Positions 1 through 64,000 of a DNA stretch of 64,000 bases are shown one piece after another. The stretch comes from Nitrospirota bacterium (lineage in GTDB: Bacteria; Nitrospirota; JACRHJ01). The DNA lies in contig CAVTDB010000017.1 of the NCBI GenBank assembly GCA_963733375.1, positions 1 to 64,000 of the forward strand. Direction: 5' to 3'. The position numbers and the translations under genes are program-made. A model generated the notes under the pieces. That model saw only the letters and a program-made list of their open reading frames with translations, ran no database searches and was not told the origin of the DNA. Within the stretch, counting starts at the first letter, position 1; each line of letters starts with the position of its first letter.

Positions 1-1
1 A

Positions 2-901
2 GTGAAGAAAGTTGCAATCATTTCTTTTTTATTAATGTTGACGATGGCGGGGCCTGCGTTTGCTCAGGTGCAAAATGCCGGGGCAGGTGAGGAGGGGGTA
101 AAGTTTTCTATCGGGTACAATGGGGCGTACCTGCATTATGAAGAAATCAATCCCGGTAATGACCCCAGGTTCGGCGAAGTTTTAGACAAGGACACCGGCT
201 GGCTGAACGGGGTGAGCACCGAACTGAGGTATGACAACCCGGTGTCTCTTCCGTTTTTTGCGCGGTTTGACTTCGACTGGCTGACTTCGGGCAGTGCAAA
301 ATATACCGGCGCGTTGCAGAACGGGACCCCGCTTACCATGTCCACCCCGGAGTCCATATACAAAGGGGAATTAAACCTCGGCTACAAGATATGGAATCCC
401 GCGAACTTTTCGCTGGCCCCGTATCTGGGCGTGGGCTACCGGAGCTGGGTTCGGGGGCAGGACACTCTTCCCGATTATCAGGAGATTTATAACTGGTGGT
501 ACGGGGCGGCAGGCATAGAAGCTAAATTCAGGGCCGGACGCCTGCTGGCAGGTGTTGACGCCGCCGCGTTATGGCCCTTTAGTCCGACGATGAAGACCAA
601 TGTCGCAGGCCAGACGGACCAGGCGGCATTTACCCTTAAAAGCCGTTTAGGCTACGGCGTTCAGCTCCCCGTATCATATGATATTTCCGCAAAAAAGGGT
701 GTCTCCGGGAGAGACGTTTCCGAACCAACCCAGCAGTACAAGTTTTTTGTGTTCATGACGCCTTACTATCAGCGCTGGAACGTCGGCAAATCAGGAACCG
801 TTATTCTGACGTCAGGCCAGGTGCCGGTCGCTTCGGCGCTTGAGCCCACGAGCCATACGAACCTCTACGGCGTGAAAGCCGGACTCGGCGTGAGCTATTG
901 A
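2..901 (+). CDS. Outer-membrane beta-barrel protein of unknown function
   Basis: Sec signal (MKKVAIISFLLMLTMAGPAFA), alternating aromatic/hydrophobic beta-strands, C-terminal beta-signal-like GVKAGLGVSY. Confidence 0.65.
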   Translation: MKKVAIISFLLMLTMAGPAFAQVQNAGAGEEGVKFSIGYNGAYLHYEEINPGNDPRFGEVLDKDTGWLNGVSTELRYDNPVSLPFFARFDFDWLTSGSAKYTGALQNGTPLTMSTPESIYKGELNLGYKIWNPANFSLAPYLGVGYRSWVRGQDTLPDYQEIYNWWYGAAGIEAKFRAGRLLAGVDAAALWPFSPTMKTNVAGQTDQAAFTLKSRLGYGVQLPVSYDISAKKGVSGRDVSEPTQQYKFFVFMTPYYQRWNVGKSGTVILTSGQVPVASALEPTSHTNLYGVKAGLGVSY

Positions 902-922
902 GCCATTGAGCTATTAGCTCTT

Positions 923-969
923 TCCTCCCTCCCTTCCGCGGCTTCGGGCGCGGAGTGGGGCGGGGGGGT
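923..969. repeat. GC-rich REP-like palindrome (CCCTCCC...GGG type)
   Basis: ctccctcccttccgcg-gcttcggg-cgcggagtggggcggggggg; similar architecture to 21428-21478. Confidence 0.35.
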
Positions 970-1036
970 AAGTAGAGCCGGATAATTAAGTGTATTCATT
1001 GATAGTATTATTTTAATGTTCCGCGACTTGCGCATA

Positions 1037-1064
1037 TTGTGAAAATATAGTATATCAGTATAAT
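1037..1064 (+). promoter_or_regulatory. Putative sigma70 promoter upstream of sat
   Basis: TTGTGA-16 nt-TATAAT in an AT-rich intergenic region. Confidence 0.35.
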
Positions 1065-1343
1065 GCACCGAGCCGGTTCCGCCAGCGCAAGGTGTTTATT
1101 TTCCTTATAACCCATCAAAATCTTTTATAGGGGCTGGAGTTAGCGTCAGTCATCCTTTAGAATTCCGGAAGTTATAGTTATAAGTCGGCCTGATACCGCG
1201 ATTTCATTCTTTCGTTTATCCCGATATTAATATTATTAATTGGAAACATCGTTTGTAAGGTTGTACACTCTGTCCCGTCATAGGACTATTGCGTGCAGTG
1301 TTCATGGTTCCGGCCATAACTATAAAACAAGGAGGAATTAAAA

Positions 1344-2558
1344 ATGGCACTTGTTAATCCGCACGGAAAAGCAAAGAAGCTGATGCCGCTTCTTCTGGAG
1401 GGCAAGGACCTGGAGCAGGCTAAAGCAGCCGCGAAAGGTCTGGACCAGGTCAAGATGACCAGCCGCGAGACCTCAGACCTAATCATGATGGGCATAGGCG
1501 CCTTCACCCCGCTCACGGGCTTCATGACGAAGGCCGACTGGCAGGGCGTCTGCGACAAGTTCGTCACCGCCGACGGCACCTTCTTCCCCATCCCGATCAC
1601 CCTGTCCACCAACAAGGGCCAGGCCGACGCCTTAAAGATAGGCCAGGAAGTCGCGCTCGTGGACGAAGAAACGGGCGAGCTGATGGGGTCTATGACGATA
1701 AAGGAAAAATATTCCATCGATAAAGCCCACGAGTGCATGACCGTATACACCACCACGGACATGGAGCACCCGGGCGTCCAGAAGGTCATGGAGCAGGGCG
1801 AAGTGAACCTGGCCGGTCCGGTGAAGGTGTTCTCCGAGGGCCATTACCCGGAGACGTACAAGGGCCTGTACATGAGGCCTGCCGAGACCAGGAAGCTCTT
1901 CGAAGATAAGGGCTGGAAGACCGTCGCCGCGTTCCAGACCAGGAACCCGATGCACCGTTCGCACGAGTACCTTGCGAAGATCGCCATCGAGATACTCGAC
2001 GGCTGCTGCATACACATGCTGCTCGGCAAGCTGAAGCCCGGCGACATACCGGCGGAAGTCAGGACGAAGGCCATCGACGCCCTGGTCGAGAATTACTTCG
2101 TAAAAGACACCTGCGTCGTCTCCGGCTACCCGATGGAGATGCGTTACGCCGGCCCGCGCGAGGCGCTGCTTCACGCGCTCTTCAGGCAGAACTACGGCAT
2201 GAGCCACCTGCTCGTCGGCCGCGACCACGCCGGAGTGGGCGACTACTACGGCCCGTTCGACGCCCACCAGATATTCGACAAGATACCCGAGGGCGCGCTT
2301 GAGACCCAGCCGATGAAGATAGACCTGTCCTTCTACTGCACGAAGTGCGACGGCATGGCATCGAGCAAGACCTGCTGCCACGGCAAGGAAGACAGGATGA
2401 TCGTCTCCGGCACGAAGCTCAGGAAGATGCTCTCCGAGGGCGACGAGGTCCCCGACCACTTCAGCCGTCCGGAAGTTCTGACCATACTCAGGGCATACTA
2501 CGAGGGTCTGACCGAGAAGGTTGAAATAAAGATGCACAAGCACGCTGAAGGCAAGTAA
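1344..2558 (+). CDS. sat: Dissimilatory sulfate adenylyltransferase
   Basis: [22 protein letters not shown] and GRDHAG motifs; strong RBS AGGAGG; adjacent to aprBA. Confidence 0.97.
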
Positions 2559-2703
2559 ATAAGAGTACTAAGAGTATAGTTATTTATTTTATGTCGAAGG
2601 AGGTGGGTAAAAGTTTTTTTCGGGAAGTCTGTCAAAAACGCTTCCGTCCCTCGGCGGGACGGAAGCAAACGCAAACGAAAATTTGCAGGAGGAGGGCTTA
2701 AAG

Positions 2704-3126
2704 ATGCCGAGTTGTGTAAACGTCGAAAAATGTGACGGCTGCAAGGGCAAGGACAAGACTGCTTGCCAGTACATCTGCCCGAATGACCTGATGAAGCTGG
2801 ACAGAAACACCATGAAGGCTTGGAACCAGGAGCCGGAAGGGTGCTGGGAGTGCTACTCATGCGTTAAGATATGCCCCCAGAGCGCCATCGAAGTCAGGGC
2901 TTACGCGGACATAGTTCCCCTTGGCGGGAGCGTCGTGCCTCTCAGAGGTTCGGACTCCATCATGTGGACCGTGAAGTTCCGTAACGGCAAACTCAAGAGG
3001 TTCAAGTTCCCCATCAGGACCACCCCGGAAGGCTCCATAAAGCCGTACGAAGGCGTGCCTGAGCCGGGCGACATAAAGGACCAGCTCCTCTTAACCGAGG
3101 CGGGCAAGACGCTGCCGAAGCTTTAA
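2704..3126 (+). CDS. aprB: Adenylylsulfate reductase beta subunit
   Basis: Two 4Fe-4S motifs (CDGC..CQYICP; CWECYSCVKICP), SIMWTVKFRNG and RFKFPIRTTPEG. Confidence 0.97.
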   Translation: MPSCVNVEKCDGCKGKDKTACQYICPNDLMKLDRNTMKAWNQEPEGCWECYSCVKICPQSAIEVRAYADIVPLGGSVVPLRGSDSIMWTVKFRNGKLKRFKFPIRTTPEGSIKPYEGVPEPGDIKDQLLLTEAGKTLPKL

Positions 3127-3185
3127 GCCGTATATTGGGTTATGGGACGGAACAGTTCACTAAAAAAGTCCAAGGAGGATAGGAT

Positions 3186-5117
3186 ATGTCTTTAGAGAGA
3201 GAAAGCTGCACGTCTTCATTTTGTGAGGACCCGCAGATAATAGAGATGGATACCGATATACTGCTCATCGGCGGCGGCATGGCCTGCTGCGGTGCGGCAT
3301 TCGAGGTAATGCCCTGGGCCAAGAAGTACGGCCTGAAGGTGACCCTGGTCGACAAGGCGGCGATGGACCGCTCCGGCGCCGTCGCGCAGGGCCTTTCCGC
3401 CATCAACACCTACCTGGGCGACCAGGACCCCGCCGACTACGTCCGCATGGTCAAGAACGACCTCATGGGCATAGTCAGCGACGACCTTGATCTATGACGT
3501 GGGCCGCCACGTCGACGATTCCGTCCACCTCTTCGAGAAGTGGGGCCTGCCCATCTGGAAGCAGGCCGGCGACGAGGACAAGCCCCTGCGACAAGGGCGG
3601 CAAGCCCGTCCGCTCCGGCAAGTGGCAGATAATGATCAACGGCGAGTCCTACAAGGTCATCGTCGCCGAGGCCGCCAAGAAGGCCCTGGGCGAAGAGAAC
3701 ATCCTTGAGAGGGTGTTCATCGTCAAGCTGGTCCTCGACGAGAAGGAAGACAACAGGATCGCGGCTGCGGTTGGTTTCTCCACCCGCGAGAACAAGATCT
3801 ACGTACATCCGCGCCAACGCGATGCTGCTGGCCGCCGGCGGCGCCGTCAACATCTTCAGGCCGCGTTCCGTCGCGTGAAGGCATGGGCCGCGCGTGGTAT
3901 CCGGTATGGAACGCAGGCTCCACCTACACGATGGCCGCCCAGGTCGGCGCAGAGCTGACCATGATGGAAAACCGCTTCGTGCCCGCCCGCTTCAAGGACG
4001 GCTACGGCCCGGTCGGCGCATGGTTCCTTCTCTTCAAGGCGAAGGCCACCAACTCCATGGGCGAGAACTACATGATAAAGAACGCGGACATGCTGAAGGA
4101 CTATCCGCCTTACGGCCTGGCCGCGGTCCCCGCGACCTGCCTGCGCAACCACCTGATGCTGAAGGAGATGAAGGAAGGCCGCGGCCCGATATACATGGAC
4201 ACCGCCACCGCGATGAAAGAGCTGTCGGCGACGATGACGCCGAAGGAGGTCAAGCACCTCGAAGCCGAGGCGTGGGAAGACTTCCTCGACATGTGCGTCG
4301 GTCAGGCCGGCCTCTGGGCTGGCATGAACATCCAGCCGGAACTCGTCGGCTCCGAGCTTATGCCGACCGAGCCGTACATGCTCGGCTCTCACTCCGGCTG
4401 CTGCGGCATCTGGGTCTCCGGCCCGGATGACTTCGCTCCCGCCGAGTGGCAGTGGGGATATAACAGGATGACCACCGTCAAGGGCCTGTTCACCGCTGGC
4501 GACGGCGTCGGCGCCTCCGGCCACAAGTTCTCCTCCGGCTCACACGCCGAAGGGCGCATCGCGGCCAAGGCCATGGTCAAGTTCTGCCTGGACAACAAGG
4601 ACTTCAAGGCGACCGTATCCAAGACCGGCAAGGAGTTCGCGGCCGAGATACTAGAAGCCCGTTCAAGACCTTCGTGGAGCACAAGGACGACACCACGGAC
4701 GACTACATCAACCCGAACTACATCAGGCCGAAGATGCTCATGTACCGTCTGAACAAGATCATGGACGAGTACGTTGCCGGCACCTCGACCTACTACAACA
4801 CCTCGGCCGCGCTGATGAACAGGGCGCTCGAGCTCCTCACCTGGCTGAAGGAAGACGCCGAGAAGATGGCCGCCAAGGACCTGCACGAGCTGATGAGATG
4901 CTGGGAGAACTACCACCGGATATTCACCGCGGAAGCCCACCTCCGCCACATCATGTTCAGGGAAGAGACCCGCTACCCGGGCTTCTTCTACAGGACCGAC
5001 TTCCCGAAGCTGGACGAAGCGAACTGGAAGTGCTTCGTCAACTCCAAGATCAACCCGAAGACCGGCGAGTGGAAGTGCTTCAAGGTCGCTCACAAGGACC
5101 TCGTCCCGGCGAAGTAG
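3186..5117 (+). CDS. aprA: Adenylylsulfate reductase alpha subunit (several frameshifts, probably sequencing errors)
   Basis: FAD motif IGGGMACCG, RSGAVAQGLSAIN, WQIMINGESYK, GHKFSSGSHAEG, REETRYPG spread over ORFs 3186, 3494, 3883, 4674. Confidence 0.96.
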
Positions 5118-5133
5118 TAATTGATTGAAACGA

Positions 5134-5223
5134 GTCGGCCCGCGGACAGAAATGTCCGCGGGCTGGCAATCGTCCAACCCGGAAATCTCCGGCTGAGCGG
5201 ATATTTCCGGATTGGATGAGCGA
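5134..5223 (+). other. Two consecutive stable stem-loops between aprA and qmoA
   Basis: gcccgcggaca-gaaa-tgtccgcgggc, then tccaacccggaaatctccg...cggatatttccggattgga; no U-tract. Confidence 0.55.
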
Positions 5224-5314
5224 GTTACGCTTTCCCCAATAATGGTCAACATTTTGGGCCGTGTGCCCGGAATCCGGGTCAGCGCGCCTGGAATTTTATG
5301 AACGGAGAGGCTGT

Positions 5315-6561
5315 ATGGCGGAGAACAAGAGCATTCTGGTCATCGGAGGCGGCATAAGCGGGATATCCGTTGCCGTCGAAGCGGCCGAAGTGGGGTACAA
5401 GGTCCACTTGATTGAAAGGAACCCTTACCTGGGCGGGAGGGTGGCCCAGCTGAACAAGTACTTCCCGAAGTTGTGCCCGCCCTACTGCGGCCTGGAGATA
5501 AACTTCAGGCGCATTCGCCCCAACCCCGACATCGACGTAATGACGATGAGCGAAGTGGTGAAGGTGGAAGGCGGCCCGGGCAATTTCACGGTCAGCGTAA
5601 GGACGAACCCGCGCTACGTGAACACGGCCTGCACATCCTGCGGCAAGTGCGCCGAGGCCTGCCCCGCCGAGCGGGCGAACAGCTTCAACTACGGCATGAA
5701 CAAGACTAAAGCGGCTTACCTGCCGCACGACCTGGCGTTCCCGATGAGATACGTCATAGACCGTCCCGCATGCGCTCCGGCTGCAAGGCCTGCGAAGACG
5801 CCTGCAAGTACGGCGCGGTGGAGCTCGACATGGCTCCGCAGACGACAGAGCTGAAGGTCGGCTCCATCGTCTATGCGACCGGCTGGAAGCCCTACGACAT
5901 GGCGAACCTGAAAATCCTGGGAGAAGGCAAGGCCAAAAATATAATCTCCAACGTCATGATGGAGCGCCTCGCATCTCCGGGCGGCCCGACCGCCGGAAAG
6001 ATACTTCGCCCCTCGGACGGCAAGGAGGCCAAGGTTGTCGGCTTCGTCCAGTGCGCCGGGAGCCGCGACGAAAACCATCTCCCCCAGTGCTCGTCCATAT
6101 GCTGCATGGCCTCCATAAAGCAGGCGTTCTACCTCAGGGACCAGTACCCGGACTCGACGGCCGAGATATTCTACATAGACCTAAGGACGCCGGGGCGGTA
6201 CGAGAAGTTCCTTAACCGCGCCGAGGCGGACGAGAACATAAAACTCACCAAGGGCAAGGTCGCGGCGGTCTTTGAAGACCCGGAGACCGGCGACGTCACG
6301 GTGGAGCTGGAAGACGTGATGGCGGGCGTCAAGAGAAAAGCGACGGTGGACATGCTGGTGCTTGCTACCGGCATGGAGCCGGAAATGAGGGGCGCGTCAG
6401 GTGCGGCTTCGGTGAACCAGGATGGGTTCGCCCTTGCAGACCTGCAGAAGCCAGGGATATATTCTACGGGGGTGGCCAAAGGCCCGGCGGACGTTATGAC
6501 GTCTATCCAGGACGCGGCCGGGACGGCTCTCAAGGCGATGCAGTCGATAGTCAGGAGTTAG
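5315..6561 (+). CDS. qmoA: QmoA (HdrA-like flavoprotein); frameshift near 5770
   Basis: VIGGGISG, YFPKLCPPYCGLE, FVQCAGSRDENHLPQCSSICC; lies directly after aprA. Confidence 0.92.
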
Positions 6562-6565
6562 CCAA

Positions 6566-8857
6566 ATGGACAGGAAACTCGGCATTTATCTTTGTTCCGG
6601 CTGCGGCATCTCTGATGCCGTGGATATGGAGAAACTCGAAAAGGTGGCCACTGTAGGGCTGAAGGCAGCCACGTGCGCGGTCCACCCCTTCCTCTGCGGG
6701 AAGGAAGGCGCCGCGAAAATAGCCGCGGACGTTAAAGACGGCGTGAACACGGTGGTGATAGCCGCATGTTCGCCCAGAGTGATGTACGACGTATTCGAGT
6801 ACGGCCCCCAGGTGGTGCTGGAAAGGGTGAACATCCGCGAGCACGTCGCCTGGTCTCAGCCCGGCGCCGAGAAAGTCGTGGAGCCGGCGGCGGAAGGTTC
6901 AGACGCGGCGCCGACTGAAAAAATCGTGTTCAACGGACCCACCCAGATGATGGCGGCGGACTACCTCCGCATAGGGCAGGCGAAGGCGATGAAGGCGGAG
7001 CCGCCGGAGCCGTTCAAGCAGGACCTGACGATGACCATACTCGTGGTCGGCGGCGGCGTGACCGGCATGCGCTCCGCGCTGGACGCCTCGCTCATGGGAT
7101 ACAAGGTCGTCCTGGTCGAGAAGACCGGCGCCCTGGGCGGCTGGAACGCCAAGTCCTACATGCAGCTGCCCACGAAAGGCGATTTCTCCGTGGCGGAGGA
7201 GCCGATAGCGGGCGAGCTTATCGCGCAGGTGCGCTCAGACGGCAATATAAAAGTTTACCTGAACGCCGAAGTGACGAAGACGGCGGGCGCGCCCGGTCTG
7301 TACGACGTGACGATAACGTCCGGCGGCACGGAGACCGTGGAGAAGATTGGCACCGTGATAATGGCGGTGGGCTCCGAGCCTTACGACCCCGCGAACCTGG
7401 CCGACAAGTACGGCTACGGGAACCTGGCGAACGTGGTGACGAGCGTCCAGTTAGAGGGCATGGCCAAGGAAGGCTCCATCAAGAGGCCGTCCGACGGCAA
7501 GGCCGCCAAGAGCGTGCTGTTCATACAGTGCGCCGGCTCGCGCGACCCGCAGCATCTCCCCTATTGCTCATCTACCTGCTGCATGACTTCACTCAGGCAG
7601 GCCGGATATATCCGTCAGAGCTCGGACGAAGCGAAGGCGATAATAGTCTACAAGGACATGCGCACTCCGGGGCTCTACGAGAACTACTACAAAGTAGCCC
7701 AGAACGACCCGGGAATATTCCTGACGAAGGGCGAGGTCGTCGGCATTACCGAAGAAGGCAACGGGAGCCTTTTAGTTGAAGTGTCGGACAGCCTGATCGG
7801 CGAGAAGGTGTCGATAAGGACGGACCTGGTGGTGCTGGCTACGGGCATGGTCCCGAACACCAAGCCGCTTGACCGGGCCTCCAACGAGCTTCCCGTCAGG
7901 ACGCTGGCATTCGAAGCGGCCGAGGCGGCAAAAGGCTTAAAACCCCCGACGCCCGCGCCGGTGCTGAACCTTCAGTACCGCCAGGGGCCGGAAGTCCCGA
8001 CGCTTGAGTACGGCTTCCCGGACTCCCACTACATATGCTTCCCCTACGAGACCCAGAGGACCGGCATATACGCCGCGGGCGCGGTGCGCTCCCCGATGGG
8101 CGTGGGCGAGGCGCTTCGCGACGCCTCCGGCGCCGCGCTGAAGGCGATACAGTGCCTGGAACTGACCGCGAGGGGCGCGGCCGTCCACCCGAGGGCGGGA
8201 GACATGACCTATCCGGAGTTCCGCCTGGAGTCCTGCACGCAGTGCAAGCGCTGCACCGAGGAGTGCCCGTTCGGCACCCTGGACGAGGACGAGAAGGGGA
8301 CGCCGAAGCCCAACCCGACCCGCTGCCGCCGTTGCGGCGTGTGCATGGGCGCATGTCCCCAGAGGATAATCTCTTTCAAGAACTACTCCGTGGACATAAT
8401 CGGCTCGATGATAAAGGCGGTGGACGTGCCGTCCGACGACGACTCCCAGATGCGCTTCATCTGCCTGATGTGCGAGAACGACGCATACCCGGCGCTCGAC
8501 ATGCTGGGCATCAACCGGCTCACGTACCACAACAACCTGCGCGTGATTCCGGTGCGGTGCCTGGGCTCGGTCAACGTGGTCTGGATAGCGGACGCCCTCT
8601 CGCGCGGTATTGACGGGATAATCATGGCGGGATGCAAGTTCGGCGAAGACTACCAGTGCCACTTCATCAAGGGTTCCGAGCAGTGCAACAAGAGGATGGA
8701 CAACGTGCAGGAGACGCTGCAGAGGCTCTCTCTCGAAAAGGAACGCGTCCAGCAGATACAGGTCACCGCTTCGGATTACGCCCAGCTTCCGGCTATCCTG
8801 GACAAGATGGTTGAGGAAATAAAAGCAATGGGCCCAAATCCTTTCAAGGGCTTTTAG
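6566..8857 (+). CDS. qmoB: QmoB (HdrA-like with C-terminal MvhD domain)
   Basis: [11 protein letters not shown] motif [43 protein letters not shown]. Confidence 0.95.
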
Positions 8858-8867
8858 GAGGTTGACG

Positions 8868-10015
8868 ATGAATGGGACTATCATTGAGCCTGATCTCGGT
8901 TTTATAAAAGGCTTGACGGCTTCCGGAGCCGAATCACTGAAAAAATGCTACCAGTGCGCGACCTGCTCCGTGGTCTGCAAAATAGCCCCCGAAGGCAGCC
9001 CATTCCCGCGCAAGGAAATGGTCTGGGCGCAGTGGGGACTCAAGGACAAGCTTGCCGCGGACCCGGACGTATGGCTCTGCCATAACTGCGGGGACTGCAC
9101 CACCAACTGCCCGCGCGGCGCGAAGCCGGGCGAGGTGCTTGGGGCGCTTCGGAAGGCGACGATAGAGAAATACGCCCCGGTAAAGCCGCTCGCGGCCATA
9201 GCGAACAAAGGGCTTTTAGCCTCCATGGTTATCCCGGCCATAATAATACTGGGGATACTTGCGGCGCTGGGGCACCTGAACATGATGGCCACACGTACTC
9301 GAAGAAGGAGCTGATATTCAACGACTTCTTCCCCATCCACGTCGTCGACCCGCTCTTTACGCTGGTGTTTTTATTCGCGCTGGCTTCGGCGTTCGTCGGG
9401 GTAATGAAGTTCTGGAACGATATCTGCGACGGCGCGGGGCTCGGGAAGTTTACGGGCAGAAACGCCCTGCCCAGCATCCTGCCCACGATAGGACAGGTGC
9501 TGAAGCACAACGTATTTTCCTCGTGCGGCGAGAACAGGGACAGGAAGACCCCGCACCTGCTGGTGTTGTTCAGCTTCATCGCGCTCTCCATAACCACCGC
9601 CTGGGCGGTTTTCTACCTCTATGCCCTGGGCTGGAAGCCGGGTGAGTATTCCTCCCTGGCAAACCCGCTCAAGTGGCTTGGCAACGCTGGCGCCGCCATG
9701 CTTATCATCGGCTCCATCCTGCTTGTAAGAAACCGCAAGGCAAAGGCCGACAAGGAAGGCAATACCGGCTCCACTTTCGACTGGGCGCTTCTGTACCTTG
9801 TGCTCTTCATAGGCTTAACCGGTTTCGGCGCGGAAGTCCTGAGGATAGCGAATGTCGCGCCGGCCGCGTACGCAGGTCATATGCGATTCACCTGATACTC
9901 ATCCTGACACTGTTCATCTTACGCGCCGTACTCGAAGCTCGCGCACATGTTCTACAGGACCACCGCGATGGTTTTCGCCAAGCATACCGGGAGGGAACTG
10001 AGGTCCGCTTCCTGA
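8868..10015 (+). CDS. qmoC: QmoC (HdrC-like FeS domain plus heme b membrane domain); frameshifts near 9290 and 9880-9920
   Basis: [31 protein letters not shown], transmembrane helices, terminal [11 protein letters not shown]. Confidence 0.92.
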
Positions 10016-10141
10016 ACTCGGGCGCGATTCGCGGGTAATTTCAGATCGGCATGGGCGGATTAGCTTTCGAGAGTGCAGCGGAGGTTTCGGCGACTTGCGG
10101 ATTAAGATAAGCCGCTTGTTTCGTGGTACTTATGGATACTT

Positions 10142-10172
10142 AAAAAGGAGGCTTAAAAGGCCTCCTTTTTTT
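10142..10172. terminator. Bidirectional rho-independent terminator
   Basis: aaaaaggaggc-ttaaaag-gcctcctttttt between convergent genes. Confidence 0.8.
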
Positions 10173-10225
10173 ATTTAGCAACGCGCCTCCGCTGCTCAGG
10201 TAACTCAAGGCGATTAGCCGCTGAG

Positions 10226-10474
10226 CTACTTCTTCGGCTTCTTTGCCTCGGCCGCCTGGGCCTCTCCCAGCTTCTTCACGATCGGCACCGCAAGCCCGGT
10301 TACTTCTTTGGGCACTTCTTCCCCGAGTACCCAGTACAGCGCCGTCAGGTAAGTCGCCTGGCGGGCCACCTTGAAGAAATCCTCCGGCTCCACCTCGGTC
10401 TTGGTCGCAAAATCCTCCAGCGCCTTCATGCTGTCTTTTATTTTCGCGCGTATCTCAGCCTCGTTCCTGACCAT
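10226..10474 (-). CDS. Small hypothetical protein (82 aa)
   Basis: RBS AGGAGG, host-like codon usage, ALYWVLGE motif. Confidence 0.6.
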   Translation of the reverse strand: MVRNEAEIRAKIKDSMKALEDFATKTEVEPEDFFKVARQATYLTALYWVLGEEVPKEVTGLAVPIVKKLGEAQAAEAKKPKK

Positions 10475-10537
10475 CTTTCCTCCTTTTGACCGCGGATATC
10501 GTTCCGCTTTAGTTGATAGTGAAATCAATCAGACATG

Positions 10538-10681
10538 ATAGAATGCCGGGGGGCCAATGTCAAGAAATGAACGGAAATATCAGGGCTTCCGAAGTTCTTT
10601 TTTCAGGATTTTCCCGGTGGGGGTAGTCGGCAGATTCTCCATCAGCTCTACCTGTCTCGGCAGTTTGAACGAGGCGAGGCG
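10538..10681 (-). repeat. Diverged copy of the acyl-CoA ligase 3' end and downstream sequence (pairs with 11945-12087)
   Basis: Direct alignment gives about 15 differences in ~144 bp; encodes RLASFKLPRQVELMENLPTTPTGKILKKELRKP*. Confidence 0.9.
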
Positions 10682-10825
10682 CCGCTGCACGCCATGGCTG
10701 CCGGATCCAAGCAAAGAAACAATTCAGCACCTTTCCAAGTTTAAAAAAGGCGTGGATTATAGATAACTTGAACAATAAATAAATGAGGTTATATTCAAAA
10801 AAATCGATTTATCAGGAAGGACGAA

Positions 10826-11310
10826 ATGAGTGAAAATTTAGCAACTAATTTTGAACAAAAAAATATAGAAACGAGACCATTGCGCGAGATATCGCAGCTG
10901 AGATGCCAAAGATTATTGAGGAACATGAGAAGTGGTTAAAATCAAATAGCAAAGAAGGTAAATGGGCCGATCTAAGTTATTGCGATTTAAAAAATATCGA
11001 TTTTAGATGTGCCAATCTAAGTGGAGCAAATTTCTTTTATTCAAATTTAGAAGGAGCGATTCTGGCGGGCGGTGTTTTCCAAAATGCTTGTTTTGAAAAT
11101 GCGATTCTTAATAATGCATTTATTTCATCTTCGGATTTATATAATGCTAATTTAAAAAAGGAATGTTTAATAAAAGCTGAAATTCAATCCGGAAATTTAC
11201 AAAAGGCAAATCTAAAAGGTGCAATTCTAATTGGAGCAAATTTAAGAGACGCAATTCTTAAAGAAGCAAATATGAGCGAGTCCGATTTACATGAAGCATA
11301 TTTGCAATGA
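10826..11310 (+). CDS. Pentapeptide-repeat protein, AT-rich; frameshifted, with a garbled continuation to ~11480
   Basis: EEHEKWLKS...ADLS N-terminus; repeated ANLSG/ANLKG/AILKE units. Confidence 0.75.
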
Positions 11311-11698
11311 GCAGATTTAAAAGGCGTAAACCTCTGAACAGTAACCCGGTGGGGGGCCAGAATAAGAAATTCTTTACTGTCAGCATGGCTAGATTCTGAT
11401 AAAGACGACTTAAGAGGTGCCGCTCTTCCTGCTCAGGCTCCCGAATAGAAGGAGCAATTCTGTCCAATGGAAATAAAGAAATGATTCGAATAGCCATCTA
11501 TCGGCTCAATTGGAGGGATTTTTATCTCTGATCAATGCCGTCCTTGCCAGACGAAGTCTAAAAAATTCTCGGTGCCTATATATTCCATATATGATTACCG
11601 CGCGAATGCTCGCGGGCATCGCCGCTATGCGTCACCTTAGGCTGGATGTCGTTCGGGGTGGTAACAATCCGGCATAACAGGAAGAGCAAATTCTTTAA

Positions 11699-11926
11699 AA
11701 CGGCCTGTACCGGTTCGTCCGCCATCCGATATATTCTTTTTATATAATCTTCGATTTAGGGTTAATCTGCATTTCGTTCTCGCCTCGTAACTTGCTGGTT
11801 TTACTGGGCTTCGTCATCGCATGCTATCTCCGGGCCTCATACGAGGAGAAACTGCTGCACCTGGACCCCGCCTACCGCGATTACGCCGGGAAAACCCGCT
11901 ACATGTTCCTGCCGGGCATATTTTAA
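11699..11926 (+). pseudogene. C-terminal part of an isoprenylcysteine carboxylmethyltransferase (ICMT/PEMT) family membrane protein; 5' part garbled from ~11560
   Basis: My translation (not in the ORF track): NGLYRFVRHPIYSFYIIFDLG...YLRASYEEKLLHLDPAYRDYAGKTRYMFLPGIF*. Confidence 0.7.
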
Positions 11927-11985
11927 AACCTGCAAACTCCCAATATAGATTGCCGGAGGGGCAATGTCAAGAAGTGATGGGAATA

Positions 11986-13510
11986 TCAGGACTTCCGAAG
12001 TTCTTTTTTCAGGATTTTCCCGGTGGGATTTGTCGGCAGATTTTCCATTAACTCTACCTGTCTGGGCAGTTTGAACGAGGCGAGGCGTTTTTTCAGAAAC
12101 GCCTTCAGCTCCTTCTCGGTCACGGTATGCCCTTCATGCACCGAAACAAACGCCTTGGGCACCTCTCCGCGTCCGGCATCCTTTACGCCAACCACCGCCG
12201 CCTGACGCACCGCCGGGTGGGCGTACAGCGCCTCCTCCACTTCTCTCGGGTAGATGTTCATGCCGTGCGATATGATAAGGTCCTTCTTCCTGTCCACGAT
12301 AAATATATAGCCGTCTTTGTCGAGATATCCCAGGTCGCCCGTCAGGAGCCAGCCGTCTTTCAAGACGTCGGCCGTTTCCTGCGGCGCGTTTAAATATCCC
12401 TGCATGACGTTCGGGCCCCGGACGGTTATCTCTCCCACCTGGCCAGGGGGCAAGCTCGGCCCCGTCCTCCGAGATTATCCGCACCTCTATGCCGGGGAGC
12501 GGGATGCCAACCGAGCCGGGTTTACGCACGCCGTCAAGAGGGTTGCACGAGACTACCGGGGAGGCCTCCGTCAGGCCGTAGCCCTCAAGCAGCGGGACGG
12601 GGTAGTTCTTGTCCCAGCGCTCCAGGGTATCGGAGGGCAGCGGGGCCGCGCCGCTGACGCATATCCGAAGCGGGAGGAGCCTGAAGACGAGCCTTGGGAA
12701 ACGCTTCATGGACAGCAGGTTGTAAACGGGCGGGATGGCGATGAAAAACGTCGCCCTGCCCAGGACCACCGCCTTTATTACCCTTGAGAAAGGCTTTACG
12801 GACTTGAGGATTATAACCCTTGCGCCGACGGTTATCGGCAGGAGCAGGCATACCATGAAAGAGAAGGCGTGGAACATGGGAAGGAAGAGAAGGAAACGGT
12901 CCTTCCTCGTCACCTTGAACATCTCCACGCCTGCGTCGGCGTTGGACAGGAGGTTCTTGTGCGTAAGTACCGCGCCTTTGGGCTTTCCGGTCGTGCCGGA
13001 GGTATAGAGTATCGCCGCGGGCTCGTCTTCCGCGCCATCTCGCCGCCCCCGCCCCAGCCGTCTCGGCGGCAGGCGTAGCCGGGCCGCAGTTCACGCCCGC
13101 TTATCAGACCGTCGAATTCGCTTCCTCTGCCGCAGTTTATAATCTTTGACCGTATCGGGAAGGCCGGCGGTTTTATCCTTGAATTCGGGCGACGTGACGA
13201 GGACTTTTGCCTTGCAGTCGGAGAGGATGTACTCTATTTCAGGGGCGGCCAGAAAGGTATTAAGGGGCACGGCGGCGGCGCCGGCCTTGATTATCCCGAA
13301 GTACGCGATTACGAATTCGGGAGAGTTGTTAAGCAACAGCGCGGCGGCATCGCCTCTTTTAAGGCCGAGGGATTTAAGGGAAGCGGCGAGCGCGGTGGAA
13401 AGGGTATCCAGTTCGCGGTAAGAAATTTTCCGCCCCTCAAACGACAGCGCCGTCCGGGAAGGGTATTGTCTCGCGGTTAAACCAAGCCGCCCGCCAAGCG
13501 TGAAACTCAG
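11986..13510 (-). CDS. Long-chain-fatty-acid--CoA ligase (frameshifted; start approximate)
   Basis: ILYTSGTTGKPKG, EGYGLTEASP, TGDLG..D.DG..IVDRKKD, PTGKILK motifs. Confidence 0.9.
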
Positions 13511-13521
13511 AACTGCCCCCT

Positions 13522-13818
13522 TTAGGAATTTAAACCTGACTCGTGCCCGGCGCCCGCCGCACCCGCCATGCCTTCCGGGCCTTCCGGCCCCGCGGCCCTG
13601 GCCGCCTCCATCACTTTGCCCGCCTTGGCAAAATCTTCCGGATGCACGAGGATTTTTATCTCGCCCATTTTCCCCGACAAAACAGGTAACTGGGCGTCCT
13701 TCGACGACTCTATGAGGCAGGGGATGCCTTCGTTTTCCAGGAACCCCTGGATAATCGCGGCCTCGGACTCGTCATAAGTGGTATAAACGTCCACCCACCG
13801 TTCAATTTTATTTTCCAT
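13522..13818 (-). CDS. DUF2007-family putative signal-transducing protein
   Basis: WVDVYTT..ESEAAIIQGFLENEGIPC...IKILVHPEDFAKA pattern. Confidence 0.75.
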   Translation of the reverse strand: MENKIERWVDVYTTYDESEAAIIQGFLENEGIPCLIESSKDAQLPVLSGKMGEIKILVHPEDFAKAGKVMEAARAAGPEGPEGMAGAAGAGHESGLNS

Positions 13819-14011
13819 GGCCGCCCCCCCAAAATATAACGCCGATTATATTCGCCCTGAAATTATGCTGTCAAGGAAAAGCTTGAAATTATTGCCGTTG
13901 CCGATTATATTATACCATCCCGGTTGGCAAAATCCGCCCTCGCCTGCTATAATATTGATTTTACGCTATTATTCTACTTTGCAGTTCATATTGCGACCTT
14001 AGGAGGAATTT

Positions 14012-15083
14012 ATGGGACTCACGGAGAACGTAGAGAAGTTGATGGAGAAAAGGCCGGCGCAGGTGGCAAAGAAACTCGGGAGCGCATCCAAGGTCCTGCT
14101 GGTGTCGTCGGACCCGGTTTTCCGCGCGCTCAAGGACCACAAGGTAATTATCATGGCCTGCAATACCCGCATCAAGCACGTCATACCCGGGCATCATGCG
14201 GGCGGCGCAGGAGCTGGACGCGATCATAGCCTTCGAGCTTGCCAAATCCGAAGGGAACTTGAAGGGCGGATATACCGGGATGGACCCGTACATCTTTTTC
14301 GATACCATCATGGGGTATGCGGAAAAGACGAAGTTCACGAAACCCTTCTTCATACACGGCGACCACACCACCACGAAATCCAAGGACCCGGAAGTGATAG
14401 CGGACTCCAGGGCGCTCATCAAAGGGGAGCTTGATGCGGGCTATACCTCCGTCGCTATAGACGCGTCGTTTAACCAGATACCGGATAACATCATCGTGAC
14501 GACCGACCTGGGCCGCGACGTCAAGGCCGCGGGCGCGGGGCTGGAAGTCGAGGTGGGCGAGATAAAATCCGTCGGCTACGAAGGCGACATAACCACGGTC
14601 GAGGAGGCTGTGGACTTTATCACCGGCCTGGAAAAAAACGGCATCCAGCCGAACCTGCTGGCCATAAACAACGGCTCGAAGCACGGCAATTACCTGCCGG
14701 GCGAGGAAGTCCATATAGACTTGAAACGCACCGGCGAGATATATGACGCCATAAAGAAATGGGGCGTGAATATCGCCCAGCACGGCATCACCGGGACGCC
14801 GCTTTCGCTGGTAGGCCAGTTCGCGGACTACGGCATAAGGAAGGGGAACGTGGGCACGAACTGGCAGAACATCGCCCACGATTGTCTGCCCAAGGACCTG
14901 ATGCAGGCGATGCGCGACTGGGCCAAACAAGAAGGCAAGGACATCAAGTTCGCCACCAAGCAGTTCTACACCGAGATAGACAATATCCCGGAGGAGTACA
15001 AGAAGAAGACGGAGGATGTGGCTTACCAGTCGGCTAAGGAATTTATAGAGGCCTTCCGCGCCCCCGGGACCGCGCGTTTTTAG
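14012..15083 (+). CDS. fba: Class II fructose-bisphosphate aldolase (frameshift near 14190)
   Basis: IHGDH, DAS, EVEVGEI, NGSKHG, AQHGITG, KGNVGT motifs. Confidence 0.88.
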
Positions 15084-15158
15084 AGCGGGATAGTTTAAAA
15101 CCGTTCCTTTGGGAAAGAAGCACTCGGGGATACTTTTACTGGAATGTTAAGGGGTTAT

Positions 15159-16466
15159 ATGCTCCAATACTTAATCGACGCCCTGAAATCCCGTTCCGAA
15201 TTCTCCGCCTGGCAGGTGATGAAGGCGGTAAAAAGGAGCCACCAGCTTTTCCTTATCCGCGAAGAGGTGGAGTCCGTGCGCCAGGTGGACACGGTGAAGT
15301 ATTACGTCACCGTCCACCAGGAGCGTGAAGAGGGCGGCGGCGGGGCGGGAAGAAGGTGATGGGCGAGTCCAGCTTCGTGTTTCTCGAAGGGGACGACCCG
15401 GGGCCGATGTTAGAGCTGGCGTTGGAGATGGCCGTCGCGCGTATCGAACCAGCCGTGGACGCTGCCCGGCCCGGACCAGCGGTACGCGGGTTCGGAGATA
15501 AAGGACGAGTCGATAGTCTTAAACCCGGACAAGATAATCCGGAAGGTGCAGGAGGAGATACTGCACGCGGTGGGCGAACTTCATGACGTGCGGCTTTCGT
15601 CCTCCGAGCTTTTCGCAAATTATACCGTGTACGAGATGGAGAATTCCCTCGGGCTTAAAAGCGCTTCGGCGGATACCGATCTACTCTTCGACTTCGTCCT
15701 GCTCACCGGAGAAGGGCACGCGGAAGTGGAGTCGTCCGGGTACAAGACCGTCCGGTTCTACAAGGACCTTCATGCGGGAGAGACGCTCCGGAAATACGCG
15801 CAGTACGCGCGCGATTCCCTGACGGCGATCCTCCCGGAGAACGGCAAGGCGGACGTGGTGTTCGCGGAGGAGGCGCTGGATACGCTTTTCAATACCTTCG
15901 TCTCCCACGCCGGAGGGTCTTCCGCGTACCAGGGCTGGAGCCGGTTCGAGAAAGACAAGCCGGTAATCGAGGCGCCGGAGGGCGAGCTTCTGACGATGTT
16001 TTCTAACCCCCAGCTTCCCGCCATGATGAAGAGCGGGCCGTTCGACGACAACGGGCTGGCCAGGAAGCGCGTCGAAGTCATACGGGAAAACATATTCAAA
16101 AAGCGCACCCTGGACAAGCGGTACTCGGACTATCTCGGCGGGGAGGCGACGGGCGCGTTTGCAAACGTGGAGGTGGAGGCGGGGGCGAAGAAGCATGGAC
16201 GAGCTGCTCGCCGACGGGACCTATCTGCTGCTTCGGTTCTCCACCTTCGAGCCGAACCAGATAACCGGGAATTTCTCCGGCGAGATACGCACCGGCTACC
16301 GCATCGAAGGCGGCAGGCGCATCCCCATCAAGGGCGGAAGCGTCTCCGGCGTAATCCAGGACGCCTTCCGCAGCGCGCGTGGTTCTCATCCGAAAAAGTC
16401 AGCCGCTCGGCATACAGAGGCCCGGCTGGGATAAAGCTCGCGGGGCTGGATTTGGCGGGGGAGTAA
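15159..16466 (+). CDS. TldD/PmbA (TldE)-related metallopeptidase (frameshifted)
   Basis: PFDDNG, ITGNFSGEI, PIKGGSVSG motifs across several frames. Confidence 0.75.
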
Positions 16467-16513
16467 AATTTTAGACTAACATTCTTGACCACCTCGCCCG
16501 CCTCATTCCCAAG

Positions 16514-16542
16514 TTGCTTTTTTAAAATAAAAAAATTATAAT
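16514..16542 (+). promoter_or_regulatory. Sigma70 promoter of alaS
   Basis: TTGCTT-17 nt-TATAAT. Confidence 0.6.
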
Positions 16543-16592
16543 ATTCTTACGCTTAAGGGGCGGGGTGCGCCCTTTTGAAATTTTATAAATAA

Positions 16593-19247
<2,655 letters not shown>

Positions 19248-19258
19248 AGCACAACCTT

Positions 19259-19349
19259 GTTACCTTTTTGGAAAAAGGTAACGCCAAAAACTTTTAAACT
19301 GTCCCGCTTTCTTTTGGGTCCTTTTCTTTCACGCTGAAAGAAAAGGAAC
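19259..19349. repeat. REPIN-like paired palindrome, copy 1
   Basis: GTTACCTTTTTGGAAAAAGGTAACGCCAAAAACTTT plus a second CTTTTCTTTC..GAAAGAAAAG hairpin. Confidence 0.85.
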
Positions 19350-19382
19350 GGTTTCTCCCCTGTTTAAATTCGGAGGTGGCTC

Positions 19383-19709
19383 ATGGTCTACGACATGGTG
19401 CGCAAGGCGCTTCTTGCCGGGCTCGGGATGCAGGAGAAGGTGGAGGAACTCGTTGACGACCTCGTAAAAAAAGGCGAGCTTAACGAGCGCGAAGGGGCAA
19501 AGCTCATGAAGGAGTGGATGGAGCGCGCGAAGACCTCCACGCAGGACATGAGCAAGATGGCGTCCGACAGCATGAACATGGCCTTCGACAAGCTGAACGT
19601 GGCGTCGAAGGACGAGATGAACGCGCTGTCCAAGAAAGTCCAGCAGCTCTCCGTCCGCGTGAAGAAACTGGAAGCAGAGATAAAGGCGAGTAACGAAGAC
19701 GTAGCATAA
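19383..19709 (+). CDS. Phasin-family / PHA granule-associated-like protein
   Basis: KALLAGLG..EKVEELVDDLVKKGEL, LNVASKDE coiled-coil; upstream of an ABC1 kinase. Confidence 0.75.
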   Translation: MVYDMVRKALLAGLGMQEKVEELVDDLVKKGELNEREGAKLMKEWMERAKTSTQDMSKMASDSMNMAFDKLNVASKDEMNALSKKVQQLSVRVKKLEAEIKASNEDVA

Positions 19710-19714
19710 TTTAA

Positions 19715-21411
19715 ATGCCCCTGAGATCATTTATTTTAGGACGGCGCTATAAAAACATAGCGAGGCTGCGCCACATCATCCCAGGTTTTCCTTGGGAAGG
19801 GGTTCGGCCATATAATCGCCCAGCTCGAACTGAACCGCGCGCTTCCTTTCAGGCGCAGGTTTGCGAGGCTCCCGGAGCCGGAGAGAAGCTCCATCCCGGT
19901 GCGGCTCAGGGAGGCGTTCGAGGAACTGGGACCTACCTTCATCAAGCTCGGCCAGGTCCTCTCCGGCCGCCCGGACTTAATCACCGCCGTATATGCCAAC
20001 GAATTTAAAAAGCTCCAGGACGAGGTCCCTCCGTTCCCGTTCGAGGAGGCGAAGAGGATTATCGAATCCGAGCTTGGCGCCCCGCTGGAGAGCCTGTTTT
20101 TATCCTTCGAGGAAGTTCCCGCCGCCGCCGCATCGATAGCCCAGGTGCATCACGCAACTTTAGCTGACGGCACGGACGTGGTAGTGAAGGTACAACGGCC
20201 CGATATCCAGGAGAATATCGAACAGGACATCCAGATATTAAAGGGGCTTGCCGCGCTCATCGACAAGCACATCCCGGAGGCGAGGGTATATAACCCTACC
20301 GCCATCGTGGAGGAGTTTGCCCGCACGGTGCGCCGCGAGATGGATTTTGGCATGGAGGCGGACAACGCGCTTAAGTTTACGGAAATTTTCCGGGGAAGCG
20401 CGACCATATACATACCGCAGTGTCTTCGGCGCCCATTCCAGCAAAAAAGTGCTGACGCTTGAGAGGATAAACGGGATACGGATAAACATGATCGCCGAAC
20501 TGGACGCCGCGGGGTTTGACCGCCACGTCCTGGCGGAAAACGGCGCGAACGCCTTCTTCAAGCAGGTCTTCGACGACGGCTTCTTCCATGCGGACCCCCA
20601 TCCCGGCAACATGTTCGTCATGGAGGACGGGAAAATCGGGCTTGTCGACTTCGGCATCGTGGGCAGGCTCACCGAGGAGAACCGCGAGGTAATAGCCGAT
20701 ACCTTCCTGGCGCTCGTGGACAAGGACTTCGACAAGCTGGTGCGGCAGTATATATACATGGGTTTCGTATCGGACGACGTGGACCTGGAGACCTTCAGGC
20801 GGGGGTTCAAGGCGGACCTGGTGGACCTGATAGAGCCGCTCTATACGAAGAAACTGGGGCAGATAAAGATCTCCGATTACTTGGAGCGGATAACCGGCAT
20901 CGCGACCAAACACGGCCTTCAGTTCCCGCGCGGGCTTATCCTGATGAACAAGGCGCTCCTTATAATGGAGGGCCTGGGGCGGGAGCTGGACCCTGATTTC
21001 AATTTCATGGAGGCCGCCAGGCCGTACGCCCACAAGCTGGTGATGGGGAAGTACGCGCCCGGCAGGATCGGCATGAAGGTGAAGAAGGCCGCGGAGGACC
21101 AGGCCGATTTCTACCTGCACCTGCCAGGCCACATAAGGACGATATTAAGGAAGATAATAAAAGATGACATAAAAGTAAACCTGGACGTATTGCACCTGTC
21201 GAGGTTCATCACCGAGTTCGACCGCTCGACCAACAGGATTTCTTTCGCGCTGATTATTACCGGAATAATAATCGCCTCGGCCGTCATAATACATGCGGGG
21301 AGGGGGCCTTTGATGTTCGGGTTCCCGTCGCTTGGGATCATCGGCTATATTATCGCGGTGGTCCTGGGCCTCTGGCTGGTATGGGGCATCATCCGCTCCG
21401 GAAGGCTATAA
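19715..21411 (+). CDS. AarF/ABC1/UbiB-family atypical kinase (frameshifted)
   Basis: LGPTFIKLGQ, AAASIAQVH, VVKVQRP, FHADPHPGN, DFG; C-terminal TM helices. Confidence 0.92.
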
Positions 21412-21427
21412 TGGCATCTTCCTGATT

Positions 21428-21478
21428 ACCCTCTCCACTTGTGGGGGAGGGAAGGCCGAAGGCCAGGGTGGGGGTGAG
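21428..21478. repeat. GC-rich REP-like palindrome
   Basis: accctctccacttgtgggggagggaaggccgaaggccagggtgggggtg. Confidence 0.45.
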
Positions 21479-21481
21479 GTT

Positions 21482-21914
21482 ATGCGGGTGCTGGGGCTGG
21501 ACGTGGGGGAGAAGACGATCGGCGTGGCGGTATCCGACGGGCTTGGGATTTCGGCGCAGGGCGTGCTGGTCATCAGGCGGCAGTCGAAGGAGAAGGACAT
21601 GGCCGCGCTTTTAAAGATTATCGAGGAATATGAAGCGGGACGTATTATAATCGGGCTTCCGAAGAACATGGACGGGTCTTTAGGCCCGCAGGCCGAGAAG
21701 GCGCTAGCGTTCGCGGAGATGTTAAAAAAACGCTTCGGCCTGCCTGTGGAAGCGTACGACGAGAGGCTTTCGACGGTGCTGGCCCAGAAGGCGCTTATAG
21801 AAGGCGGGGCGTCGAGAGCGAAGAGGAAGACGGTTATCGACATGCTCGCGGCCCAGGTTATCCTGCAGGGCTGGCTGGACAGAAAAGGGAAGTCCGCCGA
21901 AAGAAATATCTTGA
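21482..21914 (+). CDS. ruvX: RuvX/YqgF nuclease (stop probably lost through a 1-nt error)
   Basis: MRVLGLDVGEKTIGVAVSD, GLPKNMDGS, DERLST, IDMLAAQVILQGWLD. Confidence 0.92.
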
Positions 21915-21937
21915 ACAAGGCAACCAGGAGGTTTAAC

Positions 21938-22260
21938 ATGAAATATCTGAAATTAATGTTTACCGCATCCGTCGTTGCCGCAGCATTATTCCTGATGTCC
22001 GGCATGGGCTTCTCCGATGAACAGGCCGCCCCGGCCCCGTCGCAGGACCAGGCAGCGCCGGACCAGGGCGTAGCGCCCGCGCCGGACCAGGACCAGGGCG
22101 TCACGCGCCGGAAGCAGGACCAGGGCGTCACGCCGCCGGACCAGGACCAGGGCATACCCGCGCCGGATAATGGAACGGACCAGACGCCCGGGCAGGATGA
22201 CGAGGACAACGGCGGGAGCCAGGACGAGCAGCCCGCGCCGGATGAGCCGCAGACCTTTAA
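21938..22260 (+). CDS. Secreted acidic Pro/Gln/Asp-rich low-complexity protein (end uncertain, 22260 or 22411)
   Basis: RBS AGGAGG, signal peptide, repeated PDQDQGV/I units. Confidence 0.6.
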
Positions 22261-22328
22261 ACCGTACTTTTTCTTCCGGGCGAAAGAGTACCGGAAGCCG
22301 GGTAGAAAAGCTGACCGGGACGTACCGG

Positions 22329-22378
22329 GAAACGATTTACCTGTCCAGAGCGAAACGATTTACCTGTCCAGAGCGAAA
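22329..22378. repeat. Perfect 23-bp tandem duplication
   Basis: gaaacgatttacctgtccagagc x2 plus gaaa. Confidence 0.85.
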
Positions 22379-22417
22379 GCGAAGACAGATAGCGAAGACA
22401 GAACCCAGTGACTTTTT

Positions 22418-24362
22418 ATGAAATACATAAAAAGCGGGACGATGTGGCTTTTATTTTTTTTAATGGTTGCCGCGCTTGGGGCGTTGACTTCATGCGCCGC
22501 GGGGCGCCATGCCGCCATGTCCGCCCATCCCGGCTCACTCGCCGCCCCTGATATAACCGTCCCCGCAGGCAACGCCGCCCTACCTGCCTCACGCGGCTCA
22601 GCCGCCCGCGCATCCAATGATAAAAATATCGCACCTTTGATAGGCTGGGTCCCGTGGTCGGACGCCGCTTTTGCGAAGGCCAGGGCCGAAAACAAGCTGG
22701 TGTTCCTGGATATCTCGTCCGAGTGGAGCGCGTGGCCGGGACAGGGCGGCAGCTTTCCGTCCGACCCGGAGACGGCGGGAATAATAGAAAAAAATTATAT
22801 CCCCGTATATGTGGACGCCGACAGGAGGCCTGACGTGTACGAGCAGTACGGACGGGGCGGCCTGCCGTCTTTGTCCATACTGAACCCCGACGGTTATGTC
22901 CTGGCCTCGGCCAATGCCATGACCCTGCCCGAGCTTAAAAATTTGATAGCCACGCTGGCGAAGAATTATGAAAAAAATAAAAGCCTCATAGACGAGGCCC
23001 TCAAGTAATTCTTCCAGTGTGACCAGGCCGAAGCCGCCCAAAGGAAGAGTATCCTCTGGAAAAAATGCCGGAGGGCACGCTTGCCGCGCTGGCGGCCGAG
23101 TGGGACCCTGTCCACGGCGGTATCGGGCACAAGAAGTTCCCCATGCCGGAGGCGCTGGACTTTTTGATCTACGTCTCCGGCGCACCCGAAATACCAGGAC
23201 GGCACGGACCCGAAGCCGATGGCGCAGGCCGCGCTTGACGGGATGGCCGCTGGACTTTTCGACCGCTCCGAGGGAGGTTTTTTCAGGTATTCGGACACGC
23301 CGGACTGGAAGAGCCCTCACAAGGAGAAGCTCCTCGGGCTGAACTCGGAGCTGATAATAACGTACCTGAGCGGCATACGAGACGTACGGGGACAAGGAAG
23401 ATTTAAGGATAGGAGAGTCCTCGGCCAGTTTTTTGCGCAAATATTTGCTGATTGAAAAGACGGGCGCGTTCATGAACAGCAGGACCGAAGGGCTCCCCGC
23501 CGACAGGACCGTCTTCGCGGACGGGAACGGGAAGGCGGCCCTCGCGTTCCTTGAGGCGTACCGGGTGACCGGCAAAAGAGAATATCTTGCTACCGCCCTG
23601 AATTCGCTGGATTATGTAATTAATAATTTATATAATGAAAAAGCGGGCGATATGATAGGCGTAGCGCATTTCGCCGGGGCGGCGGGCGGGATGCTTGGCT
23701 TGTCCGACCAGGTCTTGCCAGCCCTTGCGGCGGCGCGGGCATATCAGGCTACGGCAGACGCGAAGTATCTTGATTTTGCCGTAAAGGTAAGCTCAGTCTG
23801 CGATGAGAAATTTTATGACCCGAAGGGATTCGGGTTTTACGGTTTCTGGTACGCACGAGACGCCGCCGGGCCTGCTTGAAGAATAAAAAGAAGCCGCAGG
23901 CAGAGAACGCGAAGATGTCCGAGCTGCTGCTCACGCTTCATTCCCTGACGGGACGTGACCGGTATCTGGAGACGGCCAAAAAAACGGTGGTCCCCTTTAT
24001 GCCGGCTTACCGCAAATACCCGGCGTGGTCCGCCCCGGTGGCCCTCTCCGCCGCAAGGCTGGTTTCCGGCACCTGCCAGTTCTTTGTGGTGGGCAGGAAA
24101 TCCGAGCCGGGCTTTGGCGAACTGCTGAGTGAGTCGTACCGGTTCGAAGACCCGGACCGTGTGGTCGTGCCGCTTGACGCGGATAGGGATAAGGACCGGA
24201 TTAAAGAACTGGGATACGGACACGGAAACACGCCGACGCTCTACATATGTTCCGACGAGCGCGTGTTTCTCTCCGGTAAAGCCGGGAGAGAGCATGGAGG
24301 GTGTCCGGACGCTCCTGAAAAAATGCAGGGAAGCCGAAAGGCGGCAAAAATATGGAAGATGA
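22418..24362 (+). CDS. DUF255 / YyaL-SSP411-like thioredoxin-domain lipoprotein (frameshifted)
   Basis: Lipobox LTSC; W.PW..AFAKARAENK, VDADRRPDV, GGLPS, GGFFRYS..PDW..PH.EK.L. Confidence 0.8.
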
Positions 24363-24540
24363 AATTACTCCGGAGATGAGCATTAACGATATAATCAGGA
24401 AATATCCCAACACCATGGGGGTATTTAACCGGTTCAACGTGGACTCCTGCTGCGGCGGCGCGAGAAGCTTGAAGGTAGTTGCCGAGGAGGATAAGCTGGA
24501 CCTCCAGGAGTTGATTAAAGCGCTCATGGAAGGGATTTAA
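24352..24540 (+). CDS. Stand-alone DUF542/DUF1858 (ScdA/Ric N-terminal-like) domain protein
   Basis: SINDIIRKYP..VF.RF.VDSCCGG..SL motif. Confidence 0.75.
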   Translation: MEDEITPEMSINDIIRKYPNTMGVFNRFNVDSCCGGARSLKVVAEEDKLDLQELIKALMEGI

Positions 24541-24647
24541 GCCAAGTTGAGCGGTATTATCAGGTTGGGACAGCTTTGGGCTAACTGGGGCACAAAAGCC
24601 ACAAAGCAGGCGGGCCGCAAAATGCCGTAGTTTTATTAACTCATATT

Positions 24648-24690
24648 TTTCAAGTAGTTGCATAGCCTCTGCTCTGGCAACCCTTTTGCA
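24648..24690 (+). promoter_or_regulatory. Sigma54 (-24/-12) promoter with an adjacent IHF-like site
   Basis: TGGCAACCCTTTTGCA at 24675-24690 (GG-N10-GC); TTTCAAGTAGTTG at 24648-24660 has one mismatch to WATCAANNNNTTR. Confidence 0.72.
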
Positions 24691-24732
24691 AGCACCAGGT
24701 TAGGTGGGTTCACTAGCCTTCAGCAGGTGCGT

Positions 24733-25140
24733 ATGGCAAAAGTTAGTTCCGGGGGCGGAGTCCTGGTCGGGAGTTTCGATACGGCGGCGGTTGAATCCAT
24801 GAAAGGGTTCATAGCCGCTAAATATAAAAGAGAAGTGACCGGCGTAACCGAGACGTCGGAGCTTATTCTGGAGGTTATCGGCCGGGAACTGGACCTTGTC
24901 ATAATCGATACCAACCTTAAAGGCCTGCCCCCGGCGAAGACGGTCCAGATAGTAAAGAGGTGCAGGCCGTCCCTGCCGGTTATAGTGATCTCCGACGACT
25001 ATACTGTCGCCACGGGAAGCCGGATAATGGAGCAGGGCGTGTTTTATTATATGTACAAACCCGTTGAGATGGACCAGCTGGGCGAGCTGGTCGAGCGGGC
25101 GCTTTTGAAGCGGGCGAGAGAGAACGGCGGCAGGAGATGA
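24733..25140 (+). CDS. Atypical single-domain response regulator receiver
   Basis: DLVIID, PVIVIS and YKP kept; the N-terminal acidic pair is replaced (VGSFD). Confidence 0.75.
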   Translation: MAKVSSGGGVLVGSFDTAAVESMKGFIAAKYKREVTGVTETSELILEVIGRELDLVIIDTNLKGLPPAKTVQIVKRCRPSLPVIVISDDYTVATGSRIMEQGVFYYMYKPVEMDQLGELVERALLKRARENGGRR

Positions 25141-25180
25141 AATATAGTCGGCGTTTTAATGTCAAAAACGGAGGTGCATG

Positions 25181-25411
25181 ATGGCGAGTTTTGAATTGGA
25201 CGTGAAAGGCGAAGTCTGTCCGTACGCAACCGTAAAGACCAAGAAGTTCGTAAATTCCAAGATGGCTTCCGGAGACCAGGTCGTGGTTATCCTGGACTAT
25301 CCGCTCTCAAGCGAAGAGATACCCAGGTGGGCGAACGAGGCCGGGCACAAGGTGCTGGGAGTGGACAAGGCGGGAGACGCCGTCTGGAAGATAACAATCC
25401 AAAAGGGATAG
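25181..25411 (+). CDS. tusA: TusA-family sulfur carrier
   Basis: LDVKGEVCPY motif, IPRWA..GH. Confidence 0.88.
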   Translation: MASFELDVKGEVCPYATVKTKKFVNSKMASGDQVVVILDYPLSSEEIPRWANEAGHKVLGVDKAGDAVWKITIQKG

Positions 25412-25431
25412 TCTAAAAGGGGGTTTTAGAG

Positions 25432-25753
25432 ATGGCTGGAAACAAGCTTGGCATCCTGCTGACTACCAGCCCGGAGAGCGAAGACAGGCATACCGTCGTG
25501 AAGCTCTGCGAGGCCGCCCTGGAGTCGGGCAAGGAAGTCCAGATATTCATGATGTGCGACGGCGCGTTCAACTCGTACTGCGAGTCCATTACCGCCCTGA
25601 TACCGAAGGGCGTGAAGATATCGCAGTGCCACCACAACGCCGGCGAGAGAAAAATCAGGAGGAGACGAGAAGGCGCCGGGGATTGCGTCCGCGAGCCAGT
25701 ACATATTCTCGGGGATAATATCCGAAGTAGATAAACTTATCACGTTCTGTTAG
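25432..25753 (+). CDS. DsrE-family sulfur relay protein (frameshift near 25660)
   Basis: LGILLTTSP, VQIFMMCDG, Cys in ISQCHHNA, C-terminus SQYIFSGIISEVDKLITF. Confidence 0.75.
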
Positions 25754-25764
25754 AGGGGGATAAA

Positions 25765-26113
25765 ATGGGCGATAACCTGGTGATAATGATGAGGCGCTCC
25801 CCCTTCTCGACCGTGAGAAACTATCGAGGCCTTGCGCTCCTGCGTGGGACTCAGCATGGGGGACGACCCGCTGACGATGCTGTTCATCGAAGACGGGGTA
25901 TATACGGTTGCCGCAAAAGGCAAGCCGGTGCTGGAAGGTTTCGACTGGAACAAGCACCTGGAGATGCTGAAAGAGCTGGAGTTCCAGCTCGTGGTGGACA
26001 AGCAGTCCGCGGATGAGCGCGGCGTGACGGAGTTTAACTGGGAGCCTGAGGTAATGTCCAGGGAGCAGATTGCAGCGCTCCTGAAGGACGCCAAGGCCGT
26101 TATCACGTACTAA
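25765..26113 (+). CDS. DsrF/TusC-like protein (frameshift near 25825)
   Basis: MMRRSPFST..EALRSCVGL, LFIEDGVY, VDKQSADERG. Confidence 0.75.
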
Positions 26114-26125
26114 AGGGGGGCGAGA

Positions 26126-26377
26126 GTGAAGATACTGCACCTGATAAGGCGGAAGGGAGACGCGTACCCCCTGCAGATAGCGGAGTCCCAGAAGAAGGCG
26201 GGTGACGACGTGAAGGTGGTCTTCCTGCAGGACGGCGTTTTTTCCTGCACGGGCGACGGGTCAAGCGCATGCTGCACGGAGGATGCCGACGCGCGCGGCG
26301 TCTCCTGCGGCAACAAGGTGGACTACAAGGGAATAATCCAGATGGTCTTCGACGCGGACAGCGTCATAAACTGGTAG
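26126..26377 (+). CDS. DsrH/TusB-like protein
   Basis: ILHLIR, VFLQDGV, EDADARGV, VDYKGIIQMV..VINW. Confidence 0.8.
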   Translation: MKILHLIRRKGDAYPLQIAESQKKAGDDVKVVFLQDGVFSCTGDGSSACCTEDADARGVSCGNKVDYKGIIQMVFDADSVINW

Positions 26378-26393
26378 TCCCGGTGGGCTATGT

Positions 26394-26425
26394 AAAAGGC
26401 CGCCATGTCAATGGCGGCCTTTTTT
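26394..26425. terminator. Rho-independent terminator
   Basis: aaaaggccgccat-gtca-atggcggcctttttt. Confidence 0.85.
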
Positions 26426-26438
26426 ATTCGCTTAAACC

Positions 26439-26535
26439 GTTACCTTTTTGGGAAAAAGGTAACGCCAAAAACTTTTGAGTTTAAACAGTCCCGCTTTCTT
26501 TTGTGTTACTTTTCTTTCTCCCGAAAGAAAAGAAC
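26439..26535. repeat. REPIN-like paired palindrome, copy 2
   Basis: Near-identical to 19259-19349. Confidence 0.85.
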
Positions 26536-26538
26536 GGT

Positions 26539-26796
26539 TTAAGGTTCTATCGCCTGCTTTATTTCCTCCGGCGCGGGCACGACTCCCCGCCACGAACTGA
26601 CTGGCTCGTCTTCGCTATTCACGACCATCATGGTCGGAGTGGACATTACTCCATAAAACACGCCTTCCGCCAGACCCTCCGCCGTCTCCATCGAGTACTC
26701 CTGGACCTCTATCCCGTCTTCCTTTAGCTTCCCCGCAACCGCCTTCGCCGCAGGGCACTTGCTGCATCCGTCTTTCACGAATACTTTAACGGTCAT
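26539..26796 (-). CDS. Thioredoxin/NrdH-like redoxin
   Basis: CSKC motif, EGLAEGVFYGVMSTP cis-Pro motif; directly downstream of nrdD. Confidence 0.85.
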   Translation of the reverse strand: MTVKVFVKDGCSKCPAAKAVAGKLKEDGIEVQEYSMETAEGLAEGVFYGVMSTPTMMVVNSEDEPVSSWRGVVPAPEEIKQAIEP

Positions 26797-26837
26797 TACG
26801 GAATTCTCCTTTTAAGCTGCTATGGATAAATTTACAG

Positions 26838-26889
26838 GGTAGTGCGTAATACTCGGATAGTGCGTAGTGCTCGGGTAAAGCGTGGCGCT
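26838..26889. repeat. Three degenerate ~18-bp tandem repeats
   Basis: ggtagtgcgtaatactc / ggatagtgcgtagtgctc / gggtaaagcgtggcgct. Confidence 0.5.
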
Positions 26890-26913
26890 AAAATCAGCCC
26901 TCACGGGGCATCT

Positions 26914-29118
26914 TTATTCCGCCGCCAGCACCGTTTCCAATGATTCCTGGCCTTCGCCTGCCGGCACCTGTTCCTTCGCGCCCGGCCCTGCTTCTTTTTT
27001 CAGGAACGGCTGGTTTCGGAAGCGGTCCTTCAGCTCGCCCAGCTTCCCTTTGTTCCAGGATGAGAGCTTCGTGAAATACCCGGTGATGCGGGTGATGCCG
27101 TCCACGTCATTGGAGCCGCAGGACGGGCAGCTGTCATGCAGGCCGCGCGTGGTCTTGCCGCAGCCTTCGCAGGCGGTGAATTCCGGGCTCAGGGCGACCT
27201 GGTCGTTCATCGTGTTCCTGAACACCTTCTCGACGAAACTCGCCACGGACTCAGCCGACGGCTCGGCCTCGCCAAGCCAGATGTGCGTGAGCGAGCCCGC
27301 CTCTATCATCGGGTGGAACAGCCCCTCCGTGCGCACCCGGCTTATCGGCCCGACCGGCGCTGATACGGGGATGTAAGTGGAGTTCGTGTAATAGACCGTG
27401 CCCTTCGAGATATCCCCTTTGACAGCGTGGCCCGACGCGGGGGAGTGGTAGCGGAGGTCGAGTTTCGCGAAACGGTGCGCGGTGGATTCCGCCGGCGTCT
27501 GCTCGAGCACGAAGCGCATCCCGTGTTTTTCGGCCAGCCGCTCCGTCAGGAGCTTCATCTGGGCGATTACCCGAAGGCCGTATTTCAGGTACGGCGAGCC
27601 CTCGTGCATCTCGTGCGCGGTATGCACCTTCACCATCTCGTTTAAGCCCACCATGCCGATCAAGTACGAGGCGCGGTTCATGCGGAGGTAGGGCGAGCCG
27701 TCCTTGTTCATGGTAAGGAGGGCCAGAGGCCCGTTTTCCCCGAAGGAGAGCAGTCTCTCGATGAAATAGCGCTTCTGCTGGTGCGCCCTGGCCGCCGTCT
27801 CCATCCGCTCGGCGAGTATCCTGAAAAGCTCCGACTCGGAGCCTTTCGCCTCGTATGCTATGCGCGGGAGGTTTAAGGTGACGTTCTGAAGGGCGGAATA
27901 CCTCATCCGCCAGGGTTCTCTGGCATCCTCGAAGTCCTGTTTCTCCAGCTTGAAAGAAAGCCGGCAGCACTCGGAGATTTTGGCGGTCTCGCCCCGGTCG
28001 AAGACGTAATAGGTGTTCCCCATTTTCGCGGAGCATCTGGCGATGTGGGTAAGGAAATCGCGGTGGCCGGGAGTAGAAAAAAACTTCTCCGTGATATGCA
28101 CGAGCGGCTTGGGGAAGAAGAACGGGCGTCCCATGCCGTCGCCTTCCATGTAAACGTCGAAGAGCGCCCAGACAAGCTTCCTGGCCGTTTCGCCGTACTC
28201 GCCGTAGCTCTTGCCCGTGTACTTTCCGCCGGGTCCGATCGCGGGCACGGTCTCGAAATGCCTGGGTACTTCCCAGTAGAGGTTGATGTCGGAAAATATC
28301 GCCTGGCCGCCCCTGGCTACCGCCTGCTGGGAGTACTCGAAGATCAGCATCTGGGCGAGCTGGTGGATTTCGGCGTCGCTCATGCCTTCGATATATGGGG
28401 CGAAGAAGAGGTTTACCGCGTCCCAGCCTATCGCGCCCGCGAAATGGCTCTGGAGGGCGGCGGAGAACTTCACCATGTGTGCGAGAAGGACTTCGGCATG
28501 TTTCGCGGGCTTTGCCACCGCGAGCGAGTTCGGCATGGCAAGCCCGAACTTCTTCACGTACTCAAGCGACTGCCCCGAGCAGTACGGCCTGTCCACGAAG
28601 CCCAGGTCGTGCAGGTGCAGGTCCCCCCGCATGTGCGCGTCCGCCACGTCCTCGGAGAACACCTCGTGCAGCGCGTATTCTTTCTTTATGCTCTCGGCCA
28701 GGGTAAGGTTGGTCGCCTCCGGCCCGTGCGGGATATTGGCGTTCTCCTTGTTCTGGCAGAGGATGAGCCTCTCCACGTCGTAGAGCGGTACGCCCAGGCG
28801 CATGTGCTTCCTGCGGGCGGACTCCAGGCCGTATTCGACGAGCTTCGCGTCCACAAGCTCCCGCACGAGCGCCGCCGTCAGCTTCCGTATCCGGGCCGCG
28901 GTTATCACACGCTCGACCTCCAGGGATATGGCGTCGGCTGTGGCCCGGTCTATGGAGGTCTCCCGGATAAGCGCATCGACAATCCTCCCCCGGTCCCAGG
29001 TGACTACCTGGTCGTCCGAGGTCTGGACGAAAAGCGCCATGTCGGTCGTTTCGGCTCCGAAGAGGTCCGGGATATCCGACTCGGGGGGCGTCAGGATCAA
29101 ATCTTCAGGGGTAAGCAT
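26914..29118 (-). CDS. nrdD: Anaerobic (class III) ribonucleoside-triphosphate reductase with ATP cone
   Basis: LHLHDL..RPYC, SECCRL finger loop, PAES..RFA, YYTNS, Zn site C..C/C..C, glycyl-radical loop RITGY. Confidence 0.96.
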   Translation of the reverse strand: MLTPEDLILTPPESDIPDLFGAETTDMALFVQTSDDQVVTWDRGRIVDALIRETSIDRATADAISLEVERVITAARIRKLTAALVRELVDAKLVEYGLESARRKHMRLGVPLYDVERLILCQNKENANIPHGPEATNLTLAESIKKEYALHEVFSEDVADAHMRGDLHLHDLGFVDRPYCSGQSLEYVKKFGLAMPNSLAVAKPAKHAEVLLAHMVKFSAALQSHFAGAIGWDAVNLFFAPYIEGMSDAEIHQLAQMLIFEYSQQAVARGGQAIFSDINLYWEVPRHFETVPAIGPGGKYTGKSYGEYGETARKLVWALFDVYMEGDGMGRPFFFPKPLVHITEKFFSTPGHRDFLTHIARCSAKMGNTYYVFDRGETAKISECCRLSFKLEKQDFEDAREPWRMRYSALQNVTLNLPRIAYEAKGSESELFRILAERMETAARAHQQKRYFIERLLSFGENGPLALLTMNKDGSPYLRMNRASYLIGMVGLNEMVKVHTAHEMHEGSPYLKYGLRVIAQMKLLTERLAEKHGMRFVLEQTPAESTAHRFAKLDLRYHSPASGHAVKGDISKGTVYYTNSTYIPVSAPVGPISRVRTEGLFHPMIEAGSLTHIWLGEAEPSAESVASFVEKVFRNTMNDQVALSPEFTACEGCGKTTRGLHDSCPSCGSNDVDGITRITGYFTKLSSWNKGKLGELKDRFRNQPFLKKEAGPGAKEQVPAGEGQESLETVLAAE

Positions 29119-29241
29119 AGTCCTCCTTATAAATGCTTGTCCGACGGGGGCTCTAATATCATGTCTTCCGGATGTCCCCTGGAAATCCACAGGTTTTCCA
29201 AAGCGTCTTCGGTCTTAAATCCCCAGCCTTGCCCACAGGAT

Positions 29242-29289
29242 ATTCAATATGTTGCGCTTCATGTATATTTTTAACACAATATATTGTGG
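29242..29289. promoter_or_regulatory. Tandem NrdR boxes
   Basis: ACACAATATATTGTGG (29274-29289) and ATTCAATATGTTGCGC (29242-29257), 32 bp apart, upstream of nrdD. Confidence 0.85.
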
Positions 29290-29405
29290 TTGTCAATAAT
29301 ATTTTTATCCGCTTGACATGCTTTTGCTTTTATGAGAAGAATTAGGGGTTTAAATACCGGGATTATTTAAATTACAGGTAAAACATTCATGGAAAAGGGA
29401 GGAAG

Positions 29406-29999
29406 ATGAACATCAGGACAAGCAGGATTGCGGTTTTACTCTCGGTGGCGGCGATTATTGCCATGATTGCGGCTGGATGCGCGAAAAAACCCGCACAGGA
29501 CGAGCGGACGCTGGTACAGGACGGAATACAGTCCTTCAGGCATGGGGATTATCAGAAAGCCCTGGATATGTTTACCAAGGCTGTAGACGCCAATCCGAAT
29601 GACGCGGAGGCTCATTTTTTTAAGGCAAACGCCTTAGCGCTGATGGGAAAGAAGCAGGAAGCTATAGCGGAATGGGACAAGGCCATCCAGCTCGCGCCGA
29701 CCGTGCCCCAGCCGTACTTTAACAAAGGAAACGCCTACGCCGACCTGGGCAAGGACAAGGAAGCCCTGGACGCATATAACAAGGCGATAGAAAAAAACCC
29801 GACTTACGCTAAGGCATATTATAACAAGGCCATGGTCCTTTCGCGCATGGGCCGGACCAAGGAGTCCCAGGAGGCGCTTGCGAAGGCCCGTCTGCTGGCT
29901 CCCATGCCACAGCAGCCCGGCCAGCCGGTCCAGCCTGGCCAGCCAGTCCAGCCTGGTCAGCCGGGCCAGCCGCATCAAGGCGCGGCGCCGGGTAAATGA
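29406..29999 (+). CDS. TPR lipoprotein with a PGQ-repeat tail
   Basis: Lipobox IAAGC, about four TPR motifs, QPGQPV x3. Confidence 0.85.
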   Translation: MNIRTSRIAVLLSVAAIIAMIAAGCAKKPAQDERTLVQDGIQSFRHGDYQKALDMFTKAVDANPNDAEAHFFKANALALMGKKQEAIAEWDKAIQLAPTVPQPYFNKGNAYADLGKDKEALDAYNKAIEKNPTYAKAYYNKAMVLSRMGRTKESQEALAKARLLAPMPQQPGQPVQPGQPVQPGQPGQPHQGAAPGK

Positions 30000-30752
30000 A
30001 GCCAATATCCGCCGGGAAGACCGACACTGGCAGGAAAAGGCAGGGGAACGAGGACAGCATAGGGCTATTCGACGGACCTGGGGCTTTATGTCGTGGCCGA
30101 CGGGATGGGCGGACATGCAGCCGGTGAGGTGGCAAGCCGTATCGCCGTGGAGGCGATCAGGGACTCGGTCAAAGGCTCGGACATTGCGAAGGCCAGAGGC
30201 TCGGCCACCGGCGCGGTAGTCGAATCGGACGCCGGGCAGGCGCTCGTTGACGCGATAGATTTTGCCAACCGCGAGGTCCTGCGGCAGGCGGCGTCGGACC
30301 CGAAGCTTCAGGGAATGGGCACGACGGTGGTTGCGGCCCTTTTAAGCGGGGACGCGCTGCACCTCGCGCATGTCGGCGATTCAAGGATTTACCTGTTCAG
30401 AGGCAGTGAGCTTAAAAGACTTACGCGCGACCATTCGATGGTCGAGGATATGGTGGCCGCGGGCCAGATAACCGCGCTCCAGGCAAGGACGCACCCTTTC
30501 AGGAACGTGGTGACGCGCGCGCTGGGGACGAAGGACGCCGTGGAGGCGGGTATCTCGCGCCTTGTCCCGAAACCGGGCGATGTCGTGATGTTATGCAGCG
30601 ACGGCCTGACCAGCATGCTGGAAGACGCCGCCATAGCGGAGGTCCTGGATGCAAATATCGGGTCGCCGTTCTCCTCGGCGGAGGCGCTTGTCAAAGCCGC
30701 GAACGAGGCGGGCGGCGACGATAATGTTTCGGTAGTGCTTCTGAAGTTCTGA
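29996..30752 (+). CDS. PP2C/Stp1-family Ser/Thr phosphatase (frameshift near 30075)
   Basis: TDTGRKRQGNED, VADGMGGH, MGTT, HVGDSR, CSDGL, GGDDN. Confidence 0.92.
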
Positions 30753-30787
30753 TTTTTGCGTTTTAACAGACGCGGATTAACGGGGAG

Positions 30788-31570
30788 TTACAGGAACTTC
30801 CGGAGGTTCTCAAGGCTCGTAAGCGCGTCTTTTTCGCTGTGCGCTTCGAAGGTATAGACGGGGTTTAATTTCAGCTCCTTCAGCTTTTTGAAGAATTCAG
30901 AAAACTCTATCTTCCCGCCGCCTATCGGCAGATGGTCGTCCTCGATACCGAAGTTGTCGTGCAGGTGAAGCTCGAAAAGCCAGGGGGCCATGGGGACTAG
31001 CCACTCCACGGGGGTGAGCTTCGAGAAAAGCTCCCTGTGGCCGATATCGAAGCACAGGCCGAACAGCGGATGGTTGATTTCTTCCGCCAGCCGGACCAGG
31101 TGGCCGGGCTCGGAATCGACGATATTCTCCACCGCTACCTTCACGCCGGTCTTCTCGGCAAGCTCCAGCACCTTCCTCCAGACGGCCATGCTCCGGGAAA
31201 GCCAGATGTCCACGTTCCCGGCGTATTTCCATCTCTCGTAGCCGGAATGGAAAACCACCGACACGGGCTTTAGAGGGGCGGTGACTTCCAGCGTCTGTAA
31301 ATAACGTTCCAGGGTTACCGCGCCGACCTTGGAATCCACCGCGCCGGGGCATAAGTCCATGAAAGGCGCGTGTATGGAGACGGTCGGCGACCAGTCCATG
31401 GACGCCCGAAGGGCTTCGATGTCCGCCGGTTTTATTGTGTCGAGCTGGTCGGACAGGAAAAAAAGCTCCGGGTTGATGCGGTTCTCCCGGAGGAAGTCCA
31501 GCCGCTCGAAAAACTTCTGGTAGGGGACGTGGACATGGACGGCGCGGCCTGCAAACATCTCGTTGGGCAT
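30788..31570 (-). CDS. Sugar phosphate isomerase/epimerase (AP endonuclease family 2 TIM barrel)
   Basis: HAPF.DL, VFH, EN, FDIGH, HLHDN..DDH.P.G.G. Confidence 0.85.
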   Translation of the reverse strand: MPNEMFAGRAVHVHVPYQKFFERLDFLRENRINPELFFLSDQLDTIKPADIEALRASMDWSPTVSIHAPFMDLCPGAVDSKVGAVTLERYLQTLEVTAPLKPVSVVFHSGYERWKYAGNVDIWLSRSMAVWRKVLELAEKTGVKVAVENIVDSEPGHLVRLAEEINHPLFGLCFDIGHRELFSKLTPVEWLVPMAPWLFELHLHDNFGIEDDHLPIGGGKIEFSEFFKKLKELKLNPVYTFEAHSEKDALTSLENLRKFL

Positions 31571-31576
31571 AAAGAT

Positions 31577-31903
31577 TTATTTATCGGCCTTTGCCGCGCA
31601 TGTCCCGGCGGGACAGCTGGCGCTGGCGCTGGATTCCGTCTTCGCGGGGGTCTCTTTCTTCTCTTCTTTTTTGCCTTCCCCCTTATCTGCGTCCTTGTTG
31701 CCCCTGCCTTCCGGCCTCGGGCTCTTTCCGGCATAATCGGTTATGTACCAGCCGGTGCCCTTGAACTGAAGCGCGGGCGCGCCGAGCAGTTTCCTGACAG
31801 GCCCGCCGCAGAACTTGCACTGTGTCAGCGGCTCGTCCGAGAACTTCTGTAGCTCGTCGAAATGTTTCCCGCAATCAGCGCATTCGTACTCATAAATAGG
31901 CAT
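31577..31903 (-). CDS. FmdB-family zinc-ribbon protein
   Basis: MPIYEYECADCG...CKFCGG...FKGTGWYITDY. Confidence 0.92.
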   Translation of the reverse strand: MPIYEYECADCGKHFDELQKFSDEPLTQCKFCGGPVRKLLGAPALQFKGTGWYITDYAGKSPRPEGRGNKDADKGEGKKEEKKETPAKTESSASASCPAGTCAAKADK

Positions 31904-31955
31904 GACTTAACAACCACCTCCATTAATGCTTTAACCCCCGTAAGGAAGAGGGGAT

Positions 31956-33466
31956 TCAAAATATGCTCAACACGCTTTTCCTTTTTAAAAACTCGACAAG
32001 CAGACGGACGCCCACGGCCGTCGCGCCCTTGGGGCAGTATGGCTTGCCCTTTTCCTCCCACGCGGTCCCGGCGATGTCTAAATGGACCCACGGGTAATCG
32101 ACGAACTCCTGGAGGAATTTTCCCGCGGTAATGGTCGCGGCTTTTCTCCCTCCCACATTTTTAAAATCCGTCACGTCGCCCTTCATGGCGTCCAGGAACT
32201 CGTCCCACATCGGAAGCTCCCACGCGCGTTCGTTCACCGCCTCGCCTGCGTCCCGCACGTCGTCGATAAGCGCACGGTCGTTCCCCATAAGGCCGATGGC
32301 CAGATCTCCCAGGGCGATAACGCACGCGCCGGTCAAGGTCGCAATGTCTATCACCGCAGCCGGTTTGTACTTCCGGGCGTAGCAGAGCGCGTCGGCCAGC
32401 ACCAGGCGTCCTTCGGCGTCCGTGGAGATTATCTCGATGGTCTTCCCGTTCATGGCGCGCACCACGTCGCCTGGCTTAAGCGCCGCGCCGCCGGGCATAT
32501 TTTCCGAGCACGGCGTGATTGCGACTATGTCCAGGGGGAGTTTTAAAGCAGCCGCGCACCGGATTGCCGCGATGACGGCCGCCGCCCCGGCCATGTCGTA
32601 CTTCATCTTCTCCATGCCCTCGACCGGCTTGATCGAGATGCCGCCGGAGTCAAACGTGATGCCCTTGCCGACTATGACATACGGCGCCTTCCCGCCCCGG
32701 CCCCGCTTCGCGCCTGAGTATTCGAGTACGATGAACTTCGGAGGCTCCTTGCTGCCCTTCGCGACGCCTAAGTAAGAGCCCATGCCGAGTTTTCGGCATT
32801 CGTCCGCTTCGAGGACTTTTATCTTCAGGCCGACATCCTTCGCCGCCGTCTTCGCGCGGGCCGCCATTATGGAAGGGGTCATCTCGTTTGCCGGCGCATT
32901 GATCATATCCTTGGCGAAATTAATCGACTCCGCGATTATCTTCCCTTCCGCCGCGCCTTTTTTGAGCGCGCTTTCCATAGCCTTGTCGGACGCCGAGAAT
33001 GTCAGGGATTTAAGGTCCTTTTTCTTCGAGGTCCGGCTTTTTGAACGTATCGAAGTTATAGAGCGCGAGGAGCGCCCCCTGCGACCACAGGCTCGCAAAC
33101 TCATGGTCGCTCAAACCTGTCCGGAGCCTCGGCGGCAACGGCAATCTCTTTAAGTCCAAGCTTCCGGGCCAGGGAAGCCGACGCGCCCGCCGCACGCATA
33201 AGGTTGTCCGGGACGAACTTCGCGCGTTTGCCAAGCCCCGCGAGGATTATCCTGGACGGGCCGGTTTTGGCGGCGTTGTGGTAGAAGATGGTCTCGTCCT
33301 TCTTCCCCGTGAACTCGCCGGATTTAAGCGAAGAAGAGATTACACCGCCGAGGGCCCCGTCCATTTCGGCCAGCGCGCCGGATGGCTTTTCGTCCTCGAA
33401 TACCGCGAATATCGCCGCATCCGTTTTCTCGCTTAATACCGGACCTTTCTTTACTTTAATATCCAT
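31956..33466 (-). CDS. pepA: Leucyl aminopeptidase (frameshifted)
   Basis: VGKGITFDSGG, MKYDMAG, TDAEGRL.LAD, WVHLDIAG. Confidence 0.95.
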
Positions 33467-33482
33467 GTATACCTCTATTATG

Positions 33483-33725
33483 CCTGGAAAGGTGGTTCTA
33501 AGGAAGAGAGCCAATCTCTTCCGAAAAATTATTATTCACAATTACGCGTTAACCGCGGCCGTTCTGTTTACGTTCAACGATAATTGTTCTCCGAGTCCTG
33601 GAAAGGATGATCCTAAGGGAGAGAGCATTCTCTCCGAAAAATTATTATTCACAATTACGCGTTAACCGCGGCCGTTCTGTTTTACGTTCAACGATAATTT
33701 TTCTCCGAGAATGCTCTCTCCCTTA
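33483..33725. repeat. Tandem ~114-bp duplicated element; second copy bounded by a perfect 19-bp inverted repeat
   Basis: Units 33483-33596 and 33597-33709; IR taagggagagagcattctc / gagaatgctctctccctta. Confidence 0.85.
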
Positions 33726-33742
33726 TTTCCCGTAGAGGCTAT

Positions 33743-35171
33743 TTATGAAAGCTTCTTTTTCAGCAGTTCGTTGACCATGCCGGGATTGGCCTTCCCGCCC
33801 GTCTTCTTCATCACCTGGCCGACGAAGAACCCGATAAGCGCGACCTTCCCGGCCCGGTACTGCTCGACATTAACCGGGTTCGCGGCCATCACCTCGTCTA
33901 TGATTTTCGCTATCTCTCCCTCGTCGGATATCTGGACCAGGCCCTTCTCGGAGACGACTTCTTCGGCGCTCTTTTCTGCCGTTATATATCTCCTCGAACA
34001 CCGTCTTCGCTATCTTGCCGGAGATGGTGCCGGCCCCGATAAGCTTTATCATACCCGCGAGACGTTCCGGCGAAAGCGGGCACTGCTCAGGCTCGATGCC
34101 GTCCTCCTTGAGCTTGCGGAGCACGTCGCCCATTATCCAGTTCGACGCCAGCTTCGGCTCCCCTGAAAGTTTTGCGGCGTCCTCATAATAATCCGCCAGC
34201 GCCCGGGACTCCGTTAAAACCATCGCGTCGTAGTCCGGTATCCCGTACTGGCTCACGAACCGCTCGCGCTTCGCGTCCGGCAGTTCCGGCATGGTCGCGC
34301 GTACGGCCTCCAGCCACTCCTTCGATACCTCCACCGGGACCAGGTCCGGCTCCGGGAAATAGCGGTAGTCGTGCGCCTCTTCCTTGCTGCGCATGGAAAT
34401 CGTTATGTTCTGGTTGGCGTCCCAAAGCCTGCTCTCCTGGACGACTTTGCCGCCGTCCTCGATTACCGCGACCTGCCGCTTTATCTCGTATTCGATGGCC
34501 TTCTGCACGTTCTTGAAGGAGTTCATGTTCTTAAGCTCGGCCCGCGTCCCGAATTCCTTCTGGCCGACAGGCCGCACGGACACGTTCGCGTCGCACCTAA
34601 GCGACCCCTCCTCCATGTTCCCGTCGCAGACTTCTATATAGCGCAGTATCGCACGGAGCTTTCGCATGTATTCCGCGGCCTCTTCGGCGGAGCGGATGTC
34701 CGGCTCGGAGACTATCTCCATGAGCGGCACGCCGGTGCGGTTCAAGTCCACATGGGACGCGCCCTCGATGCCCTCGTGCAGGTTCTTCCCGGCGTCCTCT
34801 TCCAGGTGGATGCGGGTAAGTCCGACGCGCTTCACCTCGCCGTCCACGACGACATCGACATATCCGCCAAGGCATACCGGCAGTTCGTACTGCGATATCT
34901 GGTAGCCCTTGGGGAGGTCGGGGTAGAAGTAGTTTTTTCTCGCGAAGCGGGAGTAGGGCGCGATTTCGCAGTGCACGGCCAGGCCCGTCTTGATGATGTA
35001 GTCCATCGCGGTTTTATTCAAAACCGGCAGGACGCCCGGCATCCCGATGCACACCTGGCACGTCTGCGAGTTCGGCCCCTGGCCGAACTTTGTACTGCAC
35101 CCGCAGAATATCTTCGACGCAGTCTTTAACTGCGCGTGTACTTCCAGCCCGATTACGGGTTCATATTGCAT
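33743..35171 (-). CDS. gatB: Asp/Glu-tRNA amidotransferase subunit B (frameshift near 33980)
   Basis: [43 protein letters not shown]. Confidence 0.97.
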
Positions 35172-35225
35172 TTATAAATGCCTCCGAAGTTTAATATATT
35201 TCGGTTTCCTTAAAAATATTGCTCA

Positions 35226-36175
35226 TTAAGCTTTAACGACGCCTTCGCAATTCTCAGCTTGAGATGAAACTACAATCCCATAACGTTCCGAGCCGCGTGC
35301 TTGTTTCTTTAGCCACTGTTTTGCTTTAGAAATATCCCTAGTAATAACAATCGGATACTTACTTCCTATGTCAGATAAGGTGACTCGCGCATTATCCACG
35401 TCCAAATCTAATAGTTGTTTTATCAAGAAAGAAACATGCTCTGCACGAAATGACCGCATTGATACTGACAAGTGCAATTCATCTTTTTGGGATACATTGT
35501 TACGAGTTTCAATTTGTTCTAAAATCTTTGCCTGCGCCATATTCATTATCGTTAAGTCTAGAAGATATATAAATATCCCATTCTGGAAAAGAGCGATTTA
35601 GGCACTCAATCCATTCGCTAATCCCAGCTTCTCCCGTATTTATTTCTTGACCACCACCAACCAAACAAACAACCACCGCCCAATCGGGATGATTATCAAG
35701 ACACGGAATAAGAAACCTGGTTCAACTGATTAAATTTGGCATTTCTTTTTTCAATGCATGAAATTTACTGTCGATTGCTATAGTCCCAAGCGCCTTGGGC
35801 CTCATCAAACAGCGCAACATGTTCAATGGGTGGATTTTTATCTTCAAGACAACGTCTCTGAAAGCTGTGAACATTTTGAATAAACATTTTAATCGCTCAT
35901 TGCTTCATTTTTTTAATTTGCGACCATTTTCTTTTTTATGACGCACCTTATCACGGGTCAAAGCTTCTCGTAAAATGGCAACAAGTGGGCCATTACCAGA
36001 AAGGAAAACACTATATAAATCGTTGTCCTTATCAATATGTTTAGTGGCGATGTTAAGTCCTACCAATGTTTTACCTGCGCCCGGAACACCCGTCACAAAG
36101 CAAATAGATTTTTTGGATTTATGTCTTGAAAATTTAATGATTTCCGAAACGGCTTCAGATGTTTTAGTTAGAATA
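35226..36175 (-). pseudogene. Internal fragment of a DUF2075 (Schlafen-like helicase) gene, AT-rich and degraded
   Basis: Walker [42 protein letters not shown]; N- and C-termini missing. Confidence 0.8.
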
Positions 36176-36187
36176 ATGGGCACTTCA

Positions 36188-36492
36188 TTACTTCCTAAAT
36201 ATGGTCCACGGTCTGACCATTTACAGGGTCAAGCCAATGAATAGTTATTATGTAACATAACTCCCCGTCAAAACTACAAACAACATATAGAGGCTTGCCC
36301 TCCACATGCTTCATCAGAAGGCAGGCATGAAACGGCGTGGCATCGGATAATCTTCAATTACCTCGCCTTCTATTACGACTTAAGTACCGACGAATAAGGG
36401 ATTTTTCGACTGCCCGCCCTTTCGTCGGCATGTTTTCTTATTAAAACCTTTCCCTCTCGAACCGCATTCCGCAAGTTTTCAAGGAAGTCCAT
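36188..36492 (-). CDS. DUF4258-family putative toxin (frameshifted)
   Basis: [29 protein letters not shown]; coupled to the gatA stop by TAATG. Confidence 0.65.
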
Positions 36493-37954
36493 TATAATTT
36501 CGGCTTCCTCAAATGCCACTCGGTCGCCTGCTCGTATGCGTATGCGGCGCGGAGGACCGTCTCCTCGTCGAAATGCCTGCCCGAGTATCTGAAGGCCCAC
36601 GGGCAGGTCATTCTTTGTCATGCCGCAGGGGAGCGACAGGCCGGGGATGCCGGCCAGGTTTACGCTTATGGTGAAGATGTCGCTTAGGTACATCTGGAGC
36701 GGGTCTGCGGTCTTCTCGCCCAGCTTGAACGCGGGCGTCGGCGCGGTCGGGGTGATTATGATGTCCACGTCCTTGAACGCCGTATCGAAATCGGACTTGA
36801 TCAGCGTGCGCACCTGCTGGCCCTTCTTGTAATACGCGTCGTAATAGCCGGAGGACAGCGCGTACGTCCCAAGCATTATCCGGCGCTTCACCTCCGGGCC
36901 GAAGCCTTCCGAGCGGGTCCTCTTGTACATGTCCAAAAGGTCCTCGTGTTCTTTCGCCCGGTATCCGTACTTCACGCCGTCGTAGCGCGCCAGGTTGGAA
37001 GCTTGCCTCGGACGTGGCGAGGATGTAGTAAGTCGCGATGGCGTAGTCGGTATGCGGGAGGGATATCTCTTTTACTTCCGCGCCAAGAGATTGCAGGACT
37101 ACGATCGCCTCCATCATCGCGGCGTAGACCTCTTTGTCGATGCCGCTCTCGACGAAATATTCCTTCGGCATCCCGACCTTCAGGCCTTTTATGCCGCCCT
37201 TCAGATTTGCCGTGAAATCGGGTAACGCGACGTTTGCGGAAGTGGAGTCCAGCGGGTCGTGCCCGCCGATGACGTTCATCATTATGGCGCAGTCTTCCAC
37301 GTCTTTCGTAATCGGCCCGATCTGGTCGAGAGACGAGGCGAACGCGACAAGGCCATAGCGCGAGACCCGGCCGTAAGTGGGTTTTAAACCGACAACCCCG
37401 CAGCAGGACGCGGGCTGGCGTATCGAGCCGCCTGTATCGGAGCCGAGCGCCGCCGCGCATAAATCCGCCGCGACCGCCGCCGCCGAGCCGCCTGACGAGC
37501 CGCCGGGTATGCGTTCCAGGTCCCAGGGATTTTTCGTTGCTTCGTAAGCGGAGTTCTCCGTGGAGGAGCCCATGGCGAACTCGTCCATGTTCGTCTTGCC
37601 GAGCATCACGTAGCCCGCGTCCGTAAGTTTACTCGTAACGGTGGACTCGTACGGCGGGACGAAGTCCGCGAGCATCTTCGAGGCGCAGGTGGTTTTGACG
37701 CCCTTCGTGCACATGTTGTCTTTTATGGCCAGGGGTATGCCGAGAAGCGCAGAGGTCTTTCCCTTGCTCAGCGCATGGTCTGCGTCATCAGCCATCGCGA
37801 TCGTCTTATTCGGCGTCAGTGTCAGATAGGCGTTAACCGAGCCCTCTAACTGCCCTATCCGGCGGGTATATGCAAACGCCGCGTCTTTCGCGGTTATCTC
37901 TTTTTTTATTATCAGCTCCCGGAGCGCGTGGAGCGTGAGGCTGTACAGGTCCAA
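36492..37954 (-). CDS. gatA: Asp/Glu-tRNA amidotransferase subunit A (frameshifted)
   Basis: [44 protein letters not shown]. Confidence 0.97.
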
Positions 37955-37968
37955 GTTTTTTCCTCCGG

Positions 37969-38319
37969 CTATTTTTCGACAGCGTTCTTAGAGTTGACCC
38001 TTACGATAATCGGCTTGAAGGATTTCATCTCTTCTTCGGTATAGCCCTCGTAGCAGAATATTATCACCTTGTCGCCGACCGCGCCCTTCCTGGCTGTGGG
38101 GCCGTTTAAGCATACCGTCCCGGAGCCGCGCTCGCCGGGCAGGACGTAGGTGGTGAAGCGCTCGCCGTTATTCAAGTTCGACAGGCTCACCTGCTCGTAC
38201 GGGACCATGTTCGCGGCGTCCATCAGGTCCACGTCAAGGGTCAGGCTTCCCTCGTACTCGAGGTTCGAGTCGGTAACGGTCGCGCGGTGTATCTTGGAAC
38301 GGAGCATAATTCTAAGCAA
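37969..38319 (-). CDS. panD: Aspartate 1-decarboxylase
   Basis: [12 protein letters not shown] cleavage site, [15 protein letters not shown]. Confidence 0.95.
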
Positions 38320-38338
38320 AGCAAAACCTCCAAAGACC

Positions 38339-38436
38339 CCACTTTCTTTTGGAGAAAAGAAAGTGGACAAAGAAAACCGGGCTTAAAACCCGGCTTTCTT
38401 TTGGGTACCTTTTCTTTCACCTGAAAGAAAAGGTAC
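38339..38436. repeat. REPIN-like paired palindrome, copy 3 (variant)
   Basis: ccactttcttttggagaaaagaaagtgg ... gtaccttttctttcacctgaaagaaaaggtac. Confidence 0.8.
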
Positions 38437-38439
38437 GAA

Positions 38440-38727
38440 TTATTCAATTATCTTCGGCACCCTGTAAAAATCTCCGGCGCGGTCCGGGGCGTTCGAGAGC
38501 GCGTCGTCCGGCGAAAGCGACGGCCGCACCTCATCGTCCCTCATCACGTTATTGATGGGCAGCACGTGCGACGTAGGCTCCACGCCTGTCGTGTCCAGCT
38601 CGTTTAACTTGTCCACGTATGACAGTATGGCATCGAGCTGCCGGGTGGCCAGTTCCTTCTCCTCCTCGGAAAAAGTCAGCCGGGCGAGGTTGGCGACGTG
38701 CTCGACTTCGTTTACGGTGATTTTCAT
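38440..38727 (-). CDS. gatC: Asp/Glu-tRNA amidotransferase subunit C
   Basis: EVEHVANLARL, LDTTGVEPT, NAP..FYRVPKII. Confidence 0.96.
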   Translation of the reverse strand: MKITVNEVEHVANLARLTFSEEEKELATRQLDAILSYVDKLNELDTTGVEPTSHVLPINNVMRDDEVRPSLSPDDALSNAPDRAGDFYRVPKIIE

Positions 38728-38940
38728 AGCGGCTCCTGCTGGAAACTCCCAGTAAAATATAGAAAATATCATATTTAGCGCGGAGTTTCAAGGTATAATT
38801 CGTTTTTATGTGATATAATTTTTAAATGCGCCGGAGAGACTTTGACATCCCGGGCAGGCCTGTCTGATTTGGTCTTGAAAGCTTTGGTTTTTAAATATAG
38901 AATGCTCCCCGGCGACACTCAAAAAGGGAGGGAGAGCTAA

Positions 38941-39853
38941 ATGTACGATTTAGTGATAATAGGCGGGGGGCCGGGCGGGCTTACGGCCGGTATTTATGCG
39001 CAGAGGGCGAACCTGAAAACGGTCCTGCTTGAAAAAATGGGCATCGGCGGCCAGATATGCATGTCCGACGTCATAGAGAACTACCCGGGCTTCAAGAGCA
39101 TAAACGGCATCGACCTGATGAAGCTCTTCGAGGAGCAGGCGAGGGCCCTGGGGCTTGAGGTAAAGTTCGCCGAAGTGACGAAGGTGGTGGACAGGGGCAC
39201 CCATAAGGAAGTCATTACTTCCGAGGAGACCATCGCGGCGAAGGCCGTCATAATCTCGACCGGCGCCAGGCCGAAACGCCTGGGCGTGGCCGGGGAGGCG
39301 GAGCTTATCGGGCGGGGGGTCTCGTTCTGCGCCACCTGCGACGGTTTTTTCTTCAAGGGCCGCGAGGTCGCGGTAATCGGAGGAGGGGACGCCGCACTGA
39401 AGGAAGGGCTGTTCCTCTGTAAGATTGCGAAGAAGGTCCATTTAATCCACCGCCGGGACGCATTCCGCGCGGAGAAGATTACGCAGGACAAGGCCCATGG
39501 CCGACCCGAACTTCGAGTTCCATCTGAACAAGGTGGTGGACGAGATAAAAGGGGACGCGATGGGCGTGCAGGGACTTTTACTCTCCGACACGGTCACCGG
39601 GGAAAAAGAGGAGCTGAAGGTGGACGGGGTATTCGTCTTCGTCGGCATAAGCCCGAACACCGCGTTCACCGACGTGGAAAAGGACGACTACGGCTTCATC
39701 AAAACGGACAGGCTTCTGATGACTTCGGCCATGGGTATCTTCGCAGTAGGCGACTGCCGGGATACGCCGCTTCGGCAGGTGGCCACGGCTGTCGGGGACG
39801 GGGCGTTTGCGGCGTTCGAGGCCCAGCGCTACGTAGAATCGCTGGGGGAGTGA
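38941..39853 (+). CDS. trxB: Thioredoxin-disulfide reductase (frameshift near 39490)
   Basis: IGGGPGG, CATCDG, GGGDAA, HRRD, GD..QVATAVGDG. Confidence 0.95.
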
Positions 39854-39861
39854 AAACCTTT

Positions 39862-39949
39862 GTTACCTTTTTGGAAAAAGGTAACGCCAAAAACTTTTAA
39901 ACTTGCCCCGTTTTCTTTGGTTACTTTCTTTTTCGCAAAAGAAAGTAAC
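39862..39949. repeat. REPIN-like paired palindrome, copy 4
   Basis: Same left palindrome as copies 1-2 plus gttactttctttttcgcaaaagaaagtaac. Confidence 0.85.
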
Positions 39950-39962
39950 AAAGGTTTTGATT

Positions 39963-40586
39963 ATGCGTAAAATATACGACATATCGATGGGCATAAAAGA
40001 CGGGATGCTGACATATCCCGGCGACCCCGGCGTCAGCCTCAGGAGGGAGAAGGAAATCGGCAAGGGGTCTCAAGCGAACCTCTCCATGTACTGCATAGGC
40101 TCGCATACCGGGACGCACGTGGACCCGCCATTTCACTTCTTCCCGGACGGCGATACCGCCGAAGCGCTGCCGCTTGACTCGCTGATCGGCCCGGCGGTAG
40201 TGGTGGAGGCCCCTGACGAAATAGGCCGGGATTTCCTGGCGGGCGCGGGCTTTGGTTTAGCTGAGCGCGTGCTCTTCAAGACAAAGAACTCCGCATTCTC
40301 CCAGGACCCGGTATTCCGCGAGGAGTTCGCGCATCTGACTCCGGACGGGGCGCAATATTTAGCGGAGCAGGGCGTGAAGCTGGTGGGGATAGATTACCTT
40401 TCCATCGAGAAATTCCACAGCAAGGAACACGCCGTCCACAAGATTTTTCTGGGGAAGGGTATCGTGATACTGGAAGGCCTGGATTTATCAAACGTGGAGC
40501 CGGGTGAATATACGTTTTTGTGCCTGCCGCTCAAGGTAATCGGCGGGGACGGCGCGCCCGCCAGGGCCGTGCTTATAAAGGAGTGA
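39963..40586 (+). CDS. Cyclase family protein (KynB-like)
   Basis: YPGDP, HTGTHVDPP.H, GIDYLSIE, ILEGL, GDGAPARAV. Confidence 0.9.
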   Translation: MRKIYDISMGIKDGMLTYPGDPGVSLRREKEIGKGSQANLSMYCIGSHTGTHVDPPFHFFPDGDTAEALPLDSLIGPAVVVEAPDEIGRDFLAGAGFGLAERVLFKTKNSAFSQDPVFREEFAHLTPDGAQYLAEQGVKLVGIDYLSIEKFHSKEHAVHKIFLGKGIVILEGLDLSNVEPGEYTFLCLPLKVIGGDGAPARAVLIKE

Positions 40587-40592
40587 CGTAGA

Positions 40593-41390
40593 ATGCAACT
40601 GCCGACCGGCCGGATCGAGCCCGTCGAATTCATAGAGGGCCGTGCCAAGAGCGTATTGTTCATGGTGCAGGACTTCTACGGCCTGTCTCTGAAGGCCATC
40701 TCCGGGATATTCAAGAGGCCCCGCTACCTGGGCGAGGTCCTCTTCCAGATGGACGAGATAGGCGTCGGCTCCATACCCATCATCATCCTCACGGGTCTTT
40801 TCACCGGGATGGTCCTGGCGCTCCAGAGCGCGGTCCAGCTGTCGATATTCGGCGCGTCGATGTATATCGGCAAGGTCGTCGCGATGTCCATGATAAAGGA
40901 GCTTGGCCCGGTGCTCTCGGCGCTCATGGTGGCGGGGAGGGTAGGCTCCGGCATCGCGGCGGAGATAGGCTCTATGGTGGACACCGAGCAGATAGACGCC
41001 ATGCGCGTCGAGGGCTCGGACCCCATAAAGAAGCTGGTGGTGCCCAGGCTGATCGCATGCATGGTGATGCTCCCGCTTTTGACCGTAATCTCCGACTCCG
41101 TCGGCATGGCCGGGGGCTTCTTCATCGCCATCAGCCAGTTCAATATCGACCCGGTGTTCTACTGGAAGTCGTCCTTTGACATACTGGAACTCCGCGATAT
41201 CATGCTGGGCCTGGTGAAGCCGGTATTCTTCGGTTTCATCATCGCGATGGTCGGAAGCTACCAGGGCTTAAGGACCCACGGCGGCACGGTAGGGGTGGGC
41301 AGGAGCACGACGGAGAGCGTCGTTTACTCCTCCATCTCGATTTTGGTGATAGACTTCTTTTTAACGAAGTCGTTCATGTACATCTTTTAG
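40593..41390 (+). CDS. mlaE: MlaE-family ABC permease
   Basis: ELGPVL, AGRVGSGIAAEIGSM..TEQIDA, GVGRSTT.SVV. Confidence 0.92.
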   Translation: MQLPTGRIEPVEFIEGRAKSVLFMVQDFYGLSLKAISGIFKRPRYLGEVLFQMDEIGVGSIPIIILTGLFTGMVLALQSAVQLSIFGASMYIGKVVAMSMIKELGPVLSALMVAGRVGSGIAAEIGSMVDTEQIDAMRVEGSDPIKKLVVPRLIACMVMLPLLTVISDSVGMAGGFFIAISQFNIDPVFYWKSSFDILELRDIMLGLVKPVFFGFIIAMVGSYQGLRTHGGTVGVGRSTTESVVYSSISILVIDFFLTKSFMYIF

Positions 41391-41398
41391 AGTAACGC

Positions 41399-42178
41399 AT
41401 GATCCGTTTAGAAAACATATGCTTAACGCTGGGCGGCGCTCAGGTCTTAAAGGACGTGAGCTTAGACCTGAAGCCCGGTCAGACGGGCGTCATACTTGGC
41501 GCGTCCGGCTCCGGGAAGACGACTATCCTCCGGCTGATACTGGGCCTTTTTAAGCCCGATTCCGGCAGGATATTCATCGACGGGGAGGACACGACCGGTT
41601 TCTCGGAAGAGGAACTCATGCCGGTCCGGGCTAAAATGGGGATGGTGTTCCAGGCGGGAGCGCTTTTCGATTCCATGACGGTGGGCGAGAACGTCGCCTA
41701 CAGGCTCTCGGAAAAAGGCGGCCATTCGCCGGAAGAGATAGAGGAGAAGGTGCGGAGAAGCCTTCGGTTCGTGGGCCTGGAGGACTCGATAGACCAGATG
41801 CCGGCCGAGCTCTCCGGCGGCATGAAGAAGCGGGTGGCTATCGCCCGCGGCATCATAACCCAGCCGAAGATAATGCTGTACGACGAGCCGTCGGCGGGAC
41901 TGGACCCGCTCAACTCGCACAACATAACGAACCTCATAAACCGTCTTCGGTCCGAACTGGGCGTGACCTCGGTCGTGGTGACGCACGACATCCCGCTCGC
42001 GTTCCACGTGGCGGACGAAATCGCCTTCCTGAACGAGGGCGTCGTCTGCTACAATGGCGATACGTACGGACTTCTAAAGACCGACAACGAGTGCGCCAGG
42101 GAGTTCATCAACCATTCGGCTGCGTGGACCCGAAGAACGGGGAGGAGCGGAGTTTTGCAAAGGGAGGCGCTTAGATGA
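41399..42178 (+). CDS. mlaF: MlaF-family ABC ATPase
   Basis: GASGSGKT, MVFQ.GALFDS, LSGGMKKR, YDEP. Confidence 0.92.
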   Translation: MIRLENICLTLGGAQVLKDVSLDLKPGQTGVILGASGSGKTTILRLILGLFKPDSGRIFIDGEDTTGFSEEELMPVRAKMGMVFQAGALFDSMTVGENVAYRLSEKGGHSPEEIEEKVRRSLRFVGLEDSIDQMPAELSGGMKKRVAIARGIITQPKIMLYDEPSAGLDPLNSHNITNLINRLRSELGVTSVVVTHDIPLAFHVADEIAFLNEGVVCYNGDTYGLLKTDNECAREFINHSAAWTRRTGRSGVLQREALR

Positions 42179-43251
42179 AGAGCAGCAGGAGCATGTCCTG
42201 GTCCGAGCTGAAGACCGGAATAGTCATAATAATAGCGTTCATCCTGCTTGCCGTAGGGATACTCCAGGTCGGCGGCAGGACCTCGTTCTTTACGAAACGT
42301 TATACGCTCTTCGTGCGCATGGAGAACTCCTACGGGCTGAAGGTCGGGAGCAACGTGCGGCTCGCGGGAATAGAGGTCGGGAACGTGGAGGACATCCTGC
42401 TCCCGTCAGACAAAAATGATAAGCAGATAATCATAAAGCTTAAGGTCCAGAAGAAATACATGGACAGGATACGCCAGGACTCCTTCGTCACCATACGCAC
42501 GATGGGGCTTTTGGGCGATAAGTACCTGGACATATCCGTGGGCAGTCCGCAGTACGCCGTCCTGCCGCCGGGTTCGACGCTCAACAATATCCAGGGGACC
42601 CAGCTTTCGTCGGTCATAGCCGGCGCGGCTTCGGGGCTTGAGAGCGTAAACGCGGTGCTGGGCCAGTTAAGGCATACGCTTGGGGACGTAAATAACGGCA
42701 AGGGCACATTCGGCTTGATGCTGAAGGACCCCAGGCTCTACGATCAGCTGGCAAACGCCTCGGAGAACCTCCAGAACCTGACCCAGGAACTGGGAAAAGG
42801 CAACGGGAGCCTGGGCAAACTGGTGAGGGATCCGGAGTTCTACAAAAACCTTGTCGAAGTATCGCAGAAGACGAAGGAACTGATGAACAAGCTTGATACC
42901 GGGAGCTTTGCCAGGCTCTCGGACGACAAGGCATTCTACGAGAACCTGCGCGACGTATCGGTAAATTTAAAGGATATTACCCAAAGCACGAAGGCGCTAG
43001 CGGATAACCTGAACAAGGGGAGCATCTCCCGCATCTCGTCGGACCCGGAGCTTTTTAACCGGGTGGAGCGGGTGTCAAGCAGGCTGGATTCCTTAATCGC
43101 CAAGGTCGAGAGCGGCCAGGGCAGCGCGGGCAAGCTGCTTACCGACGAGAAGCTCTACAACAACATGAACAAGTTCTTTACTGACGCGGACACGCTGGTT
43201 CTGGACTTCAAGGAACACCCGAAAAAATATATAAATTTGTCGATATTTTAG
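42175..43251 (+). CDS. mlaD: MlaD/MCE-domain protein with helical repeats
   Basis: GLKVGSNVRLAGIEVG, GLLGDKY, repeated G.G.LG.L..D..LY. Confidence 0.9.
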   Translation: MKSSRSMSWSELKTGIVIIIAFILLAVGILQVGGRTSFFTKRYTLFVRMENSYGLKVGSNVRLAGIEVGNVEDILLPSDKNDKQIIIKLKVQKKYMDRIRQDSFVTIRTMGLLGDKYLDISVGSPQYAVLPPGSTLNNIQGTQLSSVIAGAASGLESVNAVLGQLRHTLGDVNNGKGTFGLMLKDPRLYDQLANASENLQNLTQELGKGNGSLGKLVRDPEFYKNLVEVSQKTKELMNKLDTGSFARLSDDKAFYENLRDVSVNLKDITQSTKALADNLNKGSISRISSDPELFNRVERVSSRLDSLIAKVESGQGSAGKLLTDEKLYNNMNKFFTDADTLVLDFKEHPKKYINLSIF

Positions 43252-43291
43252 GAGGATTAATTATATTGATAATTCGATAAGAATAATTGTT

Positions 43292-43320
43292 TTGACTTAA
43301 TATAACTAAATAAATATATT
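43292..43320 (+). promoter_or_regulatory. Sigma70 promoter
   Basis: TTGACT-17 nt-TATATT. Confidence 0.65.
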
Positions 43321-43323
43321 TGA

Positions 43324-43429
43324 GACTGCAAGCGCAGTGCCCGATGTCAAAAGGACGGGGTGTGGGGCTTTGGCAGTTGAAGATTTATAAAGCCCGCCCC
43401 GAGGACCGAAATTGGGGCGGGTTTTTTTT
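43324..43429 (+). ncRNA. Candidate structured leader / attenuator or small RNA ending in an intrinsic terminator
   Basis: GC-rich hairpins in AT-rich context; terminator gcccgccccga..ttggggcgggtttttttt; cggggtgtggggcttt can pair with aaagcccgccccg. Confidence 0.45.
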
Positions 43430-43474
43430 ATCTTAAGTTATTTTTAACAGAGTAATTAAGAAACGGAGATAAAG

Positions 43475-44911
43475 ATGCGCTATAGAATTTTATTGTTTGC
43501 CTTAATGATATGGTTTGTTTTTTCATGTAATATTTCGTATGCTTTTTCGCCGCAGACGTACGGATCACAGGAAACGTCGAGTGCGGATGTACCGAAAACT
43601 GTAGCTGCTTATGGTAATAGTTATGTTAATTATACTGGTGCTGCACCTGCCCCTTTCAGTCCACCTAAGGCAACTGAAGATGATAAGATTTTGAAGCAAC
43701 TTCAATTTTCTTATTCCAAGGCGGTCCCGAGAGTTACAGTAAATGCATTAAGTTATTATATAAATCCAGCGGGAGACTTCACATTACCATTAAACATCTT
43801 TTCCTCTTATCAAGTTAAAAGCGTTGATAATCCCACCAACGTGGGAGACGCGTTACTCGATACATATGGTGGTGTGGTAAATGTGTCAATTGGTATTGAT
43901 GTTAGCAAATTGTTCAACATGACCGAGAATTTTAATAATCTGATTTATAAGATTTCGGGACGGGATCCGTCTATTGAAGAGCATGTAAAGCCCATATATG
44001 ATAAAAATGGCATTCGCACAAATTATAATTTACTTGGAGTGCCAATAAAGGACGAAAAAGGAAAAGCCATAGTTTATGCTAACCAGCAAGGCGACAAAGT
44101 GTTCGACGATACAGGTAAACCAATAATCTATTATAAATCGAAATACCTCATTCCAGATTATATATATAAAACGGGATACATTATTTTTGACGAAAAGGGG
44201 ACTCCAATCAAGGTTAAGGAGGCTCCACAAAAAGAAGGCGAGTATGCTGTTAAGCTTGCAAGAACCCTTTTTAATGAAAATGATAGTGAAGCTGACGCGG
44301 TGGCCAAACTCAAAACTGTAGGCGTCGATCTGAGCGGGGATGATTTGTCCTGCAAATTAACGACCGAAAAAGAGCAGGAAATAGACGACGGCGTAAAAAC
44401 CGCAGCCAAGGCCGGCAAGATCCCAGGAGTGGCCGTGGGCGAAGCACATAAAGCGCTCCTGGCAGCAAAAAATTATAAAGTTATCGATATAACTAAGGGA
44501 TTTTTCCTTTATATTGCTGGTGGAGGCAAGGCGATTAAGACATTAACCGAATCAGATATTGATACTCATCCTGCACATTCCGAAATTTCTGATAAATATT
44601 TTCCTGAATGGTACGGTGCCATTATGGCAAAGTTCATTTTTCCTATAACAAGTGATTCCAACGCTCTTAATAGAGCAGGCGAAGCGACTGTGGGAGCGAA
44701 TTTTGTATTTAATTATATAAATTCTCCTATATATAACGGCGAAAATGGAATATTTCCCAAAATTAAGACGAAATGGATAAGCTATGGCGACGTTTATGGA
44801 AGCATATATATAGATAACCAAATAAGTTTAGAAGGGGGCGCGACCCTTTACAACAATGTGAATAGTAGTATACAAAATATATACTATTTCAAAGTTGCAT
44901 ATGTACGATAG
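43475..44911 (+). CDS. AT-rich hypothetical secreted protein, possibly an outer-membrane protein (478 aa)
   Basis: Intact long ORF, RBS GGAG, signal peptide, DxxGxPI-like hairpin repeats, amphipathic C-terminal strands. Confidence 0.75.
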   Translation: MRYRILLFALMIWFVFSCNISYAFSPQTYGSQETSSADVPKTVAAYGNSYVNYTGAAPAPFSPPKATEDDKILKQLQFSYSKAVPRVTVNALSYYINPAGDFTLPLNIFSSYQVKSVDNPTNVGDALLDTYGGVVNVSIGIDVSKLFNMTENFNNLIYKISGRDPSIEEHVKPIYDKNGIRTNYNLLGVPIKDEKGKAIVYANQQGDKVFDDTGKPIIYYKSKYLIPDYIYKTGYIIFDEKGTPIKVKEAPQKEGEYAVKLARTLFNENDSEADAVAKLKTVGVDLSGDDLSCKLTTEKEQEIDDGVKTAAKAGKIPGVAVGEAHKALLAAKNYKVIDITKGFFLYIAGGGKAIKTLTESDIDTHPAHSEISDKYFPEWYGAIMAKFIFPITSDSNALNRAGEATVGANFVFNYINSPIYNGENGIFPKIKTKWISYGDVYGSIYIDNQISLEGGATLYNNVNSSIQNIYYFKVAYVR

Positions 44912-44925
44912 CAGCATGGGGATGG

Positions 44926-46336
44926 TTATTTTATCCCCGCCGCTTGTCAAATTGCCGACCACCACTATGTCCATCTGGTCCGGGTGCAGGTATTTCCGGG
45001 AGGCCTTCAAGATGTCGTCCTTCGTCACCTTGTGTATCGCGTCGTAATAGACCTCGAAGTAGTTAAGCCCCAGGTTGTAGTACTCCACCTGGGCGAGCAG
45101 GTCCGAGATCTTGGAGTTGGTGTCCATCTTCCGGGCGAAGCTTCCGAAGATAAAATCCTTCGCGTCCTGAAGCTCCTTGTCCGAGACCGGCTCCGCCTTC
45201 ATCTTCTCTATAATCTTCAGGGTCTCGTCGATGGCTGTCTTCGCCGTCTCGTTCCTCGTCTGCATGCCGACCGTGTAATCGCCTGAATATTTGCGCGCGC
45301 CGAAATAGCTGTACGCGCTGTAGGCAAGGCCCATGTTATCCCTTATCTGGTCGAGTATCCGGGAGACGAACCCCCCGCCGCCCAGGATGTAGTTCATCAC
45401 GTAAAGCGTGTAGTAGTCCGGGTTCTCGCGGGTTACGCCCAGGTGCCCCATCAGGATGTTCGCCTGGGTGATGTCCCTGTTTATGTAGTCGTGCCTGAGG
45501 GCCATCTTCGGCGGCGCAGGGATTTTAGGCGCCGGCACGTCCTTCTTCTTCCACTCGGCCATATATTTGGAAATAAGAGCCTTCGCATCCTTCGCGGTGA
45601 TGTCGCCGACCACCGCCATTATGCAGTTGTTGGGGGCATAGAAGTCGTTATGGAAAGCCACTATGTCTTCCCTTGTGATGCCATCAATAGTGGACGCGGT
45701 CCCTTCGACCGGGCGGCCGTACGGGCTGTCCTCGCCGAAGACCATCTTCTGGTACGCCTTCTGGGCCACCTGCTCCGGTTCCTGTTCCTCGCGGATTATG
45801 CCCGCCTTGGTGTCATTTTTCAGCCGGTCTATCTCCGCCTGGTCGAACGTGGGGGAGATAAGCACCTTCGACAGGAGCGAGAAGCCGGTATCCAGGTCTT
45901 TTTTAAGAACCGTCAACTTAGCCGTAGCGAAATCATCGCCGCCGCCGACTTCCAGAGAGCCGCCCACGAACTCTATGGCCTCGGAGATATCCGTCGCGCT
46001 CATCTTGCCCGCGCCCTTTGTCAAAAGCCCCGCGGTCAGGTGACCAAGCCCGGCCTTGGCCGGCGGCTCCATCACCGAGCCCGCCTTTATTATCATGCTG
46101 ATTGTCACCACCGGCAGGGCGTGGTTCTCCTTTACGAGCAGGACCATGCCGTTATCCAGCACGACCCTCTCCCCGATGGGGCCCTTGAAGCGGGAGATGT
46201 CGGTCTTCGGCCTCGGAAGCTGGGCCTCGGCGGTGGACTGCTTTTCCGCCGCGCCTTGGGCAAATGCGGAGGAGTTCAGGGCGGGCGCTGAAATCAAAAC
46301 GAGCAGCAGAAGAGTCAGCGGCAGAAGTTTGTTCAT
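44926..46336 (-). CDS. M16B (pitrilysin-family) peptidase, non-catalytic subunit
   Basis: LDNG..L.KENH.LP, HxxEH absent (GHLTAGLL), LGGGGF.SR..IR..GLAY. Confidence 0.9.
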
Positions 46337-46371
46337 TTTGAGAGTCCTCTCCATATTTGTCAGCGTACCTG

Positions 46372-47745
46372 TCAGCGGATCGGGCCGCCTTCGGCGGGCA
46401 TGGCCGGGGCCATTTTATGCGTTATCGGGATCGGGATAAGCGTGCCCACGGTCCTGTTATCCGGGGTCAGGTATGTCTTCGCCACCCGCTGCACGTCCTG
46501 GGCCGTCACCTTCCTGATGCCGTCAAGGTAGGTGTTCAGGAGCTTCCATGAGGCGACGGACTCGTAACGCCCAAGCATCATGGCGCGGTTAAAGTTGGAG
46601 TCCTGCCCCATGATGAAGCCAGCCTCGATCTGGTTTTTAGCCTTCTGAAGCTCCCGGTCCGTCACCGGCTGGCCCTGGACTTTGTCTATCTCCCCGTATA
46701 TCGCTTTCTCCACCTCGTCCGCGGTTTTGCCGGGCATTACGCCGGCGGAGAAAGAAAAGGTTTCCGGGTCCTTTGTGACCTCGTCGTAGTCCGCTTCGGC
46801 ATACTGGGCGATCTGCTTGTCATAGACAAGGTCCTTATAAAGCCTTGCGCTCCTGCCGCCGGAGAGTATCGTCCCCAGCACGTCGAGGGCGAAGGCGTCC
46901 TGGTTCTGGAGGTTCGGCGTGTGGTACATGATGTCGACCGTCGGAAGCTGCGCCTCCTTCTTCAGATAAACCCGCCTCTCGCCCTGTTGGGGCGGCTCCT
47001 GCACCACTACCTTGGGCGGCTCCGGGCCTTTCGGTATTCCTCCGAACTTGTCCTTTATCTCCGCGATGGTTTTGTCCGCATCTATGTCGCCCACGACGAC
47101 GATCGTCGCGTTATTCGGCATGTAATAGGTCTTGTAGTGCTTTCGGACGTCTTCGATCGTGTAGTTTTGAATGTTGTCCATCCAGCCGATTATCGGCCAG
47201 TGGTACGGGTGCAGGACGTACGCGGCGGCCTGGGTCTGCTCTCCCAGCGCGGCCTCCGGCTCGCTGTCCGTGCGCATCCTGCGCTCCTCCTCGACCACTT
47301 TCCTCTCGTTCTGGAAGTCCTTGTCATTTAAAAGCAGGCCGTTCATCCTGTCGGACTCGAGGTCGAAAGAAAGCCATATCCTGTCCGAGGCGAAGGTCTG
47401 GAAGAACGCGGTATAGTCCTGGCTGGTGAAGGCGTTGTCGCTCCCGCCGTAGCGCTGGACTATCTGGGAGAAGGTCTTGGGGCCGAACCGCTTGGAGCCG
47501 CGGAACATCATGTGCTCCAGCATATGGGATATGCCCGCCTCCTGGTACGGTTCGTAGCGCGAGCCGACCTTGTACCATATCTGGAACACGGCGACGGGCG
47601 CTTTATGCTCCTCTAGGAGCAGGACCTTAAGCCCGTTGTCCAGGACGTATTCCTTTACGTTCTCGAAACCGCCTTTGGCGAAGGCGGGGATGGACGTGCA
47701 GAGGAGCATAACTATCAAGAGGAAGGAAAGTGCGTGTTTTTTCAT
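46372..47745 (-). CDS. M16B zinc peptidase, catalytic subunit
   Basis: HMLEH motif, NAFTS.D.T, ERKVVEEERR, HPY..PIIGW. Confidence 0.93.
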   Translation of the reverse strand: MKKHALSFLLIVMLLCTSIPAFAKGGFENVKEYVLDNGLKVLLLEEHKAPVAVFQIWYKVGSRYEPYQEAGISHMLEHMMFRGSKRFGPKTFSQIVQRYGGSDNAFTSQDYTAFFQTFASDRIWLSFDLESDRMNGLLLNDKDFQNERKVVEEERRMRTDSEPEAALGEQTQAAAYVLHPYHWPIIGWMDNIQNYTIEDVRKHYKTYYMPNNATIVVVGDIDADKTIAEIKDKFGGIPKGPEPPKVVVQEPPQQGERRVYLKKEAQLPTVDIMYHTPNLQNQDAFALDVLGTILSGGRSARLYKDLVYDKQIAQYAEADYDEVTKDPETFSFSAGVMPGKTADEVEKAIYGEIDKVQGQPVTDRELQKAKNQIEAGFIMGQDSNFNRAMMLGRYESVASWKLLNTYLDGIRKVTAQDVQRVAKTYLTPDNRTVGTLIPIPITHKMAPAMPAEGGPIR

Positions 47746-47784
47746 TTAAGATGGCCGCCTTTCAGTTTAATCTTCTGAATCCGT

Positions 47785-48671
47785 TTAATCTGCGGTTAAA
47801 AAATTTTTTCTTTTCAATGATGCGTCGTAAACCTCCTTGCGCGACAGCCCCGTGACCGCCGCGACCTCCGCCGAAGCAGCCTTCCTGGACAGTCCCTTCT
47901 CGCGCATCAGTTTATCGACCAGGGCCGCGGGGTCTTCCTCTGATGATGGGCGGCGGCTTACCCGCGGAGCCCTCGATGATCAAGGTAATCTCGCCCTTGA
48001 CCGTTCCCCTGCTCTCCCCCCCGGCACCCCTGGCGCCGGGCTCAATCGTTTATAATTATATCAGAAATATTGCCGCGCAGAGTCTCCTCGTGAACCTTCG
48101 TCAACTCCCTGGAAAGCGATATCCGCCGCTCCCCCAGCGCCTCCCGTATGTCCTGAAGGGACTTCAGCAGCCTGTGCGGGGCCTCGTACAGTATTATTGT
48201 GCGCCGCTCGTCTTTCAGGGATTCAAGTTTTGCCAGCCTCGGAGAACGCCTTGAGGGGAGGAACCCTTCAAACACGAAGGAGTCCGTCGGGAGGCCGGAG
48301 ATGGATAGCGCGGCGATGGCGGCGGTCGCTCCGGGTATGGGGATGACCGGGACGCCTTTTTCTATCGCCACGTTGATAAGGTAATATCCGGGGTCTGAAA
48401 TGCCGGGCGTACCCGCGTCCGTTACCAGGGCGACCGACTGCCCCTCGAGGAGCTTTGCGACTATTACTTCCGCCTTGTGCTCCTTGTTATGGTCGTGGTA
48501 GCTGGTCAGGGTCTTATGGATATCGAAGCGCAGCAGCAGGTTCTGGGTGTGCCTGGTATCCTCGGCGGCGATGAAGTCGGCCTCTTTTAATATGCGTATG
48601 GCGCGAAGGGTGATGTCTTCGAGGTTGCCTATCGGCGTGGAGACTATATAGAGAGAACCGGGCAAAGGCAT
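47785..48671 (-). CDS. rsmI: 16S rRNA (cytidine1402-2'-O)-methyltransferase (frameshift near 48055; end approximate)
   Basis: STPIGNLEDIT, AEDTR, DAGTPGISDPG, FEGFLP, YEAPHR, RELTK.HEE. Confidence 0.95.
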
Positions 48672-48689
48672 TTATTGTCTTATGGTTAA

Positions 48690-49401
48690 TTAGAAGCTTC
48701 TGTACTTGTTCGTTATCGGGAACCGTCTGTCTCGTCCCAGCGCGCGCGGGGTGATTTTTATTCCCGGCGGGGACTGGCGTCTCTTGTACTCGCTTATGTC
48801 AACTAACCGGATTACGCGCTTCACCGCTTCCGGGTCGAAGCCAAGCTGGACCATCTCCTCGAAACCCACGGTCCTCCTCGACGTATGCTTTAAGTATCGG
48901 GTCGAGTACCTCGTAAGGCGGCAGGGAGTCCGCATCCTTCTGGTCTGGGCGAAGCTCGGCGGACGGGGCCTTGGTTATCACGCGGGCGGGTATCAGCTCT
49001 TTTCCAGAGCGGCGGTTCACGTGGCGGCAGAGCTCGAATACCATGGTCTTGGGCACGTCCTTTATGACCGCGAAGCCTCCGGCCATGTCGCCGTAAAGCG
49101 TGGCGTAGCCCGTGGACATCTCGCTCTTGTTCCCGGTGGTCAGCACCAGCCAGCAGAACTTGTTCGATAGCGACATCAGCAGGTTGCCCCTTATCCTTGC
49201 CTGGAGGTTCTCTTCTGTCACGTCCGGCGCGTGTCCGGCGAACGCAGAGCTAAGCATCTTCTCCATGCTCTCGTAAGCCGGGGCGATAGGTATTTCTATG
49301 ACGGGGATGCCCAGGTTTGAAGCCAAGCGGTACGTGTCCTCGGCGCTCTCTTTGGAGGTATATCTGAAGGGGAAGAACGTCCCCTGGACGTTTTCGGCTC
49401 C
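48690..49401 (-). CDS. nadE: Glutamine-dependent NAD+ synthetase, 3' part (after the insertion)
   Basis: [50 protein letters not shown]. Confidence 0.93.
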
Positions 49402-50123
49402 AGCGTCACGCCCATCGGCTAAGCCCGGGACGGGCCAAACTCCTGGTGACGGCCCTCCGATCCTTTTTGCGTTACCTGCGGCATCGCGGAGAAATCTCGC
49501 TGGATCTGGCTGCCTGCGTGCCGATTGTACCCAATTGGTCGAAGTCCACATTGCCCAAGTTTCTCCCACCGGGAACGGTACAGCGCGTCGTGAATTGTTG
49601 TGATCGCCAGGCGCCTCTGGGCCGGCGGAATTACGCGATTTTACTGCTGCTCGCCAGGCTGGGCCTGCGGGCCGGAGAAGTTGTTGCGCTCAATCTGGAG
49701 GATATCGATTGGGAAGCCAGCCAGATGACCGTCCACGGTAAGGGTGGTCGATCAACACCAATGCCATTGCCTGCCGATGTCGGCGCGGCCATCGCCGCAT
49801 ACCTGCGTAACGGTCGGCCGCGTTGCTCCAGCCGCCGGGTTTTCATCCGCGCCAAGGCTCCGTTCGGTGGGTTTGCCAGTTCAGTGGCCATCTCTTTCAT
49901 CGTGATGAGGGCTCTCGAAAGAGCAGGCGTGGAGTCGGCGCGCAAAGGTGCGCATTTGTTTCGCCACACGCTGGCCTGCGACCTGCTTCGGGAAGGATGC
50001 TCCCTGGATGAAATTGGTGAACTGCTGCGGCACCAAAGTCCCGACACGACGGCGATCTACGCCAAGGTGGACCTTGTTGCATTGCATTCGCTGGCACTGC
50101 CGTGGCCGGGAGGGAGTCGATGA
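49402..50123 (+). CDS. Tyrosine recombinase, RitA-like (5'-truncated)
   Basis: GLRAGE, GKG, HLFRH, LRH, TTAIY; frame open from the junction with no native start. Confidence 0.88.
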
Positions 50124-51061
50124 GAGGTCTACGAAAAGGGATTTGCGACTACCTGATGTTGCGCCGTGGCCTTGGATTCAAACTGGTCAAACACGAAGCC
50201 GGACTGGAAGAGTTCGCATCCTTCCTGGATCGGAAACGCAGTACTCACATTACGAGCGAACTCGCGCTGGAGTGGGCAACTCTGCCTGCACATCACCAAC
50301 CTTGCCAGTGGACTGCGCGGCTGACCATCGTGCGAGGCTTCGCCCGATACTGGAGCGCCGTAGATCCGTCGACGGAAGTTCCGCCTTTGGGCTTGTTGCC
50401 ATACCGACCGACCCGCGCTCGGCCGTACTTCTATTCAGATCAGGAAATCCAGCAACTGCTGAAGGCTGCCAAGGCTCGGCCTTCCTGTGACCCGCTGCGG
50501 CCCTGGACCTATCACTGCTTCTTTGGATTGTTAGCGGTCACAGGCCTCCGGCTCAGTGAAGCGGTGAATCTCCATGCCGAGGATTTGGACTGGTCCGAAG
50601 GCATCCTCACCATTCGGGGAGCCAAGTTCGGCAAATCCCGTCTGGTACCGCTGCATGCCTCGACCTGTAAGGTCCTGGCCGATTACGCAAAACGGCGGGA
50701 CCGTCGCTTTGGCCCGCGAGCAGAGGCGCACTTCTTCGTGAATAAGAATGGCAACCGACTGGACAAAGGCGAGGTCCACCGGATGTTCTACATCCTGTCT
50801 CGACAGATTGGATTGCGTGCTGCGGGGGGTGGTCGCGGCCCGCGCCTGCACGATTTTCGTCACCGATTTGCCCTCGAGACTCTGTTGCGCTGGTATCGCA
50901 ACGGCGAAGATCCCCAGCGGCGCTTGCCGATCTTGTCTACCTACCTCGGGCACGCACACGTCACCGACACCTATTGGTATTTGACGGGCACACCGGAACT
51001 ATTGGGAGCTGCCGGGAAGCGGCTGGAAAAGAGATGGGAGGGCCTCAATGCTGGACGCTAA
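50120..51061 (+). CDS. Tyrosine recombinase, RitB-like (complete)
   Basis: TGLRLSE, AKFGKSRLVPLH, PRLHDFRH, LSTYLGH, TYWYL; ATGA overlap with ritA. Confidence 0.92.
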   Translation: MRGLRKGICDYLMLRRGLGFKLVKHEAGLEEFASFLDRKRSTHITSELALEWATLPAHHQPCQWTARLTIVRGFARYWSAVDPSTEVPPLGLLPYRPTRARPYFYSDQEIQQLLKAAKARPSCDPLRPWTYHCFFGLLAVTGLRLSEAVNLHAEDLDWSEGILTIRGAKFGKSRLVPLHASTCKVLADYAKRRDRRFGPRAEAHFFVNKNGNRLDKGEVHRMFYILSRQIGLRAAGGGRGPRLHDFRHRFALETLLRWYRNGEDPQRRLPILSTYLGHAHVTDTYWYLTGTPELLGAAGKRLEKRWEGLNAGR

Positions 51062-51915
51062 TTTCCCGGCCCTGTTGCAGTCCTTCTTTACTACTCGCCT
51101 CATGGCCCAGCGGAAGGTCAGTTCCCATACGATCGCCTCCTACCGGGACACGTTTCGCCTGCTGCTGCAGTTCGCACAGAAGCGGCTACGCAAGGCACCG
51201 TCCCAGTTGGAACTGGATAACCTGGACGCATCTTTCATCGGAGCGTTTCTGGATGACCTGGAGGCCAGTCGCGGCAACGCCGCTCGCAGCCGGAACCTGC
51301 GTCTGACTGCGGTTCGGTCCTTTTTCCGCTACGCGGCACTGGAAGCGCCGGTGCACGCGGGGACCATTCAACGTGTGCTGGCGATCCCCAACCAGCGACA
51401 ATCCCGTGCCTTGGTGGATTTTCTAACCCGGCCGGAAATCGATGCCTTGCTGGCAGCGCCGAATCCGGCGACTTGGTTGGGACGTCGCGATCACGCTTTC
51501 CTCCTTACCGCCGTGCAAACCGGACTGCGACTCTCCGAGATGACGTCCCTGCGTCACGAAGACATTTCACTGGGCACTGGCGCGCATGTTCATTGCCGCG
51601 GGAAAGGGCGCAAGGAACGCTGTACTCCTCTGACCAAGCCCACTGTATCGGTACTCAAGGCCTGGATGCGGGAACAAGGCAGAGCAGATTCCAAGACTCT
51701 TTTCCCCAGTGTGCGCGGCGGACGCTTGAGCGCCGTCGGTGTCCAGCACATGGTCGCACGGCACGTGGCCAAGGCACGAAAAACCTGCCCTACGTTGGGC
51801 AAGAAACGTGTCTCACCTCACGTGCTTCGCCACGCCGCGGCGATGGAACTTTTGCAATCGGGCGTGGATCGCGCGGTGATCGCGCTCTGGCTCGGACACG
51901 AATCGGTCGAAACCC
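51048..51915 (+). CDS. Tyrosine recombinase, RitC-like (3'-truncated before the catalytic Tyr)
   Basis: SYRDTFRLLL, TGLRLSE, GKGRKER, SPHVLRH, WLGHESVET then junction. Confidence 0.9.
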
Positions 51916-52935
51916 CACGGCTTCCACCGCGACGGCGGCTACAAGGGAGCTGTCTATCCCGCCGGAGAGCGAGACGACTACTTTGCCGAAACCGTTCTTC
52001 CTGACGTAGTCGCGCGTCCCCAGCACAAGCGCCTGGAAGACCTCCTCCATCGGCTCGAACGGCTCGTTCAGCTCCGGCGGCCTCATCTTCTGCCTTTCCG
52101 GCCTTGGCAGCGCGGGCACGAAGACGGACCGATGGCCCTCGTCCTTGTGCAGGTATCGCTCGACCCTGCTTCTGGGGTCTATCAGCCGGGCATGGAAGAC
52201 CGATTCGAGGTCCAGGTCCACCACGACGAGCGCCTCCTTGAACTGCGGCCCCTGGGCGATAAGCTTCCCCTGCTCGTTCATTATCATGCCATGCCCGTCG
52301 AATACCAGCTCGTCCTGGCCGCCGACCATGTTGTTATACGCCACGATCGCCACGTTGTCCGCCGCGCGCGCGGTGAGCATATGCCGTCTGAACTTCCACT
52401 TCCCCTTGTAGTACGGGGAGGCGTTGATGTTTATTATAACCTCCGCGCCGGATAACGCCTGGCTCCGGAGCGGCCCGTCCGGCAGCCAGATGTCTTCACA
52501 GACGTTCACGCCGATTTTGACCCCGTTAAGGTCGTAAACGGGGTAGCCTTTACCGGCCTGGAAGTATCTGTACTCGTCGAAAACGCCGTAGTTCGGGAGG
52601 AAGGTCTTGTGGTAGACGTCGATTAATTTACCGTCGGAGATGAAGGCGGCGGCGTTATAGATGTCTTCGGTCCTGTCCACGAAACCGACGACGGCGGCGA
52701 TGCCTTTGGCTTCCGATACCACCTCGTTTAAGACGGCGAGGTTGGCGTCGATAAACGAAGGCTTTAAAAGCAGGTCCTCCGGCGGATAACCGGTCACGGC
52801 AAGCTCCGGGAACGCCACGACGTCAGCGCCTTCCTCCTTCGCGCGGCCGATATAGGAGGTGATCTTCTTCAGGTTCCCTTCAAGGTCGCCGACGGTGCAG
52901 TTTATCTGCGCCATCGCCAGTCTCAAGCTTCTCAA
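51916..52935 (-). CDS. nadE: Glutamine-dependent NAD+ synthetase, 5' part
   Basis: Nitrilase triad FPEL / KTFLPNY / VCEDIW; SGGIDS ATP-binding loop. Confidence 0.95.
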
Positions 52936-52940
52936 AACGG

Positions 52941-54177
52941 CTACCTCCGGCCCGGCTTTGCCCCAGGCCTCTCCTTTGAAGGTTTTATACCCCGCCCGCC
53001 GTCGGTACTTTCGCGGACTTCTCTCTCGGCCATCATGATAATATCACGAAGCGGCATGGACGATTTCTCCGCCGCCAGTTTAACGTCCTCGTATTCAGGG
53101 ACGGCCTTCAATATCTTTCCGTTTCTTTGTCCGACCTTCACCCGCACTCTCCCGCCCGGAGTCTCTATTTCCTTGAATCCCCGCGCAAGCTTCCTGCGCG
53201 AGTACTCCACGGTCCTTACTCCGAAGGTGGTGGTCTCTTCCATTATTATATCGATTATCGCCGATTTTTTCCCCGGCTCCGAAAGTGCCGAGAGCGTCAC
53301 CGCCGGACGCGACTTCTTCATTATTATCGGCGTAAGCCATGCGTCCAGCGCACCCGCTTGAAGAAGCCGTTCGATGACGTATTCGTAAACGCGGGGGTCC
53401 ATGTCGTCTATGTTAGTTTCGACTAAAACTACGTTATCTTCTTCATAATCTCCGCCGCCGCGCATGCTCTCCCATGAAAACCCTGAGAAGGTTGGGCATG
53501 GCCTTAAGCTCTATGTCTCCCGCGCCGGAGCCTGCGGCCTTGACCTCCATCAGCGGCATCGGGCCGAACCCGTCCGAAAGAGTCGCCGCCAGCGCCGCGC
53601 CCGTCGGCGTGGTCAGTTCGGCGGGGACATCCGACTGATAAGCCGGTATCCCCTTTATCAGCTCCGCCGTGGCCGGGGCGGGGACGGGCAGGACGCCGTG
53701 CGCCGTCTTCACCGTTCCGGAACCGAGGTTCAGGGCGGAGAAAAATATTTTATCCAGCTTCAAGCATCTCTACCGCGAGGCAGGTCCCGGTAATATCTAT
53801 TATGGAATCCACCGCGCCGACCTCGTGGAAATGCACCTCCTCCATACTCACCCCGTGCGCGACTGCCTCGGCTTTGGCAAGCCTCCCGAACACCAGAGCC
53901 GCGCGCTCCTTCACACTGCCGGGGAGCTTGGATTTCTTTATTATCTTTTCAATCTGCGGCAGGTTCCTCTGCGGCTGGGGCGATGTTATTTTTACGCTGA
54001 ACTTGGTCCCGGCAAGGCCGCCGCGCTTCACTTTTTTAATCGAAGCCGACCAGCCTTCAAGCGGCAGGGTTTCCATCTGCTCCCGCCATTTTTTAAAATC
54101 GCACCCGCGCCCATCAGAGAGCCGATCAGCATGTCTCCGGATATGCCGGAAAAACAATCGAAATATGAAATTTTCAA
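52941..54177 (-). CDS. larC: Nickel pincer cofactor biosynthesis protein LarC (frameshifted)
   Basis: YFDCFSGISGDM, HFHEVGAVDSI, AHG.LPVPAPAT, TPTGAAL, ETNIDD, MKKSRP, PEYED. Confidence 0.93.
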
Positions 54178-54227
54178 TTCATACCTGTAGGGGCCGTAGA
54201 TTCCATGTAGCTGCGCCGGGGCTCGCC

Positions 54228-54986
54228 CTACCGTTTCTCCCCCAGCATGTTTATTCTGTGCGCCAGGAAACCCGCGCCGAAGCCGTTGTCTATGTTCATC
54301 ACTGCTATACCAGGGGCGCAGGAGTTCAGCATCGTAAGGAGCGCGGCGATGCCGCCGAAGGACGCGCCGTAGCCCACGGAGGTCGGTACGGCGATGACAG
54401 GCTTGTCCACCAGGCCCCCGACGACCGAAGCGAGCGCCCCGTCCATACCCGCGGCGACCACTATCACCCGCGCCCCAGTCAGAAGTTCTTTTTTACCGAG
54501 CAGCCTGTGGATGCCGGATACCCCGACGTCGTACATCGTCTCCACCGTGCTCCCAAGGGTCTGGGCGGTAACGGCGGCCTCTTCCGCGACAGGTATGTCC
54601 GTGGTCCCGGCGGAGACAATCAGCACCACGCCCTCAGTCGGCGGGTGTTTCTTGTGCTCTATGACAACAGTGCGCGCAGGCTCGTTATACCGCGCGCGGC
54701 GGTCCAGGGCCTTAAGCGTCTTGTAGGCCTCTTTGTCCGCCCGCGTGGCCAGCACGTCGGAGCGCTTCGCCAGCATCGCCGAAGCGATTGCCCGTATCTG
54801 GGCGGGGGTCTTCCCTTCGCAGTATATGACCTCCGGCGCGCCCTGCCTTAAGCTTCTGTGGTGGTCCACCACCGCGAACTCGATGTCCTCGAAAGGCAGG
54901 TGCCTAAGCTCCACCAGGGCGGCCTCTATATCCGTCCTGCCCCCCCGCACATCTTCCAGAAGCTCTCTCAGTTTTGCCGGGTTCAT
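54228..54986 (-). CDS. larB: Nickel pincer cofactor biosynthesis protein LarB
   Basis: DHHR..RQG.PE, AGTTD.PVAEEA, DVGVSG.HR, PTSVGYG, NIDNGFGA. Confidence 0.95.
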   Translation of the reverse strand: MNPAKLRELLEDVRGGRTDIEAALVELRHLPFEDIEFAVVDHHRSLRQGAPEVIYCEGKTPAQIRAIASAMLAKRSDVLATRADKEAYKTLKALDRRARYNEPARTVVIEHKKHPPTEGVVLIVSAGTTDIPVAEEAAVTAQTLGSTVETMYDVGVSGIHRLLGKKELLTGARVIVVAAGMDGALASVVGGLVDKPVIAVPTSVGYGASFGGIAALLTMLNSCAPGIAVMNIDNGFGAGFLAHRINMLGEKR

Positions 54987-55987
54987 CCAAGCTCGCTTTT
55001 TAAGTCCCTCGTCATAAGGTCCTTCACCACCCGCGCCGCCTCTTTTCCTTCGTAGAGCAGGTTGTACACCTGCTCCGTTATGGGCATCCGGACGCCGTAT
55101 TTTTTTGAAAGCGCCCAGGCCGCCTTCGTCGTGTTCACGCCCTCGGCCACCATCTTCATCGCGGACAGGATATCGTTCAGCTTCTCGCCCTTGCCGAGCC
55201 TGTACCCGACCGTGCGGTTACGGGATAGCTCGCCCGTGCAGGTAAGCACAAGGTCGCCCATGCCGGACAGTCCGGAGAACGTGAGCGGGTTCGCCCCCAT
55301 CGCCATGCCAAGCCGGGCTATCTCGGCCAGGCCCCGCGTTATAAGCGCGGCGCGGGTATTGTGCCCGAAACCAAGGCCGTCCGAGCATCCGGCGGCAATG
55401 GCCACCACGTTCTTCAGCGAGCCGCCCAGCTCGACTCCCATCACGTCCGGGCTTGTGTATACGCGGAAATAATCCGTGCTGAAAATTTTTTGGACATGTT
55501 TCGCGGTTTGAGGTTCCTTTGACGCTACCGATACCGCCGTCGGCATTTTATTAATCACTTCTTTTGCGAAGCTTGGGCCGGAGAGAAATGCCGTGCGGTG
55601 ATGAAACTCCTTCGGGAGCACGTCCTCCATCACCTCGTTCATCGTCATCAGGCTCTCGTTCTCTATGCCCTTCGAGGCAGAGACGAAATACGCGTCCGGA
55701 CGGGCGGACTGCGCCAGGGTCTTAAGCAGCCCGCGGGCGACATGCGAAGGCGTCACGGTGAGTATTATAGATTTCTCTTTAGCGGCTGTGGCTAAATCGG
55801 AAGTTACCCCATTTCCGGCAGGACATGGCCCGGCAGGTATAGGTCGTTAATGCGGCTCTTTTGCATCCGCTCGCGCAAGGTCGTTCTCGTATACCCAGAG
55901 AGTGACGTCGTGGCCCTTATCCGCAAGGAGCGCCGCCAGCGTCGTCCCCCAGGCCCCGCCTCCGATTACCGCGATTTTCTCAGGCAA
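54983..55987 (-). CDS. gpsA: NAD(P)H-dependent glycerol-3-phosphate dehydrogenase (frameshifted 5' part)
   Basis: [39 protein letters not shown]. Confidence 0.95.
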
Positions 55988-56171
55988 TGAGTCAACTCCA
56001 GTCAAGGTCCCACAATGGGACGAACGAACATTAGACGACCGAGATGGTAAATGTTGGCGAAGTGAATGTCCATGCGAGAAACTATCTCTAGCGAAGCGAG
56101 TTTTTCTCGCATAATGAACGAGCCTTACATTTACCGGAGGGGGCCTACAGAGAGTGAGTCCCTTGCGGGAC

Positions 56172-57621
56172 TTATCCCTTGATTACCCCTATCGGTTTCA
56201 GCTTCGCTACCCGTTTGGCTATCCCGGCATTATGCACGACATCAACTACCTGGTCAATATCTTTGTAAGCCTCCGGAATCTCTTCTTTTAATGCGTCCCG
56301 GCCCGTGTAGCGGACTGTGACGCCCATATCCTCCATCTCCCTCTCTATCGCCCTGCCACGGCATGCCTTCACCGCCGCCGCGCGGGACATCACCCGCCCG
56401 GCCCCGTGGCAGGCGCTCCCGAAGGTCTCCTTCATCCCCTTTTCCGTGCCCACCAGTATGTATGAGTTCGTCCCCATGTCGCCGGGTATGATTACGGGCT
56501 GGCCGATGTCCCTGTAAAGCTCCGGCGTCTCCGGATGTCCCGGCGGAAACGCCCTCGTCGCGCCCTTTCTGTGTACGGCGAGCGTCATCTTTTTCCCGTC
56601 CACCTCGTGCTCCTCGAACTTCACGATATTGTGCGCGACGTCGTAAATCAGCGACATGCCGAGGTCGCGAGGCGAGAGGTTCAGCACGTGTATGAAAGGT
56701 CTCCCGCGACCAGTGCATTATCATCTGCCGGTTCGTGAACCCGAAGTTCGCCGCCGCCCGCATGGCCGCCAGATAGTCCCGGCCTTCCGGCGAGTCGATC
56801 GGCGCGCACGCAAGCTGGCGGTCGGGGAGGTTAAAGCCGTACTTTCGCACCGACGCCTCCATCACCTTCAGGTAATCGGTGCAGACCTGGTGGCCGAAGC
56901 CCCGCGAGCCGGTATGTATCATCAGGGTTATCTGGCCCTCCCATAGCCCCAGGGCGTTCGCCGCCTTCTCGTCGAATATCTTCTGGACATATTGGATCTC
57001 GGCGAAATGGTTTCCGGAGCCCAGCGTCCCTAATTGTCCCTTGCCCCGTTCATACGCCCTGTCCGAGATTTTATCCGGGTCCGCGCCCTGTATACATCCT
57101 CCGGCCTCGATGCGGTCCAGGTCGTCCGCGCTCCCGTAGCCGTTTTCCACCGCCCATTTAGCACCCTTTACCAGCATCTTGTCGAAGTCGGCCTGGGAGA
57201 GCCTTAAATCGCCCTTCGCGCCGACGCCCGTAGGGATATTCGCGAAAAGACCATCCACAAGGGCGCGCATCTTGTCCTTCACGTCCGCGCGGGAGAGGTT
57301 CGTCCGCAGCATCCGGACCCCGCAGTTTATGTCGAAGCCGACCCCGCCGGGCGTTATGACGCCGTCTTTTTTTGGATCCGTAGCCACGACCCCGCCGATA
57401 GGCAGGCCGTACCCGAAGTGCATGTCCGGCATGGCGAGCGAGGCCTTGACTATGCCTGGCAGCATCGCGGCGTTGGCCACCTGCTCTATGGACTGGTCCG
57501 TCTTTATCAGTTCCATCAGGGCGTCGTTTGCGTAGATGATCCCCGGGACGCGCATGCCGGCCTTGTAGTCCTTCGGCACCAGCCAGCGGTAATCGTCAAG
57601 TTTCTGAAGCTTAGGAGACAT
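56172..57621 (-). CDS. rtcB: RtcB-family RNA ligase (frameshift near 56690)
   Basis: [49 protein letters not shown]. Confidence 0.95.
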
Positions 57622-57666
57622 AATTATCCTTAGTTCGGTAATATCAGGCTCATTCTCGATTGTGCG

Positions 57667-58075
57667 TCATATATCATACACGACGACTGTTCTATATCCG
57701 TCCGGCGTCCGTTCCACCTTCAGCATATGATATGTCACCGCCTTCACCGGCGTCTTTATCACGTGCCGGGTCAAGGTCTATCGCCTCGCCCTTGACGACG
57801 GCTTTGAGCTTCCCTCCGCCCGTTTCGGTGACATGAAATTCTTTCAGCAAGACCCGCTTCGCATCGAATAAAAACAGAAGCTCATTTAAAAAATCCACCA
57901 GGAGCTACCTCGTCGTCGGCTCCGTCCGCCTCGACGGTAAACTCCTCTTTCGCCTGTACCCCGTCAAGCTCCGCCATCACGTCGAACATCCCCTGTGCCT
58001 GGGCCTCGAAGGCCTCGGGCAATGTACTCCCATGGGACGTAACTCCCACGTCCGCAGTCGTCCCGAATATCTCAT
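57667..58075 (-). CDS. Archease (frameshifted)
   Basis: TADVG, DFLNELLF, VKAVTYH, C-terminal VYDI; upstream of rtcB. Confidence 0.85.
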
Positions 58076-58272
58076 AACCGCTTGGCCATTAAAAAACCCT
58101 TTGTTTTTACTTATTTTTTTATTATATACCCGGCTGATGCCATGTCAAGCCTGCGGCATGTTTCGTTGTTGCCCAAAAAAACGCTATATGTTAATATCCG
58201 GGGCGGAACTTTTCTTAGCGTCATTAAATGAGCTGCTACGCCATTTTGCTGACTAAATAAAGGAGGCTTTAT

Positions 58273-59932
58273 ATGTCCAAGATACAGCGCGCGCTCATCA
58301 GCGTGTCCGACAAGACCGGGGTCGTCCAGTTTGCCAGGAAACTGAGGAAGATGGGCGTGGAGATACTGTCCACGGGCGGCACTGCGAAGGCGCTCCGGGA
58401 CGCGAAGGTGAAGGTCACGGACGTGTCGGAGTTCACCGGCTTTCCGGAGATGCTGGACGGGCGCGTGAAGACCCTGCACCCGAAGGTCCACGGCGGGATA
58501 CTGGGGATACGCGGGAACAAGGCGCACATTGGCCAGATGAAGGAGCACGGCATCGAGCCTATCGACATGGTGGTGGTGAACCTCTATCCGTTCGAGGCGA
58601 CGATAAAAAAACCGGATACGAAATTTGAGGAAGCGATAGAGAACATAGACATCGGCGGCCCGGCGATGGTGCGTTCCGCGGCCAAGAACTTTAACGACGT
58701 GGTGGTAATCGTCGAGCCTTCCGATTACGACCTCGTGATAGCCGAGATGAACAAAGGGGATGTAACGCCGAAGACGCGGTTCATGCTCTCCGCGAAGGCA
58801 TACTTGCACACCGCGAAATACGACTCTATGATATCAAGCTTCTTTATCGCGGCAGGGGCAATTGAGACCGAATATCCGCTCTTCCACAAAAAGGAGATGA
58901 AACCGGCAAAGGGCAAGGCGTACCCGGAAAAAGTGCCTTCGATGTTTTCGCATCTGGCCGAGGCTGAGAGCAAATTCGAGATGTTCTACGACCTGCCCGC
59001 TCATCAAGGCGCAGGACTTGAGATACGGCGAAAACCCGCACCAGAAGGGCGCGTTCTACAGGGAGCCGCTCCTGACGGAACCCTCCGTCGCCACCGCATG
59101 CCGGATACAGGGCAAGGAGATGTCGTTCAACAACTTCCTCGACGCGAACTCAGCGCTTGGCCTGGCAAAGGAGTTCGACGAGCCGGTGGCAGTAATAGTG
59201 AAGCACAACAACCCCTGCGGCGTGGCCACGGACCCGAACCTCTGGGAGGCGTACGTCAAGGCGCGCGAGATAGACCCGGTATCCGCTTTCGGCGGCGTGC
59301 TCGCGTTCAACCGCAAGGTGGACGCGGAGACCGCGCGCGAGATAACGTCCACGTTCGTCGAAGTGGTAATCGCGCCGGGGTTCGATAATGAGGCGCTGAA
59401 GCTCTTCAAAAAGAAGCAGGCAATCCGCCTCCTAAGCCTTGGAGACGTGGATATAAATAGCGGGACAAGGCGCAGCTTCGACATCAAGCGCGTCGTCGGC
59501 GGGATGATAGTCCAGGACTGGGACATGGGAAAAATCGAGAACATCAAAAAACTGCCCGTGGTCACGAAGCGCAAGCCGACGGCGGACGAGTACAAGGGCC
59601 TGGCGTTCGCGTGGAAGGTGGCGAAGCACGTGAAGTCAAACGCAATCGTGTACTCCTACGGCACGCACGTCATAGGCATCGGCGCGGGCCAGATGAGCCG
59701 CGTGGACACTACACGCCTCGGCGCGATGAAGGCGCAGTTCCCGACCAAGGGCGCGGTGCTTGCGTCGGACGCGTTCTTCCCGTTCAGAGACGGCATAGAC
59801 GAGTGCGCGAAGCACGGCGTCACGGCGATAATCGAGCCGGGCGGCAGTATCAAGGACGACGAGGTAATCGCCGCCGCGAACGAATACGGCATCGCGATGG
59901 TATTCACCGGCATGAGGCATTTCAGGCATTAA
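58273..59932 (+). CDS. purH: Bifunctional AICAR formyltransferase / IMP cyclohydrolase (frameshift near 59000)
   Basis: [53 protein letters not shown]. Confidence 0.97.
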
Positions 59933-59959
59933 AATGATGCAGGGCGCGAATTTGCGCCC

Positions 59960-60115
59960 TCAAACGTTCTTTTTGCTATTTTTGGATTTGGCGGGTTTGC
60001 GAGGCAGGCGGATTCCTTCGATTGCCGAAGAAGAGCGGACATTAATATCCAGTGCCTCGTAGTAGAGCTTGGGGTTTTTAAGGTAAGGGTTAGTTTCAGC
60101 CAGAGATTTCTTCAT
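59960..60115 (-). CDS. Small basic hypothetical protein (51 aa)
   Basis: MKKSLAETNPYLKNP...NVRSSSAIEGI; short ORF, weak support. Confidence 0.4.
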   Translation of the reverse strand: MKKSLAETNPYLKNPKLYYEALDINVRSSSAIEGIRLPRKPAKSKNSKKNV

Positions 60116-60199
60116 TTTTTTATGATAGCATAGAGCCTGCCGGGAAGTAAATAGAACGAACCGAGCGTCAGGGTCAAGCACTATCGGGGTAAATAAATA

Positions 60200-60924
60200 A
60201 TGATGGATAGAAGAGAAGTCGATAAAATGCTTTCCGAAGCAGTCCAGCATTTTTGGATAACCAGATTAAAACAGGGGGCAAAACAAAAGACGGAAGGAAA
60301 GGCGGACCAGGGCGCCAGATGCGAAGTTACTGGCGGCGCGCAGATGGACGGCTTTGTAAAAATAATTAAAGATGCGATCTGTTCAAACGGCTTTGAAGGG
60401 AAACATATTTTCGAAAAAACATGTATTCAACTGCCAGGATATTTTAGAGCCTGAAAAGCAATGGGATTTGGCAATAGTTAAAGATGGTAGTTTAATCGCC
60501 GCCATCGAAGTCAAATCTCAAGTCGGTCCTTCCTTCGGCAATAATTTTAATAATAGGACAGAAGAGGCTTTAGGCAGTTCAGAAGATTTATGGACTGCTT
60601 ATAGAGAAGGAGCATTTAAAACCTCTCCCCAACCCTGGGTTGGCTACCTGATTATTTTAGAGGATTGTGAAGCATCACAGAGACCTGTAAAATCGTTTGA
60701 GCCTCACTTTGAAGTATTCCCTGAATTCAAAAAAGCATCATACGCAAAAAGATATGAATTATTTTGTAGGAAATTGATTTTAGAGAGGAAATATACATCG
60801 GCAGCTTTTATAATATCTAAAAGAGATGAAGGAACAAAAGGAGCAATATATGGAGCCAGCGACTGATTTAACTTTTTATAACTTTCTTAAGTCTCTTCAG
60901 GCGCATGTTGGAGTATTTATATAA
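60200..60924 (+). CDS. PaeR7I/XhoI-family type II restriction endonuclease (frameshifted)
   Basis: DQG.R..VTGG.QMDGF, K.WDL, EVKSQVGPSFGNNFNNRTEEALG, DLWTAYREG; AT-rich. Confidence 0.85.
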
Positions 60925-61795
60925 ATGATTTTAACTGAGCATAAAATATATTGCCATGATGCAAGAGATTTATCTTTTATAAAAGATGAGTCTATTCATT
61001 TGGCCGTTACCTCTCCGCCATACTGGAATCTAAAAAAATATGAAGAAAACGCTGAGACAACTGGGCCATATAGATGACTATGAAAATTTTATCCATGAAT
61101 TAAATAAAGTCTGGAAAGAAATTTTCCGAGTTTTAGTCCCGGGCGGGAGATTAGTGTGCGTAGTGGGTGACGTATGTTTATCGAGAAGAAAAAATAACGG
61201 TAGACATGTTGTAGTACCCTTACATGCGGATATAGCAGTTTCATGCCGTAAAATAGGGTTCGATAATTTAAATCCAATTATATGGAATAAAATATCCAAT
61301 GCTTCATATGAAGTTAAAAGGGGTAGTAAATTTTTAGGCAAACCTTATGAACCCAATGCCATTATAAAAAACGATATTGAATTTATTTTGATGCAAAGGA
61401 AACCGGGCGGCTATCGTAAGCCAACTTTAAGACAGAGAGAGTTAAGCAAAATTAATAAAGAAAATTTTCAGAAGTGGTTCCAGCAACATTGGACCTTGAC
61501 CGGAGCCCCGACTAAAAATCATCCCGCTCCTTTTCCATTAGAACTGGCAGACCGCCTTGTCCAGATGTTTTCTTTTGTCGGTGACACAGTATTGGATCCT
61601 TTTTTAGGAACGGGCACGACTACTTTGGCATCTATAAAAAACAACAGAAATAGTATTGGTTTGGAAATTCAACCAAAATATATAGAACTGTGCAGAAAAA
61701 AAATTGAATCGGAGATAAAAAACTATCCTGCGACTTATGAAATATTCTGTAATGAAATAATAAACAAAGAAGCTTTCTTAGCGTTTTCATTTTAA
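60925..61795 (+). CDS. Beta-class N4/N6 site-specific DNA methyltransferase (frameshift near 61035)
   Basis: TSPPY catalytic motif precedes HPAPFP and DPFLGTGTT SAM-binding motif. Confidence 0.9.
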
Positions 61796-61808
61796 TTCCG
61801 GAGGTTTC

Positions 61809-63084
61809 ATGAAAGTCCTTGTAGTCGGCGGTGGGGGAAGAGAACACGCGATGGTGTGGAAGATCGCCCAGAGCAGAAAAGTCAGGAAGATATTCTGCGC
61901 GCCGGGTAACGCGGGCATAGGGAAGATGGCCGAGTGCGTGAACATAAAGTCCGACCGCGTCCACGACCTCCTGAACTTCGCGAAGTTCGAAGGAATAGAC
62001 CTGACCGTCGTGGGGCCGGAGGCGCCGCTGACCCTGGGGATTGCCGACCTCTTCGAGAAGGAGGGGAAGAAGATATTCGGGGTGTCGAGGGCCGCGGCGG
62101 AGCTGGAGGGGAGCAAGGTATTCGCCAAGGAACTGATGAGGCGCTACAACATCCCGTCCGCCGAATATAAAGTCTTCTATTCGCCCATCGAGGCGGAGGG
62201 CTATATCCGGATGAAGGGCGCGCCGATAGTCGTGAAGGCGGACGGGCTTGCCGCCGGCAAGGGCGTCATCGTCGCCGCCACGGTAGAGGAAGCCGTCGAG
62301 GCGGTAAATTTGATAATGCGCGAGAAGGCGTTCGGGGAGTCCGGGAACCGCGTCGTAATCGAGGAGTGCCTTAAAGGGCGAGGAGGCCTCGTTCATGGCG
62401 TTCACGGACGGCGAGACGGTCGTGCCGATGGCGTCCTCGCAGGACCACAAGCGCGTCTTCGACGGCGACAAGGGCCCCAACACCGGAGGGATGGGCGCGT
62501 ACTCTCCCGCGCCGGTGGTTACGCCGGAGTTGCAGGAGCGCGTGATGCGCGAGGTGATGTACCCGGCGGTGCGCGGGATGAAGCAGGAAGGGATCCCGTA
62601 CCGGGGCGTGTTGTACGCCGGGCTGATGATAGGCGAGGAGGGGCCGAAAGTGCTGGAGTTCAACGTCCGCTTCGGCGACCCGGAGGCCCAGCCGCTCCTG
62701 ATGAGACTGGACGGCGACCTGGTCGATATCATGCTGGCCTGCGCGGAGAAGCGCCTCACGCCGGAGATGGTCGGCTGGAAGGACGAGGCGGCGGTATGCA
62801 TCGTCGCGGCGTCCAAGGGTTATCCCGGCGAGTACCAGAAGGGCACGCCCATACACGGGCTTGAAGAGGCCGCGAAAGTCCAGGACGCGATGGTCTTCCA
62901 CGCCGGGACGGCGGACAGGGACGACCATGTGGTAACCAACGGCGGGCGCGTGCTTGGGGTTACGGCCATCGGCAAGGACGTGGCCGAGGCGATATCCCGC
63001 GCGTACGAGGCTATCTCCAAAATAAAATTCGACGGCATGCACTACAGAAAAGACATCGGCGCCAGGGCGCTGAAAAGGTCGTAG
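61809..63084 (+). CDS. purD: Phosphoribosylamine--glycine ligase (frameshift near 62375)
   Basis: GGGGREHA, PGNAG, VGPEAPL, KADGLAAGKGV, QDHKR, GPNTGGMGAY, EFNVRFGDPE. Confidence 0.97.
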
Positions 63085-63091
63085 CGGTACT

Positions 63092-64000
63092 ATGAAAATC
63101 CTGGTATCGGTCCTTGGCAACATCAGGACCATCCCGATGAACCTCTACGTCCCCCGGACTCTGGAAGCGATGGGCCACGAGGTTTGTGTTTTCGACTCCG
63201 GCATCCATGGAATCATCCCGGGGCTCCTGAAAAAATTCTCGTCCCGCCGGAATTTAATCCAGTTCATGGACAAAAAGACGCTGGGGACGGTAGAGAGATA
63301 CAAGCCGGACCTGTTCCTTGCCATATACGGAGTAAACCACAGCGTAGAACTGATAGACAAGGTGAAGGCGATGGGCATCCCCGCCGTCTGCTGGTGGCTT
63401 AACGACCCGTTCCAGTTCGAGCGCTCGACCGAGAGGGCGGCCAAGTTCGATTTCTATTTTACCAACTCCAGCGGGATACTGGGCGAGTACTATAAAAGGG
63501 GGATAAAGAACGCGCACTACCTTCCGGTGGGCGTTTATCCGCCGGTCGCACAGGAGGCTCCCTGGCCTTGAAAAAAAGTACGACGTAAGCTTTTCCGGGG
63601 ACTGGTGCGTGCCCAGGGAAAAGGTGCTTGGCCCGGTGGCGGAAGATTTCGGCCTGTCGATTTTCGGGCCGTGGAAGAAGAAGCTAAAAAAAAGCTCCGC
63701 TCTCAGGAAAAGTATCGTCAAAAACGGTTTTTTCACGACCGAAGAGATGGTCGGGATATTCAACCGCTCGAAGGTAGTCCTGAACGTGCACAGCTGGCTG
63801 GAAAAATTCGAGTTACGGAGTAAACCCCCGCCTGTTCGAGGCTAACGGCTGCGGCGCATTTCAGATATGCGACTGGAAGCAGGAGATACCGAAGCTGTAC
63901 GAGGAGGACAAGGAAATAATCCTGTACCGGACTGTCGCGGAACTGAAGGAAAAGCTCGCCTATTACCTGCCAAGGGAGAAAGAAAGGATAAAGATAGCCG
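63092..64000 (+). CDS. CgeB-like glycosyltransferase (frameshifted, runs off the window)
   Basis: KPDL, WWLNDP, YDVSFSG, SKVVLN, RLFE..GCGAFQ. Confidence 0.75.

Follow-up and report, generated by a model that had tools for sequence, protein, structure and literature searches.

Structure of the locus

The window analysed in this study is a stretch of 64,000 nucleotides from a Nitrospirota bacterium (GCA_963733375.1, contig CAVTDB010000017.1, positions 1 to 64,000). The NAD synthetase gene nadE, on the minus strand, is interrupted by 2514 bp between window bases 49400 and 51915. The interrupting DNA carries part of a RIT (recombinase-in-trio) element. The features are listed below; G002 is the same-genus genome used as alignment reference, G000 is the present assembly, and L010 is the closest full RIT copy.

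48690..49400, minus strand: C-terminal part of nadE, in open reading frames 48799..49569 and 48690..48935 (NAD_synthase 6.5e-49, profile positions 43-208)
49400..49401, no strand: left joint, host ...GGCTC followed by insert CAGCGTCAC...; the G002 alignment stops at 49401 and RIT homology begins at 49401
49401..51914, plus strand: internal fragment of a RIT element, 2514 bp, with neither element end (homology to RIT copies; soil and peat contigs)
49404..50123, plus strand: ritA', truncated at the 5' end, 239 codons and a stop, corresponding to about residues 173-412 of the 412-aa L010 RitA (insert frame 2; Phage_integrase 7e-25)
50102..51061, plus strand: ritB, complete, 319 aa from GTG or 313 aa from the ATG at 50120 (open reading frame; Phage_integrase 6.1e-21)
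51048..51914, plus strand: ritC', truncated at the 3' end, 289 codons ending ...LGHESVET (Pfam Phage_integrase match stops at profile position 161 of 172)
51914..51915, no strand: right joint, insert ...GTCGAAACC followed by host CCACGGCTT...; the G002 alignment begins at 51914 and RIT homology stops at 51914
51915..52935, minus strand: N-terminal part of nadE (open reading frame 51790..52935; 98% identity to G002)

The three tyrosine-recombinase genes of the insert, ritA, ritB and ritC, follow one another with overlaps and are colinear with full copies. ritA and ritB overlap at 50102-50123 (4 bp when ritB is read from the ATG at 50120), and ritB and ritC overlap at 51048-51061. The first-pass annotation had the insert begin in the middle of ritA and end in ritC before the catalytic tyrosine, and both truncations were found. 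RitA of L010 lies at 1113..2351, whereas ritA' lacks the first ~172 codons and keeps 240 of about 412 residues. ritC' is cut just ahead of the T-Q-I-Y stretch with the catalytic tyrosine; the contigs of runs X1, X2 and X4 continue past 51914 with ACCCAGATCTATTTGGAC..., reading TQIYLD. With ritC lacking its tyrosine and ritA partial, the insert does not encode three complete proteins with the R..H-x-x-R..Y set.

Terminal inverted repeats of 32-43 nt, about 3.34 kb apart, surround the trio in 4/4 full copies checked (L010, L017, L019, L026). The insert has none, as had been noticed earlier: the 34-nt inverted repeat of the closest full copy gave 0 matches in the window with up to 3 mismatches allowed, and no direct or inverted repeat bracketing the insert was found in the window. 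The intact element measures ~3.4 kb; about 0.64 kb of its left part and 0.25 kb of its right part are missing from the insert. It is single-copy, with nothing like it elsewhere in the assembly. Judged from its sequence, the insert is a dead, non-functional piece of a RIT and not a RIT element.

The interrupted nadE gene

The N part of nadE contains a CN-hydrolase (glutaminase) domain (Pfam CN_hydrolase 2.5e-42), followed by ~42 NAD synthase positions that include SGGIDS. Its open reading frame runs ~40 codons into the insert and stops at 51790. In the C part, a 1-base frameshift near 48867 (an extra C relative to G002) detaches the last ~80 codons. In protein terms, the N part finishes ...AVAVEAV-G and the C part picks up at AENVQG. 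Both domains of NadE are present, but they do not stand in one frame: the 2514 bp divide the synthase domain at profile position 43, leaving positions 2-43 in the N piece and the remainder in the C piece. Without the 2514 bp, nadE is one open frame with the whole Pfam NAD_synthase profile. This confirms the original description of a RIT trio inside nadE whose removal restores the frame.

The relatives G002, G003, G006 and G008 have an intact NadE in one frame, and exactly one nadE occurs in each of 4/5 relatives. A second nadE, which the first-pass annotation had proposed to look for, does not appear in the present 81%-complete assembly, where the interrupted gene is the sole full NAD synthase. 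Genes of the NAPRTase/NadV family and PnuC were not found in this assembly either, and at that completeness such absences are soft. Because there is a single full NAD synthase and no bypass of NadE was found, a cell with the split gene should be inviable. Relative to G002, the N part has 19 synonymous and 2 non-synonymous differences, and the C part has 17 and 7. On these codon counts, nadE shows purifying selection, in comparison with the sister species, until very recently. The synonymous excess indicates that the disruption is recent.

Joints and empty site

Host homology (G002) runs up to 49400/49401 and again from 51914/51915. Matches to RIT copies of other genomes begin at 49401-49404 and stop at 51913-51914, although those RIT loci continue. 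The simplest parse of these limits is host to 49400, insert 49401-51914 and host from 51915, with a 1-2-base C ambiguity. The coordinates first given (49402..51915) therefore kept their length and moved one base to the left. Both joints are blunt at one host bond, without target duplication, loss, filler, adapter or shared k-mer, and at most 1-2 bases are common to joint and host. The earlier reading of no target deletion and no target-site duplication, with a short overlap only, holds: host homology resumes at the next base, and the overlap is the 1-2-base C ambiguity. Such blunt joints do not fit RIT transposition, an excisable switch or an ordinary repeat mis-join.

The insert-free flanks (301+301 nt) aligned end to end at the loci of 6/6 relatives, including the same-genus G002, where the two flank matches abut at C4:224645/224646. 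The insert part of the query had no match in any of the 30 relatives searched.

No copy of the joints outside this assembly was seen in the reads or contigs searched. The 32-mers across either joint gave 0 and 0 exact matches in JGI metagenome contigs, exact matching being a weak test, and three junction-spanning open reading frames had no exact match in the protein collection, an absence for which other start codons may account. Four runs, X1-X4, from a search that ranked runs by insert words, since the insert made up 72% of the query, covered 49401-51914. On the flanks they matched only in short conserved stretches, loose at either end, which indicates that the host is not in these runs. Runs X18-X20, with shares of 0.20-0.30 in that search, might contain the flanks. 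A joint 49102->52004 on an X4 contig was considered as an empty site and rejected, as its shorter side was 27 letters at 90% likeness.

Origin of the insert

The codon usage of the insert is foreign and has not been ameliorated. ATA accounts for 0/26 of its isoleucine codons and for 44% in the host, which bears out the early remark that ATA is absent from the insert. The share of AGG codons is 2% in the insert and 25% in the host. The tetranucleotide comparison, also proposed at the outset, was less sharp than codon usage: in distance from the genome mean, the insert exceeds 92.8% of 4672 windows, which makes it atypical but not an outlier.

Candidates for a full-length source, which the first-pass annotation had suggested seeking, were found. 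Full-length RIT copies at least 99% identical to the insert are present in soil and peat runs from several studies, without the host flanks. The soil and peat contigs span 49401-51914 and then diverge from the window at both ends. The closest named carriers of an insert-like RIT are Acidobacteriota, while the host is Nitrospirota, the phylum to which the Atlas taxa of one neighbouring protein also point; full copies in Acidobacteriota MAGs match the insert at 94-97%. Against annotated integrase trios, the insert gave nucleotide matches of 63-65% on 237 plasmid records, including those of Aromatoleum EbN1 and S. fredii NGR234. The exact 313-aa RitB is on record at NCBI and ENA on a single contig of 70,659 bases, as long as the present contig, so the insert belongs to the public assembly.

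Taken together with the absence from the relatives, codon usage and the soil and peat copies uphold one part of the early suspicion of a chimera or mis-assembly, namely that the insert is DNA of another genome. A mis-join at a repeat is not upheld, as the two sequences have no k-mer in common.

Quality of the assembly

The assembly is noisy and long-read-like. Compared with G002, 329 indel events were counted in 56,882 aligned bases (5.8 per kb), and 308 of them were not multiples of three. The frame was open in G002 at 119 of these 308 and in G000 at 46, with 143 undecided. The insert has no frameshift and aligned with 0 gaps to short-read contigs and to L009, L094 and L013. The contrast between a frameshift-free insert and frameshifted flanks, drawn in the first reading, is thus real. 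However, 2.75% of 727 host windows of insert size were also free of indels other than multiples of three relative to G002, and the indel-free consensus is suggestive but not decisive. Elsewhere the assembly contains a 1.08-kb T-free stretch that is missing from G002 and looks technical. Redundant strain contigs have also been kept.

Explanations of the insertion

The explanation that we favour, tentatively and at slightly below an even chance, is that a sheared RIT fragment was end-joined in a host cell (NHEJ-type capture), and that the resulting allele, recent and of low frequency, was later taken into the consensus. Of the explanations considered, this capture, which the first-pass annotation did not include, fits the anatomy of the insert best. 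The living cell is the most natural setting that keeps both ends of a break together, and the host encodes Ku and LigD. The two genes lie side by side on contig C20, with profile scores of 152 bits for Ku and of 152, 83 and 312 bits for LigD_N, DNA_ligase_A_M and LigD_Prim-Pol; LigD carries the phosphoesterase, ligase and Prim-Pol domains, and its frame is split in this assembly. NHEJ capture leaves joints that share no homology, duplicate no target sequence and lose few or no bases, and both joints in nadE have this form. Against it, an inviable carrier speaks against a frequent allele, and the sampling of a rare one is unlikely. The chief rival is a technical chimera, which we regard as a real possibility, though weaker than an even one: a host-RIT-host molecule or read arose in library preparation or sequencing, its RIT part came from a co-extracted acidobacterium, it served as assembly backbone at low depth, and the many RIT reads in the sample then polished the insert. 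A gap-free insert beside a noisy backbone agrees with this, as do the T-free stretch, the redundant contigs, the plentiful donor-type RIT in soil and peat, and a fragment size and random ends resembling those of a sheared library molecule. An essential single-copy target is expected of a random artefact and forbidden by selection. Yet both joints lie at one and the same host bond and no base is missing, whereas random ligation or back-to-back pore chimeras yield reads of two parts, in which adapter sequence is usual, and have no reason to return to the next host base. There was no k-mer or overlap in common for an assembler to mis-join, and the clean consensus proves little when host windows can be equally indel-free. 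To our knowledge, no step in library preparation or assembly introduces foreign DNA in so seamless a way. The anatomy is compatible both with end joining in a cell and with a chimeric molecule.

The other explanations are much less probable. That the split gene is a fixed, tolerated pseudogene, carried by the whole population and fed NAD or its precursors by neighbours, or covered by a second nadE in the unassembled 19%, we consider unlikely: the contig shows the split allele only and the incomplete assembly makes absences soft, but no salvage route around NadE was found, most relatives have one nadE each, and the synonymous excess points to selection until very recently. Another illegitimate route in the cell, either replication that switches template to foreign DNA and then returns, or strand exchange mediated by a topoisomerase, would explain the lack of homology and duplication as well as end joining does. 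Template switching, however, usually uses several bases of microhomology and seldom resumes at the adjoining base, and with at most 1-2 shared bases here we rate this route as quite improbable. The least credible is the switch on nadE, put forward in the first reading, by which a non-canonical RIT insertion would be precisely excised by its own recombinases. Exact removal does restore the frame and ritB is intact, but both inverted repeats seen in the full copies are missing, ritC has no Tyr region, ritA lacks its N-terminal part, no repeats bracket the insert, and no relative searched carries it. Moreover, the canonical element in L010 sits in the HRFRH codons (HxxR box) of another recombinase gene and not in a nadE-like site. 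We discarded the switch as next to impossible.

If the fragment was end-joined in a cell, the sequence of events may have been as follows. A double-strand break would have opened nadE, present once in the host, and a 2514-bp sheared RIT fragment of the soil-Acidobacteriota type would have been ligated into the break, blunt end to blunt end. Ku and the three-domain LigD of the host would have carried out the joining. The fragment's own recombinases would have played no part, because neither element end is present. The split-nadE allele would be very recent and probably rare, since nadE is single-copy and under purifying selection with no bypass found; it may sit on few chromosomes, perhaps on one sequenced molecule. 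A low-depth, error-prone assembly could then have adopted it into the consensus. A more specific form of this account, in which naked Acidobacteriota DNA was captured by a Nitrospirota cell in soil or peat as a natural Ku/LigD footprint and sequenced as a single molecule before selection purged it, is plausible to us but falls somewhat short of even likelihood.

Relation to known systems

Some elements that interrupt genes are excised during development, such as skin in sigK of Bacillus and the nifD element of Anabaena, and phages acting as 'regulatory switches' are also known. The insert resembles all of these in that its exact removal restores nadE. Each of them, however, brings along a full recombinase and has an attachment site at either end, and the insert has neither. 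Long-read metagenome chimeras are usually two-part joins or joins at repeats. The present case is similar in that a MAG contig of low depth and with many indels contains foreign DNA from a taxon that is abundant and co-occurs with the host, but differs in that the insert is seamless and internal, with both joints at one bond.

RIT elements with the order ritA-ritB-ritC have been described in Cupriavidus metallidurans CH34, pHG1 and pNGR234a (Van Houdt et al. 2012, Mob DNA 3:6, PMC3414803). The insert shares their arrangement of neighbouring tyrosine-recombinase genes, three in number, that overlap and follow the order A-B-C, but it is only the internal part of such an element, with truncated ritA and ritC, no inverted repeats and nadE as its target. 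In Sinorhizobium meliloti, it was shown by experiment that NHEJ can capture heterologous DNA where the chromosome is broken, by Dupuy, Sauviac and Bruand (2019, NAR 47:1335, PMC6379672), whose reference list includes eukaryotic parallels in which mitochondrial or Ty DNA patches breaks. Compared with their system, the likeness lies in unrelated DNA between the ends of one break, without homology or duplication, in a host with Ku and LigD. The difference is that in their experiments I-SceI cut the chromosome and electroporation supplied the DNA, whereas here the target is an essential gene and the joining is only proposed to have taken place in a cell.

So far, bacterial end joining has been shown to take up foreign DNA only at engineered breaks (PMC6379672). 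If the fragment in nadE was joined in a cell, it would be among very few natural cases of homology-free foreign-DNA uptake by this route, and would show directly, from the field, that NHEJ brings in foreign DNA with neither homology nor mobile-element machinery. The genome represents its species in a reference collection. Annotation pipelines would call NAD auxotrophy and a cross-phylum transfer of an 'integrase trio' from it, and neither call is safe.

Relative to G002 (1,993,458 of 2,394,442 bases aligned), 36 tight G000-specific insertions of at least 200 bp were found. No second doubly truncated, multi-gene foreign fragment occurred among the other 35, which indicates that the capture of foreign fragments is not habitual in this lineage. 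The host has methyltransferases of its own, for example at C18:23822-26122 and C26:363939-367218. The 35 other insertions comprise cassettes of complete genes, such as those for restriction-modification, toxin-antitoxin, cydAB, kinase and methyltransferases, as well as expanded repeat domains and small AT-rich pieces.

Structure of the interrupted nadE gene

The window makes up the first 64 kb of a 70,659-base contig, which belongs to an assembly of 2.39 Mb in 26 contigs (81% complete, 5% contamination). The gene nadE, which encodes a glutamine-dependent NAD synthetase, lies on the minus strand in two parts.

Features of the interrupted locus
51915-52935, minus strand: nadE N part, CN-hydrolase domain and NAD_synthase profile positions 2-43
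49401-51914, plus strand: insert between the nadE parts, 2514 bp, three overlapping tyrosine-recombinase genes
From 49400 down, minus strand: nadE C part, NAD_synthase profile positions 43-208

The nadE frame was continuous once the 2514 bp were removed (...AVAVEAVGAENVQG...), and the insert-free flanks aligned end to end in the loci of all six relatives, of which one shares the genus and five share the family. Both flank matches in G002, the genome from the same genus, abutted at C4:224645/224646 with 96-98% identity. These data confirm the interruption proposed in the first-pass annotation. Its length of 2514 bp also held, but the position moved one base to the left because the RIT homology spans 49401-51914. 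The simplest parse of the joints is host ...GGCTC / insert / CCACGG... host, with a 1-2-base C ambiguity.

A second nadE was sought and none was found; nadE is the only full NAD synthase in the 81%-complete host assembly, in which no NAPRTase/NadV-family or PnuC gene was found either. The differences between nadE and its G002 counterpart were mostly synonymous (19 synonymous to 2 non-synonymous for the N part, 17 to 7 for the C part). The gene is single in four of five relatives, and the synthetase half was not found anywhere in the assembly of G001, the other same-genus genome (97% complete, 140 contigs). The start of the 2344-base G001 contig C103 (L003:1-980) falls within nadE, 69 bp away from the insertion; a plain assembly break is the probable cause, though the locus is the same. 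On host contig C13, a 465-bp isochorismatase-family (nicotinamidase-like) gene (L237:924-1478, C13:29679-30143; 61.5% GC, absent in G002) is located directly upstream of a QRPTase-family gene; the nicotinamidase-like gene bears on NAD salvage but provides no bypass of NadE.

The insert is a fragment of a RIT element

The closest full-length copy, L010, matched the whole insert at 94.2% DNA identity. It encodes RitA (412 aa), RitB (319 aa) and RitC within perfect 34-nt inverted repeats (996-1029 and 4376-4409). Three other loci (L017, L019 and L026) carry the same repeats, of 32-43 nt, about 3.34 kb apart. Compared with L010, the insert is missing a segment at either end. The left one, of about 0.64 kb, contains the repeat and about 172 ritA codons; the right one, of about 0.25 kb, contains the end of ritC and the other repeat. 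The terminal repeat of L010 had no match anywhere in the window, and nothing repeat-like was found bracketing the insert. Thus the truncation of ritA and ritC and the absence of terminal inverted repeats, both noticed earlier from the sequence, were borne out. The L010 element interrupts another tyrosine-recombinase gene at its HRFRH codons, a target very different from the site in nadE. The interrupted recombinase frame of L010 (988-1029 and 4376-4460) resumes (HTFASEM...LMGHAQIQTT.VY) past the right repeat and a short palindrome. Compared with the copy in the window, the ritC of L010 carries 13 extra bp as an insertion.

RIT transposition is ruled out as the source of the insertion: the element is incomplete at both ends and in two of its three recombinases, and nadE is not the target of the family. 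The suggestion that precise excision might switch nadE on and off is contradicted by the same anatomy: the ends are missing, the recombinases are incomplete, and the intact RitB has no site or bracketing repeat to act on.

RitB relatives made up at least 7989 of 8000 scored candidates (best identity, 96%), and 220 of 250 candidate stretches from species-representative genomes encoded one. Among the first 31 loci listed (75-97% aa identity), 29 bear names that we take to be Acidobacteriota (Solibacteraceae, Bryobacterales, Terriglobia and others); the other two come from a Gemmatimonadetes MAG and a Methylococcaceae MAG. The matches of loci L009 and L094 to the insert, at 96%, fell into two pieces. 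For almost all relatives, homology ended at 49401-49404 and 51913-51914, and their own sequence continued. Distant trios (63-65% nt) occur on 237 plasmid records, classic RIT carriers among them. In the Solibacteraceae MAG G031, the ritA part of the 96% identical copy is separated from the rest by an interruption of about 3.8 kb (L094:1501-2173 and L090, that is, C11:151767-152439 and 156233-158081). The trio arrangement of the insert and its relatives fits the description of RIT elements in PMC3414803.

The insert is foreign to the host

The insert is single-copy in the host assembly, and the insert portion of the query had no match in any of the 30 relatives searched. As had been claimed, it lacks ATA isoleucine codons.

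Codon usage of the insert and of 528 long host frames
ATA, share of Ile codons: insert 0/26, host 44%
AGG, share of Arg codons: insert 2%, host 25%

The codon usage of the insert is foreign. Its tetranucleotides are only mildly atypical, with 7.2% of 4672 windows equally far or farther from the genome mean. The public runs containing the stretch were soil, peat and permafrost metagenomes (20 rows listed, 17 studies). Short-read contigs of four soil and peat runs (X1-X4) spanned 49401-51914 and left the host flanks uncovered. The X1 pieces of 558, 253, 705, 350 and 754 bases differed from the insert by 1, 1, 4, 3 and 1 letters, respectively, with no gaps. Past 51914, the X1, X2 and X4 contigs continued with ACCCAGATCTATTTGGAC..., encoding T-Q-I-Y-L-D with the missing catalytic tyrosine of ritC; upstream of 49401, the metagenome contigs carried sequence other than the window's. 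This indicates that near-identical full-length copies live in soils without a detectable host. Codon usage, absence in relatives and these soil copies show that the proposal of DNA from another genome was right. The exact RitB protein is on record at NCBI and ENA, on a single contig of 70,659 bases, so the insert belongs to the public assembly. The host appears to belong to Nitrospirota, as weakly indicated by the taxa assigned to a peptidase encoded nearby.

How the fragment was joined to nadE

The insert is a non-functional fragment that became attached through end joining. No adapter or filler lies between host and insert, and the joints have only 1-2 bases in common with the host, leaving an assembler without a k-mer or overlap for a false join; ordinary mis-assembly is therefore ruled out. 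The joints require a physical molecule or single read of host, RIT fragment and host, resuming at the very next host base.

We tentatively favour, at a little short of an even chance, joining inside a cell, as an NHEJ-type capture that would be recent and rare. A cell is the place where both ends of one break stay together, and the host encodes Ku adjoining LigD with phosphoesterase, ligase and Prim-Pol domains. Ku is just upstream of ligD, beside a hemerythrin gene (contig C20); ligD is split over three frames in the assembly (L096:772-3373), as are many host genes. In S. meliloti, Ku and LigD have been shown to capture heterologous DNA at a break in the chromosome (PMC6379672). Against capture in a cell stands nadE itself: it is single, its differences are mostly synonymous and no bypass was found in the 81%-complete assembly, so the interrupted allele is not old, nor, probably, common. 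A tolerated fixed pseudogene and other illegitimate routes take small remainders of the probability.

A chimeric molecule or read kept by the assembler is nearly as likely. The assembly is noisy, with 329 indel events in 56,882 bases aligned to G002; among 308 events of non-3n length, the open frame was that of G002 in 119 and of the host in 46, with 143 undecided. The insert, by contrast, is gap-free against the short-read contigs. This contrast of a clean insert with frameshifted flanks had been observed before and stands. As evidence it is only suggestive: of 727 host windows of the same size, 2.75% likewise show no indel, and whichever reading is correct, the insert would be polished by plentiful RIT reads. 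Redundant strain contigs and a 1.08-kb T-free stretch absent in G002 also persist in the assembly, which implies that single-read oddities survive in it. However, no library or assembly step known to us sets foreign DNA seamlessly at one bond.

Several contigs fall on the same G002 stretch as others (C14 and C6:34171-44838; C19 and C2:1-8156, the C18 end and the C20 start), indicating redundant strain versions of some regions, which fits the 5% contamination. The T-free stretch (about 1.08 kb, plus strand, L240:2793-3878, C26:~166390-167475) lies outside the window, at the right end of a 2878-bp insertion absent from G002. It consists of A, C and G only, is not repetitive, is open in all six frames, and accounts for all nine 300-nt windows in the genome that are depleted of a base. 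Its appearance is that of a read or basecalling artefact retained by the assembler; a strand-asymmetric natural sequence is possible.

Other insertions specific to the host genome

In a comparison of the whole host genome with the whole of G002, 1.99 of 2.39 Mb aligned, and 36 tight host-specific insertions of at least 200 bp were found. The 35 other than the RIT insert were examined by ORFs and Pfam.

Groups among the other insertions
Whole-gene cassettes at gene boundaries: restriction-modification, toxin-antitoxin, cydAB, histidine kinase, methyltransferases, a four-gene cassette
Repeat-domain expansions: PAS, HEAT
Small AT-rich pieces
Individual cases: one with the T-free stretch, one with a partial acyltransferase

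None of the 35 was a multi-gene fragment truncated at both ends and foreign in composition. In this genome the RIT scrap stands alone and does not reflect a habit.

A cytochrome b gene is split between its Cytochrome_B (N) and Cytochrom_B_C parts by a 975-bp single-copy AT-rich insertion (35% GC; L232:1001-1975, C2:86733-87707), in which no Pfam families were found; G002 lacks it and has one open frame across the site. Within the window, a 1675-bp AT-rich insertion (43251-44925, 38.5% GC), absent in G002 and with a tight junction, encodes one 483-aa open frame between host genes. At the window's end, a 923-bp host-specific stretch (63091-64000, continuing to C17:64013) also has a tight junction (G002 gap -2) and is apparently one frameshift-broken gene downstream of a purD-like frame.
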